This document shows positions 1 through 64,000 of a stretch of DNA of 64,000 bases, piece by piece. A program made the position numbers and the translations under genes. The stretch comes from Nitrosopumilaceae archaeon (GTDB lineage: Archaea; Thermoproteota; Nitrososphaeria; Nitrososphaerales; Nitrosopumilaceae): positions 416,001 through 480,000 of the forward strand of contig OZ242376.1 of the NCBI GenBank assembly GCA_965209085.1, read 5' to 3'. Under the pieces are notes generated by a model. That model ran no database searches. It worked only from the letters and a program-made list of their open reading frames with translations, and was not told the origin of the DNA. Position 1 is the first letter of the stretch, and each line of letters begins with the position of its first letter.

Positions 1-636
1 GAGCTGACCTATAGTAATAAATCCCATGGATTTGAGTTTCACTTCTGTTTTTCCACCGATGCCTGGTATGTCTCGAATTTTTAATGGTTCGAGAAATGCT
101 GAAACATTTTCAGGTCGAACAACCGTCAATCCGTCTGGTTTTTTAAAATCAGATGCTATTTTTGATATTAATTTATTTGGAGTTACACCAACGGAACATG
201 TGAGCTTTGTACCTTCACGTATGGCGTTTTTAATTTGCTGCCCAATATGTGATGCATGATCAAAATTTTCTTTACTTTTTACGGTGACATCTAGATATGC
301 TTCATCTCTTCCTACATATTCAAAAATATCTGCATGTTTACTCATTATATCCATAGCTTTTTGCGACATGTCTGAATAATAATCAAAATCTGTTGGTAAA
401 AATACCGATTCAGGAATGGATTCAAGCTTTCTTTTTGCAATTGTTATGGGCATGCCTGCCTTTACACCATAATTTCTTGCCGTATAATTCGCAGTAGCTA
501 TGGCCCCACTATCTCCCCCTCGATCTGAGAATACACACACAGCTACCGGAACGGTTCGTAGTTGCGGTTTGCGTATTTCTTCACATTGGGCATAAAAATA
601 ATCAAAATCAGCATGAATTATGACGCGTTTTTTCAT
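1..636 (-). CDS. dinB: DNA polymerase IV (DinB/Dpo4, Y-family), 3' part runs off the window
   Basis: Manual translation from ATG at 636: MKKRVIIHADFDYFYAQCEE...IATANYTARNYGVKAGMP...EYVGRDEAYLDVT (Y-family motifs). Not in the ORF track because it is truncated. Confidence 0.92.
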   Translation of the reverse strand, partial: MKKRVIIHADFDYFYAQCEEIRKPQLRTVPVAVCVFSDRGGDSGAIATANYTARNYGVKAGMPITIAKRKLESIPESVFLPTDFDYYSDMSQKAMDIMSKHADIFEYVGRDEAYLDVTVKSKENFDHASHIGQQIKNAIREGTKLTCSVGVTPNKLISKIASDFKKPDGLTVVRPENVSAFLEPLKIRDIPGIGGKTEVKLKSMGFITIGQL

Positions 637-677
637 GATTTCGATACGCTAAAATGTAATAAAAATTTCACTATATT

Positions 678-929
678 ATGTCTGCACCAGTAGAACTCAA
701 AGATGGTGGAATATGTATTAGACCGGAAAAAATGGAAAAAGAAAAATTATACCACTGTATAATGGGTTCAAAAATAATGCTTATATATAAAGACAGCCAA
801 GATATGTTCAACTGTTACGAATTGGATGACCCTGATCTAGTTAAAACCATTCAAAAATGCACTAATGATGAGCAGATAGAGGCATCACTACGTGAATTTG
901 CCAACATTTCTGACCTAAATACTAAATAA
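678..929 (+). CDS. Hypothetical protein (83 aa)
   Basis: Clean ATG-TAA ORF filling the gap between dinB and the Alba-domain gene. Confidence 0.7.
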   Translation: MSAPVELKDGGICIRPEKMEKEKLYHCIMGSKIMLIYKDSQDMFNCYELDDPDLVKTIQKCTNDEQIEASLREFANISDLNTK

Positions 930-955
930 TAGGTATATTGATGATTAATCATAAC

Positions 956-2497
956 ATGTCAGACAAAGCATATACGGATGCAGAAGATATCTTACAAGAA
1001 ATTCAGGACAAAAATAAAGCCAAAATGAATCCTAATTCTGACGATTCGTCTAAAAATGATCAATTATCACAAACATCCCTGGGAGGCTCATGTGGTTGCT
1101 CCCACGAAGAACCTGAACCAACGTCCAAAACAAAAAGCAAAGGCTCATGTGGTTGCTCCAACGAAGAACCATCCTCCGGTCATGAACATTCATCAGCATC
1201 ATTAATCCAACCTGAACCAACGTCCAAAACAAAAAGCAAAGGCTCATGTGGTTGCTCCAACGAAGAACCATCCTCTGGTCATGAACATTCATCAGCATCA
1301 TTAATCCAACCTGAACCAACGTCCAAAACAAAAAGCAAAGGCTCATGTGGTTGCTCCAACAAAGAACCATCCTCCGGTCATGAACATTCATCAGCATCAT
1401 TAATCCAACCTGAACCAACGTCCAAAACAAAAAGCAAAGGCTCATGTGGTTGCTCCAACAAAGAACCATCCTCCGGTCATGAACATTCATCAGCATCATT
1501 AATCCAACCTGAACATTCATCAGCATCATTAATCCAACCTGAACCAACGTCCAAAACAAAAAGCAAAGGCTCATGTGGTTGCTCCAACAAAGAACCATCC
1601 TCCGGTCATGAACATTCATCAGCATCATTAATCCAACCTGAACATTCATCAGCATCATTAATCCAACCTGAACATTCATCAGCATCATTAATCCAACCTG
1701 AACCAACGTCCAAAACAAAAAGCAAAGGCTCATGTGGTTGCTCCAACAAAGAACCATCCTCCGGTCATGAACATTCATCAGCATCATTAATCCAACCTGA
1801 ACATTCATCAGCATCATTAATCCAACCTGAACATTCATCAGCATCATTAATCCAACCTGAACCAACGTCCAAAACAAAAAGCAAAGGCTCATGTGGTTGC
1901 TCCAACAAAGAACCATCCTCCGGTCATGAACATTCATCAGCATCATTAATCCAACCTGAACCAACGTCCAAAACAAAAAGCAAAGGCTCATGTGGTTGCT
2001 CCAACAAAGAACCATCCTCCAGTCATGAACATTCATCAGCATCATTAATCCAACCTGAACCAATGTCCAAAACAAAAAGCAAAGGCTCATGTGGTTGCTC
2101 CAACGAAGGATCCCATGAGGATGTACCACTTTCATTATCAAAACCGGAACAAATGTTGGAAAATAATACTGAACAAAAAACAACCCAAAAAAATTCTGAA
2201 ACTAAATCTGAAAAATCTGTTCTGTCAAGTGAACATGATGTAATATTCATTGGTGATAAACCTCTCATGACTTATGTGACACATACGCTTACACAGCTTG
2301 CGATACGATCCACTGTAACATTAAAGGCACGAGGTAGAAAAATAACACACGCTGCAGATGTTTCACAAATGATTGAAAAACGTATGGGTTCAGTAGGATA
2401 CAAAGTAATGGATGTTCGAATATCGTCTGATTTACTCACACATGAAGGTAAAGAGCGCAAAGTTCCAACAATCGAAATAGATCTGTCAAAAAATTAA
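956..2497 (+). CDS. Alba (Sac10b) domain nucleic-acid-binding protein with long Cys/His/Ser-rich repetitive N-terminal extension
   Basis: C-terminal ~87 aa IFIGDKPLMTYV...VTLKARGRKITHAADV...RKVPTIEIDL match Alba motifs (IGxKP, KARG, IEI). ATG at 956 preferred over TTG at 938. Confidence 0.85.
   Translation: MSDKAYTDAEDILQEIQDKNKAKMNPNSDDSSKNDQLSQTSLGGSCGCSHEEPEPTSKTKSKGSCGCSNEEPSSGHEHSSASLIQPEPTSKTKSKGSCGCSNEEPSSGHEHSSASLIQPEPTSKTKSKGSCGCSNKEPSSGHEHSSASLIQPEPTSKTKSKGSCGCSNKEPSSGHEHSSASLIQPEHSSASLIQPEPTSKTKSKGSCGCSNKEPSSGHEHSSASLIQPEHSSASLIQPEHSSASLIQPEPTSKTKSKGSCGCSNKEPSSGHEHSSASLIQPEHSSASLIQPEHSSASLIQPEPTSKTKSKGSCGCSNKEPSSGHEHSSASLIQPEPTSKTKSKGSCGCSNKEPSSSHEHSSASLIQPEPMSKTKSKGSCGCSNEGSHEDVPLSLSKPEQMLENNTEQKTTQKNSETKSEKSVLSSEHDVIFIGDKPLMTYVTHTLTQLAIRSTVTLKARGRKITHAADVSQMIEKRMGSVGYKVMDVRISSDLLTHEGKERKVPTIEIDLSKN
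1085..2107 (+). repeat. In-frame hierarchical tandem repeat: 99-bp unit containing a variable-copy 30-bp sub-unit
   Basis: GAACCAA(C/T)GTCCAAAACAAAAAGCAAAGGCTCATGTGGTTGCTCC starts at 1115, 1214, 1313, 1412, 1541, 1700, 1859, 1958 and 2057 (steps of 99, 129 or 159). The sub-unit is GAACATTCATCAGCATCATTAATCCAACCT. Confidence 0.97.
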
Positions 2498-2607
2498 TTC
2501 CGTAATACGTCACATTGCTTTATCCTGTAAAATAGTACAAGTTCACGTCGTCAATAATTTATACGAAAAATTAAGATCTAAATACAAAATAATCTCGAGT
2601 ACCGTAC

Positions 2608-3234
2608 TCACGTAAAATATGTCATTGCGTCTGCAACAAACATTATTCCAAAATACACCAATATTATGGACGTTCCAATCATAATCATTTTGTATATCTT
2701 ATTTGTAATAAATTTGGAAGCTTTGCCAGACATACCCCCAACAAACATCATCCATGCATAATCCATCCATATATGTAATGCAAACATGGCTGATATGCCG
2801 ATCAACCCCCATTGATTTGCATCCGTGATTAGCTTTAATCCTATGGTTCCCCACCACAAAATAAACAACGGATTTAAGAAACTGAGTAGCATTCCTGTAA
2901 TTAATGGACTATTCCCAAAAATACGTTCTTTGATGGAATAGCACATAACTGATTTCATCTGTATTGCTACAAAAACAAACAAACCAATGGCACCTACAAT
3001 TGTAATACCTGCCCTAAACCATAATGTTCCGTCAATAACTATGATGCCGAGTCCAAACGCTACAACAATTGGTATTTCAACAATTGTGTGGCCTACTGCC
3101 ATTTTAAATCCAGACTTCATGCCACCTTTTATGCCGTGTGCAATATTGGCTACGAATAATGGTCCTGGAGACATGACGCCAGTAACCGATATTATCATAA
3201 CCATAACGGCAAATATGAAAAAATCTTCGTACAT
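2608..3234 (-). CDS. LysE family translocator
   Basis: SPGP near the N-terminus, LNP motif, about 6 hydrophobic segments, 208 aa. Confidence 0.85.
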   Translation of the reverse strand: MYEDFFIFAVMVMIISVTGVMSPGPLFVANIAHGIKGGMKSGFKMAVGHTIVEIPIVVAFGLGIIVIDGTLWFRAGITIVGAIGLFVFVAIQMKSVMCYSIKERIFGNSPLITGMLLSFLNPLFILWWGTIGLKLITDANQWGLIGISAMFALHIWMDYAWMMFVGGMSGKASKFITNKIYKMIMIGTSIILVYFGIMFVADAMTYFT

Positions 3235-3321
3235 GTTTTAGTTAAAACTAAACCGCATTTAGACTATGCGGGTAAAATGGTACAAATTGTACTGGTATTT
3301 AAAAAAGGAAAATGACGTTGA

Positions 3322-3465
3322 TTAGATTTTTCCTATTCTGAACATTTTTGTACTGCAGGTGCCGCAAGTTCCCTTGACGGCTGGTCTGCCATTTTTGAGA
3401 GTTGTTGGTGTTGCTCCTTCTATTTCTCTCTTGCTTCTGCATTTTACACAGTATCCTGTGGTCAT
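3322..3465 (-). CDS. Small basic zinc-ribbon protein (DUF5679 / Cren7-like), 47 aa
   Basis: Manual translation MTTGYCVKCRSKREIEGATPTTLKNGRPAVKGTCGTCSTKMFRIGKI*; two CxxC pairs; followed by a T-rich tract. Below the ORF-track cutoff. Confidence 0.85.
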   Translation of the reverse strand: MTTGYCVKCRSKREIEGATPTTLKNGRPAVKGTCGTCSTKMFRIGKI

Positions 3466-3586
3466 GCTCTATATTGTAATCAACTAATATTATCAGTATG
3501 TGGTAAAAATGATTTTACAATTAAGTGTCACTTCGATCACATTTTTGATCTAAAAATCTGTAAAAATTATAACCTAGTATGAATAT

Positions 3587-4864
3587 GTGCCTGATATGAA
3601 CGTAAAATTACACCGAATGATGAGTACTTTTGGACCCGGAATAATGTTTGCTAGCACGGCAATAGGTGTTTCACATCTTGTCCAATCCACTAGGGCCGGA
3701 GCCGAATTTGGATTCGGTTTGGTGGCTATTGTACTTTTAGCCAACGTCTTAAAATATCCGTTTTTTGAATTTAGCTCGCGATATGCAAATGCAACAGGTA
3801 CTAGTCTAATAGACGGATACAAAAAACTTGGCCGTTGGGCACTTGGTCTGTACTTTGCCATAACAATTGCATCGATGTTTTTTGTCACTGCTGCAGTGGG
3901 GCTGGTTACCGCTGGATTTATGGAAAATTTGTTTGGCGTAACAACACTTGGCATATGGGGGATAGCTGTATTATTTGCAGTCTGTAGCATTATACTGATC
4001 ATAGGCCGATATACCGTACTTGACAGTCTCATAAAGATAATCGCCACTGTAATACTGGTTTCCACGGTACTTGCATTCGCTTTGGCCGTATATTCTGGAC
4101 CTGCAGAACATGCAGATGGATTTATGGCACCTGAAATTTGGAGTGGTACAACACTGTTTTTCGTTATAGCTCTTATGGGATGGATGCCGATACCAATTGA
4201 CGTTTCTGCATGGCACGGACTGTGGACTCTGGAACGAATAAGACAGACCAAATTCAAACCGTCTTTAAAAGAAACATTATTTGATTTTAATATTGGATAC
4301 TTAATTGTGGCGTCACTCTCTGTATTGTTTTTGATTCTTGGAACGTATATTTTTTACGGTACTGGAAATGATCTGCCTGCAAGCAGTGGTTTGTTTGCAC
4401 ATAAAGTAGTTCAAATTTACACCGAAACTATAGGCGGATGGTCTGAGCTAATCATATCGATATCTGCATTTAGCGTAATGTTTGGAACCATAATAGCAGT
4501 ATTTGATGGATATACTAGATCAATTACAAGGATAAGTGATCTTTTGATGTCAAAACCCAAACCAATCTCAAAACCTTCGTGGAGAAAATACGTTTCAATC
4601 ATGTCGATTTTAGCTGTCACTTCGTTTGTTGTGCTGATGCAATTTGGCGATAAAATCAAGGAATTGGTGGATTTTGCCACCACCATATCGTTTGTAATAG
4701 CTCCAGTTGTGGCTTATTTTAACATCAAACTTGTTTCTGCAAAATATGTGGGCACCGATGCAGTACCTCCCGCGTGGTTGCGGGCATTAAGCTATGCCGG
4801 ATTGATATTTTTATCTGGATTTGCAGTTGTTTTCATAATAGTATACATCCCAACGATCATTTAG
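3587..4864 (+). CDS. NRAMP/APC-superfamily divalent metal cation transporter
   Basis: FGPGIMFASTAIGVSHLVQSTRAGAEFG N-terminal signature; about 11 TM segments. Confidence 0.75.
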   Translation: MPDMNVKLHRMMSTFGPGIMFASTAIGVSHLVQSTRAGAEFGFGLVAIVLLANVLKYPFFEFSSRYANATGTSLIDGYKKLGRWALGLYFAITIASMFFVTAAVGLVTAGFMENLFGVTTLGIWGIAVLFAVCSIILIIGRYTVLDSLIKIIATVILVSTVLAFALAVYSGPAEHADGFMAPEIWSGTTLFFVIALMGWMPIPIDVSAWHGLWTLERIRQTKFKPSLKETLFDFNIGYLIVASLSVLFLILGTYIFYGTGNDLPASSGLFAHKVVQIYTETIGGWSELIISISAFSVMFGTIIAVFDGYTRSITRISDLLMSKPKPISKPSWRKYVSIMSILAVTSFVVLMQFGDKIKELVDFATTISFVIAPVVAYFNIKLVSAKYVGTDAVPPAWLRALSYAGLIFLSGFAVVFIIVYIPTII

Positions 4865-4958
4865 ATTAAATCTTGTGCATAATCATTCAAATCAATTATT
4901 TTTATTCATAAAAATCGTTCTCATTGTACAGGGGTCCGCACCATATGCATACGGTCTG

Positions 4959-6257
4959 TTATAATTTTGTCCTATAATAGTCCCATTTTTCCGGATCAAA
5001 TTTTTCTATAAATTCAGTATCCTCCAAGTTTCTAATGCGCATGTCCACTACATCTCGATGGGCAAAGCTTGTCAGATATGCATAATTTTTTGAATGTGAT
5101 TGCATAGCAAACATGTGCCGCATTTCACTTCCGCCGTGCATGCCCCAGTATCCCATCTTGATTGCAAAAGATTCGAGAAAAACGGTGTTGCTTTTTCCAT
5201 AATTTTTATCATTTGTCATGGGTTCCACATCGTACATCTCAAGCGGTCCACCCTTTGCATATCCTATGATCTTGCCGTCGGATTTGCCATATCGTAACGT
5301 GGTAAGTATGGTGCTCTCATCCGTAAGCGTACTCTTGAAACGTTCTCTATCAAGCTGTAGCGGTCCTGGAAGCTCGTTGTACAGATTTTCTAATTTGTTT
5401 ACAAAATTTACCTCTGAACGTAAATGGGGTTTTTCTATTACGGGAATTAGTTTAAGATCGCCGTCCAAGTATTTTGCCATGGTATGGATCTCTTTTTGAC
5501 GCAATTTCATAAAGGATGTAATGTTGTCCAACAGATTATCCCGCATGACTTTTGGCATCTGACGTACAATCCTGTTGAACATTGCCGATTCGTTACCAAT
5601 CATTCTTTCAAAATATTCCACGGTTCTTCGAACCGTATTTGCTGGATGCCATCCCAATGCATGGGAATTTTTCTTTGCCAGTTCCATGCCTTTTGTAAAA
5701 CCTCCAAGTGAATATCCTGATACCCTGTCGATCATTGACAAAAACCATCCTTTCTCAAATAACTCATTGCGATTATATCCTTCTGGCATGCACGCTTCTA
5801 TGGCACGAGTGGCATCCGCTGCAATATTCCCTTCCCACGGGTATGAAGTTCTAAGTATCAGTGCCTTTATTATTCCTGAAGAAAGACCTGTACTGGAAAT
5901 ATATTTTTGTAGCGTATCATCATTTGATATAAATTTGACAACTTCCTGTTCCTGTGGTTTGTCATTGTCTTTCTGAGGTTCAAAATCGTGCAGCAACGCA
6001 GCAACATAAAGATATCTCATGTCTTCTGTAGTAATTTTTGGATCCGTAGACGATACAAGCATCGATACATAGGTTACTTCCAGCTCGTGCATAATGTTGT
6101 GATATCCGTAATATTCGGTACCAAGACCTTTTTCTTCAAATAACTTTACAACATAATTTAACATATCAAGATAAGGATGATCGGGCATGCCGTTCTTTTT
6201 GATCATATCCTCTATATTGCAGCGCAATTTTTTGGGATTTGAAGGCAGATCCAACAT
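4959..6257 (-). CDS. HD-domain phosphohydrolase with C-terminal GNAT-like domain
   Basis: YHNIMHE...ALLHD...D metal-binding pattern; the C-terminal IIGYAKGG...VFLESFAIKMGYWGMHGG segment resembles the GNAT acetyl-CoA motif A region. Confidence 0.65.
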   Translation of the reverse strand: MLDLPSNPKKLRCNIEDMIKKNGMPDHPYLDMLNYVVKLFEEKGLGTEYYGYHNIMHELEVTYVSMLVSSTDPKITTEDMRYLYVAALLHDFEPQKDNDKPQEQEVVKFISNDDTLQKYISSTGLSSGIIKALILRTSYPWEGNIAADATRAIEACMPEGYNRNELFEKGWFLSMIDRVSGYSLGGFTKGMELAKKNSHALGWHPANTVRRTVEYFERMIGNESAMFNRIVRQMPKVMRDNLLDNITSFMKLRQKEIHTMAKYLDGDLKLIPVIEKPHLRSEVNFVNKLENLYNELPGPLQLDRERFKSTLTDESTILTTLRYGKSDGKIIGYAKGGPLEMYDVEPMTNDKNYGKSNTVFLESFAIKMGYWGMHGGSEMRHMFAMQSHSKNYAYLTSFAHRDVVDMRIRNLEDTEFIEKFDPEKWDYYRTKL

Positions 6258-6294
6258 TAAGACAACTCAAAACCGCTTTAAAACTGATACGGCA

Positions 6295-6924
6295 TTACCA
6301 GTCAGGCTCACTTGTCATGACCGGCATGTCTTTTATTATTTCAAAACCCATGATTTTGAGTGTTTCTACAGCATGTGGATTTCTTTCAAATATCTTTTTT
6401 GCCAGATCCTCTCTCTTGTCCGTATTCACATTTTGGCCAATCTTGTACTTGCCCCGTATCTGATTTGGAATTATTTTTATGACTGAAACATGTGATAAAA
6501 CATCATCCGTATCTGTGATTTTTTCATATCCTCCTTCCGGCTGATATTTTTCCATGAGTCCGTTTAATGCCATTGCCGATTCTGTTTTATCTGTCACAAA
6601 TGATGCATTACCCTTTATGACCACGCTTATGTATAGAGTATCTGCAAATGAAGCGTCTTTTGGATTCTCAAAATACGAAGGCAAAAATTCCAATTCACGA
6701 TCTGTTTCAAAACCCACTTTGGAATTTTGTGTAATGTTGCTTATTTTTTCACCGCGTATGTGGGAATGCATATAGATAAACCCGTCAATATGGACAAAAT
6801 TCATGGGTATGATCTGTGGAAATCCGTCTTTGCCAATCGACGCAATTCTACCTGTGTGCTCTTCATGAAGAAACTTTGCAATTTTTTGCGGTGATTTTAT
6901 CTCCAATTTGCCCCCAAGCTGCAT
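6295..6924 (-). CDS. Pyridoxamine 5'-phosphate oxidase-like flavin-binding protein (NimA-like)
   Basis: GRIAS...PQIIPMNFV...IYMHS..GEK...NSKVGFE...YISVVIKG pattern. Confidence 0.8.
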   Translation of the reverse strand: MQLGGKLEIKSPQKIAKFLHEEHTGRIASIGKDGFPQIIPMNFVHIDGFIYMHSHIRGEKISNITQNSKVGFETDRELEFLPSYFENPKDASFADTLYISVVIKGNASFVTDKTESAMALNGLMEKYQPEGGYEKITDTDDVLSHVSVIKIIPNQIRGKYKIGQNVNTDKREDLAKKIFERNPHAVETLKIMGFEIIKDMPVMTSEPDW

Positions 6925-7010
6925 GTTGTATCTTTCCAAACTACGTATAAAATCTATTTGATATTATTCTTACAGTTAGACACATATCTGACACATATTG
7001 AAAATATTCC

Positions 7011-7328
7011 ATGGGATTGAATGATGCGATTGCCAAACTGAAAAAAAATATTGCAGCATCTGCACGCATAGGAGACTGTGATTTTGATCTTGATTCTGTA
7101 CGCATATGGCGCGGCCGGGACGATCAATGGCGTCTAAGCGGATCGGTACAGTCAAAATCAATTCTTGATTTGGCGGGAAAATCGATGCTTGGTCCTAACC
7201 GTGATTCTGCCGATGTAACAATAACGGCAACTGCAGGAGAAATCCAAGAAACACTGCATGCAAATCTTACTTCCAGCATGGAAACTGATTCTGTGGTGGA
7301 GATTACATTTACTCTGCTTGAATATTAA
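7011..7328 (+). CDS. Hypothetical protein (105 aa)
   Basis: ATG-TAA ORF filling the gap, with a 4-bp convergent overlap with the next gene. Confidence 0.6.
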   Translation: MGLNDAIAKLKKNIAASARIGDCDFDLDSVRIWRGRDDQWRLSGSVQSKSILDLAGKSMLGPNRDSADVTITATAGEIQETLHANLTSSMETDSVVEITFTLLEY

Positions 7329-7846
7329 CTGCCATCTAGATATTCGTCGTATTCTTTGCGTAACAATTTGTTGGACAACACCTCGTAAGCCCGGTTTATC
7401 ATCACCATGCGTGCAGAATCCTTGTCAATATTTTTGTCCGGGTGGGATTTTTTTGCAAGTTCACGGTATTTTGATTTTATCTCGTCCATGGTGGAATTTT
7501 TTTTCACACCCAGTATGTTGTAATATTCTTCATCCTTGGATATTTTGTACCTGTGTTTCTTTTGCCTGTTTTCCCTCCACCCCCAGTCGTCGTTCCATTC
7601 GGAATGGTATTTTTCATAATCGCGGTTTTTCTGTGAATCCAGTTTGCTGGCATCGTATCGATTCTTACGATGCAGTATGGCATCACGTGAAATGTAGATG
7701 ACCAAAGCCACCATAGCTGCCACAAATGATCCAAAAATGATGATCAAGTCCCGAGTTTGTAGCACGGGAATTTGATCTTCTGCATACGCATCTGATATTG
7801 AAAATAAAAATATGCATACACTAGCAACTAGCACCAAACGATTCAT
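7325..7846 (-). CDS. Membrane-anchored J-domain (DnaJ) protein
   Basis: Signal peptide and TM helix, then YYNILGV...IKSKYRELAKKSHPDKN...INRAYEVL (HPD motif). Confidence 0.85.
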   Translation of the reverse strand: MNRLVLVASVCIFLFSISDAYAEDQIPVLQTRDLIIIFGSFVAAMVALVIYISRDAILHRKNRYDASKLDSQKNRDYEKYHSEWNDDWGWRENRQKKHRYKISKDEEYYNILGVKKNSTMDEIKSKYRELAKKSHPDKNIDKDSARMVMINRAYEVLSNKLLRKEYDEYLDGS

Positions 7847-7943
7847 CTTACATTCGTACATTATGTGGGGATTGTACAAACCAAGTTTTAAACCATGTAT
7901 ATGCGGGGGTTATCTTTAAAACATATCCAAGTCGTATAATGGC

Positions 7944-8168
7944 ATGAATTCAGACGATCTATATTCAAAGGGCATGCATCTATTGGAAGAGAGACAATTC
8001 CAGAACGCATTATCCCATTTTGAACAGGCGTTGATTGAAAACCCAAATAATCCTGATATGTTAAACGGCAAAGGTGCAGCTTTGCGGAGTTTGGGCAGAT
8101 ACAATGAGGCGTTGGAATGTTTTAACAAGTCTCTGCAGATTGATCCGAGGGATAAACAAGCGTCATAA
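7944..8168 (+). CDS. Small TPR protein
   Basis: Two TPR units (ALSHFEQALIENPNN; GAALRSLGRYNEALECFNKSLQIDP). Confidence 0.85.
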   Translation: MNSDDLYSKGMHLLEERQFQNALSHFEQALIENPNNPDMLNGKGAALRSLGRYNEALECFNKSLQIDPRDKQAS

Positions 8169-8214
8169 CTGCAAACCAATCGATACGCTAATTTGTACCG
8201 TATTCGTATGACAT

Positions 8215-8730
8215 ATGTTGAGAGACGATGTGCGAATTGAAAAACTGACCGCAAAGGCGGCAGAACTTGCCGAAGAAGAACATTATGATGAATCACTATT
8301 AGTATATGATGAGGCATTAAAAATATCCAAAGGAAATGTGAAGATTATGGCTGACAAAGCTCTGACACTTGTATCTGCAGAAAGGGAAAAAGAATCTATA
8401 TCATTGTACAAACTTGTACTAGAATCTGCTCCAAAAAATCCCGACATTCTTGTAAACGCCGGATCTGCATTTCACTCATTTGGAAAATACAACAAGGCAG
8501 TTGAAATGTACAAACGTGCTCTTGACATTAGTCCTAGACATGCTGCGGCACTTGCAAACTCTGGATGTGCACATGCGGAAATGGGGCACAATGACGAAGC
8601 GATGAATTTTCTTGATGCGGCCGTCAAGGCAGACGGTGATTTTGCAGAAATGCGTGATAACGTGTGTACAAAATTGCAAGAATTGAAAAAAACACTAAAA
8701 CCTAGCACAAATATTGCTAAAAAACTGTAA
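8215..8730 (+). CDS. TPR protein
   Basis: About 4 TPR units (e.g. GSAFHSFGKYNKAVEMYKRALDISP). Confidence 0.8.
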   Translation: MLRDDVRIEKLTAKAAELAEEEHYDESLLVYDEALKISKGNVKIMADKALTLVSAEREKESISLYKLVLESAPKNPDILVNAGSAFHSFGKYNKAVEMYKRALDISPRHAAALANSGCAHAEMGHNDEAMNFLDAAVKADGDFAEMRDNVCTKLQELKKTLKPSTNIAKKL

Positions 8731-8875
8731 CATCGCCCGGTGCCGAACCGTGTTCCTGTACTGAATCCTGGACTGAACCGTGATCGTTTTTCTGATGTTC
8801 ACGAAGTTTTTCAATATTTGTAAAATCTTTTGCACACATGTAACATTTGGGCCTATCTTCGTTTGTCAGCGGCAT
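8717..8875 (-). CDS. Small C2H2 zinc-finger protein, 52 aa
   Basis: Manual translation MPLTNEDRPKCYMCAKDFTNIEKLREHQKNDHGSVQDSVQEHGSAPGDVTVF*; Cx2Cx3Fx5Lx2Hx4H consensus. Confidence 0.75.
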   Translation of the reverse strand: MPLTNEDRPKCYMCAKDFTNIEKLREHQKNDHGSVQDSVQEHGSAPGDVTVF

Positions 8876-8964
8876 AACCATACGATATTGCATTAACCGT
8901 GATAAATAATCCTTGTCAAAAAGGTGTTGTTAGTTATATATTTGCATACAGAAAATGATAATTC

Positions 8965-10059
8965 ATGCTAAAACAGCTGATTGGTACGTCGCCTACATTG
9001 GAAAAAGTGTTTGCCGGGGAAAAACTTTCACTCAAGGACGGTCTGAGCTTGTTTGAAGAAAATGAGCACATTCTTGGCGCCACAGCCGATATTATCCGCA
9101 AACGTAGCGTAGGAGACAAGGTTACATTTGTAGCCTCATATTACATGAATTACACCAACGTATGTGCGGCAAGCTGCCAAATGTGCGCATTTTATCGTAA
9201 AGGTTCCGAAGATGATGCATACACGCTCACACCAGAACAGATGGAGATACGCGTGGATCAGGCCGAACGTATGGGTGCCACCGAAGTGCACATTGTGGGA
9301 GGTTTTCATCCAAAACTAGAACTTGATTATTATGAAAGCATGATGCGCGTAATTAAAAAATCTCATCCATCTATGAACATAAAGGCGTTTACAGCGGCGG
9401 AAATATTTTATCTCTCAAAACTTACAAAAAACTCCGTCAAGGAAATACTCTCAAGACTAAAAGATGCAGGACTAGACTCATTGCCAGGAGGTGGTGCGGA
9501 AATATTTGATGATGACGTACGAAAAAACATAATTCGTGGCAAGTGCACCGGACAGGAATGGCTTGACACGGTGGAAATTGCACACAATTTGGGAATACGG
9601 TCAAACGCCACAATGCTTTACGGACACGTGGAAAAACCCAAACACGTGGTGGATCATTTGTTGCAAATACGCAAACTGCAGGAAAAAACAAAAGGATTTA
9701 TCACATTCATACCTCTAAAATTCAGTCTGGATAATACGGAACTTGAAAAAAAGGGCAACGTGGTTGAAGAATGCTCGTCAATATACGATCTTAAAGTCAT
9801 GGCATTGTCACGCATCTTTCTTGCCGGAGCTTTGGACAACATTTCAGTATACTGGGTGGCATATGGAAAAAAACTTGCACAGGTGGCGTTGTGTAATGGC
9901 GGAAATGATCTTGTAGGGACTGCGTTTTCCGAGGAGATATACAAGGCCGCCGGAAAACCCACCTCTTCATCAATCGAAGATTTGGCACGCATTGCATCTG
10001 AAATAGGACGCATTCCCGAACAGCGCAATACGTTCTTTGAAACAATCCGAAAATTCTAA
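8965..10059 (+). CDS. mqnE: CofH/MqnE-family radical SAM protein, likely aminofutalosine synthase
   Basis: NYTNVCAASCQMCAF (CxxxCxxC), GGFHP, PGGGAEI, NATMLYGH; mqnD lies two genes away. Confidence 0.75.
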   Translation: MLKQLIGTSPTLEKVFAGEKLSLKDGLSLFEENEHILGATADIIRKRSVGDKVTFVASYYMNYTNVCAASCQMCAFYRKGSEDDAYTLTPEQMEIRVDQAERMGATEVHIVGGFHPKLELDYYESMMRVIKKSHPSMNIKAFTAAEIFYLSKLTKNSVKEILSRLKDAGLDSLPGGGAEIFDDDVRKNIIRGKCTGQEWLDTVEIAHNLGIRSNATMLYGHVEKPKHVVDHLLQIRKLQEKTKGFITFIPLKFSLDNTELEKKGNVVEECSSIYDLKVMALSRIFLAGALDNISVYWVAYGKKLAQVALCNGGNDLVGTAFSEEIYKAAGKPTSSSIEDLARIASEIGRIPEQRNTFFETIRKF

Positions 10060-10069
10060 TCTGCAGATA

Positions 10070-10354
10070 TTATAATTTTTTCATATTGCCGTCATCATTT
10101 TTCTTGCCGCCCCGTTTTGGCATTTTGGTTCCAAAACTAAGCAGTACGAGCAGCAAACCGATTCCGAGCAAAATTGCAACCAATTTTCCAACATCTCCGT
10201 ATATCGTTTGCTCAAAGAGCAAATCTTCTATCTCTTCATCGGTCATACCGTGTATGCCAACGGGTGTGACAGAATCCAAATGCATGGATAATGCTATGCC
10301 TATGGCAATCATAATTGTACCACCTATGGCAAACTTTGCATCAATCCGCACCAT
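10070..10354 (-). CDS. Small two-TM membrane protein
   Basis: Two hydrophobic helices and a basic tail; follows mqnD on the same strand. Confidence 0.65.
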   Translation of the reverse strand: MVRIDAKFAIGGTIMIAIGIALSMHLDSVTPVGIHGMTDEEIEDLLFEQTIYGDVGKLVAILLGIGLLLVLLSFGTKMPKRGGKKNDDGNMKKL

Positions 10355-10383
10355 AATATGCTGTTTGTATAGCTGAATTTATC

Positions 10384-11205
10384 TTATACATCCGCAATCT
10401 TTGGAGTGTATTCTGGAACTATACCTTTTGCCATATCAAAGAATTTTTTTATGGATTCTTCGCCTTTTGCACCCATGTTTACCGTTACGGGATTGACGTA
10501 CATTTTTACAAATTTGGATATAAGATCCCTTGGTTTGCCACGGGAGTATTGCATGGCGTATTCTAAGGCGTCTTCCTCGTGATCCAGGGCGTATTGTATG
10601 GATTCCTGCAAGTATGAATCAAAACTGCGTATGGTGTCAGCACCAATGCTCTCGCGGATGACGTTTATTCCAAGTGGTACTGGAAGACCCCCGGTCGTCT
10701 TGTCCCACCATGAACCCACATCTGCAATTTTTTTAATTCCTTCGCTGCCGTAAGAGAGCTGTGTCTCATGTATGACAAGCCCTGCATCGACGCTGCCTGC
10801 CGAAACGGCAGCTGGTATGTCATTAAAATTCATCTCACTGTACTCAAATTCACCTATCATGAGGCGCAAAAGCAGATATGCCGAGGTCATCTTTCCCGGT
10901 ATTGCAATTTTAAGATCCTTGAGCGAGTTTGGATCGATGTCCTTGGTTGCCGTTATAATTGGCCCGTATCCTATGCCAAAACTACCTCCACTGCGGAGCA
11001 TTACATAATCTGGCATGTATGCACATGCATGGATGGATACGGCTGTCACATCAAGCTCGTTGTTTAGGGCACGTTTGTTCAATTCTTCAATATCGTCTAT
11101 TACATGTTCTATCTGAAAACCTGGTGACGGGATTTTACCTTCGAGCATTCCATAAAACATAAAGGCATCATCAGAATCCGGCGTGTGACCTACCGTTACC
11201 TTCAT
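10384..11205 (-). CDS. mqnD: 1,4-dihydroxy-6-naphthoate synthase (MqnA/MqnD family)
   Basis: GHTPDSDDAFMFY, DIEELN, GYGP, PGKMTSAYLL, LVIHE, LPVPLG, MYVN. Confidence 0.88.
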   Translation of the reverse strand: MKVTVGHTPDSDDAFMFYGMLEGKIPSPGFQIEHVIDDIEELNKRALNNELDVTAVSIHACAYMPDYVMLRSGGSFGIGYGPIITATKDIDPNSLKDLKIAIPGKMTSAYLLLRLMIGEFEYSEMNFNDIPAAVSAGSVDAGLVIHETQLSYGSEGIKKIADVGSWWDKTTGGLPVPLGINVIRESIGADTIRSFDSYLQESIQYALDHEEDALEYAMQYSRGKPRDLISKFVKMYVNPVTVNMGAKGEESIKKFFDMAKGIVPEYTPKIADV

Positions 11206-11404
11206 GTACAGTTTTTATCGCGTGGGTATAAAAACTAGGGATATTATGGTGTAAAATTTTTCCAAACGCGTTTTATATTGATTGCATTGCAAACCATATG
11301 CCGGAAAGTATGATGTCGGCATCTTGCGATATCTTGTACACATTTTTATTTATTGTGTAAATTCTGGGCATGATGTAACATCATATCGCGGAAATCCGAC
11401 AAGG

Positions 11405-11411
11405 TTTAATA
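11405..11411 (+). promoter_or_regulatory. TATA box of EF-2 gene (leaderless)
   Basis: TTTAATA starts 30 nt upstream of GTG 11435. Confidence 0.55.
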
Positions 11412-11434
11412 CCCAACAAAGAGGGCTTGCTAAT

Positions 11435-13627
11435 GTGGCAAAATACAAGTCAACTGATCAGGTATTAAAGATCATCAAAAACCAGAATCAAATCCGCAAT
11501 TTTGGGGTAATTGCGCACGTTGATCACGGGAAAACAACCATGAGTGACAGCCTTTTGGCATATTCTGGAATTATAGCACCTTCTGCGGCAGGAACCGCCT
11601 TAGCTTTGGATGCCATGAAAGCCGAACAGGAACGGGGCATTACCATAGTGCAGGCAAACGTTACTCTGCATTTTACCAAAGATGATCAAGAATATGTCAT
11701 AAACATGATAGATACGCCCGGACACGTTGATTTTTCCGGAAGGGTAATTCGAAGCCTTCGTGCAATAGACGGAGCAGTTGTCGTGTGCGATGCGGTGGAA
11801 GGAATAATGACGCAAACTGAGACTGTGACCCGGATGGCGTTGGAAGAGAGGGTAAAGCCAGTTTTTTTCATAAATAAAATAGATCGACTCATAAAAGAAC
11901 TCCGCCTCACGCCTGAGAAAATGCAGGAGAAACTTGCCACGGTTGTGGCAAATTTTAACGAATTGATAGACGCCTACGGTGAGCCCGGATACAAGGATGA
12001 GTGGAAAGTTGCAATAAAAAACGGCAGCGTCACGTTTGGTTCTGCAAAAGACAGGTGGGCGATAAACATGGATATGATGAAGGAAAAAGGAATCTCATTC
12101 AAGGATGTAATTGACGCATACAAAAACGAAAAAGTGGCAGAGCTTGCGGAAAAAGCTCCGCTTGCAGAGGCCATATTGGGAATGGTTGTAAAACACCACC
12201 CTCCACCGCACGTGGCACAAAAATATAGAATCCCAAAAATTTGGAAAGGCGATCTTGAATCTGACATTGGCAAGTCTATACTAAACTGCGATGAAAACGG
12301 CCCGGCCGTAATGATGATAGTAAACATGGCACTGGATCCGGCTGCTGGTCCTGTGGCAATTGGGCGGCTCTTTTCGGGCACACTAAAAGACGGGGATACT
12401 ATAAACATCATTGACGCAAAACGTGAGGGACGAATCCAATCTGTCAACTTTTTCATGGGCAACCAGCGAGAACAGGTTGGAGAGCTTGGAGCAGGAAACA
12501 TACCCGCACTGCTTGGTCTGACTGAAGCTCGTGCGGGAAACACAATCTCATCGATAAAAGATATACAGATGTTTGAAGGCATAAAGTACGTCTCCGAACC
12601 GGTGGTCCAGATTGCCATAGAGCCAAAACACCCAAAAGATCTGCCAAAACTTGTGGATATTTTAAAGAAACTTACAATAGAAGACCCAAATCTTGTGGTA
12701 AAAATTGATCAGGAAAGCGGGGAGACGATTATAGCCGGCATGGGTGTGCTTCACCTTGACATTGCAACAAACCTCATACGCGACCAGAAAGTTGAAATTG
12801 TAACATCCGAGCCCCTCATAAATTACAGAGAAACAATTAGGGGATCGTGCGAACCAATAATGTCAAAATCACCAAACCGCCACAACAAGATATTCATGAA
12901 AGTGGAGCCACTGGAACCGGCAATCGCAGACATGATAAGAACAGGCGAAATTAGCGACATGAAGGACAAAAAAGAAGTTGTAACATTGTTAAAGAAACAC
13001 GGATGGGATACAGATACGTGCAAGCGCGTCATGCGGTTTGATTCGCGCGGAAACGTAATGATAAACGCCACAAAAGGTGTGCAGTTTGTCCAAGAATCCA
13101 CAGACTCGATTCTTTCTGGATTTGACGATGTAACAAAGGAGGGTCCACTGGCAAAAGAGCAGTTGCGCGGCTGTAAATTCCTCTTTACCCATTTTACTCC
13201 GCACGAGGATCCGGCACACCGCGGACTCTCGCAGCTTGGTCCTGCATCTAGAAGGGCATGCATGGGTGCTACACTCATGGCGCAGCCGGCACTCTTGGAA
13301 CCAATACTCGGTATAGAGGTTCGGGTTCCGCCGGACATGGTGGGCAACGTTGCACAGGTTCTCTCCGGCAAACGCGGCAAAGTATTAGACATGGCACAAA
13401 AAGGAATAATCAGCATTGTAACTGGCGAAATACCTGCATCTGAGACATTTTCACTCTCTGATGACATGCGTGGTCAGACAGCTGGCAAGGCAATGTGGAA
13501 CACATTCTTCAAATTGTGGGCAGAGATACCAAAATCAATCATGGCTACGGCCGTGCAGGATATTAGAAAACGCAAAGGACTTGCACCCGATCCGCCAAAA
13601 GCTGAAGATTTCATAGATCGAGAATAA
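11435..13627 (+). CDS. fusA: Translation elongation factor 2 (aEF-2)
   Basis: AHVDHGKTT, RGITI, DTPGH, NKID GTPase motifs and HEDPAHRG diphthamide loop. GTG at 11435 preferred to 11282. Confidence 0.97.
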   Translation: MAKYKSTDQVLKIIKNQNQIRNFGVIAHVDHGKTTMSDSLLAYSGIIAPSAAGTALALDAMKAEQERGITIVQANVTLHFTKDDQEYVINMIDTPGHVDFSGRVIRSLRAIDGAVVVCDAVEGIMTQTETVTRMALEERVKPVFFINKIDRLIKELRLTPEKMQEKLATVVANFNELIDAYGEPGYKDEWKVAIKNGSVTFGSAKDRWAINMDMMKEKGISFKDVIDAYKNEKVAELAEKAPLAEAILGMVVKHHPPPHVAQKYRIPKIWKGDLESDIGKSILNCDENGPAVMMIVNMALDPAAGPVAIGRLFSGTLKDGDTINIIDAKREGRIQSVNFFMGNQREQVGELGAGNIPALLGLTEARAGNTISSIKDIQMFEGIKYVSEPVVQIAIEPKHPKDLPKLVDILKKLTIEDPNLVVKIDQESGETIIAGMGVLHLDIATNLIRDQKVEIVTSEPLINYRETIRGSCEPIMSKSPNRHNKIFMKVEPLEPAIADMIRTGEISDMKDKKEVVTLLKKHGWDTDTCKRVMRFDSRGNVMINATKGVQFVQESTDSILSGFDDVTKEGPLAKEQLRGCKFLFTHFTPHEDPAHRGLSQLGPASRRACMGATLMAQPALLEPILGIEVRVPPDMVGNVAQVLSGKRGKVLDMAQKGIISIVTGEIPASETFSLSDDMRGQTAGKAMWNTFFKLWAEIPKSIMATAVQDIRKRKGLAPDPPKAEDFIDRE

Positions 13628-13742
13628 CCCCACGCCCACCGTGGTCTGTTTTGCAAAAATCAAACATGTTTATGCGTAACATAATGCGAATTTTATATGT
13701 ATGATATGCATCAATTATATTTGATGACTGCCAATATCACAC

Positions 13743-14162
13743 ATGTCGAATAGTAAATCCCCGGTGCTAAAACTGGTGGAGGAAATAATAACAGTTGATC
13801 CCGGAGTCCGTTTTGCATCAATCATAGACAAGAACGGCAATGTTGTAGAAGGAATAATGAACAGCGGAAAAACCAATTTAAAATCACAACAAGAGGAGGA
13901 ATATTTCTGTAAAGAAGTTGCAAAGAGGCGCAAAATACACAAAGAATTTGATACCAGCCTCGGCAAGGTGCGTTACATACACGTGGAGCGGGAAAAACTT
14001 ACGCAGATTGTGCTGTATCCTGCGGATTATACGATATACTTTACGCTTGAACCAGAGATAGGGGTGGTTGAACGCGTCCAGATAATAAACAAAGTAAAAA
14101 AATTGATATCTGGAATCATGCCAAAAATGGTGCGTAGCAACAGCGCCGTATACGAAGAATAA
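13743..14162 (+). CDS. DUF6659-like (roadblock/profilin-like) thaumarchaeal protein
   Basis: VRFASIIDKNG...FDTSLGKVRYIHVEREK pattern shared with three other ORFs in the window. Confidence 0.7.
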   Translation: MSNSKSPVLKLVEEIITVDPGVRFASIIDKNGNVVEGIMNSGKTNLKSQQEEEYFCKEVAKRRKIHKEFDTSLGKVRYIHVEREKLTQIVLYPADYTIYFTLEPEIGVVERVQIINKVKKLISGIMPKMVRSNSAVYEE

Positions 14163-14176
14163 CGGGTGCATATGGT

Positions 14177-14449
14177 ATGAAAATACTTGTGGATGAAATG
14201 CATGAAAAATGGGTGGAAATGCTAAAAAGCCAAAACTTTGATGCGTACAGCGCACGGGAACTAAAAGCGACGCACAATATCAGCTCAGACTATTCCATAT
14301 TAAAATACGCACAAGAACATAAAATGTTCTTTATCACAAGCGACAAGGAATCTGGTGCGGGCTGCACGGAACAGGGAATTCCACATCTTTTTTTGGATGA
14401 TGAGATGATATTTGATCTGGTACTCTCAAAGCTTCGGACATTAAACTAA
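14177..14449 (+). CDS. DUF5615 / Mut7-C-like PIN-fold protein
   Basis: MKILVDEM...SDYSILKYAQEHKMFFITSDK. Confidence 0.75.
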   Translation: MKILVDEMHEKWVEMLKSQNFDAYSARELKATHNISSDYSILKYAQEHKMFFITSDKESGAGCTEQGIPHLFLDDEMIFDLVLSKLRTLN

Positions 14450-15240
14450 TCCTGCATACCGCATACGTTTCTTTCAAGTCTGGATGCGATAATGAAAGGC
14501 ATTACGGCCAAAATAGGTATGCTTGCGGCTATGAACAGAGTCTGAAGCTGCACAAGTGCAGCAGTTAAAACAATGCCGCCTGCAATACCTGCAAAAACCG
14601 AAAGTATTGAACCAACGCACGAGGGACATGCGATAAAAAGACCCGCTGCCGCACTCGCACAGGTAATTCCTTTCTTTCTGCTGGAAACGCGCGTGGCACC
14701 TACCACAATTGCCGTGTTTAACGCCACCAAATATGATACAGTTGTCTGCAAAATAATGTTGATGGGTATTATCTGCAGTCCGGTATGCTCTCCGGCGTAC
14801 ACGAGAATCTTTGGCATGTATCCGGCAGCATCACAGCATGGAATTACCTGAATCGAGGGTATCTTTACCCCATAATGGTATGAAAAATCCACCTCTGGCT
14901 GGTATACCAGCGTACCGGAAGTTGCTGAGAAAAAAACCCCGTATGCGATAAAAGTAACAACGAATGCAATTTTTGCCCTGGAATTATTCGTAACAAATGC
15001 TATGGCATACATACGCCCTGATCTTGGACTGCTGGCCAATTTTTGCCGGTGGTACGAGTACAGCCCATACGCAATGCTTGCAAACGAGGCTGCAAACACG
15101 GCATAAAACCCGTATGCTAGGCGCTGTATGTCATCAAAAGCCTCCGGCGTTATCATCTCGGGATTCTGGTATCTTGAATATGTAAGAAATAACACGGCAA
15201 TTGATATGAATCCTGCAAACACGGCAGCCTTTCCAGCCAT
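14446..15240 (-). CDS. Multi-pass membrane protein with CC and CxxC motifs
   Basis: About 6 TM segments; IPCC and ACPSC motifs. Confidence 0.7.
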   Translation of the reverse strand: MAGKAAVFAGFISIAVLFLTYSRYQNPEMITPEAFDDIQRLAYGFYAVFAASFASIAYGLYSYHRQKLASSPRSGRMYAIAFVTNNSRAKIAFVVTFIAYGVFFSATSGTLVYQPEVDFSYHYGVKIPSIQVIPCCDAAGYMPKILVYAGEHTGLQIIPINIILQTTVSYLVALNTAIVVGATRVSSRKKGITCASAAAGLFIACPSCVGSILSVFAGIAGGIVLTAALVQLQTLFIAASIPILAVMPFIIASRLERNVCGMQD

Positions 15241-15271
15241 GCAGCATGCACGGGGCGGCGGGCATTAAACC

Positions 15272-17092
15272 CTATGTGGCAAGTCTTGGATAAAATATGT
15301 AAATAACTGCAATTATCTCAAGCCTTCCAAATATCATCAGAAAACTCATCCCTATCTTTGAGGCCGGATCGACATCTATGGTAATGGCCCCTGTGGAGAG
15401 TCCACCGGTGGTTATGAGGCCTACTGCTTCAAGATATGATTCATCAAAATCCGCCCCCGTTATGGTCTCTAGGTGAACGGCAGTACCGAACGCAATTATG
15501 GGGAAGAGCAGAATGAGAACAAGCGCCGTCATCATTTCTTTTTTTTCATCCTTACTCATATCGTTTCTTGTGGAACGGCGGACAAATAATACGACGTTGC
15601 TCATCTGCATCAGTCTGAATATCTTTATGCCGCCTGCCGTGGAAAAACCGCATCCGCCCACAAACATTAGAATTATCAGCACGGCGTATCCTACTCCGCT
15701 TACTCCGTCAAGATTGCTTATCTGCAGACCTGCGGTGGTTCCGGCCGATATTGCATAAAACATTCCCTCAAAATACCCAAAACCTCCGACCCACATGAAT
15801 AATGCCGCGCCTATTGCCAAAACGGCAAAATAAACCAAAACCTCCTTGCCAATCTTTGTGAGCATGAACCTTTTGCGCAAAAAACCATAGTGGAATGTAA
15901 ACGGAAGGGCGCCAAGTATCATGGCTGCCATCAGCGTTGCGTGCTGTTGCCATATCATATCTGCAAGCATCGTTGATGATGGGACAAATCCTCCTGTCGC
16001 CACAGTGCTCATTACTAGTGAAACATTGTCTATGATGTCTGTTGCACCAAAACCGTACAGTATGGCGACAAATATCATTATGTATATGGAAAATATCACT
16101 ATGATTGTTCCGAAAAGCTCGCGAAGATGCAGCGTTTTACCGGATATAAACCCGCGCATGGTTTGTAGTTTTCCCTCCGGATAAAAGGCTGTAATTACAA
16201 GATAAATGAAACTCATGCCTCCGACCAGCTGCGTAAAACTGCGATAAAACGTGAAACTCTGCGGCAAATCCTCCGGGGAATCGAAAAGCGATATGCCTCC
16301 GGTGGTAAACCCTGCGGCGCTGGAGAAAAATCCGCTTGCAAACGCCTCTATTGGAGTTTCATATTCAAACGTGGACACGTACAGATACGGGACGGTGCCA
16401 AAAAGTGTGAGAATAAACAGGCTGGAAAACACCAGTATGGAAGCCTGCCGCATATTCAGACTGGATTTTTCGCCGTACGAATTTAAAAAAAATCCGGAAA
16501 CTAGCAACATGACCGTAGTCAGGTATATTCCTGTGGCAGTTACAGTGTCGTTTAGGATGGTTGCCACTACGGCCGGAATCAGAATAAGCACGCCTGAAAA
16601 CTGGAGAACAAATCCCAGATTTCCCAAAATGGCTTTTACCGGGGGGCTGATTAATCTTGGAGGCGTGATTGTCGCATTGCGTATTACTTCGGCTATTTTC
16701 TGCTGGCTGATTATTCCCAAAACTTTGCCTTTTTTATCCATCACTGGAAGCTTACGTACGTTGCGGTCCCGCATAATGTGCAAAGCGTTTTGAATCTGCG
16801 TTCCTGGCGTAACTGTAATCAGCGGCGAGCTCATAATATCCTCCAAAGTGGTGGTCTCAGCGTACACATTTTTGTCGCTTACCTTGTTGAGAATGTCCTG
16901 ATCAGTTACAATGCCGATGGGTTTGTCTAACGCATCGGTAACTATAATGTCGTCGCGCTCGTAATGCTGCAAGTGTGTGACCGCCTGCTGTGTGGGGGTA
17001 AATGCGGGAAGTTTTAAAACATCAGGATCCATGTACACGGAGACTGATTTGGTTAGAACATATGATACCGATTTTCGGGATTCACTTGACAT
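15272..17092 (-). CDS. CBS-pair + TrkH-type cation (K+) transporter fusion
   Basis: N-terminal CBS pair (GIVTDQDI, LPVMD..GKVLGIIS); four P-loops FTTGG, ATGG, TTAG, TTGG; GFSTAGGIK; IFGRLE. Confidence 0.88.
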   Translation of the reverse strand: MSSESRKSVSYVLTKSVSVYMDPDVLKLPAFTPTQQAVTHLQHYERDDIIVTDALDKPIGIVTDQDILNKVSDKNVYAETTTLEDIMSSPLITVTPGTQIQNALHIMRDRNVRKLPVMDKKGKVLGIISQQKIAEVIRNATITPPRLISPPVKAILGNLGFVLQFSGVLILIPAVVATILNDTVTATGIYLTTVMLLVSGFFLNSYGEKSSLNMRQASILVFSSLFILTLFGTVPYLYVSTFEYETPIEAFASGFFSSAAGFTTGGISLFDSPEDLPQSFTFYRSFTQLVGGMSFIYLVITAFYPEGKLQTMRGFISGKTLHLRELFGTIIVIFSIYIMIFVAILYGFGATDIIDNVSLVMSTVATGGFVPSSTMLADMIWQQHATLMAAMILGALPFTFHYGFLRKRFMLTKIGKEVLVYFAVLAIGAALFMWVGGFGYFEGMFYAISAGTTAGLQISNLDGVSGVGYAVLIILMFVGGCGFSTAGGIKIFRLMQMSNVVLFVRRSTRNDMSKDEKKEMMTALVLILLFPIIAFGTAVHLETITGADFDESYLEAVGLITTGGLSTGAITIDVDPASKIGMSFLMIFGRLEIIAVIYIFYPRLAT

Positions 17093-17181
17093 ACAAACGC
17101 TGGTCTTTATCTTGTATTTTAACAAGCGAGGCGATCACATGTCATGTTTATATCCAAAGAATGTTCCGTAACCGTATGCGC

Positions 17182-17598
17182 ATGGATGAGCGAGAAAATC
17201 CAGATTATGAAACGGCCAAACTTGGCCATGTGGGATTCGTGGATCCGTATGCTCTTGAAGGTATTTTGATTTTAACATCCGATGACGGCAGGGAGTTTAT
17301 AATGCGCTCGTTTTCTGGCGAAGTTGCCAAACACATAAAATCTTTTTCAAACGGCGGGGAGAGATCGTCCACAATATATGCAATGTTTGAGGACATGTGC
17401 GAACAAAACGGCGACATACTTGTAAAAGTCAAGATATACGAGAGCGGCGAGGCTCTGCGGGCAAACCTGTACCTTACGGGAAAAAAAGACACCGTGTTGC
17501 GAAATTACAGGGCATCGGATGCTGTGGCACTGGCCGTCTTTTACGGAATACCCATACTGGTTAAAAACACGCTTTTAAAGGAAAAACTTGAAGCCTAG
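17182..17598 (+). CDS. Bifunctional nuclease (DUF151) family protein
   Basis: RSSTIYAMF...RASDAVALAVFYGIPI motif. Confidence 0.8.
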   Translation: MDERENPDYETAKLGHVGFVDPYALEGILILTSDDGREFIMRSFSGEVAKHIKSFSNGGERSSTIYAMFEDMCEQNGDILVKVKIYESGEALRANLYLTGKKDTVLRNYRASDAVALAVFYGIPILVKNTLLKEKLEA

Positions 17599-18689
17599 GT
17601 TGTAATTTTTCCAAGACTGCCTTCGTTGATTGCCTGCCTAATCTCCATAGCTATGCGCCTGCCGATTCCAAACGTCTGACCGTACTGGTATTTTGTATAC
17701 GGACTGGTCGTGGCCACTATGGGGTTACCTGGAACCCGCAGGGATACATCATACACCACTAGTTCCAAATCGCGCGTTATGACGCTTTGAAGTGAAAAAG
17801 GACCTATTATTCCGGGAGGATATTCTTTTTTCACGGCCCTGACAAATTTCTCACCCATGGCAAGCACTTTTTCCAACAACGACTCGCGTATGCTTGCGGG
17901 TGTGTGTCCCACCTCTATGTTTTGCAATTCAATAGAGCCCATCTGCATTTGTTGTGCTGCGGGAAGCGCGTTAAAATCGTGCACGTTTGTCTGCAGGCGC
18001 CTCTCTATGCCGATAAAATCTACACCGTCCGATATGGGGGTGTGAAAATAATTAAAATTCATGTACGTTCCTATTGCAAGCTCCTCAATGCTAGCTTTTT
18101 GCAGTCCTGCGCGCGAAATCATGCCATCTTTTATCTTTTTTTCGGATTTTTCCACATAGTCTTTGGGGGACATTACGGTAAAAAACGCCCTCTCCATCTT
18201 GCGGTTTTTCTCCTGCACTTTTACAATTGCAGGTGCGTTTATCTCGCCGGGTTTTGAAAAAATTCTGGGGTACCGTATGCCTGCTTTTTTTAAAAGATAA
18301 TACTGGTTTCTCTTCTCGTCGCGCTCTTCAGCTCGAAAGAGCATTCTGTTGCCAAAAATTGGAACCTTGAATTTTTCTTCGATTGTTTTGTATCCAAGAT
18401 ACGCGGTAAGGGATCTGTGCGGAACCACTATGGTGTCAGTTGACACCATTTTTTTCTGCGCCTTTGCACCTGCCATGTCTGAAAATTTATCCATCACGAT
18501 TATTTCGTCCGCTATTCTTGAGAATTTTTTATACGGCGCCTCCCGTCCTTTTTGACAAAATACCACGGTTTGAAAATTCTCGTCTTTTGCCCCGTCCATT
18601 ATTTCTAGGGCAGAATGGCTGCCAAGAACGCCTATGCGCGGATTTTTGTAACCTGATAGAATCTGTGCAATATCCTTTTTTGCGACCAT
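17595..18689 (-). CDS. purP: Formate-dependent FAICAR synthase PurP (ATP-grasp)
   Basis: LGSHSALEIMDGAKDE, VPHRS, FGNR, GHTPASIRESLL, GIIGPFSLQ, GRRIAMEI. Confidence 0.9.
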   Translation of the reverse strand: MVAKKDIAQILSGYKNPRIGVLGSHSALEIMDGAKDENFQTVVFCQKGREAPYKKFSRIADEIIVMDKFSDMAGAKAQKKMVSTDTIVVPHRSLTAYLGYKTIEEKFKVPIFGNRMLFRAEERDEKRNQYYLLKKAGIRYPRIFSKPGEINAPAIVKVQEKNRKMERAFFTVMSPKDYVEKSEKKIKDGMISRAGLQKASIEELAIGTYMNFNYFHTPISDGVDFIGIERRLQTNVHDFNALPAAQQMQMGSIELQNIEVGHTPASIRESLLEKVLAMGEKFVRAVKKEYPPGIIGPFSLQSVITRDLELVVYDVSLRVPGNPIVATTSPYTKYQYGQTFGIGRRIAMEIRQAINEGSLGKITT

Positions 18690-18750
18690 GCCAAAACAGG
18701 GGTAAAATCATAATATAACTATAGGTGAGCAAACCCGGCATTCTATTCGC

Positions 18751-18879
18751 TTATTCTTGCTCTTTGAGAAGATCTTCTAGTGCTTGGCCCGCATCCGTCA
18801 TGCCGTGCTCCATTGCATGTTTTGATATTGCGCGGTATTGGGCATCGGTGCAACAGACCGGTATTGTACGTTTTTCCAT
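18751..18879 (-). CDS. Putative ribbon-helix-helix-like microprotein, 42 aa
   Basis: Manual translation MEKRTIPVCCTDAQYRAISKHAMEHGMTDAGQALEDLLKEQE*; fills the gap upstream of purP on the same strand. Confidence 0.55.
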   Translation of the reverse strand: MEKRTIPVCCTDAQYRAISKHAMEHGMTDAGQALEDLLKEQE

Positions 18880-18926
18880 GATTAGCCGTGATAATATTAT
18901 TTAATATCCTTTTCTATGGACAGTAC

Positions 18927-19442
18927 ATGAACGGACGCGTACAGATACTCGTTATAGGGCACAACGAGTCCGGCTGTACGGCAGATCATGAAAAAATTGC
19001 ATACGATACGGGCGCACAAATTGCACAATCCGGAGCTGTTTTGATTACTGGAGGTCTTGGAGGCGTAATGCGGTTCTCGTCCAAGGGTGCAAAAGAGGCA
19101 GGCGGAATAACCGTGGGGGTGCTGCCACAAAATAAGCGCGGTGAGGAAAATGAATTTTGCAGCGTGGTACTTCCAACCGGAATGGGATATGCCAGGGATT
19201 TTCTCAACGCCTTGTCAGCTGATGCGGTGATAATCATAGGGGGAGGAGCTGGCACGCTATCTGAAATGTGTGCCGCGTACATGTACGAGCGTCCAATGGT
19301 TGCAATACGTGGTACTGGCGGAATGGCAGACGAGTATGATGGAAAATACATGGATTACCGGAAAAAATTCCCGGTGCGTGGAGCTGATACGCCCGCTGAA
19401 GCTGTGAAAACCGCGCTCGCCTTATGCGGACATGGATCGTAG
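18927..19442 (+). CDS. TIGR00725 / LOG-SLOG family Rossmann-fold protein
   Basis: ITGGLGGVM, GITVGVLP, TGMGYAR, GGGAGTLSE. Confidence 0.88.
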   Translation: MNGRVQILVIGHNESGCTADHEKIAYDTGAQIAQSGAVLITGGLGGVMRFSSKGAKEAGGITVGVLPQNKRGEENEFCSVVLPTGMGYARDFLNALSADAVIIIGGGAGTLSEMCAAYMYERPMVAIRGTGGMADEYDGKYMDYRKKFPVRGADTPAEAVKTALALCGHGS

Positions 19443-20570
19443 CATTGGATCGGGCTCGTAAAAAGTTCCGTATACGGATGAAAATTTTTCAAGATGTTTG
19501 ATGATCTTATCAACACCAAACTCTTTTGCCGTCTCAAATATGGGCTTTTTTAACCCGAGTCCAAGATTTGCCGCCTTTTCAATCTCGGTAACGTCGCTTG
19601 CCCCGTTTGTAACAAGCCATGCGGCATTATTCAGCAGGTTTGCAAATATTGGAAGGGGATTGTATTTCTTCCCGAGCTCCTCGGATAACTTTACGCGTTC
19701 ATAGTTTTCTTTTGAATACTGGTAAAACCCTTCGCCTGATTTTTTGCCCAATTTTTTTACATTAAACATCTCTTCTATTCTGGGATGTGGATTTGCAACC
19801 TTTGCATCGCGCTGATGCATCTCAAAAGTAGCCTTGTGCATTACATCCATACCAGTAAAATCTGCAAGCTCGAATATTCCCATTGGGAATCCAAGTGAAA
19901 ATTTGAACGCAGAATCAATCTCCTCCAAGCTTGCACCGGTGCGGTCAACTTCATAACACGCCTCGTGAGCCATAGGTATGAAAAGCCTGTTTACTATGAA
20001 TCCTGGAACATCCTTGCGGCATACCACTGATTCTTTTCCAACAAATTTTACAAATTCAACAATGTCTTTTGTCACTTTTGCATCAGTCTTTGTCCCAGGT
20101 ATGACCTCTACAAGCTTCATCAGTTGCGGCGGGTTGAAAAAATGTATTCCGACAAATCTCTCCGGTTTTGCAATCGTTTGGGATATTTCCGTTATGGGCA
20201 GCGTGCTTGTATTGGATGCAAATACTGCATCCTCCGGAGCTGACGCCTCTAGTTCAGCATAGACTTTTTTCTTTAAATCCATAATTTCTGGCACCGCCTC
20301 TATCACCATCTCACATTCGCCTACTGCTTTTGCCAAGTCCGTATGCGGGGTTATTCTACCGTATATCCTATCTGCATTTTCTGAATCAATCTTGCCTTTT
20401 TGCACCATTTTGTCAAGACTCCAGCGTATCTTTTGCATGGCTTTGTCCAAAAATTCTTTTTTTATGTCGCGCAAAGCCACATTGCATCCTGCAGTTGCGG
20501 CAACCTGGGCTATTCCGTGACCCATTATACCCGAACCTAGAACAGCTATATTCTTGAACGTCAACGGCAT
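19422..20570 (-). CDS. 3-hydroxyacyl-CoA (3-hydroxybutyryl-CoA) dehydrogenase
   Basis: GSGIMG, IEAVPE, ASNTS, HFFNP, PGFIVNR, PMGIFEL; compatible with the HP/HB carbon-fixation cycle. Confidence 0.92.
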   Translation of the reverse strand: MPLTFKNIAVLGSGIMGHGIAQVAATAGCNVALRDIKKEFLDKAMQKIRWSLDKMVQKGKIDSENADRIYGRITPHTDLAKAVGECEMVIEAVPEIMDLKKKVYAELEASAPEDAVFASNTSTLPITEISQTIAKPERFVGIHFFNPPQLMKLVEVIPGTKTDAKVTKDIVEFVKFVGKESVVCRKDVPGFIVNRLFIPMAHEACYEVDRTGASLEEIDSAFKFSLGFPMGIFELADFTGMDVMHKATFEMHQRDAKVANPHPRIEEMFNVKKLGKKSGEGFYQYSKENYERVKLSEELGKKYNPLPIFANLLNNAAWLVTNGASDVTEIEKAANLGLGLKKPIFETAKEFGVDKIIKHLEKFSSVYGTFYEPDPMLRSMSA

Positions 20571-20616
20571 TATACCTCAAGTATCCTTTATAATGTATTG
20601 TGAATGCGTCACAAAC

Positions 20617-20784
20617 ATGGGTATGTTTGGACGTGGGACGAAAAAAGACGTTGGTACAAAATGCAAAATATGCGGGGTGGAATTGCACGAATCCGAACGT
20701 TTGGAGCGCCACATGAAAAAAGCGCATGCTAACGTACCCCAAAGTAAACCCGACGAACGCAGCTCCGAGGGTGGCCTGTGGTAG
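20617..20784 (+). CDS. Small C2H2 zinc-finger protein
   Basis: CKICGVELHESERLERHMKKAH (Cx2Cx12Hx4H). Confidence 0.75.
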   Translation: MGMFGRGTKKDVGTKCKICGVELHESERLERHMKKAHANVPQSKPDERSSEGGLW

Positions 20785-21059
20785 CTGAAATGAAAGAGGA
20801 AAAAAAATATACGATTATCATTATCGGAGCTTTTTTTGCAGTGGGCATTGTGATGGCCACCGTGGTTTTTCCGTTTTGGAATCTGATACGCGAGGACGTC
20901 TACGAAAAAGTCGTAATACTTGCAAATCATGACGGCGTATGTTATGCAGAATCCGAGGATCTTACGTCAAAAACAATATTCGATTGTACTGCACGCACAG
21001 GGGATACTGTCACCATAAAATACGGCCGCGATCTTGCATGGGCGGTAATTGCAGAATAG
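20778..21059 (+). CDS. Membrane-anchored hypothetical protein
   Basis: Single N-terminal TM helix; overlaps both neighbours as in an operon. Confidence 0.65.
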   Translation: MVAEMKEEKKYTIIIIGAFFAVGIVMATVVFPFWNLIREDVYEKVVILANHDGVCYAESEDLTSKTIFDCTARTGDTVTIKYGRDLAWAVIAE

Positions 21060-21066
21060 ATGCGTA

Positions 21067-21480
21067 ATGCCTGAACCGTGCATATTCTGTGATATTGTCT
21101 CCGGTATAGTGCCTGCAAAAACGGTTGGATCTACTCAAAGCTCCATTGCATTCATGGATGCGTTTCCGGTGGCGGCCGGACACGTTCTAATCGTACCGTT
21201 AAGACACTGTGAAAAAATACAGGATTTAAGCGGCACCGAATGCGCCGATTTGTTTGGACTTGTACAAAACATGATAAAAAAAGTGGATACGCTGACAGGT
21301 TCGACTTTGGTTGCCGCACACAACGGCAGGGAGAGTGGGCAGGAAATTCCCCACGTACACGTTCATCTCATACCTCGCGATAAAAACGACGGAGCCGGAC
21401 CGGTACATAGTATGTTTGGCAAAAATCCAGTAAGCAAAGAACAATCTGAACATGCATACGATGCGGTATGTTCTGCCTAA
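21067..21480 (+). CDS. HIT family hydrolase
   Basis: CIFC, GHVLIVP, GQEIPHVHVHLIPR. Confidence 0.93.
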   Translation: MPEPCIFCDIVSGIVPAKTVGSTQSSIAFMDAFPVAAGHVLIVPLRHCEKIQDLSGTECADLFGLVQNMIKKVDTLTGSTLVAAHNGRESGQEIPHVHVHLIPRDKNDGAGPVHSMFGKNPVSKEQSEHAYDAVCSA

Positions 21481-22115
21481 AACGGGTACAGTTTTTCCCC
21501 GGTGGTAATGTTGCCAACCGATATTGCCTTTGTAGGGCAGGTCTCGGCGGCATTCATGATTTTTTCAAGACTGGCACCGTGTCTGTTGTGTACGGTGGAT
21601 TTTGGATTTGTATGTTTGCTACTGTCTATTGAAAATACGTTTGGCGCTATGACTTCGCAACTGCAGCATCCAATACACAAACTGGGTTCGATTTTTACTG
21701 CAAGGTTTGGGCGCTTTACCTCGTCTCCATCATCCTGCGGTTTTTCACGGGTTTTATCCATGAATTTTCCGTAATCATCCCAAAACTTGCGTTCGTATTC
21801 GGTCCAAAATTTTTCATTATGTTCGTACTCTTTGGTATATTTTGACCAGTCCTGCTCTGGCGGATCCTGCGGCCGGGTGGCACCCCACTGGCTTTTGCGG
21901 GGACTAGGTGCAGGTTTTTTGGCGGATTTTGCGGGGGAGGATTTGAGTATTTCGTATGCTTTTATAATTTGTTTAAACTCAACGCTACTGCCGCTACGGT
22001 CCGGATGCAGTTTTAACGCCATTTTGCGATATGCTAATTTTACTTTGTCTGGCTCTGCGCCGTATTCCAGTTTTAAAACCCCATACGCTTCTTTTTCGTC
22101 CACGACAGAATACAT
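21477..22115 (-). CDS. DnaJ-ferredoxin fusion protein
   Basis: J-domain (AYRKMALKLHPD) plus CIGCCSC...TCP ferredoxin motif. Confidence 0.88.
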   Translation of the reverse strand: MYSVVDEKEAYGVLKLEYGAEPDKVKLAYRKMALKLHPDRSGSSVEFKQIIKAYEILKSSPAKSAKKPAPSPRKSQWGATRPQDPPEQDWSKYTKEYEHNEKFWTEYERKFWDDYGKFMDKTREKPQDDGDEVKRPNLAVKIEPSLCIGCCSCEVIAPNVFSIDSSKHTNPKSTVHNRHGASLEKIMNAAETCPTKAISVGNITTGEKLYPF

Positions 22116-22177
22116 ACATGGATCTTTAAAAATGATTGTACAAATCCGTACACGGTGCACAAATTCTGCCTTGGGGA

Positions 22178-22627
22178 TCAGATCTTTTTGGTTACAGTTC
22201 CGGCAGAATCTGATTCATACCATGACGTTTTGAAAGTGCCTCCTTTGCCTGAAAGATTAAGCGCAATGTGGGAAAACAACTCTGTCTTTTTCACGGAACC
22301 GTGCGTATGAAGTGTTCCTGCAGGCACATACACAATTGATCCTGTGTGCAGTGGGATCTTTTCTTTTATTTTTGTCTTAAACGGAGGTTTTTTATTTCTG
22401 CTGGAATACGTTACAAGACTTCCTGCACCGCTGGTTACAATGAGCATCTGCCCGGACGTATGGAAATGTATTTTTGTCCTAGATCCTTCGTGGAATTTTA
22501 CGTGCAAAACGTCCGTTTCTTTTGGTTTTGGACTGACTGAAACCATCTGCAGTGATACTTTGCCGGTAAAATAATCTGGACTTACTTTTTTTACGGTTCC
22601 TTTTTTTACAAAACTTCCAGCTTTCAT
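22178..22627 (-). CDS. Cupin domain protein
   Basis: HFHTSGQMLIV...G..VYVPAGTLHTHG...HIA. Confidence 0.85.
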   Translation of the reverse strand: MKAGSFVKKGTVKKVSPDYFTGKVSLQMVSVSPKPKETDVLHVKFHEGSRTKIHFHTSGQMLIVTSGAGSLVTYSSRNKKPPFKTKIKEKIPLHTGSIVYVPAGTLHTHGSVKKTELFSHIALNLSGKGGTFKTSWYESDSAGTVTKKI

Positions 22628-22704
22628 GACTGTGCATCATACGTTTGATTATATAATTTAACGGAATCGGACATCCTTAATACGAAGAAGCTTCGATATG
22701 GGAT

Positions 22705-23397
22705 ATGGAGAATATCACAAAAACTTTGGTACTCTTGCGCAAGATGACTCTGGAAGATGCAATGCGATTGGTTGAATCAAAAAAAACCTCACAGTTTGGC
22801 ACCGCTCTTCTCAGGCCAAAAAAAAGCCAAATCCACCTGCATTCTGTTTCCCTTGTATACGAACCAATACTGATAGTATCCGGTTCGTATTCTGCAAATT
22901 ATTACCGAAAAGCGGTACACAAGATAAAAGTGGACCGCAACGTCAAAGAAGTGATTGTGGGCCCTGACACGTTTGAAGTTTCAAAAAAATCAAAACTTTC
23001 CAAACTTGTAAACACCGATGGAAAACGCGTCATAAATTTGGATCTTGAAGAACACATGTTTGTAAAAAACGATGGGACGCTGTATCTGGATCATCATGGA
23101 AAACGGCTCGAAAACCTGCCATATGCGATGGATCAAAAAGTTATGGAAAGCTACGGCTCAAAGGTTTTGGCAGCGGAGAAAACAAAAGAGCATGAAATTT
23201 CAACAACCGATGCGGTAACCATGCTGAAACGAATTTTAAAAGACATACCAAAATCCAAAATGAGAAATCTTGAAGAACACTTTGAACCTCAAAGTATTGT
23301 AATGTTGTACGTTCCAATATACGAGGCGAGGCTTGTAGGATCGTCCAAAAAAATACGCATAATGCGGATAGATGCGACGCGCAAAAAAATACTCTAG
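22705..23397 (+). CDS. Conserved hypothetical protein (230 aa)
   Basis: Long ORF with paired LVYEPI / LYVPIY motifs; no function recognised. Confidence 0.7.
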   Translation: MENITKTLVLLRKMTLEDAMRLVESKKTSQFGTALLRPKKSQIHLHSVSLVYEPILIVSGSYSANYYRKAVHKIKVDRNVKEVIVGPDTFEVSKKSKLSKLVNTDGKRVINLDLEEHMFVKNDGTLYLDHHGKRLENLPYAMDQKVMESYGSKVLAAEKTKEHEISTTDAVTMLKRILKDIPKSKMRNLEEHFEPQSIVMLYVPIYEARLVGSSKKIRIMRIDATRKKIL

Positions 23398-24207
23398 TCA
23401 CAGAATCTTTGAATATCTGGAATCTTCCCGCATAGCATCAAAGGCTTTTTCCTCCAAGGCCCATCGTTTCACAGTCTTTGAATCTTTTTTGGCAGCAACC
23501 CTTAGTCTTTCTGCGGCCATGTCGTATTTTCCCACCGCAGCATAGCTTCTTGCCTTGGCATATTCTAGCGGCGCGTTTCCCTGATGGCGTATTGGAAGTC
23601 TGGCATAAATTTTCTGCGCTTCCTCATGGCGTCCCAATTCTGCAAGCTCTATGCCTTCGTGGAATTCTGCATCCGCGTGTCCGTGCTCTGATTTGCGTAC
23701 TGTATGAAAACATTTCAGAGCTTCCTCATGCCGTCCAAGTTTACCGTATACTATGCCGATGTAAAACTTTATTGATGATTTTCCAGAATCAAGTCTGATA
23801 GCTGTCTCAAGACTGGCAAGAGCTTGCTCATGTTCTCCAATTCTGTCTAACAAAACTCCTAGATTGAAATGTGCCGGAGCATACCGTCTGTCAAATTTTA
23901 TTGCATCAGAATAACATAATTTGGCCCCGTCAATGTTGCCAAGTTCTGCCATGGCTATTGCTTTGTTGTTCAAAGATGCGATATTTTCCGGATCAAGTCT
24001 GAGTGCCTCATCAAAACACGTTATCGCATCGGAATATTTTCGGATCTGATTGAGGGCAATTCCCCTGTTATAGTGAACCTGTCTGTTGTCCGGATCCTGC
24101 TTTATGGCCTGACCAAAGAGTGCAGCTGCTGCCTTTGGCTGATTTCTTCGCAACATTGCCATGCCCTGTCTTTCCAATTCCTTTGAATCTATTTTTTTAC
24201 CAAACAT
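23398..24207 (-). CDS. TPR protein
   Basis: About 7 TPR units. Confidence 0.85.
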   Translation of the reverse strand: MFGKKIDSKELERQGMAMLRRNQPKAAAALFGQAIKQDPDNRQVHYNRGIALNQIRKYSDAITCFDEALRLDPENIASLNNKAIAMAELGNIDGAKLCYSDAIKFDRRYAPAHFNLGVLLDRIGEHEQALASLETAIRLDSGKSSIKFYIGIVYGKLGRHEEALKCFHTVRKSEHGHADAEFHEGIELAELGRHEEAQKIYARLPIRHQGNAPLEYAKARSYAAVGKYDMAAERLRVAAKKDSKTVKRWALEEKAFDAMREDSRYSKIL

Positions 24208-24270
24208 CGTATATGATGCGACATCTCCTTTTATTCAAGTTTGTTATATGGTATGCAATTAGATGCGCAT

Positions 24271-25605
24271 TCAGGACGTATTTTGGGCGTATTTTTCAGT
24301 GGCTGTCACCAGGGCGTTTACATCTGATTTTGTATGCGCATCTGAGATTGCTCCAAGCTTGCCGGGCAGAAAAAATATTCCCGAACGTGCGATAAGCGAA
24401 AAATGATATCTGTAGAGGGCGGCAGTATCGCATTTGGCAGCATCCGAGGCGTTTTTGACTTTGTAAATTCCGGATTTTTGCGTAAAATGGGGCATAAACA
24501 TGGAATCCTTTCCGGTGACTATTACCCTGCCGTCAAACGCTTTTGCAATTTTACGAGATGTCTCCCTGCCCAACAAACCAATTTTTGAATAAATCCCGGA
24601 TCCGTTTTTTTTGAGAATATCCAACGTGGCAGTTCCAGCAGACATGGTTGCAGGATTTGCCGAAAACGTTCCGCCCCCTATGTATGCTCTGTCAGTTTTT
24701 GAATGGGCGTTGGTGTCAGATAATTTCATTATTTCTTTTTTGCCGCATATTGCACCCACTGGAAATCCTCCGCCAATTATTTTTCCAAGTGTGACGATGT
24801 CAGGATCAAGTTTCATTTGCGGATAAATGCATCCGTATCTGAAACGAAATCCGGTAACAATTTCATCCAGCATAAAAAGAGCTCCGCACTTGTGTACAAA
24901 TTCCTGAACGCTTTGCATATAGTCTGCATCCGCGGGTATGCATCCGCCGCCTCCCAACATAGGTTCTATTATAACACCTGCCAAATTTTTTCCAACACGG
25001 CGTAAAATGTCAAGCGTTCCATCTATATCGTTGTACGGAACGGAAATAATGTTTGAAGATCCAACAAGACCGCCACTCTCCGGTATTTTAAACGGCCAGT
25101 TTACGGTTTTTAACAGCTCTGATGTATACCCGTGCCACCCGCCGTCTATTTTTGCCACGATTTTTTTTCCAGTAGCTGCGCGTGCAAGTCTGACCGCATA
25201 CATGGTTGCTTCCGTACCTGATGTAACATAACGTATCCGTTCTGCAGCTTTGACAGTTTTACATATTGACTCAGAGAATGCAAGTGTAGGTTCGTTCACC
25301 GTTCCATACATCCATCCGCGGCGCAGCTGTTTTGATACAGCACGTGCGACTTTGGCTTTTGCATGACCTAAAATCAAACTCCAATGACCCATCCAATAAT
25401 CCGTGTATCTGTTTGAATCCAGATCTGTCAGTTTTCCACCTGATGCGGATTTTGTCACAAACGGATATGGTTCAAAATACCGTATGTTGTGGTGCACGCC
25501 GTTTACATGATATTTCTTTGATTTTGCAAAAATAACCGACGATCTGGATGTCTTTTTACGGTATTCTGCAAGGGCATTTTGATATTCTGTCTTTTTGATC
25601 GCCAA
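24271..25605 (-). CDS. hemL: Glutamate-1-semialdehyde 2,1-aminomutase (class III aminotransferase)
   Basis: [44 protein letters not shown]. Confidence 0.85.
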
Positions 25606-25785
25606 TTTTCAGCTATTTTGTAACGGATCTAGGCATGGTTTATATGTATTTGAACGATTATTAGATTTCATACGTGACGCAAGGCGGCGCTTGTAATGAA
25701 TCCGTGGCAGTATGCCATATTGTGATTTACGGGCCTCCAGTTACGCATACAAAATGAGGATCCGATTGCAAAATCGGATCTGAAA

Positions 25786-27367
<1,582 letters not shown>

Positions 27368-27444
27368 CATCAGATGCAATGCGTCATCTCGCGATGACGT
27401 ATGAAGGATGTAGCTGACCTTCCTACCCTGGAAGGAAAGCAATG

Positions 27445-30501
<3,057 letters not shown>

Positions 30502-30735
30502 TATTTTTAACAAGCATAGCGGACGCTATGTATGAAAATATGACACTATGGGTACGGATCATACAAGTTTGACACCGTCTTATTTTGTACCTAGATCTTG
30601 ATTTTTAGTGTAAATTATATGCATAACTTGAATTCGTACTATGAATCTGATAATATTTTTCAATAAAATGACAAAATAAGGCATTTTACACGCTTATGAC
30701 AAACTTTATCACACGTTGTATATGGGGTATAATTA

Positions 30736-31083
30736 ATGGAAGCTCAAATAGCCGCAGACCGTCTGCTAAAACTTGGCACATCTGTTAGAATGGTTACCAT
30801 TTGTAATATGGATGGAAAACTGATCTATCATGCACGACACAAATCGGTAAAATCAGCACTCACACCGGCAGAAAGTCGTAGATCCCTGACGGTGTCTGCA
30901 CGAAACATGAAAGAACGTAAAAAACTTGCCAGCAAACTCGGTAAATGTCAGTACACACTGGCCGAATACAGCAATGTCAAAAGATTGGTCATGCCTGCAG
31001 GTAATAACCATCTGATCTATGTGACGTGTTCTCCTCGTTACGATCACAACAAGATTATACGTAAAGTTCGTACATTCAAATAA
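30736..31083 (+). CDS. DUF6659-like protein
   Basis: VRMVTICNMDG...LGKCQYTLAEYSNVKR, same pattern as 13743. Confidence 0.7.
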   Translation: MEAQIAADRLLKLGTSVRMVTICNMDGKLIYHARHKSVKSALTPAESRRSLTVSARNMKERKKLASKLGKCQYTLAEYSNVKRLVMPAGNNHLIYVTCSPRYDHNKIIRKVRTFK

Positions 31084-31377
31084 ACAACAATTTATCTATT
31101 TTTTATTACACCAGTTATATTGTTTGATCAATTCTATGTTGACTATTCGTCAACATATAAGGTATGGGAGAAATTTTAACCACCCTTGAATAATATCTGT
31201 ATATGAAAGCAAGATTTGCAACCGAATGCAGCTCGTGCGGTGATCAAATACGACGTGGAAAAGAGATCGCAAAAATCGAGTCAGGCGAATGGGTTCACAA
31301 GCATTGTGCACCAGAAACGCTTGAAATGCCATAATTACACCACTTCATTTTTATTTTGTATTATACGAGAACACATA

Positions 31378-31755
31378 ATGCCTGATCAAGACATAGAATC
31401 ACTTGAGCACCGTTGCAAAAAAATACAACAATTGGATATGGTTCGCTTTGCTGGAATTATAGATAAAGAAGGCGAAATTGTTGCTGGAGGATTCCGAGAT
31501 GGCGTGAAACCGTTGGTGGATAACAAATCCCGTCTGCGAAAATTTTTTCGTTTTGCAACTGTTGAGTCAATTGGCAAAGAATACGATGAAAATTTAGGTC
31601 CGATGAATTATTTGGCAGCACGCCGCGACAAATTGGTTTTTATCAGCTTTCCATTCCCATTAAGTGACATAATACTCTTAATTTCAGCCGAGCCTCAGGC
31701 GGAAATTGAAAAACTTGCATCTGGCGTCTCAAATGTTTTTGCAGGAATTAAATAA
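31378..31755 (+). CDS. DUF6659-like protein
   Basis: VRFAGIIDKEG...YDENLGPMNYLAARRDK; ATG at 31378. Confidence 0.75.
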   Translation: MPDQDIESLEHRCKKIQQLDMVRFAGIIDKEGEIVAGGFRDGVKPLVDNKSRLRKFFRFATVESIGKEYDENLGPMNYLAARRDKLVFISFPFPLSDIILLISAEPQAEIEKLASGVSNVFAGIK

Positions 31756-31822
31756 TCCTGATCGTCTGCATAAAACCCGCTAGCCATGATATCGAACCTT
31801 TTTAATCAAGTCTGATAATAAC

Positions 31823-32059
31823 ATGGACATGAATGAAGCATATGTGCTCTTGAATGTGGATTACAAGCACCAAAAAGATATAATAAAATCCTGCGAAAAA
31901 CTTGCCGTGGCAAAATCCGTAAAAACAGTATATGGAATCTGCGACATACTGGTAATACTTGAATCCAATGACATGCAGAAAATAAAAGATGCAATTGATG
32001 TGGACATACACGCAATGCAGGGAATCACAAATCTAACGTCGCTAATATCGGTGAACTAA
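31823..32059 (+). CDS. Stand-alone Lrp/AsnC ligand-binding (RAM) domain protein
   Basis: AYVLLNV...VYGICDILV...I..MQGITNLTSL; no HTH domain. Confidence 0.8.
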   Translation: MDMNEAYVLLNVDYKHQKDIIKSCEKLAVAKSVKTVYGICDILVILESNDMQKIKDAIDVDIHAMQGITNLTSLISVN

Positions 32060-32062
32060 CCT

Positions 32063-33034
32063 TTGGGCGATTACGAAGTTGTAATTATAGGTGCCGGACC
32101 TGCAGGTTTGTCCGCTGGCATATACGTAGCTAGACAGAAATCATCATGTCTTATAATTTCAAAAGATTTGGGAGGGCAGTTAAATCTAATACCGAAACTT
32201 GAAAATTACCCTGGAACAATAATGTCCAGCGGACCTCTTCTTGCAAAAACATTGGAAAGCCAATATCTAATGTTCAAAGGTGACCTTGAATATTCAACGG
32301 TGGGAAGTGTAAGGGAGGCATCTGATGGATTGGTTGTAAAAACTAACCGCGGGGAGCATACTGCAAAGACCGTTATAGTTGCAGCCGGAAAAATACCAAA
32401 CAACCTCGGACTTGAAAAAGAATCCGAATTCCAAAACAAGGGGGTTCATTATTGTACAAAATGTGATGCTCCGTTTTATCAGGGGAGAATCACCGCATCA
32501 GTTGGCGTTGGCGCATATCTTTTGGAATCTGGAATACTTCTTTCCCGTATGGCATCAAAAACGTATGTGATATTCAAAGGGGGCAAACTGGGAGGGAATG
32601 CGGATATGATATCGTCATTGGAAAATAAAACCAATGTGGAACTTGTCCCAAATTCCAGCATAAAATCAATAACAGGGGACGGAACTTTGGCACAAATCGT
32701 CATAAGCGACAAAGAAGGGAATGAAAAAACTCTCCAAGTGGATGGATTGTTTATTGAAAACGGCTCCAAAATAAATTTGGATTTTGTAAAACAATTGGTA
32801 AAAATAAACACAAAAGGCGAAATAGAGGTGGGAACTGCAGGATCTACATCACATCCGGCCATATTTGCTGCAGGTGATGCAACAAACATGCCATACAAGC
32901 AAATTATTGCAGCATGCGGAGATGGCGCAGCGGCTGGACTTTCTGCGTTTAATTATGTTGAAAAACTTCAAGGTAAACCTGGCATACGATCCGACTGGAA
33001 AAAACAGATTGGAGATACGGTCTTTCATTATTAG
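32063..33034 (+). CDS. trxB: Thioredoxin reductase-like flavoprotein
   Basis: IIGAGPAGLSA, ENYPG, GVHYCTKCD, IFAAGD, KQIIAACGDG. Confidence 0.85.
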   Translation: MGDYEVVIIGAGPAGLSAGIYVARQKSSCLIISKDLGGQLNLIPKLENYPGTIMSSGPLLAKTLESQYLMFKGDLEYSTVGSVREASDGLVVKTNRGEHTAKTVIVAAGKIPNNLGLEKESEFQNKGVHYCTKCDAPFYQGRITASVGVGAYLLESGILLSRMASKTYVIFKGGKLGGNADMISSLENKTNVELVPNSSIKSITGDGTLAQIVISDKEGNEKTLQVDGLFIENGSKINLDFVKQLVKINTKGEIEVGTAGSTSHPAIFAAGDATNMPYKQIIAACGDGAAAGLSAFNYVEKLQGKPGIRSDWKKQIGDTVFHY

Positions 33035-33369
33035 ACATACGTTGAGAATTTAACTCAAATTGACGCATATGCGATAAGATTGAATCAATTTACAATTTGT
33101 ATGTACGTAGTTGCATAACCTGTCTAAACTGCACAGAACCTGCAATAATACTATGGCAAATCTTAGGTCTTTTTCATGATTTCCAACTTGCTGTTAATTT
33201 AGAGAGGTTTTTATTCAATTATGGATGTGGTGAATGTTATATTCACAGACGTCATACATGCGTAAAACATCCGTTTTCCGTACCTCCCTAACTTGACAGA
33301 AAAGATCCCTGATTTAACAACAGGTTCGAACCAAGCAAAAAGACCTAAGATTTACCAGAGTGCAATAAC

Positions 33370-33380
33370 AACAGTTTTAA
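33370..33380 (+). promoter_or_regulatory. BRE/TATA element AACAGTTTTAA
   Basis: TTTTAA starts 29 nt before GTG 33404; the identical 11-mer precedes the paralogue at 35376. Confidence 0.55.
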
Positions 33381-33403
33381 ACACATGTTTAATTGATTCT
33401 ATC

Positions 33404-34681
33404 GTGAACAAAGTAATTATTCCAATTATTATTATAGTAACAATAGCAATTGCAGCCGTACTGTATACACAAATGGGTTCCATTATGATGCAAGATTCGG
33501 ACACTGTGATGGATTCTCAAATGACCGATATGGCAGAAACGCCGTCGCTTTCCGGAGCTGTGAAAATAGGAATAATGTTGCCGCTAACTGGAGATCTCTC
33601 ATCACACGGTGAAGAAAATCTGCTGGGAACAACATTTGGAATTGAAAATTTCAACAAATATCTCAAAGATGCCGGTGAAGACTGGTATTTGGAAGCTGTC
33701 ATAGAAGACACTGCCACAAATCCCGTCCAAGCACTTGAAAAAATACAAAACCTTCGGGCAAAGAATATCGAACTCGTGGTAGGGCCTGAATCTAGCAGTT
33801 CAACTAGTTCCGTGCTTCAATATGCTGATAGCAACAACATGATACTATTTAGCTGCTGCTCTACCTCTCCGGCACTTGCAATCCCAGGTGATAATGTATT
33901 CAGATTGGTTCCAGACGACAGACAACAGGGCAAGGCATTGGCGGCTCTGCTGAAAAACGAAGGAATTAAAAACCTGATCACGATATGGAGGGGCGACACG
34001 TACGGTGACGGTCTTGCAGAAAACTTGGAAAAATCTTTCATTGAAACAGGAGGTGCCGTATCTGATGGCATACGATATAATCCGGAAACTCCGGACTTTT
34101 CGGTTAGTGCATCAATACTATCTGATCTAGTATCCACGTTGGTTGACGAACACGGTTCTAGCACATCTGCAATAGTAATTATAGGATTTGCCGAATCCGT
34201 ACAATTCATCCAATCTGCCGCACAGCACGAAGTGTTGGACGATGTCAGATGGTTCGGATCTGATTCTTTGGCAAATGAGATAAAACTAGTGCAGGATCCG
34301 ATCACATTGGAATTTGTCCAAACTGTAAATTTTACTGCGATATCGCCCGGATTTGCATCAACTCCGGCATCTGAAAACGTCAAAACCATGGTATTTGACA
34401 CGCTAGGCAGGTATCCTACCACGTTTGTAGAAACCTCGTATGACATTCCATGGATTTACGGATTGGCTATATTGGATGCACAAAGCGACAGATATGCTGA
34501 CATTAAACCAATTCTGCCACAAATTGCATCCGAATACGAGGGGGCAATAGGGGCAATCCAATTAAATGAAAACGGAGATTTGGAATCGTCTGATTATTCC
34601 TTGTATGAAATTATTGGTGAAGACTGGATTGTCATCGGAAACTATTTTAGAAACGGCACTATAATTTTCAACAATCAATGA
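33404..34681 (+). CDS. Membrane-anchored type I periplasmic (LivJ/K-like) substrate-binding protein
   Basis: N-terminal TM; KIGIMLPLTGDLS..G, EDTATNP, VGPESS, FRLVPDD, DTYG, LNENGD. Confidence 0.88.
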   Translation: MNKVIIPIIIIVTIAIAAVLYTQMGSIMMQDSDTVMDSQMTDMAETPSLSGAVKIGIMLPLTGDLSSHGEENLLGTTFGIENFNKYLKDAGEDWYLEAVIEDTATNPVQALEKIQNLRAKNIELVVGPESSSSTSSVLQYADSNNMILFSCCSTSPALAIPGDNVFRLVPDDRQQGKALAALLKNEGIKNLITIWRGDTYGDGLAENLEKSFIETGGAVSDGIRYNPETPDFSVSASILSDLVSTLVDEHGSSTSAIVIIGFAESVQFIQSAAQHEVLDDVRWFGSDSLANEIKLVQDPITLEFVQTVNFTAISPGFASTPASENVKTMVFDTLGRYPTTFVETSYDIPWIYGLAILDAQSDRYADIKPILPQIASEYEGAIGAIQLNENGDLESSDYSLYEIIGEDWIVIGNYFRNGTIIFNNQ

Positions 34682-35109
34682 AATCTGAAAAACTATCCAA
34701 AATACTAGTACCTGTGGATAATTCTAAAAACTCTTGGCGCGTAATTGATCATGCGATTGTATTTGCAAAAACAACCGGAGCGGAAATTACAGTTCTTTGC
34801 GTAATACCCACCGTACAGGAATCAGAATTCAAATCCTCCGCAACAGACAAAGAATCCGTGAAAATAGCCAAAGGTATTGTTGAACGTACGGTGGAATACG
34901 CTGCACGTAAAGGTGTTGCTTTCAAAACCCTCACAGACCACGGACATGTAGGATACTGTATAATAAAATACGCCCATTCAAAGAGCAGAAAATTTGACAT
35001 GCTGATAATAGGTTCACGTGGAAAAGGAAGAATTAGAAAAATGATATTTGGAAGTACGTCAAATTACGTCCTAAATGAATCGCGGATACCCGTAATGGTA
35101 ATAAAATAA
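34678..35109 (+). CDS. Universal stress protein (UspA)
   Basis: KILVPVD.S..S, DMLIIGSRG, IFGSTSNYVL...PVMVIK. Confidence 0.92.
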   Translation: MKSEKLSKILVPVDNSKNSWRVIDHAIVFAKTTGAEITVLCVIPTVQESEFKSSATDKESVKIAKGIVERTVEYAARKGVAFKTLTDHGHVGYCIIKYAHSKSRKFDMLIIGSRGKGRIRKMIFGSTSNYVLNESRIPVMVIK

Positions 35110-35342
35110 GTAGAGCGTATGCATAATGGGTCAAATTCACAATTTTTACGAATAAAAATGACCGATTTGAACGGTTATGCATACGGTTTAGTGGTTATAA
35201 ACCGGGGTGGATTAAATTCACAATCATCTAAAACAACTCGCTGCCAAAAAATATGAGATCACATCGTGTCTAGAATTTACCCAATAAATGAAAATGTGGG
35301 TACCAGATGGCACAAAGTGCTAACATTGTACTTGGAAAAAAA

Positions 35343-35353
35343 AACAGTTTTAA
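35343..35353 (+). promoter_or_regulatory. BRE/TATA element AACAGTTTTAA
   Basis: TTTTAA starts 28 nt before GTG 35376. Confidence 0.55.
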
Positions 35354-35375
35354 CACCACGCTAGTTACGCCTGAT

Positions 35376-37793
35376 GTGAAAAAAATACAAATTGCAGTTT
35401 TGGCGGCCGTGATTATTACAGCATCTGCCATAGTGGGATCTTTTGCGTTTAATGGATCGGAAATTCTCCCAACATCTTTGGATGATAAAAAATCCGATCT
35501 TCGTGCGGTAAAAATCGGTATGATTCTTCCACTTACGGGTGATTTTTCATCGTACGGTTCTGAATCATTGGAGGCTGCCTTGTACGGGATTGACCAATTT
35601 AACAAATATCTTGAATCCACCGATCAGGATTGGTATTTGGATCCTGTCGTAGAAGATACGGCGACAAATCCAGTCCAGGCGCTTGAAAAAATACAAAACC
35701 TTCGGGCAAAAAACATCGAACTTGTATTAGGTTATACCAGCGGTTCATTAAACGCAGTACAAAGTTATGCGAACAGCAACGGCATGATGGTTTTTAGCGC
35801 AGCATCTACTGCTCCATCGCTTGCGATGCCGGATGATAATATATTCAGACTGACATCTGATGACAGACAGCAGGCAAAAGCGCTTGCATCTCTTTTAAAA
35901 AATCAGGGAATAAAAGTGGCAGTTACCGTATGGAGGGCAGATACGTACGGCGACGGTTTGAGTGAGAATTTCAAAACATCTTTTGCAAATGACGGCGGTA
36001 TTGCAGACGAGGGTATGCGATACAACCAAGAATCATTGGAATTTTCAGTCGATGCGGACATACTGAATTCCCGTGTTATATCGCTGATAGATGAACATGG
36101 CGCAGACAATGTAGGAATAGTTTTTATCGGATTTGCCGAAACAGTACAGTTTATGCAGTCTGCATCGCAGTATGATGCGTTAAAAAACATAAGATGGTTT
36201 GGTTCTGATTCCATCTCGCAGGAACACAAGATAATCGACGATGCAATAGCTGGACAATTTGCCGAAGACATCTCCCTGACTACGACCATAGTGGGATTCC
36301 CATCAACGCCTACATCCGAGATGCTTGATGCACATATGGTTGAAACACTGGGAAGAATTCCAACTACATTTGCAAAAACCGCATACGATATCATGTGGCT
36401 GTACGGTCTGGCAATATCCGAATCCGGTAGCGACAGATCCTCTGACGTGCTACCCATAATGCACAAGATTGCATCAGAATACTCTGGAGCGATAGGTCCG
36501 ACAATCCTCAATGAAAACGGAGATTTGGCCTCTGGTGATTATACAATACATGCCGTATCTGACGGGGATTGGGTATACCGTGGCACGTATTATAGGAACG
36601 GTACAATTATTCTGGACGGTGATCAAACAGAAATGGATGCGATTATGGCTACAAAGGGATTGCTTTCCGGTCCTGTAAAAATAGGACTACTCTCACCCAT
36701 ATCTGGATCACTGTCAGGATACGGTGAGGAAACCCGAGTTGGTTCAATATATGGTGCTGAAAAGTTCAACGAATATTTGAAATCTATCGACGAGGACTGG
36801 TACATGGAGATCATATCCGAAGACACTGCGACAAATCCGGTACAGGCACTTGAGAAAATCCAAATTTTGAATGCGAAAAATATCCAGCTTGTCATGGGTG
36901 CCACTACAAGCGCTTCTACAAGTAACATCAGACAATACGTGGACAATAACGGAATGCTCTTGTTTGCATGCTGCTCATCGGCACCGTCTCTTGCAATATC
37001 TGGCGACAGCATATACCGACTTGCACCTGACGACAGAAATCAGGCAAAGGCGCTGGCTGCCATAATGAAAGACAGAGGTGTAGAGGCATACGTGCCAATA
37101 TGGCGCGGCGATCCGTATGGGGATGGCATAAACGACAACCTGGCAACATATTTTGAGAATGGCGGCCAGTTACAAGAAAAGGGCATACGGTACAGTCCTG
37201 AAATAAGGGATTTTTCAGTGAAATCATCCGTACTGGCAGACCGAGTATCTGAATTGGTGGCAGAATACGGGGAAGACAAAGTCGCAGTGGTGCTTACCGG
37301 ATTTGGAGAGTCATTACAGCTAGTCCAATCTGCAAACTCTTACGAAATTTTGCGCAACGTGCAGTGGTTTGGAACAAACTCGCTTACCCATTCAAGCATA
37401 TTTCAAAACGATCCGATAGCAACGGATTTTGTCCAGGACGTAAACTTTACGGCATTGATTGTAAAACCCGAATCGACTAGTATTGGTGATGAGGTTACGC
37501 AACACGTTGTGGAAAAAATAGGCAGAAATGCAAGCATGTTTGTTCTCTCCTCATATGATATATCCTGGATTTACGGTACGGCGATACTGCAAGCCCAGAG
37601 TGATAGGGCATCTGAGATTAAACCAATTTTGGAACAGGTGGTATCTGAATACATCGGGGCATTGGGTACAATAAATCTGAACGAATACGGTGATATAGAA
37701 TCCGCTGATTACGTAATATCTACAATAATAGATGCAAACTGGGTGGATGTGGGGGTATACGGAATGGATGGAAACCTTGTATGGTATCCCTGA
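35376..37793 (+). CDS. Tandem two-domain LivJ/K-like substrate-binding protein
   Basis: Two complete repeats of the domain in 33404-34681 (EDTATNPVQALEKIQ occurs twice). Confidence 0.88.
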   Translation: MKKIQIAVLAAVIITASAIVGSFAFNGSEILPTSLDDKKSDLRAVKIGMILPLTGDFSSYGSESLEAALYGIDQFNKYLESTDQDWYLDPVVEDTATNPVQALEKIQNLRAKNIELVLGYTSGSLNAVQSYANSNGMMVFSAASTAPSLAMPDDNIFRLTSDDRQQAKALASLLKNQGIKVAVTVWRADTYGDGLSENFKTSFANDGGIADEGMRYNQESLEFSVDADILNSRVISLIDEHGADNVGIVFIGFAETVQFMQSASQYDALKNIRWFGSDSISQEHKIIDDAIAGQFAEDISLTTTIVGFPSTPTSEMLDAHMVETLGRIPTTFAKTAYDIMWLYGLAISESGSDRSSDVLPIMHKIASEYSGAIGPTILNENGDLASGDYTIHAVSDGDWVYRGTYYRNGTIILDGDQTEMDAIMATKGLLSGPVKIGLLSPISGSLSGYGEETRVGSIYGAEKFNEYLKSIDEDWYMEIISEDTATNPVQALEKIQILNAKNIQLVMGATTSASTSNIRQYVDNNGMLLFACCSSAPSLAISGDSIYRLAPDDRNQAKALAAIMKDRGVEAYVPIWRGDPYGDGINDNLATYFENGGQLQEKGIRYSPEIRDFSVKSSVLADRVSELVAEYGEDKVAVVLTGFGESLQLVQSANSYEILRNVQWFGTNSLTHSSIFQNDPIATDFVQDVNFTALIVKPESTSIGDEVTQHVVEKIGRNASMFVLSSYDISWIYGTAILQAQSDRASEIKPILEQVVSEYIGALGTINLNEYGDIESADYVISTIIDANWVDVGVYGMDGNLVWYP

Positions 37794-37901
37794 TTGCCCG
37801 CACCGCCAAAATTATGACCCAGTTTGGCATTTTTGTGAATATATACACAGCCTGCCGCACCGTGTATTCTTAACACTTAAAATTACAGCAAATGCGAATT
37901 A

Positions 37902-39593
37902 GTGGGTAATATGGAAACAATGTCCGGATCTGCAGCGCTAATGCGGTCGATGAAAAAAGAAGGCGTAAAACAAGTGTTTGGATTGCCAGGGGGGGCGAAT
38001 CTGCCCATGTATGATGAACTGTTCAAATCCGATATCCGGCACATACTGGTAAGGCACGAACAATCCGCCGCCCATATGGCAGATGGATTTGGCAGGGTAA
38101 GCCGCAAACCGGGAGTCTGCTTTGCAACTTCAGGACCTGGTGCCACCAACATACTGACCGGCTTAGCAACGGCCCAGGCTGATTCTGCACCAATGGTGGC
38201 AGTGACAGGACAGGTTCCGGTAAAAATGATTGGACGCGATGCATTTCAGGAAAGCGACATTATAGGAATGTCAAACCCGGTAGTAAAATATGCGTTTCAA
38301 CCAAGAACACCTGAAGAAATACCGCTTGCTGTACGGCGCGGATTTTATATTGCTGAAACCGGACGGCCAGGTCCTGTTCTACTGGATATTCCAAAGGACG
38401 TGCAGCAAAATGAGGCACCCATGGAGTTTCCAGAAGAGTTTCAGATGAACGGATATAATCCGTGGACGGATCCGGATGTGGTGGGAATTGAACGCGCAGT
38501 GGATCTGCTTTTGTCTTCTGAAAAACCCATAATATTGGCCGGAGGTGGAACTATAATTTCTTCAGCATTTGCAGAACTACAGGCGGTTGCAGAGATGCTT
38601 GGCATGCCCGTTGTTACGACATTCAAAGGCAAGGGGGCGTTTCCAGAAAACCATCCGCTTTCCATGGGGCCTATAGGAATGCACGGACATGCAGAAGCCA
38701 ATAAAATAATGACCGAAGCTGACTGTGTGTTGGCTGTGGGAACCCGATTTTCTGACCGTTCAGTGGGAACTGCGGAAGAATTTGAAAAACGCCTTAAAAT
38801 CATACATGTGGATGTGGATCCAGCAGAAATAGGAAAAAATCAGACTGCCAACGTAGCTGTGGTTGGAGATGTACGCGCATCCTTGCGCATCATGCTCTCG
38901 ATTTTGGCGAGAAAGGCAAAACGCGAAGATACTCTCTGGCGCAAACACGCGTATGAGCTAAAATCATACTGGAAGGACAATCTCAAAATACATCCCGGAG
39001 AGATGAGTGCAGCCCGCATACTGCGCAAACTGCGGGAAATTTTACCAAAAGAATCCATAGTGACTACCGAAGTGGGACAACATCAGATGTGGGCATCACT
39101 GTTCTTTGATGTGATACAACCTGGCACATTCTTTAGCTCTACGGGACTTGGAACCATGGGGTGGGGATTTCCTGCCGCCATAGGTGCCAAAGTGGCCAAA
39201 CCTGACGTACCGGTGGTGGACATTGCCGGTGACGGAAGCTTTAACATGACTGAAAACTCGCTTGCCACCTCTGTACTAGAGGACATACCGGTGATTGTAT
39301 TTTTGGTGAACAATTTCACACTTGGAATGGTGGCGCAATGGCAGAGAACGTTCTATGATCGGAGGATGATTGGAGTTGATCAAAAACACTGTCCAGATTA
39401 TGTAAAACTGGCCCAGTCATACGGGGCACAGGGTACAAGGGTGCAGTCCCTTGACGAGCTTGGCTCTGCATTAAAAGAGGCCTTAAAGTGTGACGTGAGC
39501 ACGGTGATAGACATTCCAATAGATCCAGAAGAGGATGTACTGCCGTTTGTGGCCCCTGGAACCCCGCTAAAGGACATGATCCTTCCCTCGTAG
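37902..39593 (+). CDS. ilvB: Acetolactate synthase large subunit
   Basis: FGLPGG, RHEQ, TSGPGATN, VGQHQMW, GDGSF...NN TPP motif. Confidence 0.95.
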   Translation: MGNMETMSGSAALMRSMKKEGVKQVFGLPGGANLPMYDELFKSDIRHILVRHEQSAAHMADGFGRVSRKPGVCFATSGPGATNILTGLATAQADSAPMVAVTGQVPVKMIGRDAFQESDIIGMSNPVVKYAFQPRTPEEIPLAVRRGFYIAETGRPGPVLLDIPKDVQQNEAPMEFPEEFQMNGYNPWTDPDVVGIERAVDLLLSSEKPIILAGGGTIISSAFAELQAVAEMLGMPVVTTFKGKGAFPENHPLSMGPIGMHGHAEANKIMTEADCVLAVGTRFSDRSVGTAEEFEKRLKIIHVDVDPAEIGKNQTANVAVVGDVRASLRIMLSILARKAKREDTLWRKHAYELKSYWKDNLKIHPGEMSAARILRKLREILPKESIVTTEVGQHQMWASLFFDVIQPGTFFSSTGLGTMGWGFPAAIGAKVAKPDVPVVDIAGDGSFNMTENSLATSVLEDIPVIVFLVNNFTLGMVAQWQRTFYDRRMIGVDQKHCPDYVKLAQSYGAQGTRVQSLDELGSALKEALKCDVSTVIDIPIDPEEDVLPFVAPGTPLKDMILPS

Positions 39594-39604
39594 GTGTATG
39601 TGAA

Positions 39605-40096
39605 ATGTGGTCCATACTCTCATTGTTGGTTGAAAACAGACCCGGCGTGTTATTCAAAATTACAAACATGTTCCGCGCGCGCAACTTTAACATAGACAGC
39701 ATATCTGTTGGAGTCACATCAAATCCGGAATTTTCCCGCATGACAATAACCACGTATGGGGATGAAAAACAGGCAAATCAAATACTAAAACAGCTGAATA
39801 AAATGATAGACGTGACAAAAGTGGAATTACTTGACAAGCATCATGCAATATATCGGGAGCTGGTTCTCTTTAAAATTAAAATATCAACTTCAGAGGAGAG
39901 CAGAAAAATAAACGATCTTGCAAAAGCGTACGATGGAAAAATACACGCTGCGCGCAAAAACTCAATCATTGTGGAAATGACTGCAACACCGGATCAGATA
40001 AACGCCTTTGAAGATTTGGTAAAGCCGTTTGGAATACTGCAGACTGCCCGGACCGGAATATCTGCATTATTGCGCGATAATGGGGATAACTCTTGA
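39605..40096 (+). CDS. ilvH: Acetolactate synthase small subunit
   Basis: ENRPGVL...RNFNIDSISV...SRMTI...KQLNK...REL...RTG. Confidence 0.93.
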   Translation: MWSILSLLVENRPGVLFKITNMFRARNFNIDSISVGVTSNPEFSRMTITTYGDEKQANQILKQLNKMIDVTKVELLDKHHAIYRELVLFKIKISTSEESRKINDLAKAYDGKIHAARKNSIIVEMTATPDQINAFEDLVKPFGILQTARTGISALLRDNGDNS

Positions 40097-41601
40097 ACGT
40101 GCGCATATTTGACACCACGCTAAGGGATGGCGAGCAAACCCCTGGAGTCTCGCTCTCACCGCAGCAAAAACTTGACATTGCACAAAAGCTTGACGATCTG
40201 GGCGTGGATGCAATAGAGGCCGGATTTCCTGTCATATCCAAAGGCGAGGCTAAGGCAATCAAAATGATATCCTGCGCCGGACTTGAAGCGCAGGTGTGCG
40301 GACTTGCCCGCGCAAACAGGGCCGATATTGATGCAGTAGCTGATACTGGATTGCAATATGTGCATACGTTCATTGCCACATCTGACATTCATCTTGAATA
40401 CAAACTTCACATGAGCCGCGATGATGCGCACGATAGGGCAGTTGATGCAGTAGAATATGCAAAATCGCGCGGAATGCAGGTTGAATTTTCAGCCGAGGAT
40501 GCAACCCGGACTGATCGAGACTTTTTGCGCCGCATCTTTGTGGATGTGACCAAAGCCGGAGCTGACCGTCTGGACATACCTGATACTGTGGGATATTCAA
40601 CGCCCCAGTACTTGGCCCAAATCGTAAGGGAGACAATTGATTCTACAAAACTTCCGGTCAGCGTACACTGCCACAACGATTTTGGACTTGCGGTGGCAAA
40701 CGCCATATCCGGTGTGCAGGCGGGAGCCGAATGCGCGCACGTGACAATAAACGGAATCGGCGAGAGGGCCGGTAACACCTCGCTTGAGGAATTTACAATG
40801 GCGCTAAAATGCCTGAACTTTGAAAAAGAATGGAGCACGAATATAAAATCCGAAATGCTCTACGATATTTCGCGGTACGTATCCAAAATTTTTGGAATAC
40901 CCGTGCAGCCAAACAAATCAATCGTGGGCGAGAATGCGTTCGGACACGAATCAGGAATACATACGCACGGGGTTTTGAATAATCCCCTCACATACGAGCC
41001 CATAAAACCCGAGCTTGTCGGACGACGGCGTTCGATGAAGGTTGGAAAACACGCAGGAATGCACGGCATGCTTGCAATACTGGCTGAATTTGGAATAAAT
41101 CCGGACAAAAACGAATCTGAGGAAATCCTAAAGCACGTAAAACAGGTGGCCGATACGGGCAAAAAAATAACCGATGTCGAGCTGGCATCTGTTGCAATAA
41201 AACAAATGGGTGCTGAATCCTCACGCAAAACTGTAACCCTTGCCGGGCTGGAGGTATCAACCGGACTTGAAGCTGTACCCCGCGCAAAAGTAACACTTGA
41301 GATCGGAGGTCAGGAGCACACCGGCAATGCCGAGGGCGTGGGACCGGTGGATGCGGCCCTTAATGCCATACAGAAAATAACCGGCGAGACATCAAAGGTG
41401 CGGATAACCAAATACAATCTTGATTCAATTTCTGGCGGCTCTGGCGCAATGTGTGAGGTTACAGTAGAGGTCGAAGATGCCACATCGCATACAATATCTG
41501 CAAGGCACGTGGGAAAGGACATTGTCACCACGAGCGTAGAGGCTGTCCTTGATGCCATAAACCTGATAATGCTCAAAAATACAAGGGATCTAAATGTATG
41601 A
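40093..41601 (+). CDS. leuA: 2-isopropylmalate / citramalate synthase
   Basis: DTTLRDGEQ, HCHND, GERAGN, HESGIH, C-terminal GVGPVDA regulatory domain. Confidence 0.85.
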   Translation: MNVRIFDTTLRDGEQTPGVSLSPQQKLDIAQKLDDLGVDAIEAGFPVISKGEAKAIKMISCAGLEAQVCGLARANRADIDAVADTGLQYVHTFIATSDIHLEYKLHMSRDDAHDRAVDAVEYAKSRGMQVEFSAEDATRTDRDFLRRIFVDVTKAGADRLDIPDTVGYSTPQYLAQIVRETIDSTKLPVSVHCHNDFGLAVANAISGVQAGAECAHVTINGIGERAGNTSLEEFTMALKCLNFEKEWSTNIKSEMLYDISRYVSKIFGIPVQPNKSIVGENAFGHESGIHTHGVLNNPLTYEPIKPELVGRRRSMKVGKHAGMHGMLAILAEFGINPDKNESEEILKHVKQVADTGKKITDVELASVAIKQMGAESSRKTVTLAGLEVSTGLEAVPRAKVTLEIGGQEHTGNAEGVGPVDAALNAIQKITGETSKVRITKYNLDSISGGSGAMCEVTVEVEDATSHTISARHVGKDIVTTSVEAVLDAINLIMLKNTRDLNV

Positions 41602-42610
41602 GATATCAATGATAACTGGCGATGGAATAGGTCCAGAGCTTGCAGATTCTGCCTCTGCTGTAATAAAAACACTGGATGAAAAACTTGGAATAAAAATCAC
41701 CCTTGCAAAGCTTGCAGCCGGCGATGCGGCCCTAAAAGATCTTGGATCAGCTCTGCCAAAAGAGACCCTGGATAGTATAAAAAATTCCGATGCGTGCCTA
41801 AAGGCGCCCGTGGGGGAGAGTGCTGCAAAAGTAATAGTCGTATTGAGGCGCAAACTTGACCTGTATGCAAACCTGCGTCCTGCAAAATCCCATCCTGGAA
41901 CTGCGGCATTGCGCGATGACATTGACCTGCTGGTGGTGCGCGAGAATACTGAAGATCTTTATTCCGGACACGAAATTGACCTGGGCGATTCTGCAGTCGC
42001 ACTGCGCATAATTTCAAAAAAAGCATCACTGCGCATTGCAAAAAACGCATTCGAGTCAGCAGTGCGCCGCTCAAAAGAAAACCCGCTTGTAACGTGCGTC
42101 CACAAATCAAACGTAATGCCCATAACGGATGGAATATTCCGCAACGCCTGCTCGCAGGTTGCAAAAAAATATCCAAATGTGCGCCTTGAGCAAATGTACG
42201 TGGATGCGTGCGCCATGAACCTCATACGCCGGCCGCATGAATTTGACGTCATTGTAACAACAAACATGTTTGGCGACATACTCTCAGATGAGTCATCGCA
42301 GATTGTAGGCGGGCTTGGAATGGCACCGGCTGCAAACGTCGGCGATGACTTTGCACTCTTTGAGCCAGTACACGGGGCAGCTTTTGATATTGCCGGAAAA
42401 CAGGAGGCAAACCCATCCTCTTTCATACTCTCAGTAAAAATGATGCTAGAGTGGCTCTCATCAAAGCACGGCGATGATGCATGCCATACGGCTGCATCAA
42501 AGCTTGAAAATGCCGTATACGGGGCCGTACGGGACGGGGCAAAAACTGTGGATATTGGCGGCTCGATGAGCACAGTTGAATTTACCGGCGAGGTATTGCG
42601 CAGAATCTAG
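41594..42610 (+). CDS. leuB: 3-isopropylmalate (isocitrate/isopropylmalate family) dehydrogenase
   Basis: GDGIGPE, RENTEDLY, HKSNV, NMFGDILSD, FEPVHGAAFDIAG. Confidence 0.85.
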   Translation: MYEISMITGDGIGPELADSASAVIKTLDEKLGIKITLAKLAAGDAALKDLGSALPKETLDSIKNSDACLKAPVGESAAKVIVVLRRKLDLYANLRPAKSHPGTAALRDDIDLLVVRENTEDLYSGHEIDLGDSAVALRIISKKASLRIAKNAFESAVRRSKENPLVTCVHKSNVMPITDGIFRNACSQVAKKYPNVRLEQMYVDACAMNLIRRPHEFDVIVTTNMFGDILSDESSQIVGGLGMAPAANVGDDFALFEPVHGAAFDIAGKQEANPSSFILSVKMMLEWLSSKHGDDACHTAASKLENAVYGAVRDGAKTVDIGGSMSTVEFTGEVLRRI

Positions 42611-43887
42611 GGCCGGAGCCTGTCCGGATCCCTTGGGTATAGCACACTCTCGCGTACATTATCCGTTCCTGTCAGCACCGATACAAATCTGTCAAGTCCA
42701 AGCCCCCATCCTGAATGTGGCGGCATGCCCCACTCAAATGTCTCAAGATGATCCGCGAAATTTTCCGGATTCAAACCCTGCTCTATCAGACGCTCTTTGA
42801 TTGCCTCAGGATCATGCAGCCGCGTTCCCCCAGATGAGAGCTCCAAATGCCCAAACTGCAAATCAAAAGAGCGCGAGAGCTCCCCCTCTTCGTCTTTTTC
42901 GCGTATGTAGAAAGGTTTTAGCTTTAGCGGCCAGTCTGTTAGAAAATAAAATCCCGGATGGATTTTACCGGCGGTGCGAAGATGCGCATCCTGCAAATCA
43001 TCTCCGAATTTTAAATCCTCCCCCTCTGACTGTAACTCCTCTACCAGCTGCGAGTATGTCACCTTTTCAAATGGCCCCTTTGGAGGCGTAATCTGCATAC
43101 CTAGCGCCTTTTGTTCAACGGTACAGTTTTCTGACACGTACGAATACGCACAAAGTACAATTTTTTCAAGCACGTCCATTACATCCGTATAATCCATGAA
43201 TGCCGCTTCAATATCTACAGAGGTAAATTCTGTCAGGTGCCTTCCCGTGTGGGAGTTTTCTGCGCGGTAAAAATTTGCAATCTCATATACGCGCTCAAGC
43301 CCGAGCGTCATCTGCTCCTTGTACAGCTGCGGACTTTGTGCCAGGTATGCTGTCTCTCCAAAGTATTCAAGCGAAAACAGGTTTGCTCCACCCTCGCTTG
43401 CACTCGCAATAATTTTTGGAGTGGTTATCTCTAAAAATCCCTCCTTTTCAATCGTATCCCGTATGGAATGCAGCGCATGGTGTCTAATTTTGAATATGGC
43501 CGCAGTCTTTTGATTTCTCATGTCAAGTGCCCTAGCATTAAGCCTGTTGTCTATGCCGCTTTCTTGCCGTCCAAGCGGGTCAACTGGCAGTTTGCGCGAT
43601 GCTTGCGCCAAAACGGTTATCTTTTTTGCCACCACCTCGTAATCATAATCGCGCGCCTTTGTCTCCTGTACCGTACCTGTTACTGCCAGCACGCTCTGCC
43701 GTGTCAGATCTTCCGGATACATCTGCCCGCGCACGACAATCTGTGTAATGCCCGTGCGGTCCCGGAGGGTCAGAAACGAGATTTTTGCCATCTTTCGTAT
43801 ATCCTCAACCCAGCCGCCAAGTCTTACATCAGATCCTACCTTGTCTTTACCAATATCTGCAATATCATCTGACTTGCCAAATCCCAT
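42607..43887 (-). CDS. aspS: Aspartyl-tRNA synthetase (archaeal type)
   Basis: OB-fold GWV..FLTLRD; SEGGA, LAQSPQLYKE, YRAENS, ELSSGG.R, PPHSGWGLGLDR, YPRD. Confidence 0.95.
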   Translation of the reverse strand: MGFGKSDDIADIGKDKVGSDVRLGGWVEDIRKMAKISFLTLRDRTGITQIVVRGQMYPEDLTRQSVLAVTGTVQETKARDYDYEVVAKKITVLAQASRKLPVDPLGRQESGIDNRLNARALDMRNQKTAAIFKIRHHALHSIRDTIEKEGFLEITTPKIIASASEGGANLFSLEYFGETAYLAQSPQLYKEQMTLGLERVYEIANFYRAENSHTGRHLTEFTSVDIEAAFMDYTDVMDVLEKIVLCAYSYVSENCTVEQKALGMQITPPKGPFEKVTYSQLVEELQSEGEDLKFGDDLQDAHLRTAGKIHPGFYFLTDWPLKLKPFYIREKDEEGELSRSFDLQFGHLELSSGGTRLHDPEAIKERLIEQGLNPENFADHLETFEWGMPPHSGWGLGLDRFVSVLTGTDNVRESVLYPRDPDRLRP

Positions 43888-43968
43888 AATATCGGTGGGT
43901 AAAATTCGTTTTATTGAATATTTGCATTGTAGGCAAAACAAAAATTGCCCCATACAGCAGCATCTCAC

Positions 43969-44907
43969 ATGGGTCTTGAGGTAAAGGGACTCTCTGTAGA
44001 GTATGAGGCAGAGGGGCGGAAAATTTACGCGCTTGAAAACGTCACATTTGAGATAAAGGACGGCGAATCAGTCGGCATTGCCGGTGAGAGCGCGTGCGGC
44101 AAAAGCACGCTTGGCAGGGCAGTACTGCGCTCCTTGGACGGGGGCAAGGCAACCTCCGGTTACATCTACGTGGACGGGCAGCAGATTCTTCTCATGCCCG
44201 AGGATGAGTTTGACTCTAAATACCGCTGGAAGATAATCTCAATGGTATTTCAGGCAGCGTCAAGCTCACTTGATCCGGTATTTTCAATAAAAAAACAATT
44301 CCATCAGATACTGCAGCGTCACAGCTTTAAAGGGAACCGCGATGAGATATCTGCTGCATCCTTAAAGTCAGTCGGCCTTGATGCAAACGTGCTTGAAAAA
44401 TTCCCGCACGAGCTGAGCGGGGGAATGAAACAGCGCGTGGCAGTGGCGATGGCCACGATACTTTGTCCAAAACTGATAATTGCAGACGAGCCGACCACCG
44501 CACTTGATGTCATACTGCAGGCGCAGATTGTAAACCTTTTCAAAGATCTTAAAAAACGCGGCGTCTCCATACTGTTCATCACACACGATCTGTGCGTACT
44601 CTCTGAAATTGCCGACAAGATTGGAATAATGTACGCCGGAGAAATGGTGGAGTTTGGAAATTTGCGCGACGTATACGAGAACCCTTTGCATCCGTACACT
44701 GCAGGACTTTTAAAATCAGTACCACGGCTTGATGGAAAAAAACCCGAATTCATACCGGGAGTGCCGCCGGATCTTTCAAACCCTCCGAAAGGATGCAGGT
44801 TTGCCAGCAGGTGTCCAAAAGTAATGGAAAAATGTTCAACAGCTTCGCCGGATTTTCACACAAAATCCGGATTTGTAAAATGCTGGCTGTATGATCCAAA
44901 AAAATAG
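43969..44907 (+). CDS. Peptide/nickel ABC transporter ATP-binding protein (DppD/OppD-like)
   Basis: GESACGKST, PHELSGGMKQR, IIADEPTTALD, HPYT, C-terminal Cys cluster. Confidence 0.92.
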   Translation: MGLEVKGLSVEYEAEGRKIYALENVTFEIKDGESVGIAGESACGKSTLGRAVLRSLDGGKATSGYIYVDGQQILLMPEDEFDSKYRWKIISMVFQAASSSLDPVFSIKKQFHQILQRHSFKGNRDEISAASLKSVGLDANVLEKFPHELSGGMKQRVAVAMATILCPKLIIADEPTTALDVILQAQIVNLFKDLKKRGVSILFITHDLCVLSEIADKIGIMYAGEMVEFGNLRDVYENPLHPYTAGLLKSVPRLDGKKPEFIPGVPPDLSNPPKGCRFASRCPKVMEKCSTASPDFHTKSGFVKCWLYDPKK

Positions 44908-44908
44908 T

Positions 44909-45283
44909 CTATGAATGTTTTCTGACCAGACGCGTGCACGTATCTATGATTCGTAAAACTTCGGTGCGGACAACTTTTCTGTCAATTGAAACCCATATGG
45001 TAATTTTTTTTATGGTAAATGCAATCGTCTGCACTTTTTCACGCTCCTCCCAGACAAATTCAACATTGCCCAGACTTTTGTCAAAAAATGATTCCATGTC
45101 ATTTTTGAGGGCAACCTGGGAAAAATGATATTTTGTACTGTTTTCATCCATCATGGGCTTTAGATTCTGTCTTCTTTTGTACGCCAAAAGCTCGCCCTTT
45201 GATCCTATTGCCCCTGCAAACCTGACATGCGGACTAGATCTTGTTATAATGTCCAGTATCTCCCCGTACTTTCTTTGCGTCAT
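44909..45283 (-). CDS. DUF6659-like protein
   Basis: VRFAGAIGSKG...FDKSLGNVEFVWEEREK; ATG at 45283 preferred. Confidence 0.7.
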   Translation of the reverse strand: MTQRKYGEILDIITRSSPHVRFAGAIGSKGELLAYKRRQNLKPMMDENSTKYHFSQVALKNDMESFFDKSLGNVEFVWEEREKVQTIAFTIKKITIWVSIDRKVVRTEVLRIIDTCTRLVRKHS

Positions 45284-45378
45284 CAAATATTCGTATATTT
45301 GGTGGTTTTTAACAATTTCCAAAAATCCCCCTCGTGCATCTCTTATGATTAAATAGTTCGTGAGTAGATGCACCATTA

Positions 45379-46011
45379 ATGGACATTACGGATCTGCTCC
45401 CGTTCTCCCCCCAGGTAGGATACGTGGGTCTTGCATTGGTCAGTTTTTTTCTCTCACTCATCCCGTTTGTACCCCTGCCCTCTTTTGCATTTCTTGCAAC
45501 AATGTCTGCCGGCGATACGTACAATCTGCACCTGCTGGCCGTAATATCTGCTGTATTTGCCGCAACTGCAAAACTGTTCATCTTTTACATCGGGTATAGC
45601 GGCAGGCGCATTATGAAAAAATCAACGGTCAAAAGAATGCGTCCAATTGAGAGGGTGGTGAAAAAATACGGGGCAGCAGCTGCATTTATCGCAGCTGCAA
45701 CTCCGATACCTGATGATCTGATATACATCCCACTGGGTCTTGCGCGTTACAATCCTTTGCGGTTCTTTCTTTACACGCTTGCCGGAAAATTTGTAATTTC
45801 ATATGTGACGATAATAGCTGCACACCATCTTGGTCCGTCCGTTTTGGGCGGACTCACCGCGCGCATTGACAATTCCACGGATGTGTACATTGCAGTCGGA
45901 TTTCTGGTGGTAATACTTGGAATCATAGTGGCACTGATGATTTTTATCGACTGGACAAAAATCATCGGGCGGTTTGCGCCCTGGGCGCTCGAGGATGAAG
46001 AAGACAAGTAA
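45379..46011 (+). CDS. VTT/DedA (SNARE-associated) membrane protein
   Basis: IPFVPLP, AATPIPDD, PLGL...FFLYTLAGK. Confidence 0.82.
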   Translation: MDITDLLPFSPQVGYVGLALVSFFLSLIPFVPLPSFAFLATMSAGDTYNLHLLAVISAVFAATAKLFIFYIGYSGRRIMKKSTVKRMRPIERVVKKYGAAAAFIAAATPIPDDLIYIPLGLARYNPLRFFLYTLAGKFVISYVTIIAAHHLGPSVLGGLTARIDNSTDVYIAVGFLVVILGIIVALMIFIDWTKIIGRFAPWALEDEEDK

Positions 46012-47149
46012 AATTCCACATTTTTGTATTTCCGCAGCTTATACCTATGCGCGCTGATGATTTTATACCGTAAACTTTGACTCCGTTTGCAACATAGAGC
46101 GAATCTGATTTTGTAAGATCCTCGCCGTACTGGGATTTTGTAATCCTCATTGCCTGTGCAATCTTTGCCGGTCCATCAGCTATGCCACGAAGGGGTGATT
46201 TTGCGCCTTTGCGGGATGCGTTTCTGTTGCGCTCCATGGTTTTTACGCCTTCAAGCGGCTCAATAGCGCGCACTAGTACGGCACCAGCTTTGGACGTCTT
46301 GGATTTTGCCACAATGTTAAAGCAGTAATGCATGCCGTACGTAAAATACACGTACGCCATGCCGCATTCCCCGAACATTGCCCCATTCCTTGCAGTCTCC
46401 CCGCCGTACGCGTGGCTTGCCTCATCGTCTGCATGCCTGTACGCTTCAGTTTCAGTTATAATTCCGGACATGACAGTATTCCCAACGCGCCTGACAAGTT
46501 TCTTCCCAAGCAGTCCTTTTGCAACCCTGACAGTGTCCCTGCGGTAAAACAATCTTGAAAGTGGTGCCGAATGCGTAATCTTTGCAATCTCTGCAATGTC
46601 TTTTTTTAATACCGGCCAAAGTTTGCGGTTGTATATTACTGCCGCCGGATGCACCGTTGGATAATATCTTACGCCATCCTGTATCGTAATTTTCCCACGA
46701 TTTTCAGTAATACCGTTTTTTCCAAGAACTGACTGCAGCGCGGTGTTTCCCATCACGCATACGGTATCCGGTTTCAGGGCTGCAATTTCTTCTTTCAGGT
46801 ATGCTGCGCACGCTGCCCGCTCGTCATCTTTTGGCACCCTGTTTTTTGGCGGCCTGCATTTTACCACGTTTGTAATGTAAACTGAATCCCTCAAGAGTCC
46901 GGCAAACTTTAGAGCATCATCCAGTTTTTTTCCAGCAGAACCGGCAAACGGTCTGCCGCGCAAATCCTCGCTTCTCCCCGGAGCCTCGCCGATAAACATT
47001 ATCCTCGCATGCGCACTTCCATCTCCTGGAACTGACATTTTTCTTGTTTTGCATAAAGGGCATTTTGTGCAGGATCTTACCTTTTTTGCTATATCCTCAA
47101 GTGTGCCGTATTTTGAGCTCCCCACACATGTGCATTTTATACGCGACAA
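45962..47149 (-). CDS. Fused family-4 uracil-DNA glycosylase / 3-methyladenine (alkyladenine) DNA glycosylase
   Basis: N-half: CTKCPLC, GEAPG, GRPF.G, NVVKCRPP.NR, HPAA. C-half: LLGKKLV, ITETEAY, YVYFTYGMHYCFN, GAVLVRAIEP, GPAKI, RIGIS. Confidence 0.88.
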   Translation of the reverse strand: MSRIKCTCVGSSKYGTLEDIAKKVRSCTKCPLCKTRKMSVPGDGSAHARIMFIGEAPGRSEDLRGRPFAGSAGKKLDDALKFAGLLRDSVYITNVVKCRPPKNRVPKDDERAACAAYLKEEIAALKPDTVCVMGNTALQSVLGKNGITENRGKITIQDGVRYYPTVHPAAVIYNRKLWPVLKKDIAEIAKITHSAPLSRLFYRRDTVRVAKGLLGKKLVRRVGNTVMSGIITETEAYRHADDEASHAYGGETARNGAMFGECGMAYVYFTYGMHYCFNIVAKSKTSKAGAVLVRAIEPLEGVKTMERNRNASRKGAKSPLRGIADGPAKIAQAMRITKSQYGEDLTKSDSLYVANGVKVYGIKSSARIGISCGNTKMWNFTCLLHPRAPRAQTAR

Positions 47150-47163
47150 ATATCTCTTGCATT

Positions 47164-47325
47164 CTAGCTGCTGTCTGAGAGGGCGGGCATTGTAAAGAAA
47201 AACTCGTCCTCAAAACCATAGTCTGCGCGTCCGCTGCGCCGCAAATATGTGAAATATTTCTCAGCATTCGGGTAAAACTGCCCATTATCGCTCATACTGT
47301 AACTTGCAATTGGGGGTTTTTTCAT
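47164..47325 (-). CDS. Small hypothetical protein (53 aa)
   Basis: MKKPPIASYSMSDNGQFYPNAEKYFTYLRRSGRADYGFEDEFFFTMPALSDSS; fills the gap directly upstream of the glycosylase. Confidence 0.55.
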   Translation of the reverse strand: MKKPPIASYSMSDNGQFYPNAEKYFTYLRRSGRADYGFEDEFFFTMPALSDSS

Positions 47326-47421
47326 ACATGGTAAGCGATTATAGTCAAAGCGGGTTAATTTTATCAACTGAACCCTTGGGGATGCGTTAAAATCATAAGG
47401 GACTCTAATACGGTATAATTC

Positions 47422-49260
47422 ATGGGCGATATGGTGTTTGATACAAGCGCAGTGATAAACGGACAAATGATAAAACTTGCAAAATCTGGAGCAATAAAGG
47501 ACTCTAATGTGATAATCCTTACGGCAGTAATGGATGAGCTTGTATCGCAGGCGTCTTTGAAAAAAGATTCCGGCTCGGAGGGACTGCGGCAGATAAGTCT
47601 GCTGCGCGAGGGCAAAGACCGGTTTTGTGCCAAGATTATCTTTGAGGGCCGCCATCCAAGCGCTGAGGAGATAAGCCTTGCAAGACGGGGCCGGATGGAT
47701 GCGCTAATCCGGGACGAGGCAGCAGAACGCGGAGCAGAATTGTGCACCTCTGATGTATTGCAATACGAGGCTGCAAAGGCGCAGGGTGCTTCAACAAGGC
47801 TATTGCTTGAAAAATCCGACGGCGTGATGAATTTTCTAAAATATTTTGATGCAGATACGATGAGCATCCATCTAAAAGAGGGAATGATACCGCTTGCAAA
47901 AAGAGGCAAACCCGGGGATTTTCAGCTTCTCAAAGCAGGGGATAAAATCCTGGACAAAAAAGATATAATTGAGACATTCTCGCAGATACTCTCAAGTCCT
48001 GAAGTTGCCGAATCCGGAACGGAGATATCAAAGCGCGGCGCCACCGTGGTGCAGTATCTGGATTACCGCGTGGCCTTTACGCGCCCGCCGCTCTCTGAAA
48101 AATGCGAGCTGACAATTGTACACCCGACGATAACAATGAAACTTGAAGATTACCACCTCACTGAAAAACTTTTGAATCGGTTATCTGACTCTGCTGAAGG
48201 CGTGGTGGTGGCCGGCTCTCCGGGTTCGGGAAAAAGCACGTTTGCCTCAGCACTGGCAAACTTTTACAACGCAAAAAACCGCATCGTTAAAACATTTGAA
48301 TCCCCAAGGGATCTAAAAGTGGATGGCGGAGTTACCCAGTATGCAAAACTTGACGGCAGCTTTGAGAATACGGCGGACATTTTACTGCTGGTTCGGCCCG
48401 ATTATACAATATTTGACGAGGTTCGGCGGTATGATGATTTTAAAATCTTCTCGGATCTGCGTCTGGCAGGCGTAGGAATGGTGGGTGTCGTCCATGCAAG
48501 CACGCCCATTGACTCTGTACAGCGGTTTGTGGGAAAGATTGAGCTTGGAATAATACCGCACGTAATTGACACTGTCGTATTTGTTAAAGACGGCCAAATT
48601 CAAAACGTCTATTCACTCTCCCTTACAGTAAAGGTGCCTTCGGGAATGACAGAGCAGGACCTGGCCCGCCCCGTAGTGCAGATATCTGACTTTGAGAGCG
48701 GCTCCCCCCGCTATGAAATTTACACGTTTGGCGAGGAAAACGTCGTCATGCCAGTATCTGAGAGTGCGCAAACTGGCACCGCAGTGGACCGGCTTGCAGA
48801 AAAAGCGGTACTTGATGCGATCACGCGGTACGACCCCACAGCTAGCGTTTCAATAGTATCCCCCGGCCGCGCGCAGGTTCGCGTCTCTGCACAACACATG
48901 GCGCGCATCATCGGCCGGTCCGGATCAAATGTCATGCATCTTGAGCGCACGCTTGGAATTAAACTGGACATACAAAAACACGGAAACTCTGGAAACGGAT
49001 ACGATACGCCGTATGATGATAAGGATTTTGATTCCGGCACCGGAGAGGTGCCGTTTTCCTATGATGAGATTCGCAATTCCATTCTGATCAAAGTGGATCC
49101 TGAGCATGCCGGAGGGCAGGCTGACATTTACGTAAACGGTGAAATCATCGCCACCTCGCGCGTTGGCCCAAAGGGCAATGTAAAATTTTCAAAAAAAGGC
49201 CAAGCATCAAGGAAAATTGCAAACGCATCTGATCTTTCGGTACAAATCAGAGATCGTTAA
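47422..49260 (+). CDS. PIN-domain ATPase with KH domain (PINA type)
   Basis: N-terminal PIN (FDTS..), GSPGSGKST, ESPRDL, LLVRPDYTIFDEVR, GVVHA, KH motif IIGRSG. Confidence 0.9.
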   Translation: MGDMVFDTSAVINGQMIKLAKSGAIKDSNVIILTAVMDELVSQASLKKDSGSEGLRQISLLREGKDRFCAKIIFEGRHPSAEEISLARRGRMDALIRDEAAERGAELCTSDVLQYEAAKAQGASTRLLLEKSDGVMNFLKYFDADTMSIHLKEGMIPLAKRGKPGDFQLLKAGDKILDKKDIIETFSQILSSPEVAESGTEISKRGATVVQYLDYRVAFTRPPLSEKCELTIVHPTITMKLEDYHLTEKLLNRLSDSAEGVVVAGSPGSGKSTFASALANFYNAKNRIVKTFESPRDLKVDGGVTQYAKLDGSFENTADILLLVRPDYTIFDEVRRYDDFKIFSDLRLAGVGMVGVVHASTPIDSVQRFVGKIELGIIPHVIDTVVFVKDGQIQNVYSLSLTVKVPSGMTEQDLARPVVQISDFESGSPRYEIYTFGEENVVMPVSESAQTGTAVDRLAEKAVLDAITRYDPTASVSIVSPGRAQVRVSAQHMARIIGRSGSNVMHLERTLGIKLDIQKHGNSGNGYDTPYDDKDFDSGTGEVPFSYDEIRNSILIKVDPEHAGGQADIYVNGEIIATSRVGPKGNVKFSKKGQASRKIANASDLSVQIRDR

Positions 49261-49711
49261 AACGCTTCAACAGTCTTGGGTCAGAGCGCACAAACGCTAA
49301 AAACTTGCGCAGACGTCTTATCGTTTTGGGATTAAGATGGTGCTCTATGCCCTCTGCATCCTGGTTTGCCACTGCACTCTCCACCCCGAGTATCTCAAAA
49401 AACTCCAACAGTATGCTGTGTTTTTGTCTGACAGCGCGCGCCAGATTTGCCCCTTTTTTTGTCAGGTTTATTCCACGATATCTCTCATATCTGAGATATT
49501 TTCCATCATCAAGCCTGTGCAGCATTTTTGTAACACTTGGGGCGCTCACGTCCATGTATCTTGATATATCCAAGGTGGTGGCATACCCCTTTAGGTCCAC
49601 CAGTTCTGCAATCACTTCAAGATAATCCTCCATGCGGATGCTAGATGTGCCGTGCGCTGATCTGTGTGCGGCCTTTATTGATTCAAGTCTCTCCTCTGAG
49701 CTTTTATCCAT
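49247..49711 (-). CDS. DtxR/MntR-family metal-dependent transcriptional regulator
   Basis: MEDYLEVI, VSAPSVTKML, YERYRGINLT, KH..L..F, DAEGIEHH. Confidence 0.9.
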   Translation of the reverse strand: MDKSSEERLESIKAAHRSAHGTSSIRMEDYLEVIAELVDLKGYATTLDISRYMDVSAPSVTKMLHRLDDGKYLRYERYRGINLTKKGANLARAVRQKHSILLEFFEILGVESAVANQDAEGIEHHLNPKTIRRLRKFLAFVRSDPRLLKRFNDL

Positions 49712-49844
49712 CGTATATATGCGCACACTAGGGTCGTATAACTTTTGTATCCTTGAATGTTGTCAAAATTAACACGCAGGTAAACTGCATTGATCGGCGG
49801 GGATTAACCGTATTTTGTGCCAAAAACATACGTTGAGTGAAAAT

Positions 49845-50177
49845 ATGGCAAAAACACTGGCAATGATAAAGGCGCATTCAGCCTCTGTCAAGCGGCGGGC
49901 CAGCATGTACGGCGAAATTGCCAATGTGACAGATGCCAAAGTCTCTGAGATATCCTCGCTAAACCGCTCGCCAAAGACTGGAAAACATATGCAGAAAATC
50001 GGCTTTATCATGATGTGGATACCTGAACCCACGGGTGTTACGTGCGCAGTTGGAGCTCCAATGATTTTGGCCGGACGGTATCTTGACAAGAGAAGCGGCG
50101 GCTCCATATCTGATGTAACAGACGGTGCAAAGAGCGCACTTGATGGGGTAACTAGCGTGCACAATTCTATGATTTAG
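49845..50177 (+). CDS. Hypothetical protein
   Basis: ORF with hydrophobic WIPEPTGVTCAVGAPMILAG segment; start codon uncertain. Confidence 0.6.
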   Translation: MAKTLAMIKAHSASVKRRASMYGEIANVTDAKVSEISSLNRSPKTGKHMQKIGFIMMWIPEPTGVTCAVGAPMILAGRYLDKRSGGSISDVTDGAKSALDGVTSVHNSMI

Positions 50178-50245
50178 ATTGGCAAATTTTGCACGCCTAA
50201 AATTACTACCCTTGGTTTTTAAATGACGCAGGATGTTAAAACCGC

Positions 50246-51127
50246 ATGGCCACAAGGGCGCAGGCGTTAATTCCAATCGCAATAGCTGCGGCAATAGTGG
50301 GCATAGTGGGACTAGCCACGCTTCCAAATGATGCAAAACTTGAATCGGTTAATTTTCCGCGCGGCATTATATCCCTTGACGGGAAGCTGCTGGACGTGCA
50401 GATTGCAGACGATGGTCCCAGGCGCCTGCGGGGTCTGATGTTTCAGGAACAGTTGGAATACAACGAGGGTATGATCCTTGAATTTGAAAAAGAAGGCGTG
50501 TATCCGCAGTGGATGCTAAACCTCCAGTTTCCTTTGGATATTCTCTGGTTTGATTCTGCGGGGAAAATTGTGCACATTGAAGAAAATATACCCCCGTGCA
50601 AAACTGCACTTGAAACACGCGCGTGCACTGTGACAAATCCTGAGAACACACCGGCGATGTACATTCTAGAGCTGAGTGCCGGATATGTGCAAATGTTTAA
50701 CGTAACTATAAACTCTGTACTAAATGCTGACATTGAGCAAATCAATTTTCCGCGCGGCACCATATCCCTTGACGGGAAATTCCTAGAGGTGCAGATTGCA
50801 GACGATAATGAGCGGCGCACGCGCGGCCTGATGTTTCAGGAGCAGCTAGGATATGATGAGGGGATGATCTTTGATTTTGAAAGAGACGGCGTGTACTCTC
50901 TTTGGATGCCAAACATGCAGTTTCCCTTGGATATTCTCTGGTTTGATTCTGAGGGGCACGTGGTGCACATTGAGGAGAACGTACCCCCGTGCAATACTGC
51001 AAAGATGCCCTGCCCTACGGTGAAAAATAGCGGCACTCTGGCATTTTACGTCTTGGAGCTGGCAGCCGGATATGTGCAAATGTTTGATATAACTGCCGAC
51101 TCTGTGTTGGAGATTATATCCATATGA
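50246..51127 (+). CDS. Membrane-anchored protein with two tandem DUF192 domains
   Basis: IADD...RGLMF...GM..F...WM.N.QFPLDILWFD...Y.LEL.AG occurs twice. Confidence 0.88.
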   Translation: MATRAQALIPIAIAAAIVGIVGLATLPNDAKLESVNFPRGIISLDGKLLDVQIADDGPRRLRGLMFQEQLEYNEGMILEFEKEGVYPQWMLNLQFPLDILWFDSAGKIVHIEENIPPCKTALETRACTVTNPENTPAMYILELSAGYVQMFNVTINSVLNADIEQINFPRGTISLDGKFLEVQIADDNERRTRGLMFQEQLGYDEGMIFDFERDGVYSLWMPNMQFPLDILWFDSEGHVVHIEENVPPCNTAKMPCPTVKNSGTLAFYVLELAAGYVQMFDITADSVLEIISI

Positions 51128-51167
51128 GCATAATACATGGCGTATCAAAACGCGGCGTCCTCTTATC

Positions 51168-51923
51168 ATGATGGATATGCTGTGGCTTTTGCCGCTGGGA
51201 TTTGTAGCCGGAACTGTCGGCTCGATGGTGGGCCTTGGAGGGGGAATCATAATGGTTCCTGCCCTGACTCTGGCCGGATATTCGCCTACACTGGCAGTTA
51301 CTGTAAGCCTTTATGCAATATTTAGCAATGCTGCTGCATCCACAATACTGTATGCCCGGCGGGGTCTTGTCGCCTTTAAAACCGGCATATTCATGGCAGC
51401 TGTTGCAATTCCGGGAACCGCACTGGGTGCTGTTCTCTCATCACGGGTGGATAGGGACGAGTTTCAGATTCTCTTTGGAGTTTTAATGATTGCAGTTGCA
51501 ATATACACTGCGGTAAGACAAAACATCAGCGGCGGGGCAAAAGTTGGTACCGTATCTGCTGCAATTGCAGCACTAGCTAGCCTTGGAGCCGGAATGGTGT
51601 CCAGCTTTTTTGGCATAGGGGGGGGAATCATATTTGTTCCTGTCCTAGTAATGGTGCTTGGAATGGGAATGGCGCGCGCCGCACCCACCTCGCAGTTTGC
51701 ACTCTTGTTCATATCTTTTGCCGGAATGATATCGCATACTGCACTTGGACACGCAGGATTGTACGAGGCGGCCCTGCTCTCTGCTGGCGCATTTGCAGGA
51801 GGATTGCTTGGATCAAAGCTTGCATCAAGGGTGCGGCAGAAAAATCTGCGGATAATATTGTCACTGCTTGTGGCAGCTGCTGCAATCCACTTGTTCATCG
51901 ATGCATTGTCAGGATGGTTTTAA
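51168..51923 (+). CDS. TauE/SafE (TSUP) family exporter
   Basis: GLGGGIIMVP and GIGGGIIFVP repeats; about 8 TM segments. Confidence 0.88.
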   Translation: MMDMLWLLPLGFVAGTVGSMVGLGGGIIMVPALTLAGYSPTLAVTVSLYAIFSNAAASTILYARRGLVAFKTGIFMAAVAIPGTALGAVLSSRVDRDEFQILFGVLMIAVAIYTAVRQNISGGAKVGTVSAAIAALASLGAGMVSSFFGIGGGIIFVPVLVMVLGMGMARAAPTSQFALLFISFAGMISHTALGHAGLYEAALLSAGAFAGGLLGSKLASRVRQKNLRIILSLLVAAAAIHLFIDALSGWF

Positions 51924-53650
51924 CGCAACTCATCAACGCAGTGTATTACCTGCGATGATGAGACAGCACCCTCCGTATGGAAATAATCAATTGCATCATT
52001 TATCCTCTGATTCTCCGGCTCTGCACCGCCAACTGCACCTGGTAAAATCAGGTGCGCCCTGATTTTGGATTTTAACACATCTGAGAGCTCTTGGTTTACG
52101 GTAGCTGCAAACGGACGGAGAGCTCCGCGGAACACCTCTGCTCTTGCACGCTGCACGCCGCTGACTTTACCTGCCGGCATTTGCGGCCCGATAATGGCGA
52201 TAATCCCTGTTTTTCCAACATATAATCTTGGATCCTTTGATCCTCCGGGTACAAACAACTCGAGTGCGCACTGTAAAACGGATGCGGGCGTATTGACAAA
52301 CCTGTCCACAAACTCGTCCCACTTTGCGCGCCCAATCTCTGTAAACGATACATCCGGTACATCGCCGGTAAAATGCAACATCTCTGCAATGGGGCCAATC
52401 TTTTCTGATGCAGTATTCATCCATTTTGTGATCTGCATTTGATCTGCAATGTCAGTTTTGTGCGAATGGAATTTCTCCGATATGGATGAGGCAAGCGCCT
52501 CTTTTGCATAATTGTCTATCATACAGACTACTTTGGCACCGCATGATTCTGCATGGAATGCTGCAGAAATCACCCTGTCAGCATCAGATTTGTTTGACGG
52601 ATTTACAGTTATAAAGACGCATTTTCCTGCAAGATCCGGTTTTGGAGATGCCGGTGTGCCAGATCCAACGTGCGGCCGTACAGGATAAAACACCCTGTCC
52701 CCTGGAATCACCTTGCCGTTTAACGTAGCAGATGTTGCATCGCCGCATAAAATTAAAACCATATCTGCCACCTGCGTCTGTGACAGAAACTGTCCGTCAG
52801 CTATCATGCGTGACGTGTTTTTTTGTATCTTTTCGGCAACTGTTGATATCTTTCCAAGCAGACTGCGCAGTGTTTTTTCATTATCTCCTGCAACAGCTTT
52901 GGATATTGTCTGCTTATCCTCGCCAAGCAGCGGCAAAACCTTATCACACGCTTTTTCTGTCTCTTCAGGATTCATATCCTCAAATCCTGACACGCGCATG
53001 AATTCTGCAGCTGCCTTTGGATACACTGTCTTGTATATCCTATCCGAATGCACAGGTCCCGGATTTGTTGCAATGGATGCTATGTTTTTTGCAACCAGCT
53101 CCCATGAGAGCGCCTCTGAGAGTCTGTTCTTTGCACCCTGTGCTGCAGTATACGGACTGCGAAATCTGTATGGGCGCTGCTCAAGCGGACGCTCTTCTGT
53201 AAAAAATGTCGATATTGTAATAATTTTGGCATTCTCTGCAAGAACCGGCAGGCTGCGAATACTGGTCCAAAACGTTCCAGTCAAATGTATTGCAACCGCA
53301 CTTTTGAAATCCTCAATTCGCATATGAGAAAAACACATCACGGGACCGGAGATGCCCGCATTGTTCACCACATAGTCTATCTTTGTGCCGGATTTTTCAA
53401 TTGCATCAAACATGCCATCTATCCCATCTGCATCACTCACATCGACTCCATCGTACATGGTAACTGATGCGCCGCTGCCTGATTCTGAGATTACCTTTTC
53501 TATTCCTTTGGCAGCCTCTACAAGAGGTTCTTTGCGCCTGCCAAGTATGATAACACTTGCCCCGTTTTGGACAAATTTTGTGGCTATGGCAAGACCAATA
53601 CCTGTACCGCTGCCCGTAATCAGAGCGGTCTTGTTTTTGAATTTTAACAC
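51920..53650 (-). CDS. Double-domain short-chain dehydrogenase/reductase
   Basis: TGSGTGIG, NNAG, PYTAAQGAK, NPGPV; a second degenerate Rossmann domain starts at LAGKCVFIT. Confidence 0.85.
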   Translation of the reverse strand: MLKFKNKTALITGSGTGIGLAIATKFVQNGASVIILGRRKEPLVEAAKGIEKVISESGSGASVTMYDGVDVSDADGIDGMFDAIEKSGTKIDYVVNNAGISGPVMCFSHMRIEDFKSAVAIHLTGTFWTSIRSLPVLAENAKIITISTFFTEERPLEQRPYRFRSPYTAAQGAKNRLSEALSWELVAKNIASIATNPGPVHSDRIYKTVYPKAAAEFMRVSGFEDMNPEETEKACDKVLPLLGEDKQTISKAVAGDNEKTLRSLLGKISTVAEKIQKNTSRMIADGQFLSQTQVADMVLILCGDATSATLNGKVIPGDRVFYPVRPHVGSGTPASPKPDLAGKCVFITVNPSNKSDADRVISAAFHAESCGAKVVCMIDNYAKEALASSISEKFHSHKTDIADQMQITKWMNTASEKIGPIAEMLHFTGDVPDVSFTEIGRAKWDEFVDRFVNTPASVLQCALELFVPGGSKDPRLYVGKTGIIAIIGPQMPAGKVSGVQRARAEVFRGALRPFAATVNQELSDVLKSKIRAHLILPGAVGGAEPENQRINDAIDYFHTEGAVSSSQVIHCVDELR

Positions 53651-53845
53651 GATCTGCTCTCAAATTTGACTCTTTATTTATGTTCAAATTTTGATTCACC
53701 TCATGCCAAAACATGCGATCATTTTTGTCAAATCCGGCATCATTTTGTACAGATTAAATCCTGGGTTCTGTTGCGTTGTCTGGTGCTAGGCGTGAATGTG
53801 GATCTTCTTTGGGTTGAATATCTTATGAACGATTGAATTCCTTTT

Positions 53846-54726
53846 TGATGCGAACCCCTGTAGAAGGAGAACGATTTTTGCATTAAAAATGATAGGATCC
53901 GAGGGCTCATTTTGTCATTGCCCTCCGTGCGGTGCCAAATTCTGATGGCGTCGCATATCCTATTGCAGTGTACTCGGTTCTGATTGTAATCCTCAAAGGC
54001 GTATGATATTGCATTCTCTGCGTCCTGGAACGTCTCAAAGTCGCGCGGCCCGAAATATTCTTTCTTGAGGCTCTTGTGAAAGGATTTCACATGACCGTTT
54101 TGATCTGGCGTATGGTAGTGGATGAATTCCTGCCGTACACCGTATGCTTTTACAGCTTGTCAAACTGTAATGAAACATACTGGGAACCGTTATCTGTTCT
54201 TAGAGTAAGATTTGAGCAATCCGGTTTCTTGGAGGCTAGATCTTCAGTTAATGCTGCAATGGCACCGTCTGTGACCGCTCTTGGCCCAAACGCATATCCT
54301 ACCCACTCGCGGGTAAATACAAAGGATGCTGAATAGATAACACCATCTGTCTTGACCGCACCAAACATACGTCATGTCCACCTGCCAGAGTTGATCAGGT
54401 CCTGCAGGTTTTGGCCGTTTTCTGGAGCGTATGATCTCTTTTTTGGGTTTTGCAGGCGTACTCTAGCCTAGATAATGGTATATTTTCTTAATCTTTTTGC
54501 AGTTTACGGGTTTGCCTGTAATGCAAGATATGGTGACTACCATTCTTCGTGTTCCATACGTGGGTCTGTTCTGAGCAACCTGTTGCACTGGTTTTGAGAT
54601 TTCTTTATCAATTCCGATAACGTGTGGTTTTTTGACAGCATACAGTCTCATGTTGGACGCTCCAGTATAGCGTGCGGATTTGCGAAGACTCAAACCTTGC
54701 TCCTGCATGAGTGTAACAGCTTTCAT
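53846..54726 (-). mobile_element. IS3-family element, truncated copy (orfB pseudogene, orfA end missing)
   Basis: rve motifs in broken frames (RPTYGTRR, WQVDMTY, LRTDNGSQY, SFHKSLKKE); terminal TGATGCGAACCCCTGTAGAAGGAGAAC resembles the IR of the copy at 57161. Confidence 0.85.
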
Positions 54727-54727
54727 T

Positions 54728-55050
54728 GTAACTGTCTAGAGTTTTGAAGCGATTTGATCATATGATCGAGTATTTTCCATCGTGATCTTTATGGATCAAG
54801 CCCAAACATGACGAATTGTTGTCAGAACGTGACCAAAATAACCTCAATCCTGGATTACTCCACAAGGTATTGCAGGAAAATGCACGGTTATGACGTATCG
54901 ACAAACAACAGAAAAAAGAGAACACTGTCATGAAAATCAAATATTCCCCACTTGAAGTAAAGTATTCCATACTTGAAAAAAATCTGCAGATCAACAAAAA
55001 GAAATAGATGATCTAAAATTCGCAGTAAAAGAACTTGCCGCAAAGAATGG
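54728..55050 (+). pseudogene. Possible left end of an IS66-like element with coiled-coil transposase N-terminus remnant
   Basis: Begins GTAACTGTC exactly where the IS3 copy is cut; broken coiled-coil frame (..SADQQKEIDDLKFAVKELAAK) ends at the IR of the next IS. Confidence 0.35.
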
Positions 55051-56211
55051 CTCTGTCCATGAATAAAATCAAAAACATACCATAAATCTTTTAGATCATG
55101 AACGTAAATGACCGAAAAAGCTTTGGATCAGTAGATCAGAGCCAATTTAATGAAATCAACAAAGCACAAACGACGAGGAAATCTTGCTAGATCACACCAA
55201 ATGTTAACCTCGATTATAATGAAAGCAAAAAATCAAGGGGTAAAGCCATGGAAACCAAGTCCGTTAGGACAAACCGGCTTTGACCCCCTGGGAATGACTG
55301 TGTGTATTGCCCTAAAGACAATGCAATAACTGTCATACGATGAACTCGTAGATTATCTTGAAGATTCATCACGTTTACGATCAATACCGGACTTGAAAAG
55401 AGTGCCGTCAAGGTCGGCGTTGCAAGTAGCATCTAGAATTGATAAGCATTTCATCACATGGATGATAAATTCTGCAGGCAGACCTGGAATGAAAGGTACA
55501 TTGTACGGGGATTCTACAGGAATTGCAATAAACGGGCATAATACATGGCTTGATGCAAAAAATGGATCAAGGTCCAGACGGGATTATCGTAAATTGCATA
55601 TTGTAACTACTGAAAACGGCATAATCATATCATATCCTATGATATTACCCATGCACGACGCCATGATGCACCAATATTTGAGCAAATATGTGACACACTG
55701 CCGCACGGTTCCGGTCATGTGATGCTTGATGCAGCATATCTTTCACGCAACATATGCACGCTCATAGAAAAGATTGGACGAATTCCTGTAACAATGCCAA
55801 GAAAAGATGTTCGCGTACGTGGATTTGACGCAATGGGAAAGATGCTTCGATGGCATCGTGATAATCCTGATGAATTTCTATCCATATACCACAAACGTAG
55901 CAACGTAGAGGCCACGTTTTCATCCATGAAGAGAAGGTTTTCATCCACTCTGAGTACACGCAAATTTGCAACACAGAAAATTGAATTATGCTTTTTTGTC
56001 TTGTGTTATAATATTCACATTCTAGCTGCCGCAGTCTAGATTCTGACACTTTGTGTCGAATACGATCCTAGCGTATGCTATACTCTAAAACCCAATATTT
56101 GCAATACTGACAAGATGAGCAGGGCTTGATAATGGCGAATTGGTGGACATGTTGCATGATTTTGAATAAATTTGATCGGATTTTATAAAAAATGCTCATT
56201 CATGGACAGAG
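55051..56211 (+). mobile_element. IS5-like (DDE_Tnp_1) element with pseudogenised transposase
   Basis: Perfect 14-bp IRs CTCTGTCCATGAAT (55051-55064) / ATTCATGGACAGAG (56198-56211); motifs GDSTG, YRKLH, LDAAY, YHKRSNVEATFS in broken frames. Confidence 0.85.
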
Positions 56212-56263
56212 ATCCGCGCGGCAGTATAGTTAAATATCACAATAAAATAATAATTGGAATAAC

Positions 56264-57088
56264 ATGTTGAGAATTCATTCAAGTTTCATTATTTTTATGT
56301 GTATTATATTTATGTCATCGACATTATATACGACATATGCAGAATCCGAGTCAAAAACTTGTAAAGAAAGAGGGGAAGCATTTACAATTGATAAATATAA
56401 TACTACTGGGTATGAATTAATTCACATAATATCACACCCAAATCATACTGGAGATATCAAGCTTACATTATGTTGGATAGTTGATAATCAGATACAAGTT
56501 GGTAAATTAATAACATTAGATGCTAAAGCAAGTAGTGAACGCTATGCTATGAATAACAGTAATGATAAAATAACCATAACTTTTCCGAAGGAAGTCATAA
56601 ATTATTGGGAAGATCCAAATCATACAAGACAGTTAAATTATACAACGTCTAACCAATTAGTTTTGATACAAAATAATTCTATAATTTTTGAATCGAAACC
56701 AATTAATTTTCGATTTACTGTACCAGAAAATATTTCAATCTCATATTGTGAATATTTTCCAGATGAAGAATGTTTTAATGTAACTAGTTTACTTCGACCT
56801 GCATCATACTATTTAGATCAAGAAATTAAATTAATTGAAAAAACATTAAACCTAACTAAAAAAACATTAGAACTAACTAATAAAACAGCAATACTGACTA
56901 TGAAAATATTAGATTTAAATGAGAAAATGATACAATTGACTCTCATTATAGTAACATTGACTCTCATTATAGCAGCATTGACAATTTTAGGTTTTGTTGA
57001 TAGAATGTCCCACAAACTATTAACTCGTTTAAAAAAAGCATTAATAATTCGTTTAAAAAAACTATATATGAGGTCACCTCATGACTAA
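56264..57088 (+). CDS. AT-rich exported protein with C-terminal heptad repeats and membrane anchor
   Basis: N-terminal signal-like helix, C-terminal TM and basic tail; intact 274-aa ORF between two IS elements. Confidence 0.7.
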   Translation: MLRIHSSFIIFMCIIFMSSTLYTTYAESESKTCKERGEAFTIDKYNTTGYELIHIISHPNHTGDIKLTLCWIVDNQIQVGKLITLDAKASSERYAMNNSNDKITITFPKEVINYWEDPNHTRQLNYTTSNQLVLIQNNSIIFESKPINFRFTVPENISISYCEYFPDEECFNVTSLLRPASYYLDQEIKLIEKTLNLTKKTLELTNKTAILTMKILDLNEKMIQLTLIIVTLTLIIAALTILGFVDRMSHKLLTRLKKALIIRLKKLYMRSPHD

Positions 57089-57160
57089 CAAATTAGTCAA
57101 TAACACACGATCATCTAGATCCAAATACCATCAATAAATAATACATCTCATGAGCAATCG

Positions 57161-58396
57161 TGGTGCGGATCCCTGTACAATGAGAACGATTTTTGCATTA
57201 AAAATGATAGGATCTGAGGGCTCATTTTATAATTGCCCTCCGTGCGGTGCCAAATTCTGATGGCGTTGCATATTCTATTGCAGTGTACTCGGTTCTGATT
57301 GTAATCCTCAAAGGCGTATGATATTGCAGCTTCGGCATCCTGGAACGTCTCAAAGTCGCGCGGACAGACATACTCTTTCTTGAGACTCTTGTGGAAGGAT
57401 TCCACATGACAGTTTTACTCTGGTGTATGGTAGTGGATGAATTCCGACCTCACACCGTATGCTTTTACAGCTTGTCAAACTGTAATGAAACATACTGGGA
57501 ACCGTTATCTGTTCTTAGAGTAAGATTTGAGCAATCCGGTTTCTTGGAGGCTGAAGCTTCAGTTAATGCTGCAATGGCACAGTCTGTGACCACTCTTGGC
57601 TCAAACGCATATCCTAACCATTCATGGGTAAATGCAAAGGATGTTGAATAGGTAACACCATCTGTCCTGACCGCACCAAATGTACGTCATGTCAGCTTGC
57701 CAAAGCTGATCCAGTCTTGTGGGCTTTGGTCGTTTTCTAGAGCGTATAATCTCTTTTTTGGGTTTTGCAAGCGTACTCCAGCCCAGATAATGGTATATTT
57801 TCTTCACTTTTTTGCAGTTTACAGGCTTGCCCGTAATACGGGACATGGTGGCAGCCATTCTTCATGTTCCATATGTGGGTCTGCTCTGACCAACTTGTTG
57901 CACCATCTTTGAGATTTCCTTGTTGATTTGAATAATGCGTGGTTTTTTCGGAGCGTACAGCATATTGTTGGATATTCCGGTATAACGTATGGATTTGCGG
58001 ACACTGAAACCTTGTTTTTGCATGAGGGTCAATGCTTTCATTTTGTGCTCTCCTCTAACGTTTTTTTAAAACATCATTGGCTATGGTCCGCTCTCCAATG
58101 AGTTTTTTGAGGGATTCATTTTCACTTGTAAGCGTCTTGACTGCATTGTCCCTAGGCTTTCCGGAAAGAGCAGCTTTGCAAGATTCAATGAATGACTCCC
58201 CCAACGATTGAACATTATCGGACTGATATTGTGTCTGCGGCACAGCTCAGCTTGGGTAATGCGTGTGTTTAATGACTCCATAATGATACGCACCTTTTCA
58301 TCTGGAGCACGATGTGGTTTTTTCATTGGCAAATCCACTCCAGAGGGGGTAAAATTTGTAACACTTGGAGTATTCTCATTTTATGGGGTCACTCCA
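57161..58396 (-). mobile_element. IS3-family element, full length (1236 bp), orfA and orfB frameshifted
   Basis: Imperfect IRs TGGTGCGGATCCCTGTACAATGAGAA / TTCTCATTTTATGGGGTCACTCCA (TG...CA ends); orfA HTH plus zipper from ATG 58326; orfB rve fragments. Confidence 0.9.
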
Positions 58397-58548
58397 ACAT
58401 TCGCATACAAGACCGTTTCCAGTTCTAGAGACCGTATGGTATTTGTCGGGTGTGGTCATGGATTTTATCTTGAATTGATCAACGGCAGTTTAGATATTGC
58501 GTTTGGTGTGACGAGTATCTGTTTTGCTTGTCGTTTACGAGTGTTCAC
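58397..58548 (-). pseudogene. N-terminal remnant of a SWIM-type zinc-finger protein (probable transposase), cut by IS3
   Basis: With one frameshift reads MNTRKRQAKQILVTPNAISK/AVDQFKIKSMTTPDKYHTVSRTGNGLVCEC, ending exactly at the IS3 IR. Confidence 0.55.
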
Positions 58549-58552
58549 ACAA

Positions 58553-58599
58553 TAGGTTACGAATTAGGTTATTTATAGATTAGGTTATCGAATAGGTTA
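58553..58599. promoter_or_regulatory. Four TAGGTTA direct repeats flanking a TATA box in a divergent promoter
   Basis: TAGGTTA at 58553, 58565, 58581 and 58593; TTTATA at 58572-58577. Confidence 0.7.
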
Positions 58600-58625
58600 T
58601 TATGATGTCAGATCGTATGTTATGT

Positions 58626-58814
58626 GTGGGAGAAAAAACAAATTTAGTGCACGCTAACAAAAGTGATTCATTACGTACGACAGTTCCATCTAGTATAGTA
58701 AAACAATTTGATTTAGGTGTGGGAGATCAAATTGAATGGAATATTGTTGCATGCGATAATAAAATTGGTTTGAAAGTGAATATTCATAAACAACAAATTG
58801 ATAAGAGTGATTAA
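58626..58814 (+). CDS. AbrB/MazE/SpoVT-like DNA-binding protein
   Basis: SLRTTVPSSIVKQFDLGVGDQIEW swapped-hairpin signature; start GTG 58626 or ATG 58602. Confidence 0.82.
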   Translation: MGEKTNLVHANKSDSLRTTVPSSIVKQFDLGVGDQIEWNIVACDNKIGLKVNIHKQQIDKSD

Positions 58815-58815
58815 A

Positions 58816-59349
58816 ATGCTAGTAGAACAAAAATACAATACTATCGTGATTGATCCCCCATGGAGAATAACCACAACAGGACCAAATTCTAAACCGTGTA
58901 GGGGGAAAATTAAGAGACGATTATCTTATAAAACTATGAGTGATGGTGAGATTGCGAATTTTCCTATTGATGACTTTGCCTCTAAACAATGTAATCTGTT
59001 TATTTGGACAATACAAAGTCGGTTACCGACAGCTATGGAGATTATCAAAAAATGGGGATTTCATTATTACTGTACATATACTTGGGTTAAGAATACAGGC
59101 ATTACTATGCAAGGAGTTTTTAGGAATAGTGAGTTTGTTGTTTTTGGGTATAGAGGTAATTATGATATTCCGTTTAAAGGGAAATCCATGCCCACAGCTT
59201 TTAACGGTAAAACGAGCATTCACTCTGAAAAACCTGATGAATTTTATGAAATTATAAGAAAAAAAACAAATACACCTAGAATAGATATTTTTGCTCGTAA
59301 AAGACACTATGGTTTTACTGCGTGGGGGGATCAAGTTCATGAACACTAG
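58816..59349 (+). CDS. MT-A70-family adenine methyltransferase
   Basis: YNTIVIDPPW, YKTM, LFIWT, WGFHY..WVK, SE..VFG, HSEKPDEFY, IDIFAR, WGDQ. Confidence 0.92.
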   Translation: MLVEQKYNTIVIDPPWRITTTGPNSKPCRGKIKRRLSYKTMSDGEIANFPIDDFASKQCNLFIWTIQSRLPTAMEIIKKWGFHYYCTYTWVKNTGITMQGVFRNSEFVVFGYRGNYDIPFKGKSMPTAFNGKTSIHSEKPDEFYEIIRKKTNTPRIDIFARKRHYGFTAWGDQVHEH

Positions 59350-59423
59350 ATTTTATGCAATTGACCAAAAAAGCAATTTTGACGGATCGAAAGATCTATG
59401 ATCAAGGATCACATTCGTACGGC

Positions 59424-60530
59424 ATGTGTGCCCCAGACAAGCGTATAATTGCCAAGTAAGAAAAGAGAATCTCCGAGCTGGAAGCAGAGGTTCAACGATA
59501 CAAAAATATGGTGCAAAGTGGCAATGGAAACAAAAGACAATACATCGACGAACATTTGGACGATATGATTGGCGATGACAATTATCTGTACGGGACGACT
59601 GGAATGGATCGTGAAGAATTTGAATGGATTCAGGAACGGTTCAAAAAAACCGTAGAAAATTCATCAGAGACTCCACGCTTTTCAGAATATGTCAACGATC
59701 CTGGAAACACCTGTATTCTCACTGCATCCCAAATTTTGTTTGTCAGTGCCGCAAACGCAACAATCCTAAACAGGAATTGCTTGCGGCCATTACAGGCGTT
59801 GATCAGAGCACCATCAGCAGATATCTGACCTTTTCTGATGAACTATTGATGGATATTCTTCCAACGGCTAAGAATATTGGTGCTGCAATACGGGCAATAC
59901 GTACAAGCGAGTTGTTTAAAAATTCGTACCCGGAAGGGATGGCGGCGAGTTGTATCTTGATACCACGTTTGTACAGGTTCAAAGGCCGCAGGAGAATCAA
60001 GAGGCAGTATACTCTGGAAAGCGCAAGAGGCACGTCTACAACGTACAGATAACCTCAAACAAAGACGGGTTGGTACTTGACATTGGTGGATCTGAAGAGG
60101 GCTCAGCACACGACATGGAGGTACTGCGGCGTAATCCGCCAAATTTTGGCAAATGGACTGATGGCATGAAAAATTCTGATACAAAAAAAGAGCGCCAAAT
60201 TATGCTATATACTGACAAGGGATATCTGTCCGTGGAAAAAGATTATCCTGGAATTATCTCAAAATAGCCGTACAAAAAACCAAAGGGTAAAGGGCTGACA
60301 GAGGCAAATCGTGAATACAGCAAGAGGATCAGTCGTAAGCGCATAAAAGTAGAGCATGCCATAAACTGGCTCAAATGGTTTCGTAGAATGAGTGCCATAT
60401 ATGATGACACAATGGATGCGTTTTATACAGAAATCCAAGTGGTTACAGGACTACCAATCTGCACATCATGTTAAAGGATCGCAAGTATATCGAACCGTTG
60501 GAAAAAGTCTGCCCTCAAATCAAGTAGCAC
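59424..60530 (+). mobile_element. IS5-family (DDE_Tnp_4 + HTH_Tnp_4) transposase pseudogene
   Basis: Broken frames with QELLAAITGVDQSTISR, YLDTT..QRP, YSGKRKRH, GSAHD, TDKGY, RIKVEHAI..LK; ends approximate. Confidence 0.82.
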
Positions 60531-60693
60531 ATCTGTGCACACAGTCACGTATAATATTCTGCTTTATGTCTTGCATATGATATTTTGATTTATTTTGTTG
60601 TCTGCTTGAAGGTTTTAGGCCATGTGTACTTTGATCATGGTAATGCCATAGTTGGAATCATATGTCTTTGCAGTTGATTATGCATAACCATAT

Positions 60694-61815
60694 GTGAAGG
60701 GAGCTTCTAAGACCACAGATGGTTGTAAGAATGTCAAACGATCCGTATCACCGAAACGTAAATCATCTAAAAAAGATCCAAATGCAAACAAACAGATTAC
60801 CACATATTCTGGGAAGAATATGTTTGTTGGAATGGACGTTCACAAGAAATTTCTTCAAATTGCAATGATGGATGAAAAAGCCAAAGTGATTTTTAATGAG
60901 AGGATTGAAAATGAAAACAAGTCCATCAGATGATTCTTCAGATCAAGTGTACCTGAAAATGCAAAAATCGTAATGGAATCTTCGTCCGTATGGTACGGAT
61001 TATATCGATACATGACAGATAAAATGGGTTATGATGTCGTATTGTCAAATCCATGGGCGACAAAAATCATCGCCGCATCCAAGAAAAAGACCGACAAGAG
61101 GGATGCTGTAACACTTGCAGACCTATTACGGTGCGGATACATATCCCTCTGTCATGTCTCAAACAAGGACATAGTGGAACAACGGCAACTTGTACGATAT
61201 CGCGACAGTCTTGTCAAGACAAGGACAACTCTAAAAAACAAAATACATGGAATTTTGTTACAGGGAGGGATAAAGATCTTTGGAGCAACATTTACGCTTA
61301 CATACAATAGAAAACTGCGTTCTCTAAAGGATTATCGTATAAACGGATATTTGGATTCTATTGGATTCGTTAATACAAAAATTGCAGACTCAAACATAAA
61401 AGTACACAACGCATCCGGCTCAAACAAGGATGCAATGTTGCTCAAGACAATACCTGGCATAGGTGATTTTATTTCATTGATACTGGCAGCAGAGATTGAT
61501 GGAGTTGAGAGGTTTTCTGAACCAAAACAACTCAAATCATATGCCGGTCTTGCCCCATCGGTTCGCAATTCAGCAGATGTGGTCCATCATGGACATATAA
61601 CAAAAAGAGGCAGCAGGATGATGCGGTGGGCACTGGTGGAAGCTGTTACCACCCATGTCCGATTTGCATCAGAGAGTAACATTTCTGAATTTTACCGGCG
61701 TCTTGCAGTAAAGAGAGGATCATCCAAGGCCAAAGTTGCAGCAGCGGCCAAGATGCTGGATATCATATTTCGTATGCTAAAGGATAGGAGTGAATTTGAA
61801 ATACATCATAGTTAA
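60694..61815 (+). pseudogene. IS110 DEDD recombinase interrupted by one in-frame TGA (60931-60933)
   Basis: GMDVH / MESS / KTDKRDA (DEDD), TIPGIG, YAGLAPSVRNS (catalytic Ser region), GHITKRG, AKVAAAAK; both ORF pieces are in the same frame. Confidence 0.9.
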
Positions 61816-61819
61816 AGCA

Positions 61820-61980
61820 ACAAACCGCGAGTTAGAGTTTGGGGATGTTACCCCGTTGTATAACTGCGGTAAGCTTTAACATGTGGACGAAGATGGTTGT
61901 GGGATTAAATCCCGAATGGATAGATGTCTTTTTACCTTTTGACTGGAAACAAACACATAGCGAAAGCCATACCGCATGAC
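61820..61980 (+). ncRNA. Predicted bridge/seek RNA of the IS110 element
   Basis: Two stem-internal loop-hairpin units whose loop strands match the element's target flanks and donor ends (see findings); ends approximate. Confidence 0.7.
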
Positions 61981-61992
61981 ACAAAAAAGCAA

Positions 61993-62006
61993 GAAACCTT
62001 TAAAAA
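61993..62006 (+). promoter_or_regulatory. Outward-facing BRE-TATA (GAAACC-TTTAAAAA) in the IS110 right end
   Basis: Archaeal promoter consensus; would lie 30 nt upstream of GTG 60694 in the circular form. Confidence 0.55.
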
Positions 62007-62140
62007 GTATTCACATGGATAAACTCTATTGGTTATGGATACAAAATAGAATGATGTGTTGGATCACGTACATAAATTTTGATTGTTTAGCTAAATTGGA
62101 CTATATGTAGATCTATTAATAAATATCATTAACGATAATA

Positions 62141-62668
62141 TTGGTAGAACGTATACCTGTGCAAGATCAAGCACGTGAGGACCTGATGATTGAGATTTTG
62201 GGTTTGAAAAAAGCTGAAGGCAGATTAGGACATGATGCCGAGGACAATAATGGAAATATCTTTGAGCTTAAATCATCAACAAAAAATAGCTTTGGAACAG
62301 GCAGGGATGTATCAGTTAGCATGATAAATAAATGGAGAAAACGACATTGGGTATTTGCAAATGGTACGAATTACAAATCGGGATTTAAAATTGAAAGTAT
62401 GTATTATTGCTCTCCAAATATGATGAAAGATCAATTTGATATTTTATATGAAAAATTTAAACCCGATATGAAAATATCTAAAACTGTTCTTGCATACGTT
62501 GATGGAATTTTAGTAGAAATTCAGATTGAACGTCTAAAATATTTGCTGAATAGAGGCATGACATATAATAATCCTCATATAAGCATGAAATATGTAAGTT
62601 CATATGGAATTGAAATTGATCTTTCATGCCCAAAGAATAGCTTAAAGACAATTATGGATAAAAATTAG
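62141..62668 (+). CDS. PvuII-like PD-(D/E)xK restriction endonuclease
   Basis: GRLGHDAEDNNGNIFELKS, KWRKRHWVFA, IESMY, YNNPHISMKYVSSYG parallel R.PvuII segments as recalled (GREGNDAVDNAGQEYELKS...INNPKIPVKYVMEHG). Confidence 0.75.
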   Translation: MVERIPVQDQAREDLMIEILGLKKAEGRLGHDAEDNNGNIFELKSSTKNSFGTGRDVSVSMINKWRKRHWVFANGTNYKSGFKIESMYYCSPNMMKDQFDILYEKFKPDMKISKTVLAYVDGILVEIQIERLKYLLNRGMTYNNPHISMKYVSSYGIEIDLSCPKNSLKTIMDKN

Positions 62669-62762
62669 AAATTCAGAGAAAATCCGCATTCGTGAATAAC
62701 CCCTCATAACGCAACAACCAAATCCTGATATGTTTATTTGTGGGTTGATGGTAATTTACACA

Positions 62763-63002
62763 ATGCATGATGATGATGAACCTGACACATTTGTCCTAGA
62801 AACACTTCCGGAACAATTTGTCCAAAAACTCTCAAAAATCGGAGTTACAGCCAAAGCAAACGAGATTGGAGAGGGCCAATTCGAAATCGGCGACTACTAT
62901 AGCAGGGTGTTTGTACCAACACCGCGCATGGTGACAAACCGCGGCAGCCTTGATGTCTCTGGCAAAAATATTGATGCGGTTCACATTATCCAAAAAGGAT
63001 AG
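62763..63002 (+). CDS. Hypothetical protein
   Basis: ORF coupled to the next gene; core-like base composition resumes here. Confidence 0.6.
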   Translation: MHDDDEPDTFVLETLPEQFVQKLSKIGVTAKANEIGEGQFEIGDYYSRVFVPTPRMVTNRGSLDVSGKNIDAVHIIQKG

Positions 63003-63388
63003 TGTGCAAGCATATGCAAGATCCAACACCCATGATATGGGGCGCAATGGACCGGTTTCAGGCTCATTTTATAATCAAAGTAAAAAACAAATCTGATGCG
63101 GATTTGGCGGTAAAATCAATACCAAAGACAAGTGGACATTTTGGCGCAAAAAAACTCACAGGCATATCTTGGAACGGTGCTGGCTCACTTGCTGTATCAT
63201 TGAACGCTGATGCGGATTTAAACTCGTTAATTTTAAAATGCACACTGCACGATGCGCAGATATACATTGAACCTGGCACCGACTGTGTCCGCATACGTGG
63301 AAAATGGTCAAACGGACTTGAATTTGGAATAACAAAAGAAATGTTTGAAATCTACGACCGCATAGCCGGACACGTAAAATCCCTCTAG
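63002..63388 (+). CDS. Hypothetical protein (128 aa)
   Basis: GTG overlaps the upstream stop; 4-bp convergent overlap with endA. Confidence 0.65.
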   Translation: MCKHMQDPTPMIWGAMDRFQAHFIIKVKNKSDADLAVKSIPKTSGHFGAKKLTGISWNGAGSLAVSLNADADLNSLILKCTLHDAQIYIEPGTDCVRIRGKWSNGLEFGITKEMFEIYDRIAGHVKSL

Positions 63389-63930
63389 GCTTTCCACCAG
63401 TCAAGCGCAAGCATCTCAACTGCATACTCTCCGCCCTTTAACTTTGGTATTGCAAGTATGAACTGTTTGCGTACCGTGGTTGCAAGCCTTCCGGCCAAAA
63501 CCACCGCAGTTGAGGTTATAACATCGCTTGCAGAATACACCTGGACAAGATACGGGGCGTGATCTATTCCCGGACCTCTCTCATATACTGCAAAATCGCA
63601 TCCAAATTTTATTCCCGGATTTATAATGTACCCCTTGTTCCTAAAATGCTCATAAACTGCGTATTTTTTATCAAATCCGTGGTATTCATTTCTGCATATT
63701 TGAAGCAGATTCTCATAGCTTTGCTTTTTTTTCTCAGCATGTACTGTAATAATTTTTTTATCCAAAAGATAAATCCCTTCCATAAGATCGAGCACCAGCG
63801 GGGCGTCAATCTCGCCGAATTTTGGCTTTGGAATTCCAATGGGTTTTCCGTAATATCCCATTGAGAATAATTTGTTTGCATCATTTAAGGACCATATTAT
63901 GATCCGATTCTCGACTAGCTCGCCCTTCAA
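63385..63930 (-). CDS. endA: tRNA-splicing endonuclease
   Basis: LDLMEGIYL, YAVYEHFRNKGY, GIKFGCDFAVY, GPGIDHAPY, GRLATTVRK (Y/H/K catalytic triad). Confidence 0.93.
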   Translation of the reverse strand: MKGELVENRIIIWSLNDANKLFSMGYYGKPIGIPKPKFGEIDAPLVLDLMEGIYLLDKKIITVHAEKKKQSYENLLQICRNEYHGFDKKYAVYEHFRNKGYIINPGIKFGCDFAVYERGPGIDHAPYLVQVYSASDVITSTAVVLAGRLATTVRKQFILAIPKLKGGEYAVEMLALDWWKA

Positions 63931-64000
63931 TCAGAGACTCAGCGCCAACATGATAAAGGTGTCTGAAACCTTTTGGCACTTGTCGGCCATTTCCTCGATT
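63931..64000 (-). CDS. 3' end of a DUF47/PhoU-like protein (partial)
   Basis: ...IEEMADKCQKVSDTFIMLALSL*; only 22 codons visible. Confidence 0.5.
   Translation of the reverse strand, partial: IEEMADKCQKVSDTFIMLALSL

Follow-up and report, generated by a model that had tools for sequence, protein, structure and literature searches.

The 576-aa product of a gene in this Nitrosopumilaceae genome may well be the NADPH malonyl-CoA reductase (MCR) of the thaumarchaeal HP/HB cycle, perhaps acting on succinyl-CoA as well, an unproven assignment for which confidence and doubt are about evenly balanced. The proposal draws on fold, motifs, conservation, phyletic pattern, fusion partners and the lack of other known enzyme types in the genome, and we regard the gene as the best available candidate for the malonyl-CoA reductase step in AOA. 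AOA are abundant microbes, the step belongs to carbon fixation, and the thaumarchaeal cycle is the most energy-efficient aerobic CO2-fixation pathway. The proposal is not new as an idea, as Hallam et al. 2006, in the portion of that article available, named such a candidate; a preliminary description of the same DNA, made from the letters alone, had suspected as much.

Gene and protein architecture

The reading frame picked out in the preliminary description is intact and contains both of the sequence strings quoted there (Table 1). Its GTG start is consistent with the orthologues, which align to the 576-aa protein end to end, and the 1.69-Mb genome holds one full-length copy. The N-terminal region is matched by adh_short over residues 7-203 (Pfam, E 1.2e-36), and SDR families are the only ones found in the protein. 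This core carries TGSGTGIG (12-19), Arg38/Arg39 after strand 2, Asp70 and NNAG (96-99), all of which are invariant across 17 orthologues and aligned to SDR1 and SDR3 of MCR. Judged by its sequence, the first SDR domain is of the NADPH type. The 2'-phosphate ligands of MCR are Arg41 and Arg616 (PMC10470521, in the excerpts available), and Arg38, whose stretch aligns with the MCR segment holding them, is probably their equivalent.

Table 1. Features of the double-SDR gene, with positions in the window (the whole 64,000-nucleotide stretch of DNA that was analysed)
Feature	Position	Strand	Basis
Whole gene, 576-aa double SDR	51920..53650	(-)	GTG start 53650, stop codon 51920-51922; ORF list
Catalytic SDR core, residues 1-200	53051..53650	(-)	adh_short match, invariant residues, MCR SDR1/SDR3 alignment
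Active-site segment, residues 148-174	53129..53209	(-)	Thr148, Tyr161, Arg164, Tyr167, Gln171 and Lys174 all invariant; motif table
Helical insertion (lid), residues 201-287	52790..53050	(-)	AlphaFold2 model helices; orthologue invariants
Return to first SDR fold, residues 288-330	52661..52789	(-)	Helices 291-310 and last strand in model
Second, non-catalytic SDR-like domain, residues 340-576	51923..52633	(-)	AlphaFold2 model, Foldseek, invariants

The AlphaFold2 model of the 576-aa protein (pLDDT 86.6, pTM 0.88) places four lid helices (203-221, 228-241, 246-252 and 258-284) after the PGPV strand, and the lid begins at the same point as the extra domain of MCR-C, the C-terminal half of MCR. 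Invariant in the lid of the 17 orthologues are Arg204, Lys207, Lys212, Arg219, Lys267 and Lys274, and residues 196-214 form an invariant run without a break. Residues 288-330 match the C-terminal part of single SDRs, being recovered in a profile search as the second stretch of 2p68. In the model, the second domain (344-570) is made up of seven strands alternating with helices in a Rossmann-like arrangement, with pLDDT mostly >90. Sequence and model show neither a glycine-rich motif nor Y-x3-K in this domain, in which an F-R-G-A-L-R-P block (507-513) is invariant across the 17 orthologues. The order first read from the DNA, a helical insertion and then a degenerate second SDR, is thus reproduced by the model, with helices between 203 and 284 and a motif-less Rossmann-like domain behind them.

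An active site with a shifted lysine

The active-site motif reads Y-x3-Q-x2-K, as opposed to the Y-x3-K usual in SDRs. Y161, R164, Y167, Q171 and K174 are invariant in the 17 orthologues, which come from four archaeal families. Gln occupies Y+4 and Lys Y+7 in 36/36 AOA rows and in 11/11 other rows of clade 3, the clade of the archaeal protein in the tree discussed below (47/47 together), and the oddity noticed in one sequence is therefore real and a trait of the family. YxxRxxY is likewise present in 36/36 AOA rows. The preliminary description had compared it with an MCR-C frame in which the two residues stand in reciprocal positions, and the comparison holds: in 20/20 catalytic domains of MCR-C, Y+4 is Lys, Y+7 is Gln and YxxRxxY is shared. 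The N-terminal half, MCR-N, has K/L at Y+4/Y+7 in 21/21 rows. The classical Ser/Thr-Tyr-Lys triad with Lys at Y+4 is absent in clade 3, in which Thr148 and Tyr167 are kept.

By residue count on the alignment, Thr148 corresponds to Rfx Ser731, Gln171 to Rfx Lys753, and Tyr161/Arg164/Tyr167 to Rfx Tyr743/Arg746/Tyr749, with the roles of the Rfx residues taken from the accessible part of PMC10470521. According to that part, the YxxRxxY residues bind the malonate part in RfxMCR, and YxxRxxY of SDR1 also binds malonate semialdehyde. The spacing from Ser/Thr to Tyr is 19 in 36/36 AOA rows and 19-21 in 11/11 other clade-3 rows, compared with 18 for MCR-C (the 11 of 20 rows that could be measured) and 13 in 21/21 MCR-N rows. 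The long loop of the archaeal protein (151-160) has pLDDT <50 in the model.

We infer a substrate, each mechanistic step and the overall activity, that of an NADPH-dependent acyl-CoA reductase forming an aldehyde. The reaction would be malonyl-CoA + NADPH -> malonate semialdehyde + CoA. NADPH would be held by the first SDR domain via TGSGTGIG, Arg38 and Asp70, and Tyr161-x-x-Arg164-x-x-Tyr167 would grip the malonyl group by its free carboxylate. During hydride transfer, Thr148 and Tyr167 may polarise the thioester carbonyl and protonate it. Gln171 would occupy the position at the nicotinamide ribose that normally belongs to the lysine, Lys174 would extend into the site from the next helix turn, and the conserved basic lid (201-287) and silent second SDR domain would enclose the CoA part.

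Distribution and genome content

Strong matches (E <= 5e-73) occur in 321 of the 328 genomes of four amoA-bearing families (f1 225/231, f2 10/10, f3 82/83 and f5 4/4) and in 0/72 genomes of the other 17 families of the class, where the best E is 5e-17. The amoA gene itself (PF12942) was found in 222/231, 10/10, 78/83 and 4/4 genomes of the same families and in 0/72 elsewhere. The gene is thus present in nearly all AOA sampled and in none of the amoA-less relatives sampled, and its distribution, which the preliminary description had marked as a point to check, is not patchy. Within the window no HP/HB genes adjoin the double-SDR gene, and its conserved neighbour is a TauE-type membrane gene. 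In Nitrosopumilus-type loci the gene is followed by a 150-aa ORF without a Pfam match, and a search of this genome with that ORF as the query did not recover it.

It is possible, though in our view unlikely, that the protein works outside carbon fixation as a carbonyl or enoyl reductase of an AOA-specific pathway, or that it is an enoyl-CoA reductase with a FabI-like Tyr-x6-Lys, the motif of FabI. An AOA-only distribution is no specific mark of carbon fixation, the neighbourhood contains the TauE-type gene and no HP/HB genes, and the Lys at Y+7 is reminiscent of enoyl-ACP reductases. However, the protein retains the MCR-specific YxxRxxY and the entire double-SDR fold, Tyr167 aligns gap-free with the classical Tyr and Thr148 with the catalytic Ser/Thr, and the fusion proteins described below already contain a Zn-ADH-type enoyl reductase.

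The assignment as a malonyl-CoA reductase also draws on what else this genome, which is 98% complete, encodes. The malonyl-CoA/succinyl-CoA reductase of the Sulfolobales is an aspartate-semialdehyde-dehydrogenase paralogue. PF01118 found two genes only in this genome, one argC and one asd, with no spare asd paralogue; therefore the Sulfolobales-type enzyme is absent from it, in keeping with what the preliminary description says of thaumarchaea. No PF00171 aldehyde dehydrogenase was found in the genome, in a search whose control matched 14/14 genomes. A 4-hydroxybutyryl-CoA-dehydratase-type gene is present, as is a non-G1PDH Fe-ADH; in 2015, Otte reportedly described an Fe-ADH as the malonic semialdehyde reductase of AOA. 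PF07993, the fatty-acyl-CoA-reductase type, gave three weak matches only (20-29 bits), in ORFs of ordinary epimerase size.

Relation to the two halves of MCR

The model identifies the protein as a double SDR of the MCR type: a single chain combines a catalytic SDR with an SDR fold that is non-catalytic. Ranks 1 to 24 of the Foldseek search against the PDB are all MCR halves, N or C (E 7e-25 to 4e-19, TMq 0.65-0.72), the best single match being MSA-bound MCR-N (8hi6). These alignments extend over the whole chain, with TM 0.66-0.72. The next match is a yeast double SDR at 0.56, followed by single SDRs near 0.36, and the closest structures are accordingly not the unrelated SDRs that would have spoken against the first reading. 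That reading had likened the protein to the C-terminal half in particular. The likeness to MCR holds, but it extends equally to both halves: the comparison with MCR-C by profile and structure did retrieve MCR halves, but HHalign scored 294.9 over 400 columns for MCR-N and 283.0 over 518 columns for MCR-C, and the tree places the protein in a separate clade 3 (support 98), outside the MCR-C clade. The family profile gave 84.0 and 83.1 bits to SDR3 and 70.7 and 71.2 bits to SDR1 in two full-length structures. P0184 is a two-unit protein of 1217 aa belonging to the canonical MCR clades; by BLASTP, identity is 32% to its C unit and 26% to its N unit.

Nearness to either half was sought by tree and by profile, and neither half was favoured. 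The four clades of the tree meet in a fork without a settled branching order. Forcing clade 3 with MCR-C gave an lnL 11.7 above that of the quick free tree (p-AU 0.79), and forcing it with MCR-N gave 14.0 above (p-AU 0.77); the two constrained trees are equally good, and the HHalign scores are tied. In a second free tree, clades 3 and 4 were neighbours (support 85). We nevertheless lean toward MCR-C because of local characters and fusion partners. By residue count, clade 3 has an Arg 13-15 residues downstream of PGPV-x3-Arg, and MCR-C has one at a distance of 14 (Rfx Arg799); in the alignment, also by residue count, MCR-N and clade 4 have no Arg at 13-15. In RfxMCR the residues in contact with CoA include Arg785, Arg799 and Arg1164. 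Arg204 aligns with Rfx Arg785, and the invariant Arg219 is one residue out of register with Rfx Arg799 by residue count. Val525 stands opposite an Arg of the MCR-C representative, possibly RfxMCR Arg1164 of SDR4, in a low-confidence HHalign alignment read by residue count.

Relatives in fusion proteins

Clade 3 also contains units of multi-domain proteins, whose named cluster members are bacterial MAGs. In P0135, P0139, P0152, P0138, P0144 and P0149 a clade-4 unit comes after the clade-3 unit, and the remaining proteins are P0159, P0126, P0127, P0155 and P0160. These units share the clade of the archaeal protein and have Y-x3-Q-x2-K in 11/11 rows, and their profile match is full-length (HHalign score 727). 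They differ in being joined to other domains, most of them with a second, MCR-N-like unit, whereas the archaeal protein stands alone. Clade 4 has two features typical of MCR-N, spacing 13 and Y-x3-K. Among the fusion relatives P0126 is the closest, with 38% identity to the archaeal protein over residues 7-543, and it shows no clade-4 unit. An enoyl-CoA hydratase lies upstream in P0149, P0155 and P0160, an AMP-binding ligase is present in P0155 and P0160, and a Zn-ADH-type reductase in P0149 and P0160. Ligase, enoyl-CoA hydratase and Zn-ADH-type reductase are the domain types of propionyl-CoA synthase (PMC1403158, in the part available). Two reductase units would then fit two steps, and the MCR-N-like unit would fit the aldehyde step.

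These proteins bear on two other functions. Our protein could reduce a small 3-oxo acid, such as malonate or succinic semialdehyde, to the alcohol and would then be a functional analogue of MCR-N, which we think quite unlikely. Its HHalign score is slightly higher against MCR-N, its length is similar and its top Foldseek match is 8hi6; YxxRxxY binds malonate semialdehyde in SDR1 (PMC10470521, as excerpted), and the succinic semialdehyde reductase is also among the enzymes still to be assigned in N. maritimus (PMC6038301, in the sections available). The loop spacing and Lys/Gln pair are nevertheless those of MCR-C and not of MCR-N, the fusions already hold a separate MCR-N-like clade-4 unit beside the clade-3 unit, and a gene of the Fe-ADH family, to which the published malonic semialdehyde reductase belongs, is present in this genome.

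Alternatively, the protein may reduce succinyl-CoA only, with malonyl-CoA reduced by another, unrecognised enzyme, which seems to us improbable. Both acyl-CoA reductases await assignment (PMC6038301, same sections), the genome has one candidate of any known type, and the carboxylate-binding motif could accommodate a C4 acyl group. However, the fusion partners indicate the malonyl-CoA to propionyl-CoA part of the pathway, and YxxRxxY is the malonate-binding motif of MCR.

Assessment and significance

Reduction of an acyl-CoA is the role favoured by the long loop, the Lys/Gln pair at Y+4/Y+7 and, in the bacterial and giant fusion proteins, the usual position of the clade-3 unit ahead of an MCR-N-like unit, with ligase, hydratase and enoyl-reductase domains upstream. 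Several observations count against it. The protein is not inside the MCR-C clade, and both its HHalign score, slightly, and its length lie nearer to MCR-N. The lid is shorter than in RfxMCR, the classical Lys is missing at Y+4, and HP/HB neighbours are lacking. The AOA-restricted distribution would fit any AOA-specific pathway, P0126 has no clade-4 unit, and, in a weak alignment, Val525 stands opposite the possible Arg1164 equivalent.

In the accessible sections of PMC6038301 (2018), the malonyl-CoA, acryloyl-CoA and succinyl-CoA reductases and the succinic semialdehyde reductase of N. maritimus are listed as unidentified, with their activities measured, and a 2026 preprint, in the part available, still regards the crenarchaeal enzyme as missing at this step. 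The literature searched reports no enzyme for thaumarchaeal malonyl-CoA reduction, in agreement with the preliminary description, and no assay of any clade-3 enzyme was found in it. If confirmed, the assignment would complete the pathway and supply a specific marker gene for its thaumarchaeal variant. It would also make available, for producing 3-hydroxypropionate, a malonyl-CoA reductase that is small and tolerates oxygen, and would reveal how an SDR functions with its lysine moved to Y+7. A wider reading can be put forward only tentatively, with doubt outweighing confidence: one SDR-type enzyme would be the sole acyl-CoA reductase of the thaumarchaeal cycle, for malonyl-CoA and succinyl-CoA, its Gln/Lys arrangement would mark a third, independently specialised MCR-type lineage, and the same lineage would occur in very large bacterial fusions with malonyl-CoA to propionyl-CoA chemistry. 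Were that so, the key reductive step would share its enzyme stock with the Chloroflexus bicycle rather than with the crenarchaeal cycle.

Comparison with known reductases

MCR-C of Roseiflexus and Chloroflexus (PDB 8hi5, 8a30, 8j29 and 6k8s) is made up of SDR3, an extra domain and SDR4. Like it, the archaeal protein has a catalytic and then a silent SDR, an insertion directly after PGPV-x3-Arg, NADPH-type motifs, YxxRxxY and a long Ser/Thr-to-Tyr loop (19 versus 18), and Foldseek gives TMq 0.65-0.72. Both have a Lys/Gln pair at Y+4/Y+7, but the residues are exchanged, Q/K here and K/Q in MCR-C. The archaeal insertion is also smaller, with about 87 residues and four helices as against 150 residues and eight helices in the RfxMCR extra domain, and the archaeal protein stands alone whereas MCR-C is fused behind the MCR-N half.

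MCR-N (SDR1 and SDR2; PDB 8hi6, 8aew and 6k8v) is near in size, excised halves having 487-564 aa against 576 aa, and alike in fold (TMq 0.68-0.69, TMt 0.72-0.74). It shares YxxRxxY and Thr as the catalytic hydroxyl, but differs in a loop 6 residues shorter and a classical Y-x3-K with Leu at Y+7. The Sulfolobales enzyme, which has an unrelated fold, catalyses in the crenarchaeal form of the cycle the reaction that we propose for the archaeal protein.

The Double-SDR Gene and Its Genome

The open reading frame of the double-SDR protein lies where the preliminary description had placed it and contains both of the strings quoted there. Pfam assigns residues 7-203 to adh_short (E 1.2e-36) and the remainder of the protein to none of its named families, and NCBIfam returns SDR matches only, all of them sub-threshold. 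The nearest named relative is an 'alcohol dehydrogenase' of a Cenarchaeum sponge symbiont (74% identity), followed by Nitrosopumilus proteins of ~60% identity that are labelled only as SDR-family oxidoreductases. The genome holding the window is a single contig of 1.69 Mb, 98% complete, which carries amoA and one full-length copy of the double-SDR gene; two further matches are ordinary SDRs that align over the N-terminal part only at 27-37% identity.

In an alignment of 17 orthologues, drawn from four archaeal families and sharing 45-74% identity with the double-SDR protein, TGSGTGIG, Arg38/Arg39, Asp70 and NNAG are invariant, together with Thr148, Tyr161, Arg164, Tyr167, Gln171 and Lys174. 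The segment from Asn196 to Ala214 (NPGPVHSDRIYKTVYPKAA) is invariant without a break, as are Arg219 beyond it, several positions in a helix further along (Lys267, Lys274, Gln276, Asn278) and the FRGALRP block of the second half. Because it is invariant in all 17 orthologues, the odd active-site motif is a family trait and no accident of one gene, and the initial observation of a double SDR with Lys at Y+7 is confirmed in an intact ORF.

Distribution was followed in 400 other genomes of the class, each at least 80% complete. The E-values are bimodal, with a gap between 4.6e-73 and 4.2e-18; values of ~1e-90 reflect a single open frame in which an insertion splits the match into two parts, as demonstrated for genomes G099 and G120. 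Strong matches occur in 225/231, 10/10, 82/83 and 4/4 genomes of families f1, f2, f3 and f5, and in 0/72 genomes of the other 17 families. As amoA (PF12942) is found in 222/231, 10/10, 78/83 and 4/4 genomes of these families and 0/72 elsewhere, both genes mark the same four families. The double-SDR gene is thus present in almost every ammonia-oxidising archaeon (AOA) sampled and absent from the sampled relatives that lack amoA. The seven genomes of the four families without a strong match (G186, G280, G328, G349, G372, G389, G214) are in 90-220 contigs and 86-97% complete. These tallies take in six genomes flagged as unpublished (G115, G213, G265, G309, G393, G347), all of which hold both genes; minus these, the double-SDR counts are 220/226 for f1 and 81/82 for f3.

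In the window's genome no PF00171 aldehyde dehydrogenase was found, with a control that matched 14/14 genomes, and PF01118 is represented by two genes, argC and asd, so that the genome shows no CoA-acylating aldehyde dehydrogenase of any other known kind. The genome also holds one Fe-ADH other than glycerol-1-phosphate dehydrogenase and one 4-hydroxybutyryl-CoA-dehydratase-type gene.

Gene Neighbourhood

The double-SDR gene is convergent with a TauE/SafE-family membrane gene, their 3' ends overlapping by 4 bases. A TauE gene adjoins the double-SDR gene or lies one ORF off at loci L004, L005, L023, L033 and L035, which represent three AOA families, and points its 3' end towards that of the double-SDR gene at L004, L023, L033 and L035; it is absent from the two f3 loci examined. 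Insertion-sequence pieces, all short ORFs, lie just upstream of the double-SDR gene. Nitrosopumilus-type loci have a conserved 150-aa ORF directly after the gene; the copies scanned (L005, L017) gave no Pfam match, and a search with a Nitrosopumilus-type query did not find it in the window's genome.

Coordinates of the double-SDR gene and neighbouring features
Feature	Location	Strand	Remarks
Double-SDR ORF	window 51920..53650	-	GTG start, 576 aa
TauE/SafE-family membrane gene	window 51168-51923	+	
Insertion-sequence pieces	window 53740-56039		integrase-core (rve_3/rve_2), HTH_21 and DDE_Tnp_1 fragments
Tandem DUF192 protein	window 50246-51127	+	293 aa; two domains, sequence nearly repeated
T2SSE-type ATPase core + KH domain	window 47422-49260	+	612 aa
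DtxR-type iron-dependent repressor	window 49247-49726	-	adjoins the T2SSE-type/KH gene
150-aa ORF	L005:3303-3755		
150-aa ORF	L017:1045-1497		
150-aa ORF	L023:1046-1495		
150-aa ORF	L013:1036-1488		

Relation to the Halves of Malonyl-CoA Reductase

An AlphaFold2 model built on the 17-orthologue alignment (mean pLDDT 86.6, pTM 0.88) has a classical SDR sheet as far as residue 195. After the PGPV strand comes an insertion of four helices (203 to 284) and a return to the first fold, and residues 344 to 570 form a second Rossmann-like domain of seven strands. The pLDDT falls below 50 only at 151-160, an extra active-site loop, and at 317-324. With this model as the Foldseek query, ranks 1 to 24 in the PDB are entries of bifunctional malonyl-CoA reductase (MCR), followed by a yeast double SDR (0.56) and single SDRs (~0.36); in agreement, the best solved relatives by sequence are two full-length MCRs.

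MCR consists of an N-terminal half with SDR1 and SDR2 (MCR-N) and an acyl-CoA-reducing half with SDR3, an extra domain and SDR4 (MCR-C). The evidence on which half the protein matches is split. Foldseek gives TMq 0.68-0.69 and TMt 0.72-0.74 for MCR-N halves, and 0.65-0.72 and 0.59-0.65 for MCR-C halves. HHalign of 35 AOA sequences gives 294.9 over 400 columns against 18 MCR-N halves and 283.0 over 518 columns against 18 MCR-C halves. A quick IQ-TREE of 84 catalytic-domain rows, which omitted representative-search proteins of <= 600 aa except P0121 and domain matches of < 150 profile positions, recovers four clades with good support: MCR-C (20 rows, support 100), MCR-N (21 rows, support 100), clade 3 with the AOA proteins and various fusion proteins (24 rows, support 98), and clade 4 with the second units of those fusions (7 rows, support 99). 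The fork among the four is open. After removal of two long-branched proteins and an outgroup row, the quick free tree of 80 rows places clade 3 next to clade 4 (support 85), and constraining clade 3 to group with either MCR-C or MCR-N yields lnL 11.7 (p-AU 0.79) or 14.0 (p-AU 0.77) above it. Since these global measures do not decide, the AOA protein is placed in the MCR-type superfamily but in neither canonical half.

Local characters of the sequence lean towards MCR-C. In a motif table of 95 rows, the reciprocal Lys/Gln swap relative to MCR-C, first described for this one gene, proved correct and general.

Active-site spacing (Ser/Thr to Tyr) and residues at Y+4 / Y+7
Group	Spacing	Y+4 / Y+7
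AOA	19 (36/36)	Gln / Lys (36/36)
Other clade 3	19-21 (11/11)	Gln / Lys (11/11)
MCR-C	18 (11 rows measured; pattern failed on 9/20)	Lys / Gln (20/20)
MCR-N	13 (21/21)	Lys / Leu (21/21)
Clade 4	13 (7/7)	Lys / Leu, Ile or Gln (7/7)

Other comparisons likewise favour MCR-C. The family profile scores SDR3 above SDR1 by ~12 bits in both full-length structures, and P0184, a two-unit protein of 1217 aa from the canonical MCR clades, is 32% identical in its C unit and 26% in its N unit (BLASTP). By residue count on alignment numbering, Thr148, Tyr161, Arg164, Tyr167, Gln171 and Arg204 take the places of Ser731, Tyr743, Arg746, Tyr749, Lys753 and Arg785 of Roseiflexus MCR, several of which are required according to mutagenesis in excerpts of PMC10470521.

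Fusion Relatives Outside Archaea

An exhaustive search of the representative proteins yielded 39 at E <= 1e-30, AOA fragments among them. Those of ~1100-1700 aa carry a clade-3 unit and then a clade-4 unit, and others are very large (2552 to 6910 aa). Domains were mapped with Pfam for P0149 and P0155 and with phmmer for the other fusions. Upstream of the clade-3 unit lie an enoyl-CoA hydratase (P0149, P0155, P0160, P0126), an AMP-binding ligase (P0155, P0160, P0126) and a Zn-ADH-type reductase (P0149, P0160); a clade-4 unit follows in P0149, P0155 and P0160, with none shown in P0126. Within the P0144 and P0149 clusters, the members that carry names are MAGs of Deltaproteobacteria, Ca. Binatia and Ca. 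Deferrimicrobium. P0127, also among the 2552-6910 aa proteins, has a clade-3 and a clade-4 unit, and its JGI name, 'phosphoenolpyruvate carboxykinase', hints at further domains.

Propionyl-CoA synthase is described in a portion of PMC1403158 as having three parts, ligase, hydratase and enoyl reductase, and the fusions therefore unite the domain types for malonyl-CoA to propionyl-CoA. P0149, P0155, P0160, P0126 and P0127 look like whole stretches of a 3-hydroxypropionate pathway on a single chain. As clade 4 has the MCR-N hallmarks, the fusion pattern would leave thioester reduction to the clade-3 unit.

Candidate Role and Comparison with Known Enzymes

[quoted passage not shown] Excerpts of PMC6038301 and PMC6964070 give the malonyl-CoA reductase step as missing, and no paper identifying the AOA enzyme was found in the literature searched. 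The idea itself is already in print: a portion of Hallam et al. 2006 (PMC1403158) singles out an SDR of C. symbiosum with 32% identity to one stretch of Chloroflexus MCR. Given the kinship of the window's genome, this SDR is probably the orthologue of the double-SDR gene.

The earlier interpretation stands in part, in that the protein is an MCR-type double SDR. The resemblance to MCR-C holds for local characters, but HHalign and the trees place the protein in neither canonical half. Three differences count against MCR-C identity: the insertion is ~87 residues long as opposed to 150 in MCR-C, the invariant Arg219 is off register with Arg799 by one residue, and Val525 lies, in a weak HHalign alignment, opposite an arginine in the MCR-C representative, maybe Arg1164 by residue count. 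Among MCR-type double SDRs the protein represents a third lineage, its lysine shifted to Y+7.

Follow-up and report, generated by a model that had tools for sequence, protein, structure and literature searches.

A probable bridge-RNA-type IS110-family element with IS1111-group features in an ammonia-oxidizing archaeon

Our analysis of the window (the whole stretch of DNA analysed, 64,000 nucleotides long) reveals an insertion sequence that is very probably a bridge-RNA-type element of the IS110 family with IS1111-group features, present as a non-autonomous copy in an ammonia-oxidizing archaeon. The system is of a known kind, here in an archaeal lineage for which we found no described example. 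Specifically, we observe the anatomy of such an element, a conserved structure next to its gene, covariation of guides with flanks and of guides with element ends, and empty sites. The earlier note on this DNA had read two loops downstream of the gene as target and donor loops, a reading that extends to about 20 divergent relatives, and the coordinates and strings it reported are all present in the sequence. The host carries archaeal amoA and is an ammonia-oxidizing archaeon; one of the relatives is a Nitrosopumilus metagenome-assembled genome.

RESULTS

Boundaries and core of the element

The insertion sequence occupies positions 60687–62021 on the forward strand (1,335 bp if the core is included once, at the right end). 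Its ends are common to seven near full-length copies in the same genome (family 1; 96–100% DNA identity), agree with the empty sites described below, and recur in ~12 fragments. Junctions were compared in 16 copies of family 1 and four copies of a second family, family 2. The trinucleotide ATA (60684–60686) is the longest stretch common to both junctions in all copies. Because the right junction reads ATAC or ATAT in three other copies, and the left junction reads CTA or GTA in family 2, the core is TA (at most ATA), with its left copy at 60685–60686 and its right copy, placed by the junction comparison, at 62020–62021, and the fourth A (60687) is part of the element. The junctions proposed in the earlier note are thus borne out by the empty sites, but its common core of ATAA gives way to TA (at most ATA) once other copies and family 2 are considered.

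The element has subterminal inverted repeats, a feature of the IS1111 group (7–17 bp there), and in this element they begin one base in from the core. In particular, the left repeat, CCATATGTGAA (60688–60698, forward strand), is kept at the left end of related elements and matches the reverse complement of the right repeat, TTCACATGG (62010–62018, forward strand), at 9 bases with a one-base indel. The left end comprises 133 nt (60687–60819) and the right end 206 nt (61816–62021), such that the longer non-coding region lies 3′ of the recombinase gene, which passages of PMC11187229 and PMC11208160 give as a feature of the IS1111 group.

Target and empty sites

In this genome an abundant IS/MITE family provides the target, namely its terminal inverted repeat, ...TTATGCA-TA-AACTCTA. 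The left flank (60600–60686, forward strand) is the right end of a repeated element, Y, which encodes a DDE_Tnp_4 transposase and whose terminal inverted repeat, ending ...GATTATGCA-TA, supplies the left half of the target; the right flank (62022–62031, forward strand), AACTCTATTG, comprises the last bases of the interrupted Y inverted repeat and supplies the right half. Sequences with 84–93% identity to bases 60600–60685 are found at more than 20 genomic locations, and 80 uninterrupted ends of the Y type were counted, with empty Y ends reading ...TGCATAAACTCTA[AT]T followed by unrelated DNA. The exact 16-mer TTATGCATAAACTCTA is present uninterrupted at three places in the same genome, and a fourth empty site differs from it at the first base only. 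The empty site that the earlier note had expected in related genomes thus exists in three exact copies, but in the window's own genome only; it was found in 0 of the 40 related genomes searched.

The recombinase gene

The recombinase gene (60820–61815, forward strand; 331 codons) contains an in-frame TGA (60931–60933) and, read through this codon, encodes a DEDD_Tnp_IS110 domain (PF01548; N-terminal; E = 3.2e-27, 95.7 bits, cut-off 29) followed by a Transposase_20 domain (PF02371; C-terminal; E = 7.1e-23, 81.2 bits, cut-off 21.3). With both Pfam domains present, its predicted product is a recombinase of the IS110 family. The nearest solved structures are those of the ISCro4 (E = 2e-8) and IS621 (E = 6e-6) recombinases, each aligning over the C-terminal half only. 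An intact copy aligned with ISCro4 pairs GMD with GID, ME with ME, TDKRD with TDAVD, and the serine of NSA with the serine of ESG; we take the aligned acidic residues and the C-terminal serine to be the catalytic residues. The C-terminal motif, GLAPSVRNSA, keeps GL-P----S and ends in A, and the protein is 331 aa long. The IS1111 group is described, in passages of PMC11187229, as having a recombinase of 330–350 aa with a GL-P----S(T)G motif that occasionally ends in TA. Placement in the IS1111 group rests on such features, the direct protein comparison being with two solved IS110-group proteins.

Intact copies have CGA where the window copy has TGA; the window copy is therefore unable to make its own recombinase. 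An intact 331-codon gene is present in two of the seven near full-length family-1 copies examined, and these two are 99% identical to each other; one intact gene is located at G000 156522–157514 on the minus strand; an in-frame TAA is common to all three full-length family-2 copies examined. The nonsense codon of the window copy also occurs in a copy at a different insertion site of the same genome (G000 963189), which suggests movement after the gene was broken, with recombinase supplied in trans.

A conserved two-loop motif 3′ of the gene

A predicted bridge RNA/seekRNA motif begins at the gene's stop codon (61811–61929, forward strand); it is ~120 nt long and contains two internal loops. 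In unit 1, outer stem P1 (61811–61818, GTTAAAGC, with 61873–61880, GCTTTAAC) and stem P2 (61824–61828, ACCGC, with 61866–61870, GCGGT) enclose the target loop (5′ strand 61829–61839; 3′ strand 61856–61865), which surrounds a hairpin (61840–61855; GGGG-ATGTTA-CCCC at 61841–61854). P1 is an addition to the unit as first described. In unit 2, stem P3 (61885–61889 with 61925–61929) encloses the donor loop (5′ strand 61890–61899; 3′ strand 61915–61924), which surrounds a hairpin at 61900–61914.

Each loop contains two candidate guides, all on the forward strand. The target-loop 5′ guide, TAGAGTTT (61833–61840), is the exact reverse complement of AAACTCTA in the right junction (62021–62028) and covaries with the flanks in relatives. 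The target-loop 3′ guide, TGTATAA (61857–61863), has the same sense as the left flank plus core, TGCATAA (60681–60687), which it matches at 6 of 7 positions; 13 of the 16 family-1 copies aligned read TGCATAA, the window copy having one mismatch. The donor-loop 5′ guide, ATGGTTGT (61893–61900), is complementary at 7 of 8 positions to ATAACCAT at the left end, (A)TAACCAT, and the donor-loop 3′ guide, ATGGATA (61916–61922), is identical to the right end (62015–62021).

The motif folds with a minimum free energy of −39.5 kcal/mol (z = −4.1), and 0 of 200 shuffles fold as well. Compensatory changes are present in 14 of 21 predicted pairs among 27 homologues. In an alignment of 49 distinct sequences made with a covariance model, 93.0% of cells pair (39–48% with the partners slid), both sides of the pair have changed in 18 of 25 pairs, and 0 of 500 shuffles reach any of five measures; the alignment is poor at the inner hairpin of loop 1, where a three-pair helix is 77% paired and one extra pair 24% paired. 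The covariance model scores 103.5 bits at the window RNA. Of 30 loci surrounding recombinase homologues that were retrieved from other genomes, it matches 29; the exception, L061, stops at the end of its contig. A conserved, structured, two-loop motif adjoining the gene is what a bridge RNA or seekRNA would present, and the fold and covariance model called for by the earlier note reveal conserved structure with compensatory changes. An Rfam search with the RNA returned chance-level matches only (E > 2), with no bridge-RNA family.

Two further candidates in this region were discarded. For a third hairpin at the conserved CYAGYGAAAGCYAT (61956–61971), RNAalifold gave only 2 pairs and −0.25 kcal/mol, and we claim no structure there. 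For an internal promoter of the RNA, the last 50 nt of the gene were read, and the TATA-like candidates lie too near, or inside, conserved codons.

Guide matches exceed chance and follow flanks and ends

To assess chance, the 199-nt 3′ region was shuffled 20,000 times with dinucleotides preserved. Taken singly, the four guide matches occur in 110, 6,299, 297, and 2,011 shuffles, three or more occur together in 26, and the unit-1 pair with the right spacing occurs in four. All four occur together in none, which disposes of the concern, raised with the original proposal, that shuffled controls might do equally well.

In about 20 related elements of the same archaeal class, the target-loop 5′ guide matches the right flank of its own element at 5.75 of 8 positions on average, compared with 3.54 for 380 mismatched pairs (0 of 5,000 permutations), and the target-loop 3′ guide matches the left flank of its own element at 4.18 on average, compared with 2.77 for mismatched pairs (0 of 5,000 permutations), figures that overstate independence, the elements being kin. 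The register of guide and flank varies by 1–2 nt, and the best of four offsets was taken, for controls likewise. One locus with a misparsed hairpin (L054) and five with an unparsed hairpin (L041, L042, L044, L047, and L053) were left out of the permutation test, as were, for the side concerned, loci having no recognisable end on that side. At locus L039 a second partial copy adjoins the first right junction, which mismatches the guide, and the second, matching right end was used. Between L039 and L046 there is a single guide difference (AACC versus ATCC), accompanied by a difference at the paired base of the flanks (GGTTA versus GGATA). Poor matches are seen for the 5′ guide at L059 (3/8), L052 (3/8), and L056 (4/8), and for the 3′ guide at L039 (1/8) and, on the left side, in family 2, where the match is weak.

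The donor loop follows the element ends. The 7-mer of the donor-loop 3′ strand is found downstream of the RNA without mismatch in 24 of 27 elements, 66–125 nt from the RNA in all but one case, and this strand follows the end variants ATAGATA, GGTAA, GGATT, and GGGTA; relatives with left end CTATATG have ATAG in place of ATGG in the donor-loop 5′ strand. By these sequence comparisons, loop 1 tracks the target flanks and loop 2 tracks the element ends, the pattern that characterizes a bridge RNA or seekRNA and that had been anticipated for units 1 and 2.

Within family 1 the link is weaker. All four copies with guide TAGAG are at CTCTA flanks. Among ten copies with guide TAGAC, six are at GTCTA-type flanks and four at CTCTA-type flanks; two of these four are one segmental duplicate. 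The single copy with guide TAGAT is at CTTTA, which is not compensatory. A hand-calculated one-sided Fisher test gives p ~0.05–0.07, the direction being right and the signal weak. The earlier note had held that copies at sites unrelated to their unit-1 guides would speak against its reading: the TAGAG copies fit the reading without exception, and for the TAGAC copies the link is partial.

A second family with another target, and distribution

Family 2, in the same genome, has 65% DNA identity to family 1. Its loop-1 5′ strand is CGCAGTAT, the reverse complement of which, ATACTGCG, is exactly its own right flank; this flank is formed by the tip of another repeat, 1,123 bp long. The loop-2 guides and the ends of family 2 are the same as in family 1. 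Recombinase homologues were found in 78 of the 401 genomes searched, a tally that includes one match in an unpublished genome (G282), from which no locus was used.

Candidate control signals

Three sequences in the ends may have regulatory roles. A copy of the donor-loop 5′ strand, AGATGGTTGT (60717–60726, forward strand), lies ~30 nt from the left tip. In 16 of 17 loci a similar motif is located 27–39 nt from the tip, and it matches the element's own donor-loop strand at a mean of 7.8 of 10 positions, compared with 6.6 for other loci; the hairpin of AGATGGTTGT with the terminus folds at −11.9 kcal/mol. A run of five T (61929–61933, forward strand) directly after P3 is a possible archaeal transcription stop for the RNA, and T-rich stretches are present at the same place in most of the tails compared. 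An outward-facing box, AGAAACC-TTTAAAAA (61992–62006, forward strand), located 5 nt upstream of the right inverted repeat, may be a BRE/TATA promoter acting across the circle junction; a YTTAWAAA-like box was read by eye at the same distance in nearly all of 23 tails plus 17 aligned.

We put forward, tentatively, that the recombinases of ammonia oxidizers form an archaea-adapted IS1111-type branch whose whole expression logic can be read from the DNA. In such a branch the BRE/TATA box would drive transcription of the recombinase gene across the circle junction, from a start ~7–9 nt inside the left end; the resulting transcript would have the bridge RNA as its 3′ end, stopped at the T-run past the donor loop, and the left-end copy of the donor strand would fold on the terminus and could be a competitor or brake. 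The elements would parasitise the termini of other transposons, and copies with broken genes would continue to spread, since each has its own guide RNA and can borrow the enzyme.

DISCUSSION

Proposed mechanism and alternatives

We propose that the 5′ strand of loop 1 would pair with the top strand to the right of the TA core, and that its 3′ strand, containing the target-loop 3′ guide, would pair with the bottom strand over the core and the bases to its left. Loop 2 would read the joined ends of the element itself with the same geometry: the 5′ strand of this loop would pair with the left end, and its 3′ strand has the same sense as the right end. The predicted circle junction is CACATGGA-TA-ACCATATG. 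On the model of IS621 and ISEc11, the RNA would be bound by a tetrameric DEDD/serine recombinase, which would bring together the excised circle and the target and exchange strands at TA. Transcription of the RNA, its binding by protein, the circular intermediate, and current activity are presumed parts of this scheme. The window copy, which keeps its ends and RNA and has the nonsense codon, could move only with recombinase from one of the two intact copies.

The boundaries and the nature of the loops could be read otherwise. It is scarcely credible that the element is longer than proposed, with the bases beyond CACATGGATA (AACTCTATT or GGTCTAAT) and before ACCATATG being its own and the guide-to-flank matches being internal repeats. 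About 8–10 bases on each side are conserved in all copies in the genome, and BLAST matches run 5–10 bases past the proposed ends; however, the same bases are joined without the element at the 80 target-repeat ends and are followed there by unrelated DNA, the left flank continues into the repeat at more than 20 places without the element, and in other genomes the relatives' flanks are quite unlike these but agree with the relatives' own guides. We place the boundaries at the TA core because the empty sites place them there. It is quite improbable, too, that the two loops are sites in double-stranded or cruciform DNA to which the recombinase, or else a host protein, binds, with no RNA. Sequence by itself does not distinguish an RNA fold from a DNA fold, and the third end-like motif, inside the left end, shows that end-like sequences are reused. 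Against this, four stems keep their pairing through compensatory changes while their sequences drift, as expected of a folded single strand rather than of sites for protein binding; the flanks that the loop-1 strands follow are external to the element and are not the same in the two families; and related recombinases need such an RNA, according to passages of PMC11187229 and PMC11208160.

That the system is a fossil, in which the family once used a bridge RNA, no copy moves now, and the window copy is debris, is unlikely, yet it is the alternative to which we give the most weight. It would account for the scarcity of open 331-codon genes in family 1 (two of the seven near full-length copies examined), the in-frame TAA shared by the three full-length family-2 copies examined, and the many copies that are fragmented or interrupted by other elements. 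It fits less well with the persistence of two intact genes that are 99% identical, with copies at different sites that retain 96–100% DNA identity, and with the nonsense codon common to the window copy and the G000 963189 copy at their different sites. We retain a bridge-RNA-type element as the preferred reading.

Relation to known systems

The element resembles the IS1111-family members with a seekRNA, ISEc11, ISPa11, and ISKpn4 (Siddiquee et al. 2024, PMC11187229, in part), in having a DEDD recombinase with PF01548 and PF02371 that is, at 331 aa, within the range of 330–350 aa, in its subterminal inverted repeats and longer non-coding region 3′ of the gene, in its site-specific insertion, and in a predicted RNA whose top-strand pairing part is 5′ of the bottom-strand part, with the two overlapping in the target, as passages of that source describe. 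It differs in its ammonia-oxidizing archaeal host, in an RNA motif that starts at the stop codon, in GLAPSVRNSA, with SA instead of SG, TG, or TA, and in a right-end A/T box that appears to resemble an archaeal TATA box rather than a bacterial promoter.

With the bridge recombinases of IS621 and ISCro4 (Durrant et al. 2024, PMC11208160, in part; PDB 8wt6 and 9t56), the element shares two internal loops in the order target loop, donor loop, each predicted to read the two strands around a core of two nucleotides, with the core forming part of both pairings, and the DEDD residues and serine align. The protein sequences are distant (E = 6e-6 for IS621 and 2e-8 for ISCro4, over the C-terminal half only). 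Relative to IS621, as passages of PMC11208160 describe it, the RNA is in the right end instead of the left, each loop's 5′ side would read the top strand instead of the bottom strand, and the core is TA instead of CT. The RNA is ~120 nt long, compared with 177 nt in those passages, and the recombinase has 331 aa, compared with 328 residues in the PDB chain; the system had been called compact, but its compactness is only modest.

Insertion sequences are known whose target lies in another transposable element, at its terminal inverted repeat, with a fixed position and a single orientation. The kind of target is the same here, with the ends of an archaeal DDE_Tnp_4 IS/MITE in family 1 and the tip of the 1,123-bp repeat in family 2. 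As to novelty, the earlier note knew of no characterized system from this lineage, and in our literature searches no bridge RNA from it came to light; PMC11208160 Supplementary Table 5 and the PMC11187229 supplementary figures may already contain predicted RNAs of archaeal IS110/IS1111 entries, ISHvo10 for example, which would bear on this point.

Significance

The known mechanism is unchanged by this finding, which extends RNA-guided recombination to ammonia-oxidizing archaea, at the confidence given above, and offers mesophilic archaeal recombinase/RNA pairs (331 aa, ~120 nt, TA core) for comparison with IS621 and ISCro4. One 1.69-Mb genome contains two families and two family-1 guide variants with different target loops and matching sites, all with the same ends and the same donor loop, and these, together with ~20 further guide-target pairs across the class, constitute natural evidence of programmability. 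In this small and otherwise streamlined genome, the elements act as parasites on the ends of other transposons.

The element and its copies in the host genome

The element is an insertion sequence of 1,335 bp at 60687-62021 (one copy) and contains a recombinase ORF at 60820-61815 having both IS110-family Pfam domains (DEDD_Tnp_IS110, E = 3.2e-27; Transposase_20, E = 7.1e-23) and a single in-frame TGA at 60931-33; this copy is unable to make the recombinase. Just downstream, at 62141-62668, is a 175-aa ORF whose product carries a restriction endonuclease domain of the PvuII type (E = 1.6e-7). The host genome (G000; 1.69 Mb, one contig) encodes an archaeal AmoA, and one homologous locus is in a Nitrosopumilus MAG; the label "thaumarchaeal" therefore holds.

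G000 contains seven near full-length copies of the element's own family (family 1; 96-100% identity) plus about a dozen fragments, and four copies of a second, related family (family 2; about 65% identity to family 1). An open 331-codon gene is present in only two copies (G000 156304-157658 and 693546-694902). The window copy and the copy at G000 963189 lie at different sites and carry an identical nonsense codon. Likewise, the three full-length family-2 copies (L023, G000 666618-667873; L021, 856434-857691; L020, 1172205-1173366) lie at different sites and all share an in-frame TAA (YIASL*AINDY) in the recombinase gene, and no intact family-2 recombinase gene was seen in G000. Because, in both families, the same nonsense codons recur in copies at different sites, these sequences suggest that copies with broken genes may have been mobilised in trans.

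A conserved, predicted two-loop RNA downstream of the recombinase gene

The earlier note had read two loops in the 3′ non-coding region, a target loop (loop 1) with strands matching the element's flanks and a donor loop (loop 2) with strands matching its ends; all of its strings and coordinates are correct in the sequence. To gauge chance, the 199 nt of 3′ non-coding sequence were shuffled 20,000 times with dinucleotides preserved. An exact 8-mer complementary to the right flank turned up in 110 shuffles and an exact right-end 7-mer in 297; when up to 1 mismatch was tolerated, the left-flank 7-mer turned up in 6,299 and the left-end 8-mer in 2,011. At least three of the matches occurred together in 26 of the 20,000 shuffles, and all four in none.

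The predicted fold of 61808-61932 comprises an outer stem, internal loop 1 with a hairpin, a second closing stem, and internal loop 2 with a hairpin (MFE −39.5 kcal/mol, z = −4.1; equally good folding in 0/200 shuffles). Homologues of the intact recombinase are present in 78 of 401 genomes of the same class; the match in one of the 78, the unpublished genome G282, was left out of later analyses. RNAalifold, applied to an alignment of the sequence that follows the stop codon in 27 elements, recovers the outer stem, both loop-closing stems, and the loop-2 hairpin, with a compensatory change in 14 of 21 pairs. A covariance model made from this alignment matches 51 places, including 29 of 30 loci from other genomes, the sole missed locus (L061) stopping at a contig end. 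In the 49 distinct model-aligned sequences, an alignment that is model-fitted and whose seed is one column off for part of the sequences, 93.0% of cells pair, as compared with 39-48% after shifting the partners 1-3 columns out of register; both sides have changed in 18 of 25 pairs, and not one of 500 shuffles attained any of the five structure measures. The proposed structure is kept across homologues, its weakest part in the model alignment being the loop-1 hairpin (77% paired).

Runs of T (TTTTT, then TTTT) lie right behind the last RNA stem at 61929-61940, as in most relatives, and may be an archaeal terminator setting the RNA 3′ end. Between this RNA and the right end, at 61956-61971, is a further conserved motif, CATAGCGAAAGCCATA (relatives: CYAGYGAAAGCYAT), in which no more than 2 pairs are supported by RNAalifold.

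Loop 2 tracks the element ends

The right end of each element was located by the 7-mer of the loop-2 3′ strand, of which 24 of 27 elements have a perfect second copy downstream, 66-125 nt from the RNA with one exception. The strand follows the end variants ATGGATA, ATAGATA, AAGGTAA, ATGGATT, and ATGGGTA, and a left end of CTATATG instead of CCATATG goes with a loop-2 5′ strand of ATAG instead of ATGG. The expectation that loop-2 guides would track element ends is borne out.

Two other features lie near the ends. At 61992-62006, 5-6 nt before the right inverted repeat begins, a purine-rich stretch leads into a YTTAWAAA-like box (AGAAACC-TTTAAAAA). The pair looks like an outward-pointing archaeal BRE/TATA promoter; the box occurs in the same place in L005, L023, and L031-L059 (by eye, in nearly all of 23 tails). 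On the circle junction, transcription from this box would begin a few bases inside the left end. Inside the left end, at 60717-60726, about 30 nt from the tip, is a copy of the donor-loop 5′ strand (AGATGGTTGT) that can pair with the terminus (hairpin −11.9 kcal/mol); of 17 related loci, 16 have such a motif, 27-39 nt in from the tip.

Loop 1 co-varies with the flanks

Loop-1 strands were scored against each element's own flanks and against the flanks of all other elements, taking the best of four registers for both; L054 and five elements whose hairpin was missed by the parser were omitted, and L039 was scored by its second right end. Complementarity of the 5′ strand to its own right flank averages 5.75/8 positions (20 elements), versus 3.54 for mismatched pairs (sd 1.05, 380 pairs), and the 3′ strand is identical to its own left flank at 4.18/8 (17 elements) versus 2.77. 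With G·U allowed, the values are 6.25 versus 4.63 and 5.06 versus 4.24, respectively. The observed means were reached in 0/5,000 permutations in the first three comparisons and in 4/5,000 in the last, counts that overstate independence because the elements are kin.

Individual loci with good matches include L034 (GGTTGATAA on both sides, CATACC in the right flank) and L057 (left 8/8, right 8/10). L039 and L046 differ by one guide base, and the paired flank base differs too. Guides also match at L038 (G357) and L045 (G302), at sites just upstream of TGCATAAA[GC]TCTAGT; the inverted-repeat end they target is of the kind seen in G000, but cut 6 bp further out. Matches are poor for L059 (3/8), L052 (3/8), and L056 (4/8), and on the left side for L039 and family 2. 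The segment 2735-2925 of L039 (G304) holds a nested or tandem insertion: the first right end abuts the middle of another, partial copy of the element's own RNA region, and the flank that matches the guide is that of a second right end, about 165 bp beyond.

The clearest case within the window's genome is family 2, which has the same ends and loop-2 strands as family 1 and a loop-1 5′ strand of CGCAGTAT, the reverse complement of which, ATACTGCG, is its exact right flank. Within family 1 the link is partial: all four copies with guide TAGAG are at CTCTA flanks, and the ten with guide TAGAC are divided between GTCTA-type (six) and CTCTA-type flanks (four, two of which are one duplicated segment). 

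Target site and core

At the left junction, family-1 copies have TATGCA-TA-ACCATATG, with one exception. At the right junction, CACATGGA-TA precedes a variable flank: AACTCTA (six copies), AGGTCTA or AGGTCCA (four), CGGTCTA (two), and TGGTCTA, ACCTCTA, ACTCTA, and AACTTTA (one each). Since the fourth base is variable on the right and the family-2 left junction reads CTA or GTA, the core shared by both ends is TA, at most ATA, rather than the ATAA proposed in the earlier note.

On its left, the element adjoins the end of another repeat, one with more than 20 element-free occurrences in G000. Insertion is into the terminal inverted repeat of a different IS/MITE family, about 9-10 bp from the tip of that repeat. 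The family is abundant in G000 and consists of IS and short MITE-like elements with ends ...ATTATGCAT[A/G]N[A/G][C/G]TCTAWT; in the window, a frameshifted transposase of the target element (DDE_Tnp_4/HTH_Tnp_4) lies directly upstream of the insertion, at 59624-60267. G000 has 80 uninterrupted ends of the form ...TATGCAT + NNN[CG]T[CT][TC]A, with unrelated DNA beyond, and the exact 16-mer predicted as the window's empty site is present in 3 places; the proposed element boundaries therefore stand. The base after TGCAT is A in 37 of these ends and G in 42, which thus lack the TA core. No occupied left junction of the TGCAT-G type was seen in G000, all 11 occupied left junctions being TGCATAA. Family 2 uses a TA right at the tip of an unlike repeat of 1,123 bp, for which G000 also has three uninterrupted tips.

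Relation to known systems

In IS1111-family seekRNAs, the top-strand match is 5′ of the bottom-strand match and the two overlap in the target (PMC11187229); the window element has the same strand geometry. It also resembles IS1111 elements in having the longer non-coding region downstream (206 nt vs 133 nt), subterminal inverted repeats, a 331-aa protein, and site-specific insertion into another transposon's inverted repeat. At its C-terminus, the element's recombinase has the motif GLAPSVRNSA, as against ...S(T)G in IS1111, and the nearest solved structures, ISCro4 and IS621, have only distant similarity to it. By analogy, the recombinase would bind this RNA, with loop 2 holding the joined ends of the excised circle and loop 1 the target, and strand exchange would occur at TA.

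A count of 662 archaeal IS110 recombinases appears in print (10.1101/2024.06.21.599552), the archaeal ISHvo10 is named in PMC11187229, and Durrant et al. could predict a bridge RNA for 93% of the IS1111 entries in ISfinder (PMC11208160). Searches of the literature on IS110 and archaea, supplementary listings aside, yielded no description of a bridge RNA in the Thaumarchaeota/Nitrosopumilus lineage. The identification of the window element as a bridge/seek-RNA element, here as a defective copy, is well supported at the level of sequence. It overturns nothing known; its use lies in the naturally occurring guide-target pairs that it provides.
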